Assembly: GCA_964016885.1 (NCBI GenBank)
Contig: OZ024742.1
Coordinates: 247,442,001 to 247,506,000 of the forward strand
Length of the DNA stretch: 64,000 bases
Source of the DNA: Eledone cirrhosa
Lineage: Eukaryota
Reading direction: 5' to 3'
Part shown: piece by piece, positions 1 to 64,000 of the stretch
Layout of the letters: each line of letters starts with the position of its first letter
Numbering within the stretch: position 1 is the first letter of the stretch
Notes under the pieces: model-generated
The model's database searches: none
Told to the model about the DNA's origin: nothing
The model's input: only the letters and a program-made list of their open reading frames with translations
Program-made: the position numbers and the translations under genes

Positions 1-188
1 TTTTAGAGGAGGGGAAGTCGATTACATCGACCCCAGTGCATGACTGGTACCTTATTTTATCGACCCCGTAAGGATGAAAGGCAAAGTGAACCTCGGCGGG
101 ATTTGAACTCAGAGCATAAAGGGCCGTAACTCTATACTGAAAAGCTTGGCGTCCGACCCTCTACTGCTACTGTCAATCCACCGCCTCG
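1..188 (-). mobile_element. tRNA-derived SINE, major family of this window (family S1)
   Basis: Reverse complement reads GGCGGTGGATTGACAGTAGCAGTAGAGGGTCGGACGCC...TGAGTTCAAATCCCGCCGAGG (A/B-box-like head) then TTTGCCTTTCATCCTTACGGGGTCGATAAAATAA..GTACCAGT. The same block recurs >15 times in the window. Confidence 0.85.
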
Positions 189-196
189 AATAATAA

Positions 197-502
197 TAAT
201 TGTTTCTACTTTTGGCACAAGGCCAGCAATTACTCAGTTCATTACTGGTACTTTACTTTATCGACCCCGTAAGGATGAAAGGCAAAGCTAACCTCGGCGG
301 GATTTGAACTCAGGTATATATATATAATGAGGAGCATGAGGAGATGTAGTATGACACAACTATCTGGCTAGTTAGGTGCTATTATTGAAAAATCCCGCCA
401 AGGTTAACTTTGCCTTTCATCCTTACGGGGTCGATAAAATAAAAAGTACCAGTAATGTACTGGGTAATTGCTGGCCTTGTGCCAATAGTAGAAACAATTA
501 TT
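197..502. mobile_element. two 5'-truncated S1 SINE copies in inverted orientation (197-313 minus, 388-502 plus)
   Basis: Both carry the CCTTTCATCCTTACGGGGTCGATAAA core and the AATTGCTGGCCTTGTGCCAA.AGTAGAAACAATTAT 3' end. Confidence 0.8.
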
Positions 503-1028
503 GAAATATATTCTTATTATTGTGTCTCTCTTTCTCATCTAACGTTAATATATTGAAGTTATTTATTTCTCCTTCATTGTTGTCAGTAATATAATCCAAC
601 AACAAGCATTATTATTATTGTTAGTTTTTATTAGCTTTTACTAATGATAAAGATGCAGCCGTTGTTAGTTTAGATTCTATAAAGTAGTTTATAATTAATT
701 CCGTTGAAATATCATCGGCCATATTGTACGAAAGCAAAAACAGTAAAACTTACTATCTAAAAAGAACGTTTAATGTTAAAATGTTCACATTTATTTAAGC
801 AAATTTTCTGCGGCTAGTGTATTGCTTATATGCCAAATAATGTTGTTAATTAGGCAGAAATTCTGGAGAATTCTTGCCAAAGGGATAAACTAAAAACATT
901 GAAGACATTATGTATGGTGGGAAAAAAAGAAAAAGAATAAAAAACGAAAAAATGATGAAAAATAATACTAAAAGAAAAAAAAATCTCTTTTTTCTCTTTC
1001 TCTTCCTTCTCAGTGTGTATTCGCGCGC

Positions 1029-1087
<59 letters not shown>

Positions 1088-1373
1088 AGTAGCAATACCG
1101 CTCACCACCACCATCCCCACTTCTACCACCACATGTATGTACCTTCCACTACTATCACCACCACAACATCCATCATCACCGTCGCCGCCACCACCACCAC
1201 CACCACTATCAACGCAACCACCACCACCACCACCACTACTATGCACGTACATAAGGTATCATCGTTTAGTTAATTGAAAATTTAAATTGCAATTAAAACT
1301 CTTTCTGCCGTCAACAATGTGTAATAGACTGTTTTACCATAAGACAAATTGATCTCTATTTTACTGCATTCAT

Positions 1374-1409
<36 letters not shown>

Positions 1410-1417
1410 ACACACAC

Positions 1418-1505
<88 letters not shown>

Positions 1506-1584
1506 TTATACATACATAAATACATACATACAAGTATAGTGTTAGTGCGTGTATATATATACGGCGTTCGTGTCTGTGTGTCTG

Positions 1585-1636
<52 letters not shown>

Positions 1637-2915
1637 TTTCTTTATTTGCCACAAGGGCGCAAAAAGATGGGGACAAATACATGCGTGTAAAAAAATGGAA
1701 TTAATAATTAACAATTGAAATCCCCATAAGGGGGGAGGCGTTACACCTGGGTTGTACACGCGCCGAAAAAATGTACAACCCGCATCTCCAGAAGTACGAA
1801 GAGTGAGCGTTCCTTTTCTCTCTTCCTGTTTTTCCTCAACCTACAGGTTTATATAGAGAGAAGGCTCAACTACTCGGGCCATCCTTGCCACATTCACCCA
1901 CCTTTCGTAAAATTTGCTGGGGTGCAGCACCTCTATCTCCACTCTGATTCTTCTTCTAAAATGATATTTGAAGAAGCGAACCAGTTGTTAGCCGGAGAGA
2001 AAGGTGTCTGACCTCAGCCCTTTCAGCCTCGTCCACCATATAGCCTCTTTCACCATAGTCATTACACAGAGGAAAACCGCCTCACCTTCGTTTTTGAAGA
2101 AGGTGGCGGTTTGATCGCAATAATGGACTCGGTGGTCAACCGGATTTGTCCCACGGCAGTAGTCGTTCTGCATAGGTCCACAGGTCGTTAACGCCCGGGA
2201 AGTGTACGAATGCGTGCGCGACGGTTTCCTCGTCCCGCGCGCATCTCGGATAGATCTTTTTCGAGGGATCCCTGCCCGGGAACCCGTGTCTGTAGAGCCT
2301 GACTCGAACGGGTAGAGCTCCTCGGTAGCACTGTCAGGCAAAGGACTTTTGGAAGTTGTCCATCGGTTCCGGGCGGAATGTCCTACCGAACAGACTGCCC
2401 AGTTCGTCCTCCTCTACGCCTAGAGTTTCTCCGAGAGTGTCGTCGCACTTGCTGCGGACTAACCCTTTATAGAATGACGAGGTGGAGTCTCCACTGATCG
2501 CCGGGTCCGTTTGCCAGAGGACTCTGAGCGCCTGAGCACATTCGATGTGCCAGTCGCCCATTTTCTTCGGTCTTTCCTTGACCCAGGACTGCAGCTCGGT
2601 CAGCGAGACGAGTCGCGGGAGGGCTCACCTCACGAACAGGGCCCACACCGGTTGTTCAGTGTGGAATACGTGGAGGTGCCGCAGCCTGAGTGAGTGTTTG
2701 TGCATCGTCAGCCACGGCATCCCCAGCCGTCCGTTTGAACGGTGTTGACAGCAGATGGATCTTCTCACCAAAGGAGGCCGCTTCTCCCAAAGGAATTGGA
2801 AGAGCACGCGCTCCATTTTGGTGAGCTTTTTACTCGGACAAGGCACGACGGTCAAGCAATAGTAGATGACGGACGCTATGAAAGCATTCGCCACCTCCGC
2901 TCGACCTTTCAAGGA
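1637..2915 (-). mobile_element. L1/Tx1-clade non-LTR retrotransposon, 3' part of ORF2 and 3'UTR, frameshifted
   Basis: LSLKGRAEVANAFIASVIYYCLTVVPCP..MERVLFQFLWEK..LVRRSICCQHRSNGRLGMP is the post-RT thumb region of L1/Tx1. Downstream are Cys/His remnants and VKEAIWWTR, and AATAAA lies next to (TA)n. Confidence 0.8.
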
Positions 2916-4872
2916 TACTACTTGTACATGTACTTGTGTCGACATTCACCCTGGACGGGTTGAGTCGGCTTCTTCCTTTGTCCTGACGGCATCCCGAACC
3001 ATGGCAGCCCACGCACGATGGTCTCGGGCTAATCACTGGAGATAGCGAGCCAGTCAAGGTTCCATCGGCGAATGCCGACCACCTACGGACCTGAGAGTTC
3101 GGAGAGCTCCTCCTTGATCGTCGTTGCCCAGGTCTTCAGCTGCCCACGAACGCGCTTGCGCCAGTTAGGGAGTGGAGGTGGGAGGAGAACATCGTGGATC
3201 AGCTCACACTCTGGGCGCCGGGCTGCGTAACCAAACCATCTCAAGCGCCATTGCAGCAGTACTGAAGGAAGTGGTCGAAGATTCAGGCGAAGACGAGGAC
3301 TGGTGGTAGGTACCCTATCAACGCGTGGGCAGCGAAGAATGCAGCGGAGACAGTCATTGTCGAAGACCTTCAGCCCCCGTTGATTGACTACCCCCATAGG
3401 CCATGTTTCAAAGCCCTCCAAGAGGATAGTGCGAACAACGGCCTGGTAGATTCGCCCTTTGGTCGCCGAAGTGATCTCTCTTCTGTCCCACAGACACCGC
3501 TGGAGGCGCCCTAATGTGGATCTGGCAGCACCTAGGCGACGATTGAGCTCGGCTGCGCCCTGTCCCGTTGGCAGCACTGTTGTGCCCAGGTAAACGAAGA
3601 ACTCCACATCCTCCAGGTCTACGCCCTCGAGAGATATTGGCTGCATCAGGCGAGACCAGTGACGTCATGACTTTCGACTTGGCGGCATTGATTCGTAGAC
3701 CAACAGCGGCGCCTGCAGTGTGCACCCTTTCGAGAGCACCTTGTACATCTGTCCGGTTAGCGCCCATCATCACGATGTCATCCTCGTAAGGCCAGGTCCG
3801 TCCCACGACCCCTCTCCCGACCTATACGTCCAGGTAATCCCGGAGCGCTGTGTTGAGAGTGTAGTCAATGGCGTAGTTAAAGAGAGTTGGCGATAGGGCA
3901 CCGGTCCCAACATCGAACGACTTCGTCTCCCCACCATAGACCATCACTCGAGCCCGTGTCGACCGTTAGTAGCCTTCTATATGACGAAGCAGCTTCACTG
4001 GGATGCCGTCCGCCTGCATTATACGCCAGGAGGCATCCCGATCTACCGAGTCGAAGGCAGCTGCAAAGTCGATGAAGCAGAGGACGGTAGGCTGTTGATA
4101 TGCCCACCGTTGTTCCAGGACACGCCGGAGTTTGAAGATTTGATCAACGCACCCCTTCCCCGGACAGAAGCCGCCCTGATAAGGACGGGTACGGACATCA
4201 CGGATGTTCTGGAACCTCTTCAGCAGAATAATTGCGAAGGTTTTGGCAGCAACGTCAATTAGTTGGAACACAGTTTCTCATCGCCTTTTTTGAAGAAGGG
4301 TAGGAGAGTTGCCTCGCACCAGTCACCAGGGAACCGCTCCGTTGCCCACACCGAGGAGAAGACTCGATGGAGCCAAGCTGCGAAGACATCAGGCTCGGCC
4401 TTGTAGACCTCAGCTGGAACGCCATCTTCGCACGGCGTCTTATTATTCCGGAGATGTGTCAGGACACTACGTACCTCCTCGATCGTTGGAGGGGCAGTGC
4501 TGCACCCGTATTCTTTTCCGGAAGGCTGCACGTAGGTTGGCATGGGTGGTGGCGGGTGGTTGTGCATCTCAGAGAAATGGTCCCGCCATCAGACTAGCCG
4601 GTTATTAAGATTGGTAATGACCGCCTCGTTCCGATTACGGATCGTCTCGCTGATACCGGTACTGCTTCGGCTGCCGGCTTCACCAGCTGGTAGAGCTTGC
4701 GCGAGTCACCACAGGTTTCTGCCCTCTCCGTCTGCTCCACAAATTCGCGCCAGTGTGCATTCCGATCGGCCCGATTAGCCTGAGATGTGCGACGTCGGAG
4801 ATCTCGAAGATTGGGTGCACCCTCGAGTCGGGCCACCCTCGCCCTCTCCACGAGTTCAAGAATGCCGGTCAT
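2916..4872 (-). mobile_element. RTE-clade LINE, 5'-truncated and decayed (reverse transcriptase pseudogene)
   Basis: Motifs PPTIEEV..LRNNKTPCEDGVPAE, LLPFFKKGD..CSN, QGGFCPGKGCVDQIF.LRRVLEQ, FIDFAAAFDSVDR, YEDDI (YADD variant), GLRINAAKSKVM, FVYLG, RLRWFGYAARR, GQLKTW. The 3' tail CAAGTACATGTACAAGTA is a short-repeat tail typical of RTE. Confidence 0.93.
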
Positions 4873-5173
4873 TGGTTGATAGAAAAGGGAATTGTTAAGT
4901 TTCTCTTAAGCTAACAATGCCTATATTTCAGGTGTCTATAAGATCGTTGGGGGTCAGTCATGGTTGATAGATTTAAAGAAAAGGGAAATTCTTTAAAAGC
5001 TAATTCTTTAAGGTTCTACTTAGTGACAAAGGCCTTGACAATTCTATAGACCAGTTCAAAATATTGAGTGCATATCATACCATTATCTTCAAATTTCTCT
5101 TAAACTATATTCCAAAAGTCAACAGACACATTCACAAACACACACATTCACACACACACTCGCGCGTACCCAC

Positions 5174-5207
<34 letters not shown>

Positions 5208-5243
5208 GTACACACACATATATATATACATATACACACACAT

Positions 5244-5284
<41 letters not shown>

Positions 5285-6030
5285 CACGAATACATATATA
5301 TACATATACACACATATACATATATATACATACATATATATATATATATAGATACACACATATACATACATATATACATATATATACATGTTTACACATA
5401 TATATATATATACACACATATATATATATATACTTATATATACACACATATACACACACATATATATATACACATATACACATATATATACACACATATA
5501 CATATATATACACACACATATATATAAATATATATATACATATATACACACATATAGACACACACATATATACATATATATACATACACACATATACACA
5601 TACACACATATATATATATATATGGTGGCTGCCAACTCGTTTTCGAGTACGACCACTACTTCATATCCATGTAGGAGAACCCTTACCGATGCGCTGAACG
5701 AGTGTGACTTTTTAGTCCAGCCAGCGACTTGAAAACTCTGGTACAAACACTACACTTGTGACAATTATTGACACATAGTGCTGGGCCCATGGTACCATGT
5801 GACGACAAGTGCAGAGAGATCTCCAGATATAAAGCAATGCCTGTGCCGTGAAGCTTTTATAGTGAGCAAAGGCACTGCACAAAGCCAGTCCCACTCTCTT
5901 AACCAAGATGATATTTACCAAAAAGAAAAATAAGTCAACATCATTGGATACCATCAGGGTTGCAGGTGTTATATCAGAGTTTTCCTTCTCCTAGAATTCT
6001 GCCTTGACAAAGGCTAAGGTTCATCTTTCC

Positions 6031-6084
<54 letters not shown>

Positions 6085-6108
6085 TACACATACATACATA
6101 CACACATA

Positions 6109-6506
6109 CCTTTGTCACTAAGTAGAACCTTAAAGAATTAGCTTTTAAAGAATTTCCCTTTTTTTTAATCCATCAACCATGAGTAACCCCCAAAGATCTT
6201 ATAGACACCTGAAATATAGCCATTGTTAGCTTAAGAGAAACTTAAAAATAAGGAGTGGCACCCCATTCTGAACATGTTTATAGAATTCTGTATGCCTTTG
6301 TTACTCTAAATATAAATTATAGCTTTAAAGAATTTTTAATGAATTTCATTTTCTATCAACCAATGACCTCTACTCATCCCACTCCCTACCCTCTCCTACC
6401 ACCTGAAGAGACCTATAAATACCATATTTATTTTTTGATACCCAGATTCCTGATGATTTCTAAAGAATGAAACAGTTCTAGTCCTGTAGAATCTCATCTA
6501 TATTAA

Positions 6507-6510
<4 letters not shown>
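6109..6510 (+). mobile_element. Penelope-like pseudo-LTR fragment with hammerhead; inverted partner at 4868-5032
   Basis: 6109-6245 is the reverse complement of ~4895-5032, and 6349-6367 of ~4868-4886. It ends in a hammerhead fold followed by (TA)n. Confidence 0.6.
6444..6494 (+). ncRNA. type I hammerhead ribozyme fold
   Basis: AGATTC-CTGATGA-tTTCTaaAGAAt-GAAA-CAG-ttctagtc-CTG-TA-GAATCT: 6-bp stem I, intact core, stem III and a GUA cleavage triplet. The base of stem II has a T.T mismatch. Confidence 0.75.
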
Positions 6511-6544
<34 letters not shown>

Positions 6545-6616
6545 CGTTTCTGAATTTGTTTAGCAAGATATATGTGTGTGTATATATATATATTTGTTTA
6601 GCAATATATGTGTGTG

Positions 6617-6683
<67 letters not shown>

Positions 6684-7050
6684 ATATACACATAGACGTA
6701 CTAAAATTATAAAGGAAAGTGAATGGTGACGAACTGGTAAAAAAGAGAAAAACAATAACAAATGCAACAGCTATATATAGAATAGAATCAGAAAGAAAAC
6801 ATCAGAAAAGTAAGGAAAGACAGGTAGATGGGTAGAGGAGTAGAAATATAGATAAAGAGAGAGAGGGGAGAGGAGATTAACACAGGGAGAGAGAGAGAGG
6901 GAGAGAGAGGGAGAGAGAGAGAGAGAGAGAGAGTAAGGGATACAGTGAAACAGAGAGAGAAAGAGTAGTACAGATAGAGAGAAAGAGAGAGAGATAAAGA
7001 AGGAAAGTGAAAGTAGATTGACTAGAAAATACATTCTTAAATGTGAAAAG

Positions 7051-7974
7051 GAAATCAAAGAACGCTTTATTTTTTTTTAGAGAAGGCTAAGAAAACTGAT
7101 ATTAATTTATTATTTTTGTTGTTTTCTCATGAAAGTTATATTTTAATGCGGTTCATTACTTTGGTATTTGCTTCAGTAAAATGTTATATTATTTACGATA
7201 ATATTACTACGTCATTATTATTGGATTGGCAGTATTGGTAGAGGGTCGGACGCCATGCTTTGCAGCACAGTTACGTCCCTTTACGGATTGAGTTCAAATC
7301 CCGCCGAGGTTAACTTTGCCTTTCATCCTTACGGGGTCGATAAAATAAAGTACCAGTAAAACACTGGGATAATTGCTGGCCTTGTGCCAAAAGTAGAAAC
7401 AAGTGGGTTGGTGAGTTGGAAGAAATGCTTTGCAGCATTTATTCTGGTTCTCTACGGACTGTGTTCAAAACACGACGAGGCCAACTTTGTGTCTAATCCG
7501 GAGTCGATGAAATAAAGTACAGACCAAATACTTTCCCTTAATCGAGGTTCTCTTCATAAAGTAATTTCTGACATTTTGCTTCAATTAGGAACGATTATCA
7601 TGTAGAATCTACAATATTTAACGAAGAACTGGCAATAGAAAATAAATAGAGTAAAAGAAGAGTTAGTCAATAACATCCCATGAAATATGGCTGACTCCAT
7701 GAAGGACACATCTGTGGAAAGGACACTTACCGATGATCAAGCGGTCCATTTCACTCAACATCCATTGCATATAGGACTGGGAATGCTGTGGCTGACAATC
7801 GCAGTTATGTTCTGATGCTGCAACATATGTGATTTAAATAGTTGTGGTCACCGTTCGCCAGACATGTGATTCCTGATGTCTCATTCGCCAGACGTCTCAT
7901 TCCCGGAGAGAGAGCAATTGGCAAGTGGAATGTTCTCAAACGCTCACTGCCAAAAGTTTAAAATCAACTTTCGT
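7051..7974 (+). repeat. left arm of long inverted duplication (partner 19803-21063)
   Basis: Example: CATGTAGAATCTACAATATTTAACGAAG (~7600) versus CTTCGTTAAATATTGTAGATTCTACATG (~20510). Collinear over the whole arm and includes an S1 SINE at 7222-7402. Confidence 0.92.
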
Positions 7975-9405
7975 GCTTTAGAGTGACAGGAAAATTCGAC
8001 GACATTCTTGGAGAAATCTTATGCGTGTAAGATGATCAACTACTTGCTTTCTTCTGGGGAACTTTCTGCCCCTTGGCCTATCAACAATTTCCTGTCTTAC
8101 GGGTGGGTATTACCGATTCAGGACAATATCTACAGTCATGGAAGTGCCGTCAGTTCAAGGCGACAAAACCGTCCTGCACGCAGTTGTTCAAGTATTTGCT
8201 ACATGTGGAACTATGTCGAACAGCTACTATCGTGTGTGGGAGGAATCCTGCTATCGGTCAACTCTATCGCAAATGTAGATCAATCAACTTCCTTTAGTCG
8301 TGAAGAGTAGGCAGTTTTCATCTGTCTGGTAGCCATGACGAAATATATTGTGATGGACGAGATTGAAAACGTTGACGGCAGATCACTCCCGCTTGGTAGA
8401 CACCCTTACTATTTTTCTCAAATTTTACTTGAATAGTAAAATTTGGGTAGAGAAGGAAGCGTTGCTTTCCAACCATTTTGATGAAAGGTAGAACATTGTT
8501 ATCTCGGTATACGGCAGTACATTGGGGGCGGGGGACACTTACTCTAGCCGTTTGAGTGGCCGTCGCTCTTTTATGAGCTTTCTGCACGAGTGACCCTCAG
8601 AAGTCTCCCCTCTAATGAGGAAATTTTTTATGTTTTATTTTTATATGTTGTTTTTAATATAATTTTATGCGGAAAAAATCCTCACAATCGTTCTGTATCA
8701 TCTCTTGCTACATTAATGTTTTCATTAGAAAGCCTTTTGGCGAAATAAAACACTAATTAATATTCGTACCATATTCGCGGTCTGTCTTTGTATCAGGGTA
8801 CTTTACTGAGCCGTATGTTGTTTAAGTAGCTCATATCTGAGGAAAATATCAATCTAGCGGAGAGTTTGACTAGAGGTGGCATCCGAATTAAGGGCTTGCC
8901 AATGAGGGTAAAGCAGGAACTGTTTGTTTGTCAACTTGCATATGCTCTCATCAAAAAGTTCTTTATTTCTAGCAAGAGGAGTAACAAAACTTTAAAGGCC
9001 ATAAGAATAAATCAAATTCTGGTAAATAGCTTAACGAGTCGTTTGTTAGCATTTTAAGAGTTTAATGCGCAGCCTTACATTTGCCTTTTTATTGTACTAG
9101 TCTCCTAAACATCTCGCCTTGGCTTCTATTATTTTCTTCTTGTGTTGTATTTCTCTCATTCCTTCTGACCCTTTATCTCGAGCTTCTTCAGGTCTCGTCT
9201 TAAATCACATAGGCCCAGAATGTCATTTGTTTCACGAAAATAGTTCCAGCTGGATCAGGACGAGGAAGAAAACGTAAATTGGTATATAAGATACACACAG
9301 ATACACACACATACAGACACACAAGAAGGCACACACACACACACATGCACACGCACGCACGAAGATACGCTCACACACATACACATATATATAATATAAT
9401 ATATA

Positions 9406-9461
<56 letters not shown>

Positions 9462-9467
<6 letters not shown>

Positions 9468-9625
9468 ATACAATAAAAACACACGCACCTGTTGGTTTTA
9501 ACTTCGATTTATTATAAGTTGGTTGGTTTGTTCGATAACTGGAAAGTTGTTTATATTGTCAAAGCTCTTTCGTCACGCATTCTGTGATCTCCTCAGTGAC
9601 TAGGAGATCACCATCTTGTTTGTGT
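9462..9625 (-). mobile_element. solo pLTR of the Penelope-like element at 45757-47447
   Basis: Reverse complement ACAAACAAGATGGTG...CTGAGGAGATCACAGAATGCGTGACGAAAGAGCTTTGACAATATAAACAAC...GGTGCGTGTGTTTTTATTG aligns with 44270-44480 and 47200-47447. Flanked by (TA)n and (TG)n. Confidence 0.8.
9558..9600 (-). ncRNA. minimal type I hammerhead ribozyme fold
   Basis: Minus strand GTCA-CTGAGGA-GaTCAC-agaatgc-GTGAC-GAAA-GAGC-TT-TGAC: 4-bp stem I, CUGANGA and GAAA intact, very short stem III as in PLE mini-hammerheads. Confidence 0.65.
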
Positions 9626-9647
9626 GTGTGTGTGTGTGTGTGTATGT

Positions 9648-9718
<71 letters not shown>

Positions 9719-10003
9719 CGCGTGTGTGTGTATGTGCGTGTGTGTGCGTGTGTTTGTGTGAACGGTGTTTTGAGAAAGTAAAACCAAATATCAACCCTAG
9801 AATGAATCGATACAACAGGAATAATTTTTATTTCTTTTTCATATTTTTCTGTTTATTCTGTTGAAATGTTCATAAGCAGTGTGTATTGTCATCATTAAGT
9901 AAGAACGAGGTGTCAGGGTATCATCATTAAGTTTATTCATGAGAAATTAGTTTTTTTTTTAAAGCTGTACGCGGATATCTGCCATCATTAACGAACGAGG
10001 GGC

Positions 10004-10082
10004 CTGATGAGCTACTGATTCCAGAGTCAGACCCGATCGATTCCGATCGAACATTGAGCTGATCAATAGCGAAACGCACGTC
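10004..10082 (+). ncRNA. hammerhead catalytic core with long stem II; stem I unpaired (probable relic)
   Basis: CTGATGA-GCTAcTGATt...gATCAaTAGC-GAAA-CGCACG-TC. Flanked by an inverted repeat 9896-9930 / 10097-10131. Confidence 0.5.
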
Positions 10083-10132
10083 ACAATAGAATACATTTAA
10101 TGGTGATACGCTGACAACTCGTTTCTACTTAT

Positions 10133-10318
10133 TATTGGCAGTATCGGTAGAAGATCGGGCGCCATGCTTTGCGGCATAGAGTTACGGCTCTTTACGGTCT
10201 GCGTTCAAATCCCGCCGAGGTTAACTTAGCCTTTCATCCTTACGGGGTCGATAAAATAAAGTACCAGTAATACACTGAGATAATTGATGGCCTTGTACCA
10301 AAAGGCGAAACAATTATT
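10133..10318 (+). mobile_element. S1 SINE
   Basis: TTGGCAGTATCGGTAGAAG..GTTCAAATCCCGCCGAGG..CCTTACGGGGTCGATAAAATAAAGTACCAGT. Confidence 0.85.
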
Positions 10319-10667
10319 TATATATATATATATGTGTGTGTGTGTGTGCGTGCATGCGTGTATGCCTATATATGATATTTACATCACACATATATTCATA
10401 CTTTCTATTTATCAATACCTTTGATGTTGTCATCATCATGATCGTCATCAGCATAAGCATCATAATCATCTCCGATCATGGCTATATTAGCTTCGATTTA
10501 AATGTAAGTGAAAGGTCAGCCAATTAGAGAAGCCTAGCTGTGTGACGTCATCCATTACATTGCACTAAATGACCGCTAAAACACTTCATTACACCAGCTA
10601 AAGTCTTAGTGTTAAAACATTTGCCTTAATATTAGTTCAAACAATTTTTTGTTCTTGTTATTTTCTC

Positions 10668-13600
10668 TGTTGTAGTGGTAGTAGATGGTGTGTCGTTGTT
10701 GTATGTGATGTAGTTGTAGTGGTAGTAGATGGTGTGTCGTTGTTGTATGTGATGTAGTTGTAGTGGTAGTAGATGGTGTGTCGTTGTTGTATGTGATGTA
10801 GTTGTAGTGGTAGTAGTTGGTGTGTCGTTGTTGTATGTGATGTAGTTGTAGTGGTAGTAGATGGTGTGTCGTTGTTGTATGTGATGTAGTTGTAGTGGTA
10901 GTAGATGGTGTGTCGTTGTTGTATGTGATGTAGTTGTAGTGGTAGTAGATGGTGTGTCGTTGTTGTATGTGATGTAGTTGTAGTGGTAGTAGATGGTGTG
11001 TCGTTGTTGTATGTGATGTAGTTGTAGTGGTAGTAGATGGTGTGTCGTTGTTGTATGTGATGTAGTTGTAGTGGTAGTAGTTGGTGTGTCGTTGTTGTAT
11101 GTGATGTAGTTGTAGTGGTAGTAGATGGCGTTGTCGTTGTTGTATGTGATGTAGTTGTAGTGGTAGTAGTTGGAGTGTCGTTGTTGTATGTGATGTAGTT
11201 GTAGTGGTAGTAGATGGCGTTGTCGTTGTTGTATGTGTTGTAGTTGTAGTGGTAGTAGTTGGAGTGTCGTTGTTGTATGTGATGTAGTTGTAGTGGTAGT
11301 AGATGGCGTTGTCGTTGTTGTATGTGTTGTAGTTGTAGTGGTAGTAGTTGGAGTGTCGTTGTTGTATGTGATGTAGTTGTAGTGGTAGTAGATGGCGTTG
11401 TCGTTGTTGTATGTGTTGTAGTTGTAGTGGTAGTAGTTGGCGTGTCGTTGTTGTATGTGATGTAGTTGTAGTGGTAGTAGTTGGCGTGTCGTTGTTGTAT
11501 GTGTTGTAGTTGTAGTGGTAGTAGATGGCGTTGTCGTTGTTGTATGTGTTGTAGTTGTAGTGGTAGTAGTTGGCGTGTCGTTGTTGTATGTGATGTAGTT
11601 GTAGTGGTAGTAGTTGGCGTGTCGTTGTTGTATGTGATGTAGTTGTAGTGGTAGTAGATGGCGTTGTCGTTGTTGTATGTGATGTAGTTGTACTGGTAGT
11701 AGATGGCGTTGTCGTTGTTGTATGTGATGTAGTTGTAGTGGTAGTAGATGGTGTTGTCGTTGTTGTATGTGATGTAGTTGTAGTGGTAGTAGTTGGCGTT
11801 GACGTTGTTGTATGTGATGTAGTTGTAGTGGTAGTAGTTGGCGTGTTGTTGTTGTATGTGATGTAGTTGTAGTGGTAGTAGTTGGCGTGTCGTTGTTGTA
11901 TGTGATGTAGTTGTAGTGGTAGTAGTTGGCGTTGTCGTTGTTGTATGTGTTGTAGTTGTAGTGGTAGTAGTTGGCGTTGTCGTTGTTGTATGTGTTGTAG
12001 TTGTAGTGGTAGTAGATGGTGTGTCGTTGTTGTATGTAATGTAGTTGTAGTGGTGGTAGATGGCGTTGTCGTTGTTGTATGTGATGTAGTTGTAGTGGTA
12101 GTAGTTGGCGTTGTCGTTGTTGTATGTGATGTAGTTGTAGTGGTAGTAGTTGGCGTGTCGTTGTTGTATGTGATGTAGTTGTAGTGGTAGTAGTTGGCGT
12201 GTCGTTGTTGTATGTGATGTAGTTGTAGTGGTAGTAGATGGCGTTGTCGTTGTTGTATGTGATGTAGTTGTAGTGGTAGTAGATGGCGTTGTCGTTGTTG
12301 TATGTGATGTAGTTGTAGTGGTAGTAGTTGGCGTGTCGTTGTTGTATGTGATGTAGTTGTAGTGGTAGTAGTTGGCGTGTCGTTGTTGTATGTGATGTAG
12401 TTGTAGTGGTAGTAGATGGGGTGTCGTTGTTGTATGTGATGTAGTTGCAGTGGTAGTAGATGGGGTGTCGTTGTTGTATGTGATGCAGTTGTAGTGGTAG
12501 TAGATGGCGTTGTCGTTGTTGTATGTGATGTAGTTGTAGTGGTAGTAGTTGGCGTTGTAGTTGTTGTATGTGATGTAGTTGTAGTGGTAGTAGATGGCGT
12601 TGTCGTTGTTGTATGTGATGTAGTTGTAGTGGTAGTAGTTGGCGTTGTAGTTGTTGTATGTGATGAAGTTGTAGTGGTAGTAGTTGGCGTTGTCGTTGTT
12701 GTATGTGATGTAGTTGTAGTGGTAGTAGTTGGCGTGTCGTTGTTGTATGTGATGTAGTTGTAGTGGTAGTAGTTGGCGTGTCGTTGTTGTATGTGATGTA
12801 GTTGTAGTGGTAGTAGTTGGCGTGTCGTTGTTGTATGTGATGTAGTTGTAGTGGTAGTAGTTGGCGTTGTCGTTGTTGTATGTGATGTAGTTGTAGTGGT
12901 AGTAGATGGCGTTGTCGTTGTTGTATGTGATGTAGTTGTAGTGGTAGTAGATGGCGTGTCGTTGTTGTATGTGATGTAGTTGTAGTGGTAGTAGATGGCG
13001 TTGTCGTTGTTGTATGTGATGTAGTTGTAGTGGTAGTAGTTGGCGTGTCGTTGTTGTATGTGATGTAGTTGTAGTGGTAGTAGTTGGCGTTGTCGTTGTT
13101 GTATGTGATGTAGTTGTAGTGGTAGTAGTTGGCGTGTCGTTGTTGTATGTGATGTAGTTGTAGTGGTAGTAGATGGCGCTGGTGTTATTGTATGTGATGT
13201 AGTTGTAGTGGTAGTAGTTGGCGTTGTCGTTGTTGTATGTGATGTAGTTGTAGTGGTAGTAGTTGGCGTTGTCGTTGTTGTATGTGTTTTAGTTGTAGTG
13301 GTAGTAGTTGGCGTTGTCGTTATTGTATGTGTTGTAGTTGTAGTGGTAGTAGATGACGTTGATGTGATTGTATATGTTGTAGTTGCAGTCGTAGTAGATG
13401 GCGCTTGTGTTATTGTATGTGATGTAGTTGTAGTGGTAGTAGTTGGCGTTGTCCTTGTTGTATGTGATGTAGTTGTAGTGGTAGTAGATGGCGCTTGTGT
13501 TATTGTATGTGTTGTAGTTGTAGTGGTAGTAGATGGCGCTTGTGTTATTGTATGTGTTGTAGTTGTAGTGGTAGTAGATGGCGCTTGTGTTATTTTATGT

Positions 13601-14960
13601 GTTGTAGTTGTAGTGGTAGTAGATGGCGCTTGTGTTATTGTATGTGTTGTAGTTGTTGTGGTAGTAGATGGCGATGGTGTGGTCATATGTGTTGTAGTTT
13701 TAGTGGTAGTAGATGGCGCTTGTGTTAGTATGTGTTGTAGTTGTAGTGGTAGTAGATGGCGCTGCTTTAGTTGTATGTGTTGTAGTGGTAGTAGATGGCG
13801 CTGGTATTATTGTATATGTTGTAGTTTTAGTGGTAGTAGATGGCGCCGGTGTTATTGTATGTGTTGTAGCTGTAGTGGTAGTAGATAAGATTGTCGTTGT
13901 TGTATGTGTTGTTGTAGTTGTAGTGGTAGTAGATGGCGTTGGTGTGGTTGTATGTGTTGTAGTAGTTGTAGTGGTATTAGATGCCGTTCGTGTTATTGTA
14001 TGTGTTATAGTTGTAATGGTAGTAGATGGCTCTGGTGTTAATGTATTTGTTGTAGTTGTAGTGGTAGTATATGGCGCTGGGATTATTATATATGTTGTAG
14101 TTGTAGTGGTAGTAGATGGCGCTGGTGTTATTCTATGTGTTGTAGCTGCAGTGGTAGTAGATAATGCTGGTGTTATTGTATGTGTTGTAGTTGTAGTGGT
14201 AGTAGATAGCGCCGGTGTGGTTGTATGTGCTGTAGTTATAATGGTAGTAGGTGGCACTGGGATTATAACATGTGCTGTTGCTGTAGTTTGTCGTTGTTGT
14301 ATGTGTTGCTGCTGTAGTGGTAGTAGATGGCGCTGGTGTTATTGTATGTGTAGTTGCTGCAGTAGTAGTAGATGGCGCTGATGTTATTGTATGTGTTGTT
14401 GCTGTAGTAGTAGTAGATAGCGCTGGTGTGGTTGTAGATAGCACTTGTGTTCTCATATATGATGTGTTGTTGGTAGTAGATGGCGCTGCTGCTGTTGGTG
14501 TAGATGGCGCTGGTCTTGTTGTATGCGTTGTTGTTGTAATAATTGCAGATGGCGCTGGTTTGTTGTATGCACTTTTGTAGATGGCACTGGTGTTGTATGT
14601 GCTTTTTGTGGTAGAAGGCGCTGGTTTTGTTGTATGCGCTCTTGTAATAGTTGTAGATGTCGCTGATGATCTTGTGGGGTTGTTGTTGTTGTTGTAGTAG
14701 AAGAGCTGGTGTTGTAGTAGATAAACTGGTGTTGTGTCAGTTGTTGCTAATGTTGTAGTAGACGGTGCTCGTGTTGTATTGCATGTTGTTGTTGTTGGTG
14801 TTGATATTGTTACTGTTACGGCTGTTATTGTTGTTGTGGTTGCAGATGTTGTAGCAGTGTTGATGTTAACGGTGGGAGTCATGCTGTATTTGCTGTTGTT
14901 GCTGATCGTGATTTGTAGCAGATGGTGGTGTTGGTGATGGCGGCAGTGTGTTTGTTGCTT
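10668..14960 (-). repeat. 44/45-bp minisatellite with mucin-like (Thr-rich) coding potential
   Basis: Plus-strand unit GTTGTAGTGGTAGTAGATGGCGTTGTCGTTGTTGTATGTGATGTA (45 bp, minus frame TTTTTTSHTTTTTPS) is interspersed with a 44-bp variant. Homogeneous at 10668-13160 and progressively degenerate to ~14960. Confidence 0.92.
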
Positions 14961-14970
14961 TTATTATTGT

Positions 14971-15848
14971 TATGGTTAGGGCGTTGTATTGGTTGTATCC
15001 GTAGAGCGTTGGACACCATGCTTTACGACATAGAATTACGGCCCTTTGGTTATGGTTAGGGCGTTGTATTGGCTGTATCCGTAGAGCGTTGGACACCATG
15101 CTTTACGACATAGAATTACGGCCCTTTGGTTATGGTTAGGGCGTTGTATTGGCTGTATCCGTAGAGCGTTGGACACCATGCTTTACGACATAGAATTACG
15201 GCCCTTTGGTTATGGTTAGGGCGTTGTATTGGCTGTATCCGTAGAGCGTTGGACACCATGCTTTACGACATAGAATTACGGCTCTTTGGTTATGGTTAGG
15301 GCGTTGTATTGGCTGTATCCGTAGAGCGTTGGACACCATGCTTTACGACATAGAATTACGGCCCTTTGTTTATGGTTAGGGCGTTGTATTGGCTGTATCC
15401 GTAGAGCGTTGGACACCATGCTTTACGACATAGAATTACGGCCCTTTGGTTATGGTTAGGGCGTTGTATTGGCTGTATCCGTAGAGCGTTGGACACCATG
15501 CTTTACGACATAGAATTACGGCCCTTTGGTTATGGTTAGGGCGTTGTATTGGCTGTATCCGTAGAGCGTTGGACACCATGCTTTACGACATAGAATTACG
15601 GCCCTTTGGTTATGGTTAGGGCGTTGTATTGGCTGTATCCGTAGAGCGTTGGACACCATGCTTTACGACATAGAATTACGGCCCTTTGGTTATGGTTAGG
15701 GCGTTGTATTGGCTGTATCCGTAGAGCGTTGGACACCATGCTTTACGACATAGAATTACGGCCCTTTGGTTATGGTTAGGGCGTTGTATTGGCTGTATCC
15801 GTAGAGCGTTGGACACCATGCTTTACGACATAGAATTACGGCCCTTTG
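14971..15848 (+). repeat. 11 near-identical 80-bp tandem copies of the S1 SINE 5' head
   Basis: Unit TATGGTTAGGGCGTTGTATTGGCTGTATCCGTAGAGCGTTGGACACCATGCTTTACGACATAGAATTACGGCCCTTTGGT starts at 14971, 15051 ... 15771. The last copy continues into the SINE body (GAGTTCAAATC...) to ~16010. Confidence 0.95.
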
Positions 15849-16139
15849 CGTTCTGAGTTCAAATCGCGCCGAAGTTAACTTTACCTTTCATCCTTACGGG
15901 GTTGATAAAATAAAGCACCAGTAACGAACTGGGGTCGATTTAATCGACCCCCCCCCCCTCCCTCCTCCCCCAATTACTGGCCCTGTGCCTAATGTAGAAA
16001 TCATAATTATTATGGTTAGGGCGGAGGATTATCATAATTATTATGGTTACAGGATCGATAAAATAAAGTACCAGTACCGATTTAATCGACGTTTCCCCTC
16101 CCCTTTAAATTACTAGCCTTGTGCCTATATAGAAACAGT

Positions 16140-16490
16140 TATTATTGTTATAGTTTTTAGTATTTGTTGTTGCTGGTGTTCATATTGAAGTTGTATGCAT
16201 TGTTGTGTATGGTGGTGTTGTTGTTGTCGGTATTGATGATATTCTTGTGGTTATTGGTGTAGGAATTGTTGTTACTGTAGTTGTTATTGCTGTAATTGAT
16301 GGTTGTCTTATTTTAGTTGTTGTTACTGTTGTTCATGGTTGTGTTACTGTAGTTGTTGTTGCTGTTGATGATTGTGTTACAGTAATTGTTGTTGCTGCAC
16401 TTGTTGTTTACGTAGACATTGTGGCGCCATTTTATACCTATAAATGGCTGCTTATCGTTTCTGTTGCAGTTGTAGTTGAAGTTTTCTTTC
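16140..16490 (-). repeat. degenerate ACN-trinucleotide, Thr-rich tract continuing the minisatellite region beyond the SINEs
   Basis: Minus frame TTSAATTITVTQSSTATTTTVTQP*TTVTTT... contains in-frame stops. Confidence 0.55.
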
Positions 16491-17936
16491 GATTGCTCTC
16501 GAGGAAGAAGTGTCATCAATATCGTCTCCATTAATATTCGGCTTAAGCTAGTCCAGTTTGAAGACTCATGTAAATATATGTAGAGAGTGGAGCTTCAATA
16601 GAGCATTCATTCTGTGGTGAAAGAACTGAGCGGAGCCGTTAATGTAGATCTTCGGGGCTAGACATAACAAAGATAATGATAAAATGTGAGACGTGTGAGT
16701 CGGTAGTGTTTTAGCGAAGGTGGCATGTTATTAGTAAGCCCTGACAAGCAAATACCAAATTAGTATTGGTAGCAGCAATATTGGAAGTGGGCAGCATACC
16801 TATGTCAAAGATGCTTGAGCGTGTATGTATGCAGGGCTAATGGGAGGGGCGGTCCACATCCGGTACTTTGTTCCGGGGCACAAGAGCAAAGAAGGCACAA
16901 GAGCAATCATGCAACATATATTTTGAGAAAAATATTTGCCTGATTAGCGTCCTAAACGGTCTTGTACCGCCTTGAAAAAATTCTTTTGGAGGCTCACTAT
17001 GTCTGTCTATCTGTTTGTATGTATGTATGGAGATCATATGACTACTCCTCAGTAAACAGTGACCCCTTGCCAACAACAACAAAAAGAAAGGTTATGTTCG
17101 AAATGCTAAACCTTTTTCTACTATGTTAAAAACTAGATTTATAATCCGCAGTTGCAGTCTTATATAGTATGATGATTTGTACCATGTTTTAATAGTTGTT
17201 TTAGGTGTTCATGCAGTTGTATGCACACATACACACTCTCTCGGCCGCCAAAATATCCTGGATTAGGACGCTTTAAGGAAAGAATACTGTACCAGTATCG
17301 AGCCGGCAGTTTCTTTGTCGTCCCACAAATACATAAAAAAGAAAGTGAACTTCGGCGTATTTTGAACTCAGAGCAAGTAGACTAGGATGAAATATCCAAA
17401 CACCCTAATGACTCTGCCAAATCGTATAAATATATGATGTGATGGTCATAGCAGTGTGATTTTACTTGTAGATTAGTTGCTCTGTCACATCTGATCTAGA
17501 GCTAAACAACAACGACAACCACAAGAACGTATAAAAACTTGAAAATAATCATAACATTCATTTTCATTAAAAATTATTTTCTTCCATCAATTGTCACTCA
17601 TGTTTTTCCGTTTTTAACGAATGCACTGCTAATGTTGAACAGATTCCAAAAATTACCGTTAACAGAGAAGAAAATGCCAAATCATTAGGCTTCCATAAGA
17701 ATCCCCGTGGTAGAAATAATCTAAAATGAATGATGCCAAAAGTGTAGTTAATTATTCCTCTTCAGATCGGTGTCATCGTAGTCGCCATGTTTTATAACAA
17801 GATGGTGGCAAAGTTGAATATTTTCGCTGTTTTTGTTTCAGTCATCTCCCATTGTTATTTCACACGATTTACACAAATTTCTAGTATTTTCTTTGCTAAA
17901 ATATCATAAAAGTAAGCACGATCTAACAGTGTATAA

Positions 17937-18038
<102 letters not shown>

Positions 18039-19681
18039 AGAGAAAGAGATATAAATAACATATACTAAAACATTAGTAGATCGTGCTCTGCTTCAAGCGT
18101 CGAAATAGATGTATGCAAATGTTACTTTGGTGTGAATATATATATATATATTTATAATATATATATATATAATTGTAGCTGATAATAGTCTCAAAGGCAT
18201 TACTAGTAACATCTTTGAGACTACAATCAAAGTCTATGATGCTACGGATATAAGGATAGTTGATGGTGTTTATTAATAAATGATTATTAGAACCTCTACA
18301 ATCACTATTGCTAGCACGTTTATTAAAACGTCTACCGTATCAATATTACTCTAACTATTAAGTGTGGGGAAAACATATTGTCGGTACAATTTGGAAATGT
18401 TTAGCATCAAAGCATTATCTAAACAGTAAGATGAGAAAGTAATTATTTTTGGCCAGATAATATAGCCAGCAGGAATCCAGAGGTCAAATTCCCCGACCTG
18501 TCCAGATAGGTATATCTATATGTATTATCTACTGGATTTACTGCCAAAGGCTAAAATGTCGTCAGGTACGGCATTATATCTTGAGGGTAGGAAATGATGA
18601 TGGAGTCAAAATTATGAGAGGGTCTAGCGAATAAAATCCTTTCAGGTAATAAATTAACCAAAGGTTATAAAAAAAAAAAATTTAATTTAAACTACATATT
18701 TAGAATTGTAGGAAAGTCATAATTCACGACGGGCCAGTCAAATATAGATACGGAACTGTTAGGCGAGACAACTAATTAGATGCACTGAGGGCCCTAATCA
18801 GACAGATTGATACCTCAAAGTCAAACATCATTATATGATTATATCGAAATGATAATAAATGGTTAAATTCAAAATCTATCACTCTCTTACAACGTTGTCC
18901 CCTTTACGAATCTAGAATGTGGGCCTATTTCCTTTTGTGTGCATAAGGCATGAGCGTGTGATACACTAAATGTTTTCACAATAAATGAACAAATTTCTCC
19001 GAAAATTGTCTTCCGATGAAGTGCATAAGAAACCGTTCAGTACATGGAAATGAAACAAGCTGCTTAAGACAAATGTAGGGATAATCCAAAAGGAATGTGC
19101 GCAATACGGAGTGTTTTAATATTCATTCCTGATGAAGCGGTGAGCGTAAGTAATTAATTAATCAAAATTATCAATGATAGATTGCTTTTCATTACTAAAA
19201 CGCGTGTAGAAATAAAACAAATACGTGTTAAATATGTAAAACAATTTGGTTTTCCTTAAAATACATATTGATGCTCTGTGATACCGGTTATTTTCCAGTC
19301 TTCCGAAGCTCATCTACATGGCTTAAACTGGGGGTTATTAATCATAACAACACATGAAACATCCAAATCTCATTTAGTCAAAACTAAGTGGATACAAACT
19401 ATTATAGGTCTTTGTACACCCCCCCACCCCACCCCCACAGACACACATATGTATATATATGTATATATGTGTATACAGTTAGTTCACTATAGATAGCAAA
19501 CCGTCTTGAGGATTTTCAACTCGATTGATGGAAGATGGTTTGATAACTGTTATGGAACTAATTGTTGTGGAACGAACTCGTCCTATGGACTGAGTGATCT
19601 ACTTACTTCGGTTATAACAACATCCCACTGTTCTACCACTGCATATATATATATGTGTGTGTGTGTATACAGAGAGAGAGG

Positions 19682-19712
<31 letters not shown>

Positions 19713-19802
19713 GGAGAGAGAGTGAGAGAGAGTGAGGGAGAGTGGGTACAATTGTTTTAAATCAGTAAATATATTCCCTCGGCATAGACATTCCTATTGG
19801 GT

Positions 19803-21063
19803 ACGAAAGTTTTAAACTATTGGCAGTGATTGCTTGAATGAGGTCTGTGAGCGTTTGACGACAATCCAGTGGCCAATTGCTGTCTCTCCAGGAATGAGAC
19901 GAGCTGGGGAATCACATGTCTGGCGAACGGTGACCACAACTATTCAAATCACTGGAGATGTTGCAGCATCAGAACATATCTGCGATCGTCAGCCAGTGCA
20001 CTCCCAGTCCTCAATGCAATGGATGTTGAGGGCAATGGACCGCAGGACTATCGGTAAGCGTCCTTTCCACAGGTGTGTCCTTCATGGAGTCAGCCATATT
20101 TCATGAGTTGTTATTGGTCTTTTGCAGCACTGCGCCTCGGTTGCTGAAAATTGCAGCAAGCCGTCGAGAAAGAAACTACATCCTGCGAACCGGACCGCCA
20201 TTCCTGCTGTGCAGCTGAGTAATGTGCCACTGAAAGATAGAACACAACTGCTCAGAATCGAGTAGTTCGCACCTGACCTAGTCAACCAAAAACTGAATCG
20301 CCTCCGTCGATTGGGCCCGTTAGACAGCGTTCATTCCTTCATATCACAGAGCATACGCGCTAGGTCTGGCAGTCTTCGTGTTTCACGTTGAAGAATGGGC
20401 TGAGGGCCAAAATCGCCGGGTACACGTCGGTCGCAGAAACTTTCCTAAAGATTTTTCCGTGCTTCTTGACTAACTCTTCTTTTAATCTATTTCTTTTCTA
20501 TTGCCAGTCCTTCGTTAAATATTGTAGATTCTACATGATAATCGTTTCTTATTGAAGCAAAATGTCAGAAATTACTTTATGAAGGGAACCTCGATTAAGG
20601 GTACTTTATTTGATCGACTCCGGATTAGACACAAAGTTGGCCTCGTTGTGTTTTGAACACAGTCCGTAGAGAACCAGAATAAATACTGCAAAGCATTTCT
20701 TCCAACTCAACAACCCACTTGTTTCTACTTTTGGCACAAGGCCAGCAATTATCCCAGTGTTTTACTGGTACTTTATTTTATCGACCCCGTAAGGATGAAA
20801 GGCAAATTTAACCTCGGCGAGATTTGAACACAGAATGTCAAGGGCCGTAACTCTTTGCTTCAAAGCATGGTGTCCGACCTTCTACCGACACTGCCAATCC
20901 GCCGCCTGTAAATAATATAACATTAGACTGAAGCAAATACCAAAGTAATGAACCGCATTAAAATATTATAACTTTCATGAGAAAACAACAAAAATAATAA
21001 ATTCATAATATTAGTTTTCTTAGCCGTTCTCTAAAAAAAAAAAATAAAGGCTTCTTTGATTTC
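19803..21063 (-). repeat. right arm of long inverted duplication (partner 7051-7974), with ~360 bp extra at 20106-20465
   Basis: 19803-20105 is the reverse complement of 7679-7974, and 20466-21063 of 7051-7670. S1 SINE at 20718-20907. Confidence 0.92.
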
Positions 21064-21074
21064 GCACGTGTTGG

Positions 21075-21325
21075 AGTTACGATCATAATGTGTTCGATTC
21101 CTGGGTTGCGTGTTGTGTTCTTGAGCAAAACACTTCATTTTACGTTGCTCCAGTATACTCAGCTGGAAATGAGTACCGGCAATAGCTGGAGGTTTAACCC
21201 TGCGATGGACTGGCGTCCTGTCCAGGGCGGGGGGGGGGGGGTCTTGTACTCTCAGTCGCTTCACGCCATGAAACCGGAATAAGCACCGGCCAAATAAGAC
21301 TTCTGGCTTAAAACAGACTTTAGAT
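21075..21325 (+). mobile_element. tRNA-SINE with V-domain-like core
   Basis: GTTCGATTCC B box, CTTGAGCAAAACACTT..CTCCAGT..CTCAGCTG, then AACCCTGCGATGGACTGGCGTCCTGTCCAGGG resembling the V-SINE conserved domain. Confidence 0.6.
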
Positions 21326-21961
21326 TTCAGACTTTTCCTAGTCCCTCACGTATTTGATGCTCCTCCACTCAATACACCCGCCAGTACTATCAACATCAGC
21401 GCATTCAACGACCATAAATTCTCACGCTTTCACGCAAGTATGAACATACATAAACATATGTATTGGTGCTACATCAGAAGGTATCATTTTCACTTCAGCT
21501 ATAAAATACCATCTCTTCACTCTCTATTTAACAGACACCATTCATCCGTACACCCACCCCTGTTTTTTTACACGTTTCTTCCCGTTTCCTATTCTGTTCT
21601 TATTTTTCTGATGACAGATCAACGTCTAAATCACTAAAGGCACTCATATACATACATATATACATGATGATGGCTGCCCCCTCGATATCGAATATGGCCA
21701 TTGCACGATATACCATTATTAATAATTATTAATTAATTCTATCGTGCAATTCCTGTGGGTGAATATATTTTTAAAAGTGAGGAATATATTGCGGAATAAA
21801 TTTTAGTAAGTAAGTTAATTTTTATAATTTTCTTATTTTACGTCTTTCATATAATTGCTCTGCATCCCCTTGCATTGAACCACAAAGTTACTAAGACAAA
21901 ACCTATATATTTGCTAGCATAAGTATGCATCTGTATATATATGTTGGTAGATATACTAATT

Positions 21962-21992
<31 letters not shown>

Positions 21993-22881
21993 CAAAATTA
22001 AGTTAAATTAAGAGTGTCATGTCAGGTAGATATGCGCCATATCATCCGTAAAATATGCTCCAAGATTCCAATGAATAGATCCGAGCATTTTATATCAACT
22101 AGAAATTGATTGACATATACATATATCTAAAATAAACATATGAAACAATCACAGGGGATAATTTGTAAAAGTGTGTAAGCACACATAGCTATTTATGTAA
22201 CTAAATAAAGCTTAACTAGAACTTCAAAAATAGGTACCTTATAAATTGATTAATCTTCAGTAGCCAGATCCTTGTTGAAAATCCAGGATCTGGCTACTGT
22301 CGTTTACCAATCGATTAATTGGTGAAATATATTTCTTTAATGGAATATATACAAGGAAGATTAATCAATTTATAACGTATCTATTTTTTGAAGTTCTAGT
22401 TAAGCTTTATTTAGTTACATACATAGCTATGTGTGCTTACACACTTTTACAAATTATCCCCTGTGATTGTTTCATATGTTTATTTTAGATATATTTATAT
22501 GTCAATCAATTTCTAGTTGATATAAAATGCTCGGATCTATTCATTGGAATCTTGGAGCATATTTTACGGGAGATATCGCGCATGTCTATCTGACATGACA
22601 CCCTTAATTTAACTTAATTTTGGAATATATAAATACGGCCCCTTAATTGTAGAGCTAACTCAGGACTTGAATGCTATTTCTAGTTGTCGATAACCCTATT
22701 CATACCGCTGGGACGAAGCTGGTACGATGTGTGTACTTTTAATAAATACAGCACGTGTTACTGACCAGTCGGTGATTTGAATTTGATGCGTAAACACAGA
22801 TGGTTAGTCCTCTTCCTTGTTGAAAATCCAGGATCTGGCTACTGTCGTTTACCAATCGTTTAATTGGTGAAATATATTTCT

Positions 22882-22882
<1 letters not shown>
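21993..22882. mobile_element. fold-back element: ~265-bp inverted arms plus a ~65-bp direct repeat, between TA microsatellites
   Basis: 21993-22257 is the reverse complement of 22356-22621. 22269-22336 is repeated directly at 22815-22881. Confidence 0.75.
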
Positions 22883-22923
<41 letters not shown>

Positions 22924-23428
22924 GTGGGGGAACGATTATTAGGAAGAAAGATATATTTTTTCCTTTATTTTTTTCTCTTTTTTCTGGGTTAGTAAATGTT
23001 TAAAACAAAGTATTTTACTTTGGGTGAAGTGTTAAGGTATTAGCTAATTTATCTATTAATTAACAATAGCATTGATTCATTTATTTATTAATTTATTTAT
23101 ATAATAATTATCAATTACCGGTTTCAGCATTTTATGCATTATCAAATTATGCGAGTGGGAGAAAAAAAAAGGGGGGGGGGGTAATTTGTATTGGTATGAA
23201 ATGTAGGGGAGAAGATAAGGTGATGTTGAGCATGTTATTGAAATGGGAAAGAAAGAATAATATTATTTACAAACAAGGACCTTGAAGGAAAAAATAGGGG
23301 ATGATGTGGAACATGATAAGATAATGGGAAAGAAAGAATAATATTATTTACAGGCATGGTTATTGAGAATAAGCAGTTCAAAAAGTGTTATTATGGCAGG
23401 AGCCTTAGAGAAGTTGATCCATGATGGA

Positions 23429-24047
23429 TATATAAAGTTGTAGTTCCTGTCTGTTTGTTTGTTTGTTTGTTTGTTCACGAACTCCTCCTATAGTTTTTTT
23501 TAGATAGAACCCCATAACCATATATGTTCTGAAACTACATTGCCCAGAGTACTTGTATAAGTATATTTCATTTTAATCAAAGGGTTCCTCGGGGGCACAG
23601 ACCCCGCTGAAACCTTTTACCCTTCGAATTATATGAAATCTAAACCATAGATAAATGACAAGCGATGATGCCTATTCACAAAATTTCGGCAAATTTCAAT
23701 AATAATAAGACACGTTAATGGGGGTTAAACCCCCTATACTGAACATTTTGGAAGCCCATAACTTCAGTATTGGAACCTCTATTATCACGGGGTTTTTCTA
23801 TTAATTAAACGTAAATCAACAAAAAAGCACCTTTCTTTTATAGTAAAATTTGACTAATTTAGACATTTAATCTATGGCAAAACATCACTAGAATTATGAC
23901 AACAAAAATTATTAGTTAATGCCTCTACTTTTTTAACATTTTCTCTTTATTTTTTCTCCATAAATAGTATCACTGACTTCAAATCAATCATCATTTTCTT
24001 ACCAAATAAATGTGTGAAACGCAACTATGCTCCGGTATTTCGGCTAG
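23429..24047 (+). mobile_element. non-autonomous Helitron
   Basis: 5' TATATAAAG..GTCTGTTTGTTTGTTTG tract; 3' end CCGGTATTTCGGCTAG|T. The 5' TC is not clean. Confidence 0.6.
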
Positions 24048-24109
24048 TATATATATATAACCACTATACTATAATGAGTGGGGACTCGACGGCCGAGCTC
24101 TTGTATAGC

Positions 24110-24406
24110 TCGGAGATCAGAGAGTCACTACATGTAGTGATTCACTAGATGTAGTGAAATCAAGCCCCGATACTATGGACATATGGTTAGAATGTCCCAG
24201 GAAAGAATCACTGGAAAGATTTTACGTGCAAAACCAACCGGCAGGAGACCCAGGGGTAGACCCCGAGCAAGATGGTTAGATAACACCCATAAGCTTGGCT
24301 GGTCTCGCTTCGGGATTCAGTCGGTTGCTAGTGACAGGATGTGCAGGAAGCAGTGTTTGAAGACTCTGCCCCACGACCATCTAAGGAATAATTGGACGAA
24401 GAAGAA
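24110..24406 (+). mobile_element. RTE-like LINE 3' fragment
   Basis: GHMVRMSQERITGKILRAKPTGRRPRGRPRARWLD, the RTE C-terminal G-R-RGRP---W motif. Confidence 0.75.
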
Positions 24407-25116
24407 TATACATATATATATATATATATATATACAGCTTCAGATTTTAAAAACGAACAGAGATATAGTTACAAAGGCTTATTAGATTTACGGTTGTTGG
24501 AAATGTAAAAGTAATGCTTTAACGAAAGAGTAAAGGTAGAATGATGCACAGGTTAGAAGGTTGAACCTCTGCGATTGTTTGATTGAGTGTGTGCTTAGGG
24601 GTGTAGAAAAATATTCATATAAACACTATGTATACATAAATGTATATATATATATAGCTTATGCATATGCATATCTATATATATATATACACAATCGCAG
24701 ACATATATACGTGCTCAAGCACACACACATATGCAGGCACGCCCATACCCACCCACACGCACACACACGCACATATATATACATGTGTATATATATATAG
24801 GAAAACACAAAAGAATCTAATAAAAAAGAATGGCTTGATATGTTATCGTAAATATTTTAATACAAGTTTAAACTACACAAATTACTCTTTGATATGACAA
24901 TGTGTCACAAAAGTCATTATTTTGAATAGCAATAAGTACACCAAAATAGATAGTAACTTCTAAGATTCACTGAACTTATGTGCAATACATCTACGCGTTT
25001 ATCTGTCTTTTTTTCACTTACTCTCTCTCCCTCCCTCTCTTTCTCTCTCTGTCTCTCTGTCTACCACTCTCTTTCGCTCTCTTCCTCTCTGTTCGCTATG
25101 TCTGTCTTATTAGGAA

Positions 25117-26037
25117 CTAGCAGTAAAGCCCGGCGTTGCTCGGGGCTGCTCAGTAGCTGTTAAAGTTACAATGTGAAGTTCCTTTCTTGGATTTAAAAAT
25201 GTAGAGTCTACAGTGTAGACTTTCATGCGGTACTTTTGATTAACATTCCCTCAACCAACAGCATGCCTTTTGAAGTTAAGAAAACATAACCATAACCCGA
25301 ATGTTAAAACAACAAAGGATGCTGGGGATAAAAACTACACTGGTAATCTATTAACAAAAATCAAAAATGTAAACACTGCAACACTTGTCTAAGAGAAAAA
25401 CATCAGTGTAACCAAACTATCAGTTATTTTGAAACAAAGAAATTGGATGGACATGAAAAACAAAACAAAAAATGCGTAATCTGTCTGTCGTTTAAAATGA
25501 TTGCTTCTAAATAAAAATCTCATAAGGCTTTATTCGAGATCAATGCTTTTTTTACAAAATATTTGCTTGCTTTACAGTGTATTCAAATAAGCTTGTTTTC
25601 AAGTAAAAATATTGTTTTAAAAGGCTTTTTACTGGAAATGAAGCAAAATGTAAACTTAATGTTGAAACTTTGAACTCATGAATTTTGCAGGTTAAAATTT
25701 TGCTGGTCCGAAAAATGTTCGCGTATTTTTGTACTTTTGCACGCTTCGTTTATTCGTAACATAAATAGATAGACAGAATGACGCCATAAAAGCGAAATAA
25801 CTCGTCTCTCATCTCTATTTATACATTTGAACTGAAAAATCAATACATTACAAATTCTATTTTTGCACTTGGTGTGGGTCGATTTGAACATTTTGTTGAC
25901 CGATGTCTCCGCCGGACCTTCATCTATAAGTGTAGCAATTTCACCGAAATTTGAACGTACGGTTTAGGAGGAGATGTGTGCCGACCGTTTTAATAGACAG
26001 ACAGACAGACAGACAACCTCAGTTTTGTATATATAGA
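25117..26037 (-). mobile_element. non-autonomous Helitron with both termini
   Basis: Minus strand starts A|TCTATATATACAAAACTGAGGTTGTCTGTCTGTC and ends CCGAGCAACGCCGGGCTTTACTGCTAG|T (subterminal hairpin + CTAG, A/T target). Confidence 0.85.
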
Positions 26038-26373
26038 TTAACGTCCAAACAAACAGAACTTCCTTTTATTAACGTGTGTATATTCTTAATCTCTGCCACA
26101 TTCTCTTTTACTATTCCTTCGTCTTGTTTAATCAATACGTTAAGGTTCGCCGATATCTTTTTAGTTGCACCTCATGGGTTAGTAGTAATTGTTCTTCTAT
26201 TTGTAAGTAGTCGTTATGACTGTCGTATTGTCCTTTGTCCATTTCTTACTGTCAATTCTGCACTAGAGCCAGTGGTATCAATCTTAAAACATTGAAACAA
26301 TGTATCTGTAGAGGTCGACTGATGTGGTGAAACTGTTTGTATTCGTTCATTCGTTCATTTTCCTGGCTTCGTT

Positions 26374-26442
<69 letters not shown>

Positions 26443-26614
26443 GTGTGTGTATGTGTATATATGTGTGTGTTTGTGTGTGAATAGGGCCATTGTGGAACAG
26501 CTCTGTTCGAAAGAAACATAGATCCATTATATTTTATTCATTTTATTAAATAACATTCATACAGCTGACTCTTTTATTCAGTTTTTCTAATATTGTCTAA
26601 CACATAACATCCAA

Positions 26615-26770
26615 TATGGGCGCAGGCATGGCAATGTGGTTAAGGAATTTATTTGCTAACGACTTGGTTCCAGTTCATCCCCATTGTGTGGCACCTTGCG
26701 TAAGTGTTTTCAATGATACCTCGGACGTCCCATCGACTTATGAGTGTAATTTTCTAGTCAGAAAATCGGA
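26615..26770 (+). mobile_element. second tRNA-SINE family (S2), degenerate; minus-strand copy at ~63340-63500
   Basis: GGCGCAGGCATGGCAATGTGGTTAAG..CCCATTGTGTGGCACCTTG; 63400-63480 matches in reverse. Confidence 0.6.
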
Positions 26771-27549
26771 TTTAATTGACTAATATCATTTGTGTCGGTG
26801 ATTTTCTTGCGGACGCCAATTGTTGAGGACAGTACACATGACCCGAAGGTCAGAGTAGGGTCCAATGCATTAAAAGACACCTCGGCGGAAGCCACAATTA
26901 TCAGCAGACGAAGTGAAGCATATGATACGCTCAAGTATTCGGCCACTGTCAGACTGGTAAATCGTCTGGACATGGGGGTCAAATGTACGAAGTTTAACAT
27001 GTCAGATTTATCTGCTCTTGCATTGTTTGATGTCTACCACAATTGACAGCAGATTGGGACCATTGCCAGAGTTGTGTAATGAAGCTTTGAATTTCTTTGC
27101 GGATTTAAATGAATCAATATGTGTTAAAATAAGGGTTAAAGTACTGGCAGTGAAGCTGTGAAATATACGTATCACCTAAGAAGAAACACTTAGATTGTTT
27201 TGAAGAAACAGAGTGATATAAATAGAAATAATTCATTTCATCAATATATGTTGACGTTGTTTGATGTGGAGAAACAAGATATACAATTGGGGATATAACA
27301 ACAACATCAACATGACCAGATGAAAGAAGAAATCAAACTATAAAAATGTAGACAAATTGATTAGCTGTTGTCACTGACCACATCAAGAGTAATGTCGGCC
27401 ATAAATCATGACTGCAATATAAATATGACCCCCAATTAGAGACATCGTTAAAGATAGCAATGTGATACAACGAACCAACGAAGGAAGATTTACGTGGAAA
27501 CTGCATCTGATAGAAATAGCAGACACATCTCTCTCAAATTAACACTCTA

Positions 27550-28005
27550 CCGGCTTTTAATGATGGTTTCTGATTTAGACACGAAACTAACAATTTTGTG
27601 GTTGGTGAAATCGATCCCATGATGCTTTATATTATCGAGCACGTTAGGATGAAAGGCAAAGCTGACTTGATGGGATTTGAACTCAGAAGGTAATGGGCTG
27701 TAACTACATGCCACAAACCCTATAGTCTGACGCCCTTCCGGTACTGCCAATCTTTCGCCCTTACCGGCTTTTAATAATGATTTCTAGTATACGCACAAGG
27801 CCAGTTATTTTTTTTTTGTGGGGGGGGGGGAATAGATTGAATCGACCCCAGTACGTTACTGGTGCTTTATATTATCGACCCCGTAAGGAAGAAAGGCAAA
27901 GTTAACCTCTGCGGGATTTGAACTCAGACCTTAACGGACCGTAACTCTATGCGACCCTCTACCGATACTTCCAATCCACCGCCCTTACCGGCTTTTAATA
28001 ATGGA
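27550..28005 (-). mobile_element. two tandem S1 SINE copies
   Basis: Each unit is bounded by CCGGCTTTTAAT.ATG (27550, 27766, 27988). Confidence 0.8.
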
Positions 28006-28009
28006 AATA

Positions 28010-31000
28010 TCCATTCACTCATTCATTTACTGCCATTCTACCTTCCTGTGTCTCCCCCTCCATGCAGCCCCTTTTCGCTCTCGTTTTCTGGCACCTTCAT
28101 ATATATAGGTGAGCTATGCTGCCCTCTTACCGGCACTTTCCCTTCCACCCACACACGTAAGCCACCCACCCCTGATGCCACTCTGTGTCCCAGTCACCGC
28201 ACCCACACCCCATCCCCCACCCCTCCAAATCGACACCTGCAGCAATTGCGGCACCACTAAAAAACGGAAGAGGGGCCGGAACTGTTTGGGGTGCGGCTGC
28301 TTCAACCACCTCAGCTGCGTTGGCTTGACTCGTCGAGCTTCCAACGCTCTCGCAGCGTGGAGGTGCCAGAGCTGCCTCTTCACCACGTCTTCCCAGCCAC
28401 GGCCGTTTGGCACACCACCAATGGGACTGCGAGCTTGCTTGACGCCCAAGCCTCGCTGGTCAACATCGCTCGGCTCAGGCGGCTCCGGTAGATCCCACTC
28501 AGGATCCCGATAGCGGCACGGGTGCCGGTAGCCGATGCCCTCGCTTCCTCGATTGAGAGCCCCCTGGACTCCAATCTAGCCAGTGATTGGGAGCGGCTGT
28601 TCTATTTCGCCCCACTCGACCTCGGCCGCCCCAGCTCTGGCGCTGACCTGGGAGGCCAGTCAACAGCAGCCTTCGTCAAGGCCAATGTCGCATCATTTGG
28701 GCGAGTGCCCATTCAAAGCATGCCCAGGGACGCCACACACCCCACCCTCAGGTACCCCCTATCCGCCACCCCAAGGCCAGCGCCAAGCGTTTGCGTGACC
28801 AGGTAAACGCAAAGCTTATCATGGGTGATGTGTCGGCCGCAGTTGGAGTTGTTGCCTCAAAGGACACTGTTCTCCAACCCACCGAGGAGGTCCTGGCTGC
28901 TCTGCGGCTCAAACACCCTGAACCACCCACTGATCTCAGACCCATGCCCCCACCCGACCCCACCTGCTCCTTGTGGCTACTAATGTAGATATCATGTCCG
29001 CTATCAGGTCCTTCTCAGCTAGCAGCTGCGGAGGTGTTGATGGTCTCCGACCAGGCAACCTCAAGGCGTTGACATCCCACCTCTCCGCTGAGGCCGGGCG
29101 CTGCCTTCTGAGTGCAATTGTGGCGCTCACCAATATTCTCATTCATGGTGCCCTCAACCCTTACGCTTGAGGCCAGTTTTTTTCGGCCAGTCTCACCACT
29201 CTCAGGAAGAAAGAGGGTGGCATACGCCCCATTGCTGTGGGCGTCACACACAAACTGGGTGAGGAGTTTAGTCCGGTGCAACTGGGTGTCGGCGTGTCCG
29301 GTGACTGTGAGGGAGCCGTTTATGCAATCAGGTAGTTCTTCAGCAGCTGCCCATCGGTACCGGCATCCAGGGACTCCAGGCACCTCATTGTCAAGCTTGA
29401 CAAGAGGAATGCCTTTAACTCTTTACGCCGGATCATCTGCTCGAGGCCTGCCTCAGCCGAGCCCCCTCTGCATACCCGCTGGCCTACCTGTTATATGGAG
29501 CCCCGAGCATGCTCTTAGCTGCTGATACGGTCATACCCTCGGCTACTGGGGTCCATCAAGGTGAAACTTTGGGACCCCTCCTGTTCGCCCTTGGTATTGA
29601 CCACATCGCCCGGAGTATCTCGGCCCCTCTTAAGGTTTGGCATCTGGATGATGCTACGTTGGGCAGGCCCGTACGGACGGTCTGCCAAGACTTTCAATCG
29701 GTGATTCCTGCCCTGGCGGGAATCGGCCACCAGGTCGACTTGGCCAAGTGGGAGGTGGTGAACGTCAGCCTCGATGCTGCGAGCTTTGCAGCCACCATCT
29801 TTGACGTGCGGTCCATTCTCCGCCAGGTTCAGGTGACGCCTAAAGAGGAAGTCCTCATCCTCGGGTCACCGATCCACCCGCCAGCCATCCGCTCCACCAT
29901 CAGGTCCAGGCTTCAACAGCTCCAGACTCTCACGAACCGACTGGGCTTGATTGACGGCCACCCAGCTCTCTTTCTGCGGAGAAACTGCTTCGCCATGCCG
30001 AAGCTCCTCTATACACTCCGCTGCGCTCCATGCTACACCCAGACATCTCTCCTCGCTGACCTCGATACTTGTATCCGAGCAGTAGCCGAGGGGATATGCA
30101 ACGTCAAGTTTGACGACATAGGGTGGCAACAGGCCACTTTACCGGTCAGGTATGGCGGCCTTGGCTTCCGGTCCCCGATCTCACTAGCTTTGCCGGCGTA
30201 TCTTTCGTCGGTAACCTCGTGCCGCGTCCTCGTCAGCAGGGTTCTTCAAAACACAACAGAACCCTCTGTGTTCAGAGAACATGAGGCCGCCTGTGAGACG
30301 TCGGACCGGCTAGGACTTGGCCCAGTAGACGTCCCTCCTCCTTCTCCCCCTGTTGACGTCAAGTCCCCCTAACGCACTTGGGATGCCATCCAGTGCAGCC
30401 TGGCCTCAGACAGGCTCACGCGCCAGCTCGAACAGCACCGCCTTGCTTATTTTCGTGCGGCCTCTAAACCACACAGTGGTGCCTGGCTCCATGCCCTGCC
30501 CTCCTTCTCCACTGGCACGCAGCTAGACAACCATAGCCTGCGAATCGGCGTTTCCCTGAGGCTCGGCCTCCGGATCTGCCAGCCACACCAATTTCGTTGC
30601 CTTTCCACCGTGGACTCTTTCGCCCTCCACCTGCTTTCCGATCGCCACAGTGCCGGCCGCATTCCACGCCATGCTGCCCTCAACGAGGTCATTAAGCATG
30701 GTTTGGACGCTGCAGGCTTACCTTCCAGCTCGAGCCGGTGGGGCTGGATCGAGGGGACGGCAAAAGGCCAGATAGCATGACCATCTTCCCGTTCCGCGGT
30801 GGCAAACCCCTCGTCTGGGATACCACTTGCACTGACACTTTCTGCAGCCGCAACCTGGTGCAGTCTGCGACTGACCCAGGTTCTGCTGCACGTCGGGCTG
30901 AGGGGGCCAAACTCCTCAAATACCAGTCGCTCTCCGACAGGTTTGCGGTCGTTCCCCTGGCAGTGGAGACTTCTGGTGTCCTCGGTCCCAGGGCAACCTC

Positions 31001-31200
31001 CTTACTCACCACCATAGGCGCTGAGCTGGCCAGCCGCAGGTGTGAGCCCCGCGAGTTGGAGTGGCTTTTCCAGCGCGTCTCCCATGCCGTCCTCCGAGGA
31101 AACGCCTTCTCCATTCTGTCCGCCAGGGATGCGGGTGGGCCCCATCGCGTACCAATACATTAGTTAAATACCATTCTTTCATATATTAGTAAATGTAGTT
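28010..31200 (+). mobile_element. CRE-clade non-LTR retrotransposon (PHD finger, RT, CCHC remnant, restriction-like endonuclease), frameshifted
   Basis: PHD: CSNC..CLGCGCFNHLSCVGL..WRCQSC. RT: SCGGVDGLRP, GGIRPIAVG, QLGVGV, GVHQGETLGPLLFAL, WHLDDATL, QATLPVRYGGLG. REL: RHAALNEVI, GKRPDSMTIFPF.GGKPLVWDTTCTDT, PLAVETSGVLG, QRVSHAVLRGNA. Markedly GC-rich relative to flanks. Confidence 0.9.
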
Positions 31201-32029
31201 CTACATAACATTAAATTCCCTGAATGGTCTCGACTTGTTCATCCTTGAATATATGTCTACTCGATCGAGGTTGACATGGGGTAAGAACAGAAAGAACAGC
31301 ACCAGCAACAGCGGCAGCAACAAAAGAACACCGAGAGGACGTTTCGTGACTGATTGTGACAGGCACCATCATACCTAAATATATTTTCCAGCTCTCATGA
31401 ACATGACCATGGCTTGTTGCCACAGCAGCCTATCAATGACCATCACTTTCAAGTCAACCGTGTGCGGATTGCCACTGAACGGCTTCCAGTAATCCAAACC
31501 TACAACCTTTAACAGTTATTCATCAACACTGGATATTTTTCCTTTTCATACACCATGACTTTGCTCTTGTTTTAAGTTTCTCTCTAGTCGGAAAAACACA
31601 CAGACTTCCTCTCGACACCAGCACCCTTTACGCAGTGGAACATAATAGATGTGATAGCAGGTGGCTAAAAACTGAAAATATTTAGCCCATGGGTGAAGAC
31701 GAGGTTTATTTGAAGGCAACAGTTATCTGTCTTGTCACAAAGCCTTGTCAAAGGGTATGTACAACTTTATACGTAGACCGAACAGTTCGCCATTAGGCCT
31801 CCGCACCATTATTAATTCAAATCAATATATGAAGCGGAATAAAGTTGCTGAGTTTCTAAGTTGATATCTGCTCCCAGCGGATGCTAGTTTAGAAATAAAT
31901 ACCATTTTTCCAATGGAAACTCAGGCTACCAGAAATAGCAGCCAAATCTTCCTCAGTCCCCATTTAATTATCTAAAGTTACAGGATAATATTGATACTTT
32001 AGTTTATATTACGCTTACTGTACAGCCTA

Positions 32030-32679
32030 TATTACTGCTATATTAAAGCCTATACTACTGTTGTAGTAGTGGCTATACTACTGCTATAGAAGTATATATA
32101 GTATTAGTATAGTTGTATCTATACTACTGTTATAGAAGTGTCTATAGTACTGCTATAGTAGTATCTATACTACTGTTATAGAAGTGTCTAAAGTATTAGT
32201 ATAGTAGTATCTATACTAGCGATATCGTTCAGCCTATACTACTGCTATAGTAGTGTATATACCCGTGCAATAGTACTGTCTATAGTACTGCTTCAGTAGT
32301 ATCTGTACTGCTGCTATGGTAGTGTCTATACTACTGTTATAGTAGTGTCTGTAGTACTGCCATAGTAGAAACTATACTATAACTATAGTAGTATCTATAG
32401 TACGACTTCAGTAGTATATATACTTCTGCTATAGTAGTGTCTATACTACTGTTATAGTAGCGTCTATAGTACTGCTATAGTAGAAACTATACTATAACTA
32501 TAGTAGTATCTATAGTGTTGCTATAGTAGTATCTATAGTACTGCTGTAGTATTGGCTATACTACTGGAATAGTACTGCTGTATCTAGTGATGTTGGCGCT
32601 GTAGTAGATGCTACTGCCAACTTTAATACTCCTGTTACTGTAGAACATATACTACTACTATTACTACTACTACAACTAG

Positions 32680-32720
<41 letters not shown>

Positions 32721-32751
32721 ATACTAATACTGCTACTACTACTACTACTAC

Positions 32752-32783
<32 letters not shown>

Positions 32784-32810
32784 CTGCTACTACTACTACT
32801 ACTAGTACTG

Positions 32811-32864
<54 letters not shown>

Positions 32865-32870
32865 ATACTG

Positions 32871-32911
<41 letters not shown>

Positions 32912-32912
32912 G

Positions 32913-32957
<45 letters not shown>

Positions 32958-33069
32958 TACTACTATACTACTACTACTACTATTACTACTACCACCACAC
33001 CACCACCACCACCACCACCACCACCACCACCACCACCACCACCACCACGCCACCACCACCACCACCACC

Positions 33070-33100
<31 letters not shown>
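32030..33100. repeat. degenerate ~23-bp quasi-palindromic minisatellite followed by (CTA)n/(CTG)n/(CCA)n microsatellites
   Basis: Units like CTATAGTAGTGTCTATACTACTG to ~32570, then pure trinucleotide runs. Confidence 0.85.
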
Positions 33101-33564
33101 AAGCTGATACAACTGTAGTTATTGCAATGTCACAGTTGCAGCTGACAGTATAACATCTTTCACTGCAGCTCTCAGTATTACAGCTGCAATGTATGCACTT
33201 TGTTTTGCCCTGTGTATTGCAGCGCATTATCCACACTCCATTACACACATATATACACATGCTTGGAATGAGTAACATTACTCACAGATACTGACACACA
33301 CACACACACACACCACACACACAAATATACACCCACACAAATTCATACACATATGCATACATACACACACACACACACACAAATATACACTCACACACAT
33401 ACATACACATGTATACATGCATACACACACACACACAAATATACACACACACAAATACCAACCCATATGCATACACACATACACACACACACATGTGGAG
33501 AGAAAACCGCTCCGCACATATACACACCTCCACATACACACACACACATACATACACATACATA

Positions 33565-33607
<43 letters not shown>

Positions 33608-33608
<1 letters not shown>

Positions 33609-33800
33609 TAGGAACCAGTAAGACCCCGACAGCTGAGCTCAAGCCGTTTCGACGGCTAATTCTGGACTAAATTTAGTCCAGAATTAGCCGTCGAAACGGC
33701 TTGAGCTCAGCTGTCGGGGTCTTACTGGTTCCTATTACCCACTCTACTACCTCAAGTGCGTTATGATCCACCTGGTTCCTTACCACATTTCCTTCGTTAT
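33608..33800 (+). mobile_element. hairpin-plus-tail element (family H1) with a perfect 128-bp palindrome
   Basis: 33608-33735 is a spacer-less perfect palindrome centred on CTAAA|TTTAG, followed by a unique tail and (TA)n. Six more copies occur in the window. Confidence 0.85.
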
Positions 33801-33835
33801 ATATATATATATATATATATATACGGTGCCCCAGC

Positions 33836-33866
<31 letters not shown>

Positions 33867-34082
33867 ATGCGTGTGTGTGTGTGTGTGCGTGTGTAAGTGG
33901 CGTTACTTGTTAAGGCCAATAAGTCTTATTCGTCTTAGGAATTATACTTAAAGAAACTAGTGTTGATATAATGATCACCGGCCCAAGGTTAAACTGTTTG
34001 CGATCGAAACGGTTTATGCTTGACCGTCGGGCCTACCCTATAACAATATTTAAACATCTATATATACATCTACATATGTAAC

Positions 34083-34283
34083 AAAGGAATTCTGGTAAGG
34101 AACCAGATGGACCATAAAGCACCAGAGTACTCAATACTTAGGGTAGTAGAGTGGGAAATAGGAAAAAGTATGACCCCGATGGCAGAGTTCAAGCCGTTTC
34201 GATGGCTATTTCTGGACTGTAATAGTCCAGAAATAGCCGTTGAAACGGCTTGAGCTCTGCCGTCGGGGTCATATTTTTTCCTG
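34083..34283 (-). mobile_element. family H1 element
   Basis: Tail 34083-34159 and hairpin 34160-34282. Confidence 0.85.
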
Positions 34284-34489
34284 TACATCTACATGTGTAT
34301 ATACACCGAACGTGAGTTAATGTTCATTGCACTGTAATGGGTTCCCGTGAATAAGGGTGGGAAAGTCAGACGAATTGTAGGGGTTAAAGTTGGGAGGATA
34401 GCTCGGGAAGTTGTCGAATTAGCACCGATGTACCAGGGAAGGATGGCAGAGGTGGAAAAGGGGGAGGCAGATTAACTCACCTGCTTGTC

Positions 34490-37400
34490 TGTTACTTGTC
34501 TGTTTGTTTGTGTGTGTGTGTCAGTGTGTGTATATATTGTGTTTGTGAGTGAGTGTGTATATATTGTTTGTTTGTGTGTGTGTATATATTGTTTGTTTGT
34601 GAGTGAGTGTGTATATATTGTTTGTTTGAGTGTGTGTATATATTGTTTGTTTGTGAGTGAGTGTGTATATATTGTTTGTTTGTGTGTGTGTATATATTGT
34701 TTGTTTGTGAGTGAGTGTGTATATATTGTTTGTGTGTGTGTATATATTGTTTGTTTGTGAGTGAGTGTGTATATATTGTTTGTGTGTGTGTATATATTGT
34801 TTGTTTGTGAGTGAGTGTGTATATATTGTTTGTTTGTGTGTGTGTATATATTGTTTGTTTGTGAGTGAGTGTGTATATATTGTTTGTTTGTGTGTGTGTA
34901 TATATTGTTTATTTGTGTGTGAGTGTGCATATATTGTTTGTTTGTGTGTGTGTATATATTGTTTGTTTGTGTGTGTGTATATATTGTTTGTTTGTGTGTG
35001 AGTGTGTGTATATATTGTTTGTTTGTGAGTGTGTGTGTGTATTGTTTATTTGTGAGTGTGTGTGTGTGTATATATTGTTTATTTGTGAGAGTGTGTATAT
35101 ATTGTGTTTGTGTGAGTGTGTGTATATATTGTTTGTTTGTGTGTGAGTGTGTGTATATATTGTTTGTGTGTGTGTGTGTATATATTGTTTGTGTGTGTGT
35201 GAGTGTGTATATTGTTTGAATGTGTGTGTGTATATCTTGTTTGTGTGTGTGAGTGTATATACTGTTTGTTTGTGTGTGTGTGTGAGTGTGTGCATATATT
35301 GTTTGTGTGTGTGTGTGAATGTATATATTGTTTGTGTGTGTGTGAGTGTGTATATTGTTTGTGTGTGTGTGTGTATATCTTGTTTGTGTGTGTGAGTGTA
35401 TATACTGTTTGTTTGTGTGTGTGAGTGTGTGTATATATAGTTTGTTTGTGTGTGTGTATGTATATATTGTTTGTGTGTGTATGTGAGTGTGTGTATATAT
35501 TTGTGTGTGTATGTGAGTGTGTATATATTGTTTGTGTGTGTGTGTGAATATGTATATTGTTTGTGTGTCTATGTGAGTGTGTGTATATATTGTTTGTTTG
35601 TGTGTGTGTGTGTATATCTTGTTTGTGTGTGTGTGAATGTGTGTATATATATTGTGTGTGTGTGTGTGTATATATTTTTTGTTTGTGTGTGTGTATATCT
35701 TGTTTGTGTGTGTGTGAGTGTGTGTATATATTGTTTGTTTGTGTGTGAGTGTGTGTATATATTGTTTGTGTGTGTGTGTGTATATATATATTGTTTGTGT
35801 GTGTGTGTCTGTGTGTATATGTGTATATATTGTTTGTTTGTGTGTGTGTGTACAGTATATATATTGTTTGTGTGTGTGTCTGTGTGTATATGTGTATATA
35901 TTGTTTGTTTGTGTGTGTGTGTGTATATATTGTTTGTGTGTATATGTGTATATATTGTTTGTTTGTGTGTCTGTGTGTATATATTGTTTGTGTGTGTATG
36001 TGTGTGTATATATTGTGTGTTTGTGTGTGTGTGTATGTTTATCTTGTTTGTTTGTGTATGTGTGTGTATATATTGTTTGTTTGTGTGTGTGTATATTGTG
36101 TGTTTGTGTGTGTGAGTATGCTGTAATTTGCTTGCGTGTGTGTGGATGTATTGTTTTGTGTATGAGAGCGATGTGTGCGAGCGTATGCGCGCGTGAGTGT
36201 CTGTTGTATTTATTGGTGTGTGTATGTGTGTATGTGTGTGTTGTATTTCTTGATATGTTCATGTGTATGTGTGTGTGTGTTGTATTTCTTGGTGTGTGTG
36301 TGTGTGTGTGTGTGTTGTATTTCTTGGTGTGTGTGTGTGTGTGTGTGTTGTATTTCTTGGTGTGTGCGTGTTGTATTGCTTAGTGTGTGTGCGTGTGTGT
36401 ATGTTGTATTTCTTGGTGTGTGTATGTGTGTGTATGATGTATTTCTTGTTGTGTGTATGTGTGTGTGTTGTATTTCTTGTTGTGTGTGTGTGTGTGTGTT
36501 GTATTTCTTGTTGTGTATGTGTGTGTGTTGTATTTCTTAGGGTGTGTATGTGTGTATGTGTGTGTTGTATTTCTCGATATGTTCATGTGTATGTGTGTGT
36601 GTGTTGTATTTCTTGGTGTGTGTGTGTGCGTTGTATTTCTTGGTGTGTGCGTGTTGTATTGTTTAGTGTGTGTGCGTGTGTGTGTATGTTGTATTTCTTG
36701 GTGTGTGTATGTGTGTGTATGATGTATTTCTTGTTGTGTGTATGTGTGTGTGTTGTATTTCTTGTTGTGTGTGTGTGTTGTATTTCTTGTTGTGTGTGTG
36801 TGTGTGTTGTATTTCTTGGGGTGTGTATGTGTGTATGTGTGTGTGTGTATGTATGTATGTGTGTGTGTGTATGTGTATGTGTGTGTGTGTGCGTTATTCG
36901 TATATGTCAGTCTGTAGTGTCTGTACTTGTGCTGTTTGTTCGTATGTGTGTGGACGTGTTTATGTGTGCCCGTGTGTGTGTGTGTTTACATGCTAGTGTA
37001 TATATGTGTGTGTATATGCTAGGCTAAGACGTGTTCATGAATGCGTGTCTTACAAGGTGTATGTGTTGCGCTGTGTGCATGTTGTGTACGTATGTGTGTG
37101 CATGTTGTTTATTTATGTGTGTGCATGTTGTGTATGTATGTGTAGCGCTGTGTGCATGTTGTGTACGTATGTGTGTGCATGTTGTGTATGTACGTGTGTG
37201 CATGTTGTGTATGTACGTGTGTGCGTGCTGTATATGTATGTGTGTGCATGTTGTGTATGTATGTGTAGTGCTGTGTGCATGTTGTGTATGTATGTGCATG
37301 TTGTGTATGTATGTGTGTGCATGTTGTGTATGTACGTGTGTGCATATTGTGTATGTTTGTGTGTGTATATGCTAGGCTAAGACGTGTTCATGAATGCGTA

Positions 37401-37790
37401 TGTTACAAGGTGTATGTGTTGCACTGTGTGCATGTTGTGTATGTATGTGTGTGCATGTTGTGTATTTATGTGTGTGCATGTTGTGTATGTATGTGTAGCG
37501 ATGTGTGGATGTTGTGTATGTATGTGTGTGCATGTTGTGTATGTATGTCTGTGCATGTTGCGTATTTATGTGTGTGCATGTTGTGTATGAATGTGTGTGC
37601 AGGTTGTGCATGTATGTGTATCGCTGTGTGCATGTTGTGTATGTATGTGTGTGAATGTTGTGTATGTATGTGTGTGCATGTTGTGTATGTATGTGTGTGC
37701 ATGTTGTGTATGAACGTGTGTGCAGGTTGTGCATGTATGTGTAGCGCTGTGTGCATGTTATGTATGTATGTGTGTGTGTGTTGAGCATGT
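34490..37790. repeat. three abutting TG-derived minisatellites
   Basis: GTGTGTATATATTGTTTGTTT (34490-36110), GTGTGTGTTGTATTTCTTG (36200-36820), GTGTGCATGTTGTGTATGTAT (37020-37790). Confidence 0.9.
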
Positions 37791-37874
37791 GAGTTTGTTT
37801 GTACGTGTATGTCAGTGTGTGTATATATATATATAATGAAAACATGGTGTGCTGCGTGGTTGCAAATAGGTTAC

Positions 37875-38477
37875 ATATGAATAAATTTAGTCCTTCATCA
37901 GTGATCTTCCAACCTTCATTGGTATTTCATCGCTTTAAAGAATGGTCGTTGGGACACGTAAATCGGGGGAACGAGCGAGACAGTAAACAAACAAAGATGG
38001 TAATGCAACGAAAAGTGATGAAGAAGGAGTCAAGTCCCTGAAATTGATGAACATAAGTTCTGTGAAATCGTGGACGAGAGAGAATAAAGACCATCAAACC
38101 TGGTCGAAATGTGAGTAAGGAAAGAATTTCGCACAGGTCAAACGGGAGGAAGAAGGAGTCAAGTCCCTGAAATCGATGAACATAGGTTGTGTGAAATCGT
38201 AGACGAGAGAGAATAAAGAACAACCGACCTGGTCAAAGTGTGAGTGAGGAAAGAATCTCGCACAGGTCAAACGGGAGGAAGTAGGAGAGGGTGACTCCTT
38301 CTTCCTCACTTTTCGTTGCATTACCATGTTTGTTTGTTTACTGTCTCGCTCGTTCCCCGATTTACGTGTCCCAACGACTTTCTTTAGCCGTTGCTCGCAC
38401 CAACCAGGGGTATATGGTCTTTAAATCAATGAAATACCAATGAAGGTTGGAAGATCACTGATGAAGGACTAAATTTA

Positions 38478-38484
<7 letters not shown>
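37875..38484. mobile_element. fold-back/MITE-like element with ~160-bp inverted arms and internal ~130-bp tandem duplication
   Basis: 37875-38032 is the reverse complement of 38292-38484 (right arm has a ~35-bp insert). GAAGAAGGAGTCAAGTCCCTGAAAT starts at 38020 and 38149. Confidence 0.8.
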
Positions 38485-38531
<47 letters not shown>

Positions 38532-38570
38532 TTAAAAATATTAATAAATATAGACATTCATATAATCCAA

Positions 38571-38640
38571 TATATTTTATTATATATATTTCGGAGGTAC
38601 TGTGCTGTTTCCTCAGTACGTCCTCATCAGATAAAATATA
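38571..38640 (-). ncRNA. type I hammerhead ribozyme, structurally intact
   Basis: Minus strand TATATTTTAT-CTGATGA-GGAcGTACTG-aggaaacagca-CAGTACcTCC-GAA-ATATATAT-A-ATAAAATATA: perfect 10-bp stem I, 9 pairs in stem II, palindromic stem III, AUA cleavage triplet. Confidence 0.85.
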
Positions 38641-39148
38641 TAAATTGATGTATGACATACCTCAACTGTGCTGATGGTTCAATTCCAGTCTTGGAAATAT
38701 ATAAAATAAAATATATTTGTTGAATGTCTATATTTATTTAATATTAATAATTCCAGAAAACTCCACTATTGAGTGCTTCTAATCTATTGTAAAACTATAT
38801 TCATTAATTAATCAATGAACCTTGTTTAATTTTTGGTTATATATATATATGTGTGTGTGTGTGTGTTGTTTGTGGAAATATATATGGGTGATAAACTGTG
38901 CATGTGTGTGTGTGTGCGCGAGCACGTGACTGTGTATAATAATTATGCGGGAATACGTGTGGGACTGATTGTCTGTGTGTCGCTATGTGACAGGCTATGT
39001 AATGCGTGTGTGTGTGCGTATATATATATGTGTGTATATGTATGTAGGTATATACACATATATATATATATATATGTATGTAGGTATATACACATATACA
39101 TATATATATATATATATATGTACATATATATATGTATATATATATATG

Positions 39149-39269
<121 letters not shown>

Positions 39270-39382
39270 ATGTATATACACACATATATATATATATATA
39301 TATAGATATATATATATGTATTTATATATATATATGTATTTATATATATAAATATATATATATATACATATATATATATAAT

Positions 39383-39553
39383 ATATTTAATATAGAAATA
39401 ATTTCTACAGGACTAGAACTGTTTTATTCGGGAGAGATAACGAGAATGAAACAGTTCTAGTCCTGTAGGAGTCATATCTATATTAAATATTTATACTCTG
39501 CTAAGTATTGAGTACGTAACTTACTGTGGTTGCCCACGATTGAACCCGGGATG

Positions 39554-39557
<4 letters not shown>
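39383..39557 (+). mobile_element. hairpin-plus-tail element (family H2), fold-back form of the 6444 hammerhead
   Basis: CTACAGGACTAGAACTGTTTTATTC..GAATGAAACAGTTCTAGTCCTGTAG, then tail CTAAGTATTGAGTAC. Other fragments at 40167-40220, 40451-40510 and 43355-43422. Confidence 0.8.
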
Positions 39558-39643
<86 letters not shown>

Positions 39644-39822
39644 TGTTAATATAGATGCGTTCGTCTTTCGTCTTCGATAGATTTGTGCGTGACTGTCTGT
39701 GTGATTGTGTATGTGCTAGTTAGTAGAATGGAGTCTACAAATTGTAGTATGTGTGTTTGTGTCTGTGTGTGCGAACTGTCGGAATCAGCGTTTTCTCTGG
39801 AATTTAACTAACGCTGACAAAC

Positions 39823-39881
<59 letters not shown>

Positions 39882-40116
39882 AAAATGTATTCTTTTATGC
39901 TTTTACTGGTTTCTGTGATTAGACTACGGGCATGATGTGGTACCGCCTTTAAGGTTTCAGTCGATCAGATCACACCATTTTTTGTTATAAGTCTGGTACT
40001 TGCTTTATCGAATATTCTTTATGAAATTGGTAAGATACATGATATAAACAAACAACAGTAGTTGTCAAACTGTGTAAACATAAATATAGACACAGACATA
40101 AACACCCCGAAATATG

Positions 40117-40160
<44 letters not shown>

Positions 40161-40238
40161 TATATTGTATTGAGTACATTAATTACTGTGGTTACCCTCG
40201 ATTGAACTCAGGATAAACTTATATATATATATATAATA

Positions 40239-40432
40239 TAGGAACGAGTAGGACCCCGAGGGCCGAGTTTAGCCGTTTCGACGGCTAATTCTAGTCCAGA
40301 AATAGCCGTCGAAACGGCTTGAGCTCAGCCGTCGGGGTCCTACTCGTTCCTATTACCGACTCTACTACCCTAAGTATTGAGTACTTTGGTGCGTTATGGT
40401 CCACCTGGTTCCTTACCCCATTTCCTTCGTTA
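40239..40432 (+). mobile_element. family H1 element
   Basis: Hairpin TAGGAACGAGTAGGACCCC...GGGGTCCTACTCGTTCCTA plus tail, flanked by TA runs. Confidence 0.85.
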
Positions 40433-40504
40433 TATATAATATATATATATATTCGTGATTATTTCTCCCGAATGAAACAGTTTTAGTCCTGTAGAAGCCT
40501 TCTG

Positions 40505-40596
<92 letters not shown>

Positions 40597-40651
40597 ATCT
40601 ATGTATGTATGTATATATATACATTTATGTATATACATATAGATAAACAAA

Positions 40652-40976
40652 CATTCTGTCGGTTACGACGGCGAGTGTTCCTGTTGAACGACCATCAGAA
40701 CGGCCTACTCTTGAAATTAACATGAAAGTGGCTGAGCATTCCACAGACACCCGCTCTGTCAACGTAGTTCTCAGGGAGATTCAGCATGACACAGAATGGG
40801 AAAAGAATAGTCCTTCGAATTACAGGTGGTGCAGCTCATTTTTGCCAGCTGAGTAGACCGGAACGAAGTGAAGTGTGGTGTCTTTTTCGAGGACACAGCT
40901 TGCCGCCAGGAATCGAACTCACGATCCTACCATCCTGAGCCGAATACACTAACCACTAAGCCACGGGCCTTCACAC
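40652..40976 (-). mobile_element. full-length tRNA-SINE, third family (S3)
   Basis: Minus strand TGGCTTAGTGG (A box) and GAGTTCGATTCC (B box), body CTGAATCTCCCTGAGAACTACGTT..TAATTTCA. A head fragment also lies at ~45500-45616. Confidence 0.8.
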
Positions 40977-41008
40977 ATGCACACACACACACACAAACGC
41001 ATATATAT

Positions 41009-41168
41009 AGGCGGCGAATTGGCAGAGTCGTTTAGATGTCGGTTAGAATGCTTTACGGTATTCTTCCCACCTCATTGCGCGCTCTCAGTTCAAATACCGT
41101 CGTGGTCAACTTTGACTTTCATCCTTTGAAGGTCGATAAAAAAAGTACTAATCCAGTATTAAGGTCAT
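41009..41168 (+). mobile_element. diverged S1-type SINE
   Basis: GGCGGCGAATTGGCAGAGTCG..AGTTCAAATACCG..CTTTCATCCTTTGAAGGTCGATAAAA. Confidence 0.7.
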
Positions 41169-41308
41169 TTCTTCCTCTATAGCGGTCGGTGTTGAGACCT
41201 GGAGAGGGTGGGGCTCCACCAGGTTTAAAAGTGCCCTAGACACACCGTATGATGGCGCCTCAACGACTCCACAAGAAATTATGGGTTCTTTATCATTATA
41301 TATATATA

Positions 41309-42227
<919 letters not shown>

Positions 42228-42379
42228 ATTGGTGTTGGATGCTTAACGCGTCCGTATGCTGTAGGCCGTATGTGCACTCAATGCCCTCGTAGAGTATGAT
42301 CACCATATGGATCGTGCCTCGAGCTGGTCGCGCGAGAAACATATGCCCAATAAATTCCTTTACTGATTCTCTTTTTTCT

Positions 42380-42444
<65 letters not shown>

Positions 42445-43424
42445 TACGTATAACTGCCTTTATTGATATATATTATCAAACACTCATTTGTTTGTGACCG
42501 TGTACAGACTAACAATATTTTCCTTTATTTTTTCATTTTTTCTTTTTTCTTTTCTTTTATACATATTCTTCCAACCGTTGTCCTTCTCTATTCAAAACTT
42601 TTTCAACTTTACTTTTTGTATTCCCTTATCTCTGTCTGTTTGGCTCTCTGTTTCTCAACTGTAAGAAGTACTTGGTACTTCCCTTAGTCTGCCATAGCTT
42701 ACTAGCTCTATGGGACGTTTAATAGGCTTAAATAAATAAATGAATAAATAAATAGATACCCTTGTTTTTTCATGTCTTTACACGACGTGGGTGTTAACCC
42801 AGGTAATATTTATTAATTCTGTTTCTTTCTTGTTACAGGTATGTATTGTTTATTTTCTCAATCAGTGTTAAGTTTTATTCATTTATTCTATCAGTGCGTA
42901 GTGATCAGCATCCCTACATGTAATCGCGTTAAACTGCAATGATAACCAAACATGGGTAGTTAATTTTTTTCTTACTCATGGTTTCTGTCAGTGTTAATAT
43001 TACTCTGCAATTCCCTTTGTTTTCCTTTTTCTACATTTCCATCACTTTTGCTGCCGATATGCGCCTTATTTTAACGTTGTCTTTTTTCGTTAACAGTTTT
43101 TGACCCCTTTTGACCCATTACAGACACACGCACATACACGCATACTCATACAAACATACGTACATTCATATATACATGAACACAAACATACACACATATT
43201 TACACATACATGCATACATTCATACATACATCCATACATGCATACATACAAACATATTATTATGAGTGAATTCCTGTTGGGTATCAGGAGGTGACCACAG
43301 TTAATGAAGGTAATCAATAGGTTAGTAACTTATAGGCATTTTTATTTTAAATGGAAATGACTTATACAGGACCTCTTCATGATTTCATAACCATGCAACA
43401 GTTCTACTCCTGTAGAAGTCATAT

Positions 43425-43478
<54 letters not shown>

Positions 43479-43508
43479 ATGTGTGTATATATATATGTAT
43501 GTGTGTGT

Positions 43509-43572
<64 letters not shown>

Positions 43573-43575
43573 ATG

Positions 43576-43630
<55 letters not shown>

Positions 43631-43633
43631 ATA

Positions 43634-43688
<55 letters not shown>

Positions 43689-44269
43689 TTGTGTGTGAAT
43701 ATATATATATAATTTAGTATTGGTGTCCCAACGTAGCGTTATACACATATATAATATAGAGGATGCTTTGACAACCTTCCGTTATGAAATGTTAGAGTTG
43801 TGACGGCCATCACACATCCTTACCCTCACCAAAACTGAGGGGGAAGTAAGCGACATCGCGTTGTTTCTCACTTGTAGGCCAAGGCTACATATCCAACTTG
43901 TTCCTGCTGAGACAAAAATAAGATGCAATCTTATAAATGTCTCGCTTATGTATATAAGCTGATGAGGCGCATTTGCATACGGAGCGTTAACCGACCAGTC
44001 TTAAATTGAAAATTAGTATTGATGCTCCAACATAGCCTCATACACATATCTGTACGTGTTGTATATCGATTAATATAGGGGATGTATATGTAAAACATTT
44101 GACAGGTCTCCGCAATGAATTTTTAAGGTTGTCACCACCATCACACACCCTTAGCCTCAGCAAAATCAAGGGGGAAGTAACCGACAATGTGCTCTTTCTC
44201 ACTTGTCGGCTGTTGTCAAGGCGAGAAAAAACGCGTTATTGGTTACTTGGTCTTTGTTTTTTTCTCACA

Positions 44270-44475
44270 ATGCACACAAACAAGATGGTGTAGAACGGAA
44301 CAAAGAAGAAACACAAAATAACAAATTAGTTTCTGAGGAGGTCACAGAATATATGATGAAAGCGCCTTGACAACAAATAAACAACCATCCGGTTATCAAA
44401 CCAACCAACAGCAAATTTGTAAAAAATTGGAGTGAAAACCAAGTGCGTGTGTTTCTATTGACAATGTGACCTCCC

Positions 44476-44480
<5 letters not shown>
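44270..44480 (+). mobile_element. pLTR copy of the Penelope-like element, with degenerate hammerhead at 44333-44372
   Basis: CTGAGGAGGTCACAGAATATATGATGAAAGCGCCTTGAC; aligns with 47200-47447 and with 9462-9625 (minus). Confidence 0.75.
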
Positions 44481-44543
<63 letters not shown>

Positions 44544-44545
44544 TA

Positions 44546-44579
<34 letters not shown>

Positions 44580-44839
44580 GGAAAAGTGTCAGGACCCCGA
44601 CGACTGACCTCCTCCGGCCGTTTCAACAGCACAGAATCGAATACTCTGGTGCGTTATGGTCCACCTGGTATCTTACCACACCATCTGTTATATATATACA
44701 TATATATAAACATAATATTGATGATCACGAAAATGAGTATTCCATATCATAGTATGTGGAAATTAATAGTCTTATTAAGGTTGCGTCACTTTCCCGTTAA
44801 TCTTCCAAACCAAGGCGTGGATTATTTTGTTGACATAGA

Positions 44840-45060
44840 GAGGGCGATGGATTGGCATTATCGTTACTGCGTCAGACGCCATGCTTTGCAGCCTAGAGTT
44901 ATGGCCCTTCATGATCTGAGTTCAAATCTCGCCAAGGTTAACTTTGCCTTTCATCCTTACGGGGTCGATAAAATAAAGCACCAGTAATGCACTGGGGTCG
45001 ATTTAATCGACTTTCCCCTCCCCAAAATTGTTGGCCTTGTGCCTATACTAGAAATCATTT
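44840..45060 (+). mobile_element. S1 SINE (long 3' variant with GGGGTCGATTTAATCGAC hairpin)
   Basis: Full head, core and 3' end visible. Confidence 0.85.
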
Positions 45061-45383
45061 TATAGACATAGAGAAGAAATTCCAGAGTTAAAGGCCACAA
45101 TCTCGTCCTTCATAAAATACATATTTTAAAATAAAAGTAAAGCACCAGTGTGAGACAGTCCCTTCTTCAAAGCATTAAAGACAATATGTCTAACTCCAGT
45201 GCGGTAATAACTGTGGAAGTTATTGGGGGAGAAAAAAAAATTAAACAGGAGGCGAAAAAAAGGAAAAATAAGCAGAGAACATACCGAAAAAGAGGGGAAG
45301 ACGAGAAGTACATGTATGTATATGCGTGACCGTGAGAGAGAGAGAGAGAGAGAGAGAATTCAAATACAGCTACTGAATATATG

Positions 45384-45437
<54 letters not shown>

Positions 45438-45756
45438 CAGTCGATCGACTTTTTGTCAAATCGGACCGAGGAAACGATGTTTCCGTTGGTCTTTCCAATT
45501 GCTAATACTATCTAGGTAGAAGGAACAACGTGAAATAAAGTGTCTTGCTCAAGGACATAACGCATCGCCGGTCCAGCTTCGAACTCACAATTCTCTAACC
45601 ACTCCGCCACGCGCCATATATATATATACAAACCGAGCATTATAATAAATGTTCGGTAAACCCATACGTACATATATATATATATGTGTACATGTATGTA
45701 TGTATATACATACTACTGTACGTCTGTATACATATATGTATGTACGTATACATATG

Positions 45757-47447
45757 TTCCTTAAGGAACATATGTTCAAATTTAATGGACAAACATATGC
45801 CCAAGAGGAAGGAGCAGCCATTGGTGTTAGCATTGCAGGTGACATAGCTAACCTATTCATGTTATGGTGGGACAATAAACTTAAATAACAATTAGAAGAC
45901 GCCAACCTCTTAACCCTGATAACGTACTCTCGCTACATTGATGATATAAACATCGTAGTAAAATCACCCCCACTAGAGAACAGTCAGTAATTAGAGAAAA
46001 ACACCATCGAAAGCATCCAGCAAATAGCTAACTCCATCCACCAGAGTATTAGAGTTACTATAGACTACCCAAGCAAACACCCCAACCATCGATTACCTGT
46101 ACTAGACACAGAGCTCTGGTTAAAAACCATTAATAACAAAAAAGACATCCTCCATTCCCATTATGCCAAACCCATGACTTCCAAATATCTGATCCACCGA
46201 AACTCAGCTGTTTCGGATCACACCAAAATCAACATACTGATTGTGGATTTAGTAAAGGTGATGAGGAACGTGTCCCGCATGTGCAACACCCAATAACTAG
46301 AGAGACACATACAACACTTCATCCACCGTATGCAGTTCTCCGGTTACAATCAGAGAGATAAAATCAGTGTATATAGAGGAGCCAGAACCAAATGGGAAAT
46401 AATGGTAAATAATGATTCAAATGGGACCTGCCCCTTGTATAGGTGCACATTTTGGAATAGAATAGAAAGAACTAGGAATAAGGTTAATAGAATAAACTTA
46501 TGGTATGATAGCAATAAATACCAGAGTGTAATGTTCATCAATACAACCCCTAGAGGTGAACTAGCTTAGAAATTTAGAAGGGCCCTAGATAAACTTAAAC
46601 TAAATATTAAGATAGTAAAAAGACCAGGTATCTCCATAAAACACTTATTAGCAATACATACCCTTTTTAAAGACTTCCCTGTATAGATAAGAAATGCATA
46701 ATCTGTAAACTAAGCCCCCATATTAACTGCAAAACTAGAAACATAGTATATAGCATAATATGTACTGAAGGACAATGTAAAGATAAGAATATAGTGTACA
46801 TATGTGAGACAGCTCGTACGCAGTATAGAACGATTAAATGAACACTGGCGAGAGCTTAAGATAGAAAAGAATCATCAGTACTCCACCAACATGCTAAAAT
46901 AGAACATAAGAGTAAATTAGAGAACATACAAATAAAAATAAAATCTACACACAGAAAAGACGCAATGTTTAGACAAATCACAGAGGCAATAAACACAAAT
47001 GAACTCCAACCAAAATTAAATAGAAAACATGAATGGAATAGCAACATCACGAATTACAATTAAGGACAACATGAAAACACACACACATAGAACAAACAAC
47101 CAACTAGTAACATGCAAATAAACAAATAAATAAACAAATAAAAACACACACAGACACCCGGATGTAACACATGCGCAAACTAAGCACACAACACACACAA
47201 AAACAAGATGGCGTAGGACAGAACAAAGGAGAGGCACAAAGCAAAGAAAATAATCCCAAGCCACTGAAGAGGTCACAGAATGTGTGACGGAAGAACTTTG
47301 ACAATATATGAACAACCGTCCGGTTGTGGAACCAACCAACCAACGGGAAATTTATAAATTTTTAAATTTATAATTTAATTTATAATAAATTGGAGTGAAA
47401 GCACTGGTGCGTGTGTTTCTTATTGGCAACATGACCCTCCCAAAGTA
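45757..47447 (+). mobile_element. Penelope-like retroelement: RT + C-terminal GIY-YIG endonuclease pseudogene followed by pLTR
   Basis: FKFNGQTYAQEEGAAIGVSIAGDIANLFM, YSRYIDDI, RLPVLD, HYAKPM, MQFSGY, SVMFINTTPRGELA, Cys-rich linker, NCKTRNIVYSIIC..VYICET, SVLHQH, RQITEAI, PKLNRKHEW. Several in-frame stops and frameshifts. The pLTR carries CTGAAGA at 47264. Confidence 0.9.
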
Positions 47448-48529
47448 TAACAATATCGGTTTCAACACACGTTTTCAGATAAAGAATCTTGCTAAACAAA
47501 TTCAGAAACGAAATATATATCTATATATATATATATGATAGTTTTAGTTCAACAATGTGGAAATCTCTGATATATGTATGTGTCCCATCAGGTAACCTGT
47601 TCTGAATATTTTATATATTCTTTATGCTTGTGGTACATCTGACGTCTATTTGTCTTATCTGTTTAAATCATATAAGCGTAAATTCAAAGCACCGATGACC
47701 TGTTGGATAATATATAGTACCTTTATTTCTCCCCCTCTCTCTCTTTCTCTCTTTCTTACTTTCCTCCTTTTTTTCTTTGTTTCTATACAGGTTTACGCTG
47801 GGTTTAATTGTTTTGTAATACATTTGTTTTCATCGTCCAGTGTAGTTCTGAAGTTTCTCTTTGTTCATTTAAAAGTTGGTAATATGTATCTGTAAGTCTG
47901 TTCATGCGTGTGTCTCTCTCTGTGTTTGTGAGTGAGTGAATGTGCCTTTATGTGTGTCTGTATATGTCTCTTGAAACGCCATGAAGGCTATTTATGAGTG
48001 AGAAAAATAATCACTCTTACTGTCTTTGAAAACAGAATATTCTAGGGTGAGAAATAGTCAGATTTTTCAAATTATTCCATATGCATTTATTTGGAGAATG
48101 TTATAAAATTGCTGTATAGAGGACGTTATATATGTGATATGTTATTCATTGTGGTGCGAAAATATTAATTTTCGAAGATGGAAGAGAAAAAATGCTAAAT
48201 TCTTTACGGATTTCATATTGATGATGTTGATACATTGTTGTATTATTTCAAATATTTAACGTCATGCAAAGTCATTTTGATCTTTACTTAGCATTTTGTC
48301 CGTATTCAAGTGTATGTGTCTGCGATATACAATGGCCTCTTTAAAACAGTTAATTGCCCGTGCAATGAGGCATGTATTTTCTACTCCGTGGAAGGCACGC
48401 TAAAAATATTTAACATCGCATAGTGTGCCGTTTCAATTGTTGTTTATATACGCGAATAAGTTAGAATTGTCCGGTGTTACATTTGAAAGTTATGTCTAAG
48501 AAGATGATTATTTTGTGGTAACTGCGTAC

Positions 48530-49105
48530 AGTGACATTTAAAGTCTTTGAAACGTTTTAGGTGCCTTTCCCGAAGATATCTGATCGTTGTCTGTTTATAA
48601 GTTTAGAGAGTAATAGACCACCATCTCTATAGTTTGCATTTATTCGTACGTATATTCTACTCACTTGTAATGAGGACTCATCCAGTTGATATTTGAACCT
48701 TCTATACACTCCTACATAGGAAGCAATGAAGCCTTCCTTGGGACCATGTAGGGACTGAGAATGACGAGCTGTAACCGTGGAGCTGTTGTCTACACCTGGC
48801 GTGTTTTCTATTAACAGAAATACTGCGAAGTCTTACCGACTCTCATAGGCACAGTACACCAGTAATGGATGCAGAGTCCCCCTACCGTTGACCCGATTAA
48901 CGGTTCATCCACTATGTAAATAATCACAGAAAATTAGGGCATCTCTTTATCAGTGTTGGCTTCTGAGCGCAACCACCATTCCCGCTTCCTTCCCAAATGG
49001 ATCTTGTCGAGCGCTATGCCTTGCAAAAGGTCCAGGACTGCTTCTCCAATATATTCCTAGCTGATGTTCACAATTGAAGACCGTACCTCTATCCGCCGCC
49101 TGAGG
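48530..49105 (+). mobile_element. very old CR1/L2-like RT remnant
   Basis: Weak motif echoes: F*VPFPKISDRCLFISLES (cf. DFSKAFDKV.H..LL.KL) and ALQKVQDCFSNI (cf. LE.VQR.FTK.I). Many stops. Confidence 0.3.
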
Positions 49106-49232
49106 ATAAAGAGGTAATACATAGAAAGATAGATAGATAGATCAATAGACATAGATGTAGATAGGTAGAGAAAGAAATAGATAGATAGATAAATATATAG
49201 AGAGGAGGAGAGCAAGAGAAAGAGAGAGTAAT

Positions 49233-49265
<33 letters not shown>

Positions 49266-49575
49266 GAGAAAGAAAGAGAAAGAGAGAGAAAGAGAGAGAA
49301 AGAGAGAGAAATCGAGAGAGAGAAAGAGAGAAAGGGAGATAGGTAGGTCGCCGTAAATATGTAAATATTATGGTTACATGCATAGAAAGAGGGAGAAACA
49401 GTTTAATCAAGCGAGAAAGAGAGGGAGACAGAGTGAGAATGAGAGAGAGAGTGAGAGAGAGAGGGGGTGGCTAGATAGACAGAGAGAAAGGGGGAGATAG
49501 AGTGGGGAGTGGGCTAGAGAGACAGAGAGAGAGGGGGAGCGGACTAGAGAGACCAAGAGAAAAGGAGAGTGAGAG

Positions 49576-49657
49576 AGAAGAAGAAGAAGAAGAAGAAGAA
49601 GAAGAAGAAGAAGAAGAAGAAGAAGAAGAAGAAGAAGAAGAAGAAGAAGAAGAAGAA
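49576..49657 (+). repeat. (GAA)n microsatellite at the end of a purine-rich tract from 49120
   Basis: Direct reading. Confidence 0.95.
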
Positions 49658-50049
49658 ATAATAAATTAGGTTTGATTGTATGTCTTTTATTTAAGAGAAA
49701 GTGTGTCTATGTGAATGTACGTGTGTGTGTGTTTGAGTGTGTGCGTTTGTGTGAATGTGTGTGTCAGAGTATGTGGGCGCTATCGTCGAAATATAAAACA
49801 GTTAACGGGAAATATTGAAATAAAAGCTACATACACACGCACACACATGTATATATGTCTGTATGTATGTTTTTATGTATGTTAGTGTATATATGTATGT
49901 ATGTGTATATGTATGTATATATATATATATATATATACACATATAAACATATATATATGTATGTATATATATATTGTATATATATATATAATATATAATT
50001 GTTTCTACTTTAGGCACAAGGCCAGCAATTACCCAGTGCATTACTGGTA

Positions 50050-50094
<45 letters not shown>

Positions 50095-50484
50095 TGTGTG
50101 TGTATATATATATATATTTCTTCTAAATCTATATCTATCTATCATTCTATACATAAATTTAAATATCTCTCTATATATATATGCATGTATGCACACACAC
50201 ACACACACATACACACACACACACACACACAGACACATATGTATATATGTATATATATATATTTAGAGAGAGAGAGAGAGATACGGAGAGAGACTGATAA
50301 AGAGAGAGAGTGAAAGAGAGAGGGGCAGAGAACAAGTCATAGAAATCGTGAGATAGTGATATAGTGATAGAAGAATGCAAGAATATATATAGTGTGAGGG
50401 GGAGAGAGAGGGAAGAAAGGGGGAGAGAATGTGAGAGTAAAGAGAGGGAAGAAAAGAGAAAGAAGTGAGAAGAACGAAGAGAAT

Positions 50485-50525
<41 letters not shown>

Positions 50526-50910
50526 TGATAGTGAGGGGGAGAGAGAAAAGCGAAGAAAGTGAGATAGAGAGAGCAAGAGAGAGAGAGAGAGAGAGGTGAG
50601 CTGCTATCAACATAAGCATTGGTACTGTTTAAGAGTCCGGATTAGTAAGGAAGAAGATTGGGGCTGAGAAGTTTTAGACCAATTGTTGGTTGACCGGACT
50701 AAGTCTCCACCTAAACCTCCATAACATCCTCAACCACATGACCACCACTACCGAAAAACAGAGGAGTCGCCATAACAAATACCACGTAGCGGCTCTATAA
50801 ACTATAACAGTAACAATAACCACATAAACGTATACAACAACGACAACAACAACAACAACAGCAACGACAACAATAACAGCAACAAGAAAAAAACAACAAC
50901 AAAAACCGCT

Positions 50911-50975
<65 letters not shown>

Positions 50976-51033
50976 ACTACTACTACTGCTGCTGCTGCTG
51001 CTACTACTGCTGCTGCTACTGCTGCTGCTGCTG

Positions 51034-51072
<39 letters not shown>

Positions 51073-51422
51073 TTACTACTACTACTACGAAACAGATGAA
51101 CAGAAGCAACTACAAACAGCAATAACAACAATCGTAGGAAGTTATAGAACAACAACAACCCAACAACAACACCAATAACAACAACAGCGTCAAAGTTGGA
51201 AGCACGCACCTGCTGGAGTTTAAGTGCAGGCACTTTTACTACAATAACTACTACCGTTACCACCATTATTATTAATATTATCATTATTGATATTATTTTT
51301 ATTACTATTATCGATGATTCGTTTGTGTTCAAAGGGCTGCGAACGGGGTTCGCCTCGGTGTGTTTCTAGCTGCACGCGATTGAATAATTCCTACGTGTTG
51401 ATTTTATCTAAATAATACCACT

Positions 51423-51475
<53 letters not shown>

Positions 51476-51486
51476 ACACAGACACA

Positions 51487-51531
<45 letters not shown>

Positions 51532-51803
51532 AGAGATATACACATAAACAAACAAACATACACAAACACACAAACACAAACACGCAAACACACACAAACG
51601 CATACACACACGGACACACAAACGCTTACAAACACACATTCACAAACACGCAAACACACACAAACACATACACACACGGACACACAAAAGCTTACAAACA
51701 CACATTCACAAACACAGAAACACACATTCACAAACACACAAACACACACACGCATACATACAAAACGCACACACACACCCATCGCGCGCACACACACACA
51801 CAT

Positions 51804-51854
<51 letters not shown>

Positions 51855-52295
51855 GTTTGTTGTCTATACATGTATATATACCTATACATGTATATATAAG
51901 ATAATAATACAAAATAAAATTATTACATTTACATTTTCACACGCATACAGACACATCACACCATACATACATACATAGGAATATACACATATACACACAT
52001 ACATAAATACATACATACATAAATACATATACACACACATAAATACATACATATATACATACATACATATATATATATACATAGGCGCCGTAGCGACTTA
52101 CACGTGTTCAAGCCCAGGTGTGTCTATCGGAGCCACTAACAGAGAGAGAAACTTACCCGCCGTTACTGGAACAAAACTGTTGGAGATATGGAGTTATTTA
52201 CCTAAGACACGTAAGTAAATATCTATACATTGTTACACCTGTATATATATATATGTATATATACATATACACTCTCACACACACATCAGTCAATA

Positions 52296-52390
<95 letters not shown>

Positions 52391-52393
52391 GTG

Positions 52394-52504
<111 letters not shown>

Positions 52505-52532
52505 AAATATATATACACATATATATATATAC

Positions 52533-52657
<125 letters not shown>

Positions 52658-52666
52658 TATATATGA

Positions 52667-52736
<70 letters not shown>

Positions 52737-52747
52737 GTATATATATT

Positions 52748-52860
52748 CAGGGTGCCCCCCCCCCCAAAAAAAAAAACAATGTATACACACTTTGATTAAC
52801 TGCAGAGGCAATATTTATTAGAATGTTCTTGAAGTGTGTATATATTTTTGGAACACCCTG
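52748..52860. mobile_element. Tc1/mariner-type MITE in a TA microsatellite
   Basis: TIR CAGGGTG.CCC..AAAA..TGTATACACACTT / AAGTGTGTATATATTTTTGGAACACCCTG. Confidence 0.7.
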
Positions 52861-52894
52861 TGTGTATATATATATATATGTATATATCATATAA

Positions 52895-52956
<62 letters not shown>

Positions 52957-53198
52957 CATATATGTGTCTGCGTGTGTATGTGTGTCTTTATTATATAATG
53001 TTGTAATATATAAATAATAAATAACAGGGTATTGATAACCATAACAATCAGTATATATTTATTTTATATATGTATGTGAATATATTTTTATTTAGTTTAA
53101 CATGCGTATACTAATATACAAACTTACCAATTTGCTCACACAACAAACATACATACACAAAATATGGTGACACTGAAGCACACACCCAAATATACACT

Positions 53199-53307
<109 letters not shown>

Positions 53308-53425
53308 ATATATACAAACATGCATGCGTGTTTGTATATATGAATGAAATTTGTCTTTATGAGAGTTTTGACGGAGCAATCTACCTGTTCCAGCCATCCA
53401 GCTGAGGCTATGCTGGAGCACATAT

Positions 53426-53457
<32 letters not shown>

Positions 53458-53757
53458 ATATATAATATATATATATATATATATATACATTTACCCATAA
53501 CCGGGAGATGATTTAGTGTATCTCTATGTAATTATTCCACCAAAAGGCGCACGGGAGTATATGTACGTTCCTAAATAAAGGTATATATTTATACACACAT
53601 TTATACATACATGCATCTATATCTATATATCTATGTGTACATCTGTCTGTCTGTCTGTCCGTCTGTCTGTCCCTCTCTCTCTCTCTCTATCTATCTACCT
53701 CTCTATCTATCTATCTATCTATCTCTCTATCTCTCATTCTCTCTCTATATATAAAAC

Positions 53758-53936
53758 ATCGTGAGCCCAACAGCTGAGCTCCTGCTGTTTCAACAGCTAG
53801 TTCGCACCTATTTGTTGAAACAGGAGGAGCTGAGCCGTCGGGGCCTTGACTCTTTCATATTACCTCACTCTACTACCCCAAGTATCGAGTACTCTAGTGA
53901 GTAATGATCTAACTGGTTTTCATTGCATCCATTCTG
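53758..53936 (+). mobile_element. degenerate family H1 element
   Basis: GAAACAGGAGGAGCTGAGCCGTCGGGGCC..ACTCTACTACCCCAAGTATCGAGTAC. Confidence 0.7.
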
Positions 53937-53957
53937 ATAGCTACCTATCCCCCCCCC

Positions 53958-54074
<117 letters not shown>

Positions 54075-54150
54075 TATATATATACATACATGCATGTATA
54101 TATTCATTTAAGTGTGAGTGTGTATTCGCTTGTGGTTGTTCATCACCTCA

Positions 54151-54243
<93 letters not shown>

Positions 54244-55039
54244 GAGGTCCTATATAGTACCGATGTTTTAACGAAAGTAAATGGAACAAGAAATGTAACA
54301 GTGAGATATCGGAAACATCACCGAACAGGTGTTCCAATGAACATGTGTACTTCTCAGTAACTAACAAATAATATTGTAGATCAACTACGTCATGTTACCA
54401 AGCGCTGAACAAGATGGTAAACAGAAGTGTGCCCACGGAAGGTGCTCGAATGTGCGCTAAACAAATGGAAAAAGCTGAGGTTAACATAAACATGGTGACA
54501 GCACTAAACACGAAATAAAACTATACTGCAAACACCAAGTATAAGTATATTTATATCCCATAAAGAATAATATATATGTCTATATTATACACGAAAGTAA
54601 TTTTAAAATCCCAGTATGTTGAGTATGCAATAGTAAACTTGTGTTGAACAGAACCGTAACTATGTAAGTTGTAGTGAAAACAAGTAAATCGTGATGGCGT
54701 TGAAGACGTAGTGAACATAACAGTAAATGTGTGGTGAACACTGTTAACGACTGGTGTGATGAGGAGAGGACAATAGTGAAATAACAGTGAAATAACTGTA
54801 AACGTTTAGTGAACAGTGTTAAAGCAGTGTTAAAACAGTTTTAAAAGAACCCCACCGTAAACATGTGCTGAACACAACTGTGAACATATGGTGAATATAC
54901 ACCAGTAAATAAAGGGTAGACACATTGGTGACACAACCCCCTTATACTGAGTGGGTTTATAGAGGGAAAAGAATTATGACAGTCATGATGATGATGGTGG
55001 TGACAATACGGGAGATGTTGATTGTGGTAGCGGTGGTAT

Positions 55040-55725
55040 TTTTAAGTGATGATGATGATGATAATGATGATGATGATGATAAAAGTGAGTGTGTTGTTGA
55101 TGACAATGGTGAGGATTTTGTCGGTGGTGGTGAAGCTGGTTGTGGTGGTGTTGTTGTTGGTGTTGGTGGTGGTGATTTGTGATGATGTTGGTGACGGTGG
55201 TTGTGGTGTCGGTAGTGATATTGTTTGTGGTGATACTGATGACGGTGGTTTTGTAGTGGTTGATGTTGGTGCTGGTGATGGTAATGGTGGTGGTGGTGGT
55301 GACAGTAGTGGTGGTGGTGGTGGTGGTGGTGGTTGTGATGTTAGTGGTGGTGCTGATGGTGGTGATGTTAATGGTGGTGGTGGTGGTGACAGTAGTGGTG
55401 GTGGTGGTGGTGGTGGTTGTGATGTTAGTGGTGGTGCTGGTGGTGGTGATGTTAATGGTGGTGCTGATGGTGGCGATGGTGGTGATGATAGTGGCGGTAT
55501 TGATGGCGGTGATGATAATGGTGGTGCTGATGGTGGCGATGGTGGTGATGATAGTGGCGGTATTGATGGCGGTGATGATAATGGTGGTGCTGATGGTGGT
55601 GATGGTGGTGATGATAGTGGCGGTATTGATGGCGGTGATGATAGTGATGATGGTGATGGTGGTAATAGATGATCAAAATGATGGTGATGATGAAGATGCT
55701 GCTGAGGCTGCTGCAAGTGATGAAG
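55040..55725. repeat. GGT/GAT low-complexity tract with ~60-bp higher-order repeats
   Basis: GATGGTGGTGATGATAGTGGCGGTATTGATGGCGGTGATGATA recurs with a 60-bp period at ~55475, 55535 and 55600. Confidence 0.85.
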
Positions 55726-55728
55726 ACG

Positions 55729-56172
55729 AGGGCGGGGATTCGCTGTATCGGTAAAGTATCGGACACCATGCTTTGTGGCATAGAGTTACGATCCTTTACG
55801 AGTTGAGTTCACATCCTGCCGAGGTTAGCTTTGCCTTTCATCCTTACGGGGACGATAAACTAAAGTACCAGTAATGCACTGGGGTAAATTCAATCGACTT
55901 CCCCTCCCCTAACAAATTGTTGGCCTGAGTACCAGTAATGCACTGGTTAATTGCTGGCCTTGTGCCTAAAGTAGAAACAATTATTATGACGAAGGTGACG
56001 GTGGTGATGAATCTGATGATTCTGATGAAAATAATTGTTTCTACTTTTTGGCACAAGGCCAGCAATTACCCCAGTGTATTACTGGTACTTAATTTTATCG
56101 ACTCCGTAAGGATGGAAGGCAAAGTTATTCTCAGAGGGATTTGAACTCAGAATGGCAAGGGCCGAAACTCTG
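55729..56172. mobile_element. tail-to-tail pair of S1 SINEs (55729-55985 plus, 56030-56172 minus)
   Basis: Both 3' ends (GCTGGCCTTGTGCC.AAAGTAGAAACAATTAT) face each other ~45 bp apart. Confidence 0.85.
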
Positions 56173-56519
56173 ATGAAAATAATGTTGATTATGATGATGT
56201 TAATGATGATGGGCATGAACATTATGATGAATGAATACGATGATGTTGATGCTGTGGCTGATGGTAATATATAATCATATATTAATATATTTGGTGGTGA
56301 TGTTGATGACCGCTACCATGGTTATCATGACGATGATGATGACAATGATGATTATGTTGATTATTATTATGGTTATGACGATGATCACGATGAAAAACAG
56401 AGAGGGGGGGGGCACGAAAAAGTGAGAGAGAAAGTGAGAGAGAGAGAGAGAGAGAGAGGGGGGTGAGAGATATTGATAGATAGATAGATAGATAGATATC
56501 GATATATATATCGATATAT

Positions 56520-56614
<95 letters not shown>

Positions 56615-56629
56615 TATATATATATAAAT

Positions 56630-56824
<195 letters not shown>

Positions 56825-57074
56825 AGTGGAAGCTTAGTAAAATCGAGGCGTTGGCTGCGGCCAAGAAAATCGACCTACAACTAGGAATGAGTAGCAAAGC
56901 ACTCAATAAGGGTAGGTCCTCAGAGTAATAACATTACGTTTAAAGAGCTTGACAAATTGAAAATTGCGGCAGACAATACCAGCGATACAATATCAAAACA
57001 ACGAAAAGAACTAATCAGGTTAGACAACAGACATATATATATATATTAACCTGTATATATATATATATATATAA

Positions 57075-57280
57075 TGAAAGGGATGTGGTAAGGAACCAGA
57101 TGGACCATAAGGCACCAGAGAACTCAATACTTAGGGTAGTAGAGTGGGTAATAGGAAAATGCTTGACCCCGACGGCAGAGCTCAAGCCGTTTCGATGGCT
57201 ATTTCCGGACAAAATTCATTTTAAAAAATAGCCGTCGAAACGACTTGAGCTCTGCCGTCGAGGTGAAGCATTTTCCTATA
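57075..57280 (-). mobile_element. family H1 element; truncated copies at 58220-58324 (minus) and 44578-44690 (plus)
   Basis: Tail GGTAAGGAACCAGATGGACCATAA..CTCAATACTTAGGGTAGTAGAGTGGG and hairpin 57151-57279, flanked by TA runs. Confidence 0.85.
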
Positions 57281-57359
57281 TATATATATGCTCTACGGTT
57301 CTTATATATTTGTCCTTATCGAGCCCTCTTTGGATTTTAGTCTTCAAATTTATTATTAT

Positions 57360-57452
<93 letters not shown>

Positions 57453-57838
57453 AAGTAAAAAAGACAGAGAGAAAGGGAGGGGGGGGGATTAAAGGACTGG
57501 CCCACATGGAAACTGGTAGAGGTGTGTGTCGGTAAACTTCGTATGTTGTGTTTATTTGTAAACTATAGTTTTCTTCTTCGAAGTAAAACGTTATGGGAAG
57601 TGTTTAGACGTTTCGGACAAAATCATTCACCGGGGACGTAGAATGTGTTTCTACGAACTCCATGACATCCCACACACACGCGCGAACACAGGAACACACA
57701 CACATAGAAAACACATACATACAAACATACATACAAACACACGCGTGCATATACACACAATTTTGTCAGGATTTGTATGGCATAGGTATGGCATATTTAT
57801 GCGTATTAGCTAGTTATCTCTCCCCCCCCCCCCCCCCC

Positions 57839-57898
<60 letters not shown>

Positions 57899-58029
57899 TT
57901 TAGTACAGCATTAACGAAGCTTTAGTTCGCGGCCAAGCTAACGAAGGCAAATTCGGTATGTAGCTTTAGAACTCGGATGGGGAAAAATACCCCAGATTAA
58001 TAACAATACGTTTAGACAGCTTAGCAAAT

Positions 58030-58185
<156 letters not shown>

Positions 58186-58337
58186 TATGTATATATATAT
58201 ATATTTGTATATATATATATAACGAAGGAGTTGAGGTAGGGAACCAGATGGACCATAACGCACCACAGTACTCAATACTTAGAGTAGTAGAGTGGGTAAT
58301 ACGAAAAAGTATGACCCCGACGACATATATATATGTG

Positions 58338-58368
<31 letters not shown>

Positions 58369-59173
58369 ATATATATACTGGGAGTTTCTTTCGGAGGAGT
58401 CTGAACTTTCAGAACGTCGAGAGTCGGAACCAATAATGCTATGTCTATCCTTGGGCCTTCAGATTGCTGTTTCTTGGCCCTTGCTACAGGGAAACAAAAG
58501 ATTTCCCCTCTATTTTTCCGACCTACGGCATGTGGAGCTCTGGAAACAATTATTGTTGTTGTTATTGTTACATCTGTTGTCGTTATTGCATCGACTGTTG
58601 ATTTTGCTTCTGCTGTTGTTCGTCTCTCTATTGTGTAATGTGCATCAGTAGCCTCTCGGGGCAAAGGAACTCAGATTTTACCTCTACACTGTACAGTTAC
58701 TCGACCTTCTGGATGTTTAATTGTAGTTTGTGATTTAAGAGACACATAGGATTTGAATGTATCTAGATTTCATCAAGTATTCAGCGACTGATATAACGAG
58801 AAGAAAGGGTCACCCGATGTTGGTGGTGGTATATATTTTCAACTGAGTAGTGCACATGATAAATATGAAATAAAGGGACTTGCCCAAGTCGACAATCTAC
58901 TGTCTGTTATAGAAATCGAACTCATGACCTAACAATGATGAACTCACCACAATAAGTCCATGGCTGCGGGTGTTTGTAACCCAGCCATCAGCCGAATTGC
59001 GTTCCTACATTCTCCACAATGGAGTACAATTAGGGAACAACTTTGTCATCTTCTGGTCGTTATATGTGCCCATGTTTTATTCTCGGTTCTAACGAACAGA
59101 ATGCCCACACACACCTATAGTTTCTGACCTGGCCAAATGTTGCTGTTATTATGGTACATAAAAATCTCTCCTG

Positions 59174-59357
59174 TGGATTGGCAGTATCGGTAGAGGGTCG
59201 GACGCCATTCATTGACGCATAGAGTTACGGCCCTTTCCATTCTGAGTTCAAATCCCGCCGAGGTTAACTTTGCCTTTCATCCTTACAGGGTCGATAAAGT
59301 ATGGTACCAGTAATGCACTGATATTTGCTGGCCTTGTGCCAAACGTAGAATCAATTA
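59174..59357 (+). mobile_element. S1 SINE
   Basis: GTGGATTGGCAGTATCGGTAGAGGGTCGGACGCC..GAGTTCAAATCCCGCCGAGG. Confidence 0.85.
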
Positions 59358-60175
59358 TTAATAAGACAAGACAGAGATACGTTACTCCCCAACTTGCAGG
59401 TTCCTCGATGTATTCCAAAGGGAAAGATACTGTTCCTTGTTACATATCCCTCCCGTCTCTTTTTCTTTTTCAAGAGCCGAACAAAATCGAGCATCTCTCC
59501 CAGACTACCAATACTAGCAAAACTTGCTATTGCTATGATCAATATCGTTATTAATGCTTCTTTTTTAGTTTGTTAAATTATAAATGTCTGCTATGTTTTT
59601 ATTTTCAACATTATTCATTAAAAAAATATCTTTCCGTTTTTGCTTTCACAATGTCTTTCCGAGTCGATGTGATTATTGCTGCCTGGCTTGTGGCTAGCAT
59701 CTTTCAATGCTTCTCCAGAAGAATCCATATATATTTACTAATAAATAAACAATTTTTTTACAACGATATATAAATATCTAAAAAAAATGATCTGCTATTT
59801 CCCCAAGTAATGGGACAGATGTTTTGAATGTTTCAGAAGTCCTTGTTTGCAAATTAGTAATAGTAATTGTGCCCCCCTTTAAGTTCTTTAGGTTCAAGGC
59901 CAGAGATATCGGGGATGGGATACATTAAGCTCAATGTAATAAATCTAACCGCTTCGTGAGCTCATAAACACCTAATAATACCAATTTCTAACATAGACAC
60001 TAGAGTTCGATATCGTCAGAGGAGCATAATCTATTAAATTGACTCCAATATTTGACTTTATTTTAAAGTATCCAGTAAAATGAAAGGAAAAGCTGATCTC
60101 GGCGGGACAGTAAATCAGAACGTAATGAGTCACCAGAAATACGCCATAGCTTTGTTCGATGCTACCAGTATCCAA

Positions 60176-60805
60176 AGTAGTAGCAGCAGTAGTAGTAGTA
60201 GTAGTAGTAGAAGTAGTAGTGGTGGTATGAGTAGTAGTAGTTATAGTAGTAGTGGTGGTGATAGTACTAGTAGTGGGGGTAGAAGTAGGAATTGTAGTAG
60301 TAGTGGTAGTAGTAGTGGTGGTAGCAGTAGTGGTACTAGTAGACCTAGTAGTAGTGGCAGTAGTAGACGTAGTAGTAGCAGCAGCAGTAGTAGTGGTGTT
60401 AGTATTAGTAGTAGTAGTAATAATAGTACTGGTAATAGTAGTGGTGGTAGCAGTAGTAGTAATAGTAGTAGAAGTAGTAGTAGCAGCAGTAGTAGCAGTT
60501 GCAACAGCATTAGCAGTTGCAGTAGCAGTAGTTGTAGTAATAGTAGCAGCAGCAGTAGTCGTTATCCTTGTTGGTAGTAGTAGTAGTGGTGGTGGTATTG
60601 TAGTGGTAGTAGTATAGCAGCAATAGCAGTAATCGTAGATATGGGAGTGGTAGCAGTAGTACTAGTTGTTGTTATAGTAGTAATGGTGGTAGTGGTGTTA
60701 CTGTTGGTGGTGGTAGTAGCAGTAGTTGACGTAGTAGTAGTAGTAGTCTGTATCTTCGTGGTAGTAGTTGTAGTATTGATGGCGGTGGTGGTGGAAGTAG
60801 TAATG
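60176..60805. repeat. degenerate (AGT/AGC/GGT)n trinucleotide tract
   Basis: Direct reading. Confidence 0.85.
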
Positions 60806-61306
60806 AAATGAACCTCAGTAGTCCACTGATATTTTATCTAGTGGCCCCGATAGTTAAAGCTGAACCCAACGAACTCGAGTACGTACACACGAGCCATCTT
60901 GTCCTACAATCTAAAAACACAGCGTATCCACTGTTCGCTATTTGAACTCTGAACGTAAAAAGGCGAAAGAAATATCGTAAGAAGCCCGCTTCACAGTCAT
61001 CCGAGTTTGACCCCGCTGTTTGATTCTGAGTTCGATTCCCGAGTTCGATTCCTAGTTCGATTCCTGAGTCCGATCCCACTATTTGATCACGAGTTCGAGC
61101 CCACTGTTAACTCAAGAATTCGATCGCATCTTGTTAACTGTCAGATACCATGGTTTTGAAACCGAGGACACGGAAAATGTTTGGCAACCCATTGGAATCA
61201 GACCTGTCAAATCTCCCCGTCCGCTGGGGAGATCTAACACCCAATTTGGGGTGAGTGAGAGATGTCTTCTCTTGTGAAAATGGGTTTAGCTTTCATTATG
61301 TGGATT

Positions 61307-61684
61307 GGGGCGGTGAATTGGCAGTATCGGTAGAGGGTCGGACGCCATGCTTTCCAGCATAGTTACGTCCCTTTACGATCTGAGTTCAAATCCCGCCGAG
61401 GTTGACTTTGCCTTTCATCCTTACGGGGTCGATAAAATAAAGTACCAGTAATGTACTGGGTAATTGCTGGCCTTGTGCCAATAGTAGAAACAATTATGTG
61501 GATTGGCAGTATCGGTAGAGGGTCGGACGCCATGCTTTGACGCATAGAGTTACGGCCCTTCCCATTCTGAGTTCAAATCCCGCCGAGGTTAACTTTGCCT
61601 TTCATCCTTATGGGGTCGATAAAATAAAGTACCAGTAATACACTGAGTAATTGCTGGCCTTGTGCCAAAAGTAGAAACAATTAT
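61307..61684 (+). mobile_element. head-to-tail dimer of young S1 SINEs (61307-61496, 61498-61684)
   Basis: Two consecutive near-consensus copies. Confidence 0.9.
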
Positions 61685-61824
61685 GTAAAATTTCCCCATT
61701 TTGTCTCATTTTCCACGTTTTGGGGCACTTTTTTTCATGGTACTCCTTTCTAGGTTTTTAAAGGTTGGCAAGTCTGTGGGATGGTTGTAGTTCTGTTACA
61801 AAGACTTAGCCATATCACACATTG

Positions 61825-62265
61825 CTACACTGAATCTTTCTCGGGTACATGTCTTTCTGAAATGCTCGCTCGTTTTGCAGGGTAATTTCACAATCCCCTC
61901 GGAATGATTCTACCTCTGTGAGAAAGGGGTACACTGAATGTCCGTCAAGGTACACGCGTTGGTGAAATACTCATTCGTTTTGCAAGGTAATTTCGAAAGT
62001 CCCTTGGAATGATTGCAGCTCTGTTAGAAAGGGCTATACTGAATCTCCCTCAAGGTACACGTGTTTGTAAAATCTTGCTCGTTTTGCAAGGTAATTTCAC
62101 AAGCCTATCGAAATGATTGTAGCGCTATTACAAAGGGGCAGTTACACGTAATTTTTCTTATGCTACACGTGTTTGCGAAATGGTTGCTAGTTTTGCAAGG
62201 TAATTTCACAAGGAGGCCGTGTCGTTGATCGAATAACTGGTATTATCGTTGTCGAAACCAACGGA
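61825..62265 (+). repeat. ~4 degenerate tandem units (~110 bp) related to the S3 SINE 3' body
   Basis: GTTTTGCA(A/G)GGTAATTTC at ~61872, 61977, 62081, 62190; CTGAAT and GGTACA motifs recur and resemble 40660-40790 in reverse. Confidence 0.7.
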
Positions 62266-62797
62266 AATTCATTTTATGTATAGGTGTTCGTATGTGTGTT
62301 TATGTGTATGAGTCGTTATGTATTTATGTATATATGTATAGGCGTATATATGTCTGTCTGTCTGTATGTATGTATATATGACTGTCTGTCTGTATGTATA
62401 TATGTCTGTGTGTCTGTCTGCCTGTCTCTATGTATGTATATATGTCTGTCTCTCTGTATGTATATATGTCTGTCTGTATGTATGCATGTATATATGATTG
62501 TCTGTCTGTATGTTATATATGTCTGTGTGTCTGTCTGCCTGCCTCTATGTATGTATATATGTCTGTCTCTCTGTATGTATGTATGTATGTATGTATATAT
62601 GACTGTCTGTCTGTCTCTCTCTGTTTGTCTATCTGTGTGTCTGTCTGTCTGTATGTATATATGTATATATGACTGTCTGTCAGTCTGTTTGTCTGTATGA
62701 ATGTATGCATGTATGTGTGTATTTATGTATGTATATATGTATGAATGTTCGTATGTATGTATGTATGTAAGTATGTATGTGTCTATGTATGTATATA

Positions 62798-62833
<36 letters not shown>

Positions 62834-63684
62834 TGTATGTATGTATGTATGTATGTATGTATGTATGTATGTATGTATGTTTATGTGTATGCATGTACAT
62901 GCGCATCAGTGTGTAGCAGCCGTTTTATCTCAGCATGATTCTTATTGGTGACTGTCTTAATCTCCCCCTGTCTCTCTCTTACTAGATAACTACATTTTTT
63001 CAATTCTTTTATTCTTTTACTTGTTTCAGTCATTATATTACGGCCATGCTGTGACTGGTGCCTTAAAGGAATACTTTTTCAAGCCATGAATTTTCAAGCC
63101 ATGAAATTTATATATTCAATATCTTTTGATGAACCTCATACACGTTCACAAACACATATATATATATATACACACACACACGCACACACACCCACACGAT
63201 CACACACACACACACACATGTGTGCGCGCACATAGAGAGAGAAAAAGAGAGAGAAATAGAGAAATAGAAAGAGAGAGAGAAAGAGAAAGAGAGAGATGCA
63301 CACATGCACAAACGCACACAGACACATATATATATAATTATACAACGTCTACTAAACTTTTCTGGCACGGCACCGGTCAATCCAGAGCTGCAATGAAAGG
63401 CAATTGCCCAAGATGCCACGCAGTGAGAAGAAACCCAAACTTTGTGGATGGTAAACCAACTTTTCAAGGCAACCTTTTAAGCACACAATTATACCTATAT
63501 TTCTTCAGCATTTTGTGGTATGGGGCAACAAATAATGTTCCATCACTCTAAACTTTCAGTACTTAGTCATTTGTAATTAGCTGAATACAAATAATATCTA
63601 GAATTTTCACCCATTTCGCTTGCTAGAGCACGACATGTAAATATATACATACACACATACAAATATATAATGTGTACCTATGGC

Positions 63685-63812
<128 letters not shown>

Positions 63813-64000
63813 GATGAGTGTGTGTTTGTGAGGATTTCTTTGCCTGTGTTAGTCTATGACTGTTATGCTGTGTGCATCTGTGTGGATGTATGTGTGCATG
63901 TGCATATGTCTGAGTGGATATTTGCATGTGTGCGTTAGTGCATTTGTGTGTGTGTCTGTGTATATGCGCGTGTAAAATGTATTTCTTCGTGTCATTGTAT

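What the first reader, a model, noticed from the sequence alone, without database searches (positions are those of the whole stretch)
6444..6494. Intact parent hammerhead whose sister copies are fold-backs turning in stem II
A complete type I fold is readable here (stem I AGATTC/GAATCT, CUGAUGA, GAAA, CAG/CTG, GUA). The same 3' half GAATGAAACAGTTCTAGTCCTGTAG occurs at 39444-39468, but its CUGAUGA half is replaced by the reverse complement of the 3' half, with the turn in the stem II loop. The 40451 copy starts exactly at stem II (ATTCG...CGAAT GAAAC). This is the within-window control linking the hairpin elements to hammerheads.
Basis: partly seen in the sequence, partly recalled or inferred. 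Interest (0 to 1): 0.72.

Follow-up and report, generated by a model that had tools for sequence, protein, structure and literature searches.

The report
Penelope stubs end at RNA cap
The hammerhead-ribozyme motif is real and sits at the front of a very abundant Penelope-type jumping gene, but most of its mirror-image sister copies keep the whole motif and turn just upstream of it, at what is likely the capped start of the element's RNA, not in stem II, which points to a likely two-copy way of inserting.

Summary
The motif at 6444-6494 is there as described, with a weak stem II (U·U plus 3 pairs) and no Rfam hit. It is the hammerhead in the pseudo-LTR of a Hydra-clade-like Penelope element: 28,397 exact 3'-half copies, intact 713-aa ORFs starting 175 nt downstream. 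The stem II reading fails. About 320 fold-backs turn in or near loop II, 3,940 keep CUGAUGA on both arms and turn at the 5' strand of stem I, and 21 + 47 turn at the predicted cut. That point lies 30-31 nt below TATAAATA and is often preceded by a non-native G (76 of 100 listed), the known mark of a copied cap. The 40451 copy is a mutated whole motif, not a stem II start. One arm carries the ~67-nt tail (41 of 49 loci, never both), and the tail-less arm often reaches further 5' (10 of 21), which one snap-back cannot give. Best model (inferred): both cut target strands prime on uncleaved RNA, run off the cap and are joined head to head. No RNA data were available. The scan noted this same reading before, in this genome and others.

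The parts
6108..6509 (+). Pseudo-LTR piece of the Penelope-like element (upstream promoter region, hammerhead, short 3' end running into (TA)n at 6510)
   Evidence: 82% identical over 426 columns to the region upstream of the intact ORF in L176; 3' end
6414..6421 (+). TATAAATA box, first T 30 nt before the A of AGATTC; a CCAAT-containing word lies at 6358-6366
   Evidence: sequence; promoter function inferred
6444..6445 (+). Predicted transcription start (A or G at the 5' end of stem I); the position where genomic stubs begin
   Evidence: 2,284 copies begin at the A, 2,549 at the G, 1,086 one base further in; not shown on RNA
6444..6494 (+). Type I hammerhead motif: stem I 6 bp, CUGAUGA, stem II U·U + 3 bp, GAAA, stem III 4 bp with CUAG palindrome in the loop, predicted cut after 6488
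   Evidence: cleavage untested
4863..5623 (-). Inverted arm of the same element's upstream region facing the 6108 arm; cut off before the TATA box and hammerhead
   Evidence: blastn
39386..39557 (.). Head-to-head stub in (TA)n: short arm on the minus strand (ends about +58 from C3), 14-nt spacer 39430-39443, long arm with tail (ends about +128); a minority type that lost CUGA
40449..40511 (+). Single stub of the GAAGCC/TCCC subfamily with a mutated core box (GTGATTA), starting in (TA)n close to the predicted start
43379..43417 (+). Decayed copy of the motif
33583..33735 (.). Family 2 head-to-head stub (second Penelope-like family), perfect 64-bp arms at 33608-33735
34158..34306 (.). Family 2 head-to-head stub
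40220..40353 (.). Family 2 head-to-head stub
57151..57289 (.). Family 2 head-to-head stub

Best explanation
The motif is the hammerhead in the pseudo-LTR of an abundant Penelope-like retrotransposon, and its mirror-image sister copies are likely made when both cut strands of a (TA)n target prime copying of uncleaved element RNA, both copies likely run off the RNA's predicted capped start at the foot of stem I, and the two ends are likely joined head to head. Shown: family, ORF, copy numbers, junction positions, extra G, one long and one short arm, same subfamily in both arms. Inferred: that the junction is the transcription start, that the G is a copied cap, that the two outer ends (about +48 to +65 and +127/128 from C3) are two internal reverse-transcription starts as in the anole element PAc, and that two cDNAs, probably from one RNA or one source locus, are joined by short pairing or end joining. 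The 6444 copy itself carries the promoter, so it would come from a read-through transcript; it is a sister, not the parent.
For: ORF link: 19 of 20 fetched long-ORF loci give 713-714 aa from the ATG, 175 nt after C3. Junction counts: about 320 loci with spacer <=14, 3,940 with CUGAUGA on both arms, 21 symmetric and 47 one-sided at the predicted cut (GAATCT subfamily only). In 22 GAATCT-subfamily loci 28 of 44 arms end at the G or A of AGATTC and none runs more than 7 nt upstream of C3 though the pattern allowed 16. Base before AGATT where it is not the native C: G in 76 of the first 100 listed (counted by eye) and 32 of 42 fetched non-native copies. L260 and L268 carry the extra base on both arms, one letter apart; L219 has G directly between (TA)n and AGATT. 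Tail on one arm only in 41 of 49 loci, both arms 0, neither 8; the tail-less arm reaches further 5' in 10 of 21, the tailed arm in 7, equal in 4. Family 2: 27 of 30 copies lose the native upstream sequence within 6 nt of one point, 31 nt below TATTTAT, with G before the A in 4 of 7 that start there. PAc cuts and extends both strands, starts at two internal sites that bound the tail, and uses unprocessed RNA (PMC11167929). Untemplated G is attributed to cap copying for L1/SVA (PMC3287187).
Against: No RNA 5' end was measured. Many of the G's can also be read as templated by the partner arm (for example L226, L229, L233, L243, L250, L263). Where copies start at the G of GATTCC, T precedes it about as often as G (50 against 44 of 100 listed, counted by eye). 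TATA spacing is 30-31 nt in the main subfamily but shorter or longer in L012, L028 and L115, and TATTTAT in family 2 was picked after the junction was seen. Loop II agrees between arms in 40 of 49 loci (null mean 7.3, maximum 18 in 10,000 shuffles), which fits copying of one arm from the other as well as two copies of one RNA. The whole-genome patterns differ in length and subfamily range, so the ratios are approximate. The fetched samples come from the start of contig C1.
Confidence: 0.72

Rival explanations
1. One cDNA runs off the capped 5' end, snaps back on itself and copies itself to make the second arm.
For: Arms agree in loop II in 40 of 49 loci; the commonest junction (3-nt spacer) reads as CC paired to GG around a 3-nt loop. 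Self-priming was proposed for Penelope palindromes (PMC3846280).
Against: The tail-less arm reaches further 5' than the tailed arm in 10 of 21 loci; a copy cannot start beyond its template, and a short first arm cannot supply the tail. Two loci have a full end with an extra base on both arms (L260, L268).
Confidence: 0.14
2. Reverse transcriptase stops at the foot of the folded ribozyme (stem I) in a longer RNA; the match to a start site is a coincidence.
For: The junction coincides with the 5' end of stem I; no RNA end was measured; 5,155 copies run through this point into the promoter (inflated by tandem arrays).
Against: Family 2 stops at a different place in its fold but at the same distance from a TATA-like word; a structural stop does not explain the G excess; a polymerase would be expected to stall on the 3' side of a helix, not after passing it (general knowledge).
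Confidence: 0.07
3. One reading: the cDNA folds back on stem II of the hammerhead, replacing the CUGAUGA half.
For: About 320 loci have a spacer of 14 nt or less, several with just the 4-nt loop II; the window's 39404 copy is of this broad kind; family 2 turns inside its domain II.
Against: About 12 times more loci keep CUGAUGA on both arms; 88 of 96 sampled copies keep the box; the loop II class has the same long/short arm pattern in the loci where both ends could be read, so it looks like trimming to the TTC/GAA short pairing during the same join; 40451 is not a stem II start.
Confidence: 0.04
4. Palindromes arise by self-priming on an antisense template, as suggested for rotifer Penelope elements.
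For: PMC3846280 argues that head-to-head palindromes by self-priming need an antisense template (passage read).
Against: The junction follows sense-strand promoter geometry and carries a G on the sense strand; nothing seen marks an antisense 3' end there.
Confidence: 0.03

Closest known systems
Hydra clade of C-terminal EN+ Penelope-like elements (Craig et al. 2021, PMC8557442; abstract, section 11, passages and supplement passages read)
   Same: Single ORF with RT then GIY-YIG-type EN, DKT, CxCX5C linker, CxxC and CxH, hammerhead present, (TA)n targets; the ORF follows the Hydra rows of the supplementary alignment by eye
   Different: RWR for RWK; unit about 5.9 kb with a long microsatellite-like 3' region (L191) against <3 kb; its hammerhead 3' half and N-terminal word are not in the supplement (0 hits), so it is not one of the listed consensus sequences as far as those words test
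Minimal/variant hammerheads of PLE pseudo-LTRs (Cervera and de la Pena 2014, PMC4209133; parts 1-2 of 4 read)
   Same: Type I, in the pLTR, palindromic loop III predicted to favour dimers (-12.8 against -1.4 kcal/mol per monomer), dispersed single copies and close opposite-strand pairs; family 2 has the U3-A8 core variant described there
   Different: Short stem II with U10.1·U11.1 in 149 of 160 contexts (TTTC/GAAT) instead of G-C and a long helix II
Inverted 5'-truncated pLTR with optional tail (Arkhipova et al. 2013, PMC3846280, passages; Craig et al. 2021)
   Same: Head-to-head arms, tail on one end only
   Different: Here thousands of 110-190-bp stubs have the junction pinned to one or two bases with an extra G; those papers suggest self-priming or leave the mechanism open
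PAc (anole Poseidon) in vitro system (Frangieh et al. 2024, PMC11167929; parts 1-2 of 4 read)
   Same: Two 3' ends bounding a tail, AT-rich targets, use of uncleaved RNA
   Different: Tail about 67 nt and wholly in the 5' UTR here; the parts read do not treat inverted junctions or the cap

Membership tests
Type I hammerhead ribozyme | CUGANGA and GAAA boxes, NUH cut site | tested here: met
   CTGATGA, GAAA, GTA at 6450, 6469, 6486-88
Type I hammerhead ribozyme | Three helices supported by covariation | tested here: inconclusive
   Stem I: 2 of 6 pairs change on both sides (AU to GC, AU to CG), 0 of 500 shuffles reach the covariation score but 181 of 500 reach the pair count; stems II and III hardly vary, and sampling required the 3' half (15 hand-picked rows)
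Type I hammerhead ribozyme | G10.1-C11.1 (or any pair) closing stem II | tested here: not met
   U·U in 6444 and in nearly all copies
Type I hammerhead ribozyme | Match to an Rfam hammerhead model (RF00163 and relatives) | tested here: not met
   none at gathering score or at E<=10
Type I hammerhead ribozyme | Self-cleavage | not testable with these tools
   needs an assay; few junctions fall at the predicted cut (21 + 47)
EN+ Penelope-like elements | Single ORF with RT and GIY-YIG endonuclease | tested here: inconclusive
   713-aa ORF with YRDDGL and VY..TYIGMT words; Pfam GIY-YIG only E=0.13, below cut-off, no RT family hit; no PDB match; agreement with Hydra PLE rows by eye
EN+ Penelope-like elements | Tandem or partial-tandem units, inverted 5'-truncated copy, tail on one end | tested here: met
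   L191 tandem, L185/L187/L190 inverted copies before the ORF; tail on one arm 41 of 49
EN+ Penelope-like elements | Hammerhead motif in the pLTR | tested here: met
   3' half found 160 nt before the ATG in 18 of the 19 ORF loci listed
Hydra clade | RWK, DKT, CxCX5C linker, CxxC/CxH, no CCHH | tested here: met
   RWR (variant), SDKTK, CNCLNKEAC, CDLC, CMH read from the ORF
Hydra clade | Insertion into (TA)n | tested here: met
Hydra clade | Placement in an RT tree with Hydra elements | not tested
   reference proteins could be read in the supplement but were not available to the aligner
Non-LTR retrozyme | Tandem ORF-less repeats with one hammerhead per unit | tested here: not met
   the 6444 copy is dispersed; one tandem array of the family elsewhere does fit (L272)

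The most novel reading that the evidence does not exclude
Penelope-like elements build their inverted ends by priming twice near the 5' end of their own capped, uncleaved RNA, so that thousands of genomic stubs record the transcription start to the base, cap included; in this family the promoter starts the RNA exactly at stem I, and in family 2 inside the ribozyme, so promoter placement decides whether the messenger carries a whole hammerhead.
Probability: 0.6. Interest if true: 0.62.

Novelty: new member of a known kind. Interest (0 to 1): 0.45.

Why it matters
How Penelope-like elements make their tandem and inverted insertions is named as open in PMC8557442, and the role of their hammerhead is unclear. 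This family gives thousands of natural junctions that favour one route (two target-primed copies run to the cap and joined) and show that cleaved RNA is rarely the template. The prediction can be tested directly in the existing PAc in vitro system and by 5' RACE. The element and its ribozyme motif are otherwise of a known kind.

Tried and rejected
Rfam: no hammerhead hit for the window, the motif or a family 2 locus. Sequencing runs: no RNA holder listed; contigs of three coded runs cannot show RNA ends, table 6 was empty; the depth step near the predicted start in run X1 is a sum over contigs and was not used. Pfam on the broken L021 frames gave nothing; PDB search gave one unrelated weak hit. 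The repeat finder was swamped by microsatellites. One search's energy lines used a register off by one base and were redone. The partner search missed two fold-backs seen by eye (L033, loop II type; L107, stem I type) and the 32-locus count leaves out pairs more than 100 nt apart; 4 of the first 100 places were not in the 96-copy sample. MITE-like or non-retro origin was rejected because arm ends are unequal and junctions differ from locus to locus. Literature: six searches and one search found no paper placing PLE inverted junctions at the cap; the library lacks most subscription papers, and bioRxiv supplements were not seen. Of 10.64898/2026.07.22.740005 I read part 1 of 5, of PMC2377424 passages only.

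Full report
Observation. The window carries the stated motif at 6444-6494: stem I AGATTC/GAATCT, CUGAUGA, a stem II of three pairs on a U·U mismatch, GAAA, a four-pair stem III with an 8-nt loop holding the palindrome CUAG, and GUA. It is not the preferred fold of the monomer (-4.2 against -7.6 kcal/mol, probability 0.001; z 0.39), and Rfam does not detect it. The stem III strand is predicted to pair with a second copy of itself (-12.8 kcal/mol), as described for pLTR hammerheads (PMC4209133). In 15 hand-picked rows stem I has two pairs with changes on both sides; stems II and III are nearly invariant and so uninformative. Activity is untested.

What it belongs to. The 25-nt 3' half has 28,397 exact copies in the 3.0-Gb genome. 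One of the first 30 loci ran on into an ORF; a protein search returned many long open frames, and 19 of 20 such loci fetched gave 713-714 aa from the ATG, 175 nt after C3. The protein has RWR, DKT, YRDDGL, CxCX5C, a GIY-YIG-like stretch, CxxC and CxH, the features listed for the Hydra clade (PMC8557442 section 11), and follows the Hydra rows of that paper's supplement by eye. Library support is weak: Pfam GIY-YIG E=0.13 only. Tandem units and inverted copies in front of the ORF are present. The 6444 copy holds about 340 nt of upstream promoter region and ends in (TA)n 15 nt after stem I, so it is one sister among many rather than a parent.

Where fold-backs turn. Of the first 100 places, 96 were examined; 88 keep the CUGAUGA box in register, 64 exactly. 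Of 32 fold-back loci among them, 2 have a spacer of 16 nt or less, 6 of 17-29 and 24 of 30-55, the range in which both arms can reach C3. Genome-wide, about 320 loci have a spacer of 14 or less (this includes some with the box on one arm), 3,940 keep the box on both arms within 15 nt, 21 turn symmetrically around the predicted cut and 47 join a cut-site end to a full end; the last two counts cover the GAATCT subfamily only. So stem II turns are a minority and cleaved RNA is rarely the template. The window's 39404 copy is one of the minority and is asymmetric; 40451 is a whole motif with a mutated box, 9 mismatches of 51 without gaps.

What the turning point is. In the GAATCT subfamily native sequence stops at the A of AGATTC in 2,284 copies, at the G in 2,549 and at the next A in 1,086, while 5,155 continue into the promoter. 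In 22 two-armed loci 28 of 44 arms stop at that A or G and none runs more than 7 nt beyond C3. TATAAATA begins 30 nt before the A. The base before AGATT, where it is not the native C, is G in 76 of 100 listed and 32 of 42 fetched non-native copies, 4 native variants set aside. Some of these G's could come from the partner arm, but L219 has G between (TA)n and AGATT, and L260 and L268 have the extra base on both arms. An untemplated G is attributed to cap copying in L1 and SVA insertions (PMC3287187). Against this, T is about as common as G before copies that start at GATTCC, and no RNA could be examined.

Second family as a control. The other hairpins of the window (33608, 34204, 40241, 57151) belong to a second family with 12,681 exact copies of a 24-nt probe, whose promoter-bearing copy L147 follows a related EN domain and folds as a hammerhead with a U3-A8 core and long domain II. 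Of 30 copies, 27 lose native upstream sequence within 6 nt of one point inside domain II, 31 nt below TATTTAT. That box was chosen after the fact and the probe cannot see starts further downstream, but two families stopping at different places in the fold and the same distance from a TATA-like word argue for a start site and against stem II.

How the two arms are made. In 49 loci the tail word is on one arm in 41, both in 0, neither in 8; short arms end about +48 to +65 and long arms mostly at +127/128 from C3. This matches the tail and the two internal starts shown for PAc, which cuts and extends both target strands and uses unprocessed RNA (PMC11167929). The tail-less arm reaches further 5' in 10 of 21 loci, the tailed arm in 7. 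A snap-back copy cannot start beyond its template, so two cDNAs are needed at least in those loci. Loop II agrees between arms in 40 of 49 (null mean 7.3), so both come from one RNA or one source locus; this also fits the snap-back rival and keeps it alive for part of the loci. The joining step is inferred.

Relation to what is known. Hammerheads in pLTRs, inverted 5'-truncated copies and the one-sided tail are published (PMC4209133, PMC3846280, PMC8557442). PMC3846280 explains the palindromes by self-priming on an antisense template; PMC8557442 calls the mechanism open. My searches found no paper that places the junction at the cap. After I had reached this reading, the scan's notes showed the same conclusion for other windows of this genome and for other genomes; they are unchecked notes and are not counted as support.

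Verdict. Interest 0.45.

Noticed in passing
L272 (G000:C1:83679000-83684500): Tandem array of an ORF-less unit of about 1,070-1,090 bp (microsatellite-like region, promoter, hammerhead, tail) of this family; retrozyme-like. At least 12 units appear in the list.
   Followed up: partly
window 4863-5623 (-) and 6108-6509 (+): The 6444 copy faces an inverted arm of the same upstream region that is cut off before the TATA box; another repeat lies between them (5624-6035).
   Followed up: partly
L146, L147, L173: Family 2 hammerhead has the U3-A8 core variant and a long two-part domain II; its predicted RNA start lies inside the ribozyme, so only read-through RNA would hold a whole motif.
   Followed up: partly
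window 6457-6472: UUUC of stem II is complementary to the core GAAA, and the U·U at the base of stem II is nearly invariant; a possible built-in inactive fold.
   Followed up: no
L176:1860-1866 joined to 1788-1793: Contigs of run X1 show direct joints from the short 3' end back to just upstream of the predicted start (table 5c), suggesting a ~75-nt tandem unit in that organism.
   Followed up: no
L001, L006-L008, L014, L022, L078, L108: A near-identical stub sits inside a larger repeated sequence, so it was amplified as a passenger; such copies inflate counts.
   Followed up: no
window 9596 (-) and 44333 (+): Two related CTGAGGAG...GAAAG motifs that look like a third hammerhead-bearing family.
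   Followed up: no
window 10600-14900: Long 44-45-bp tandem array with threonine- or valine-rich open frames.
   Followed up: no
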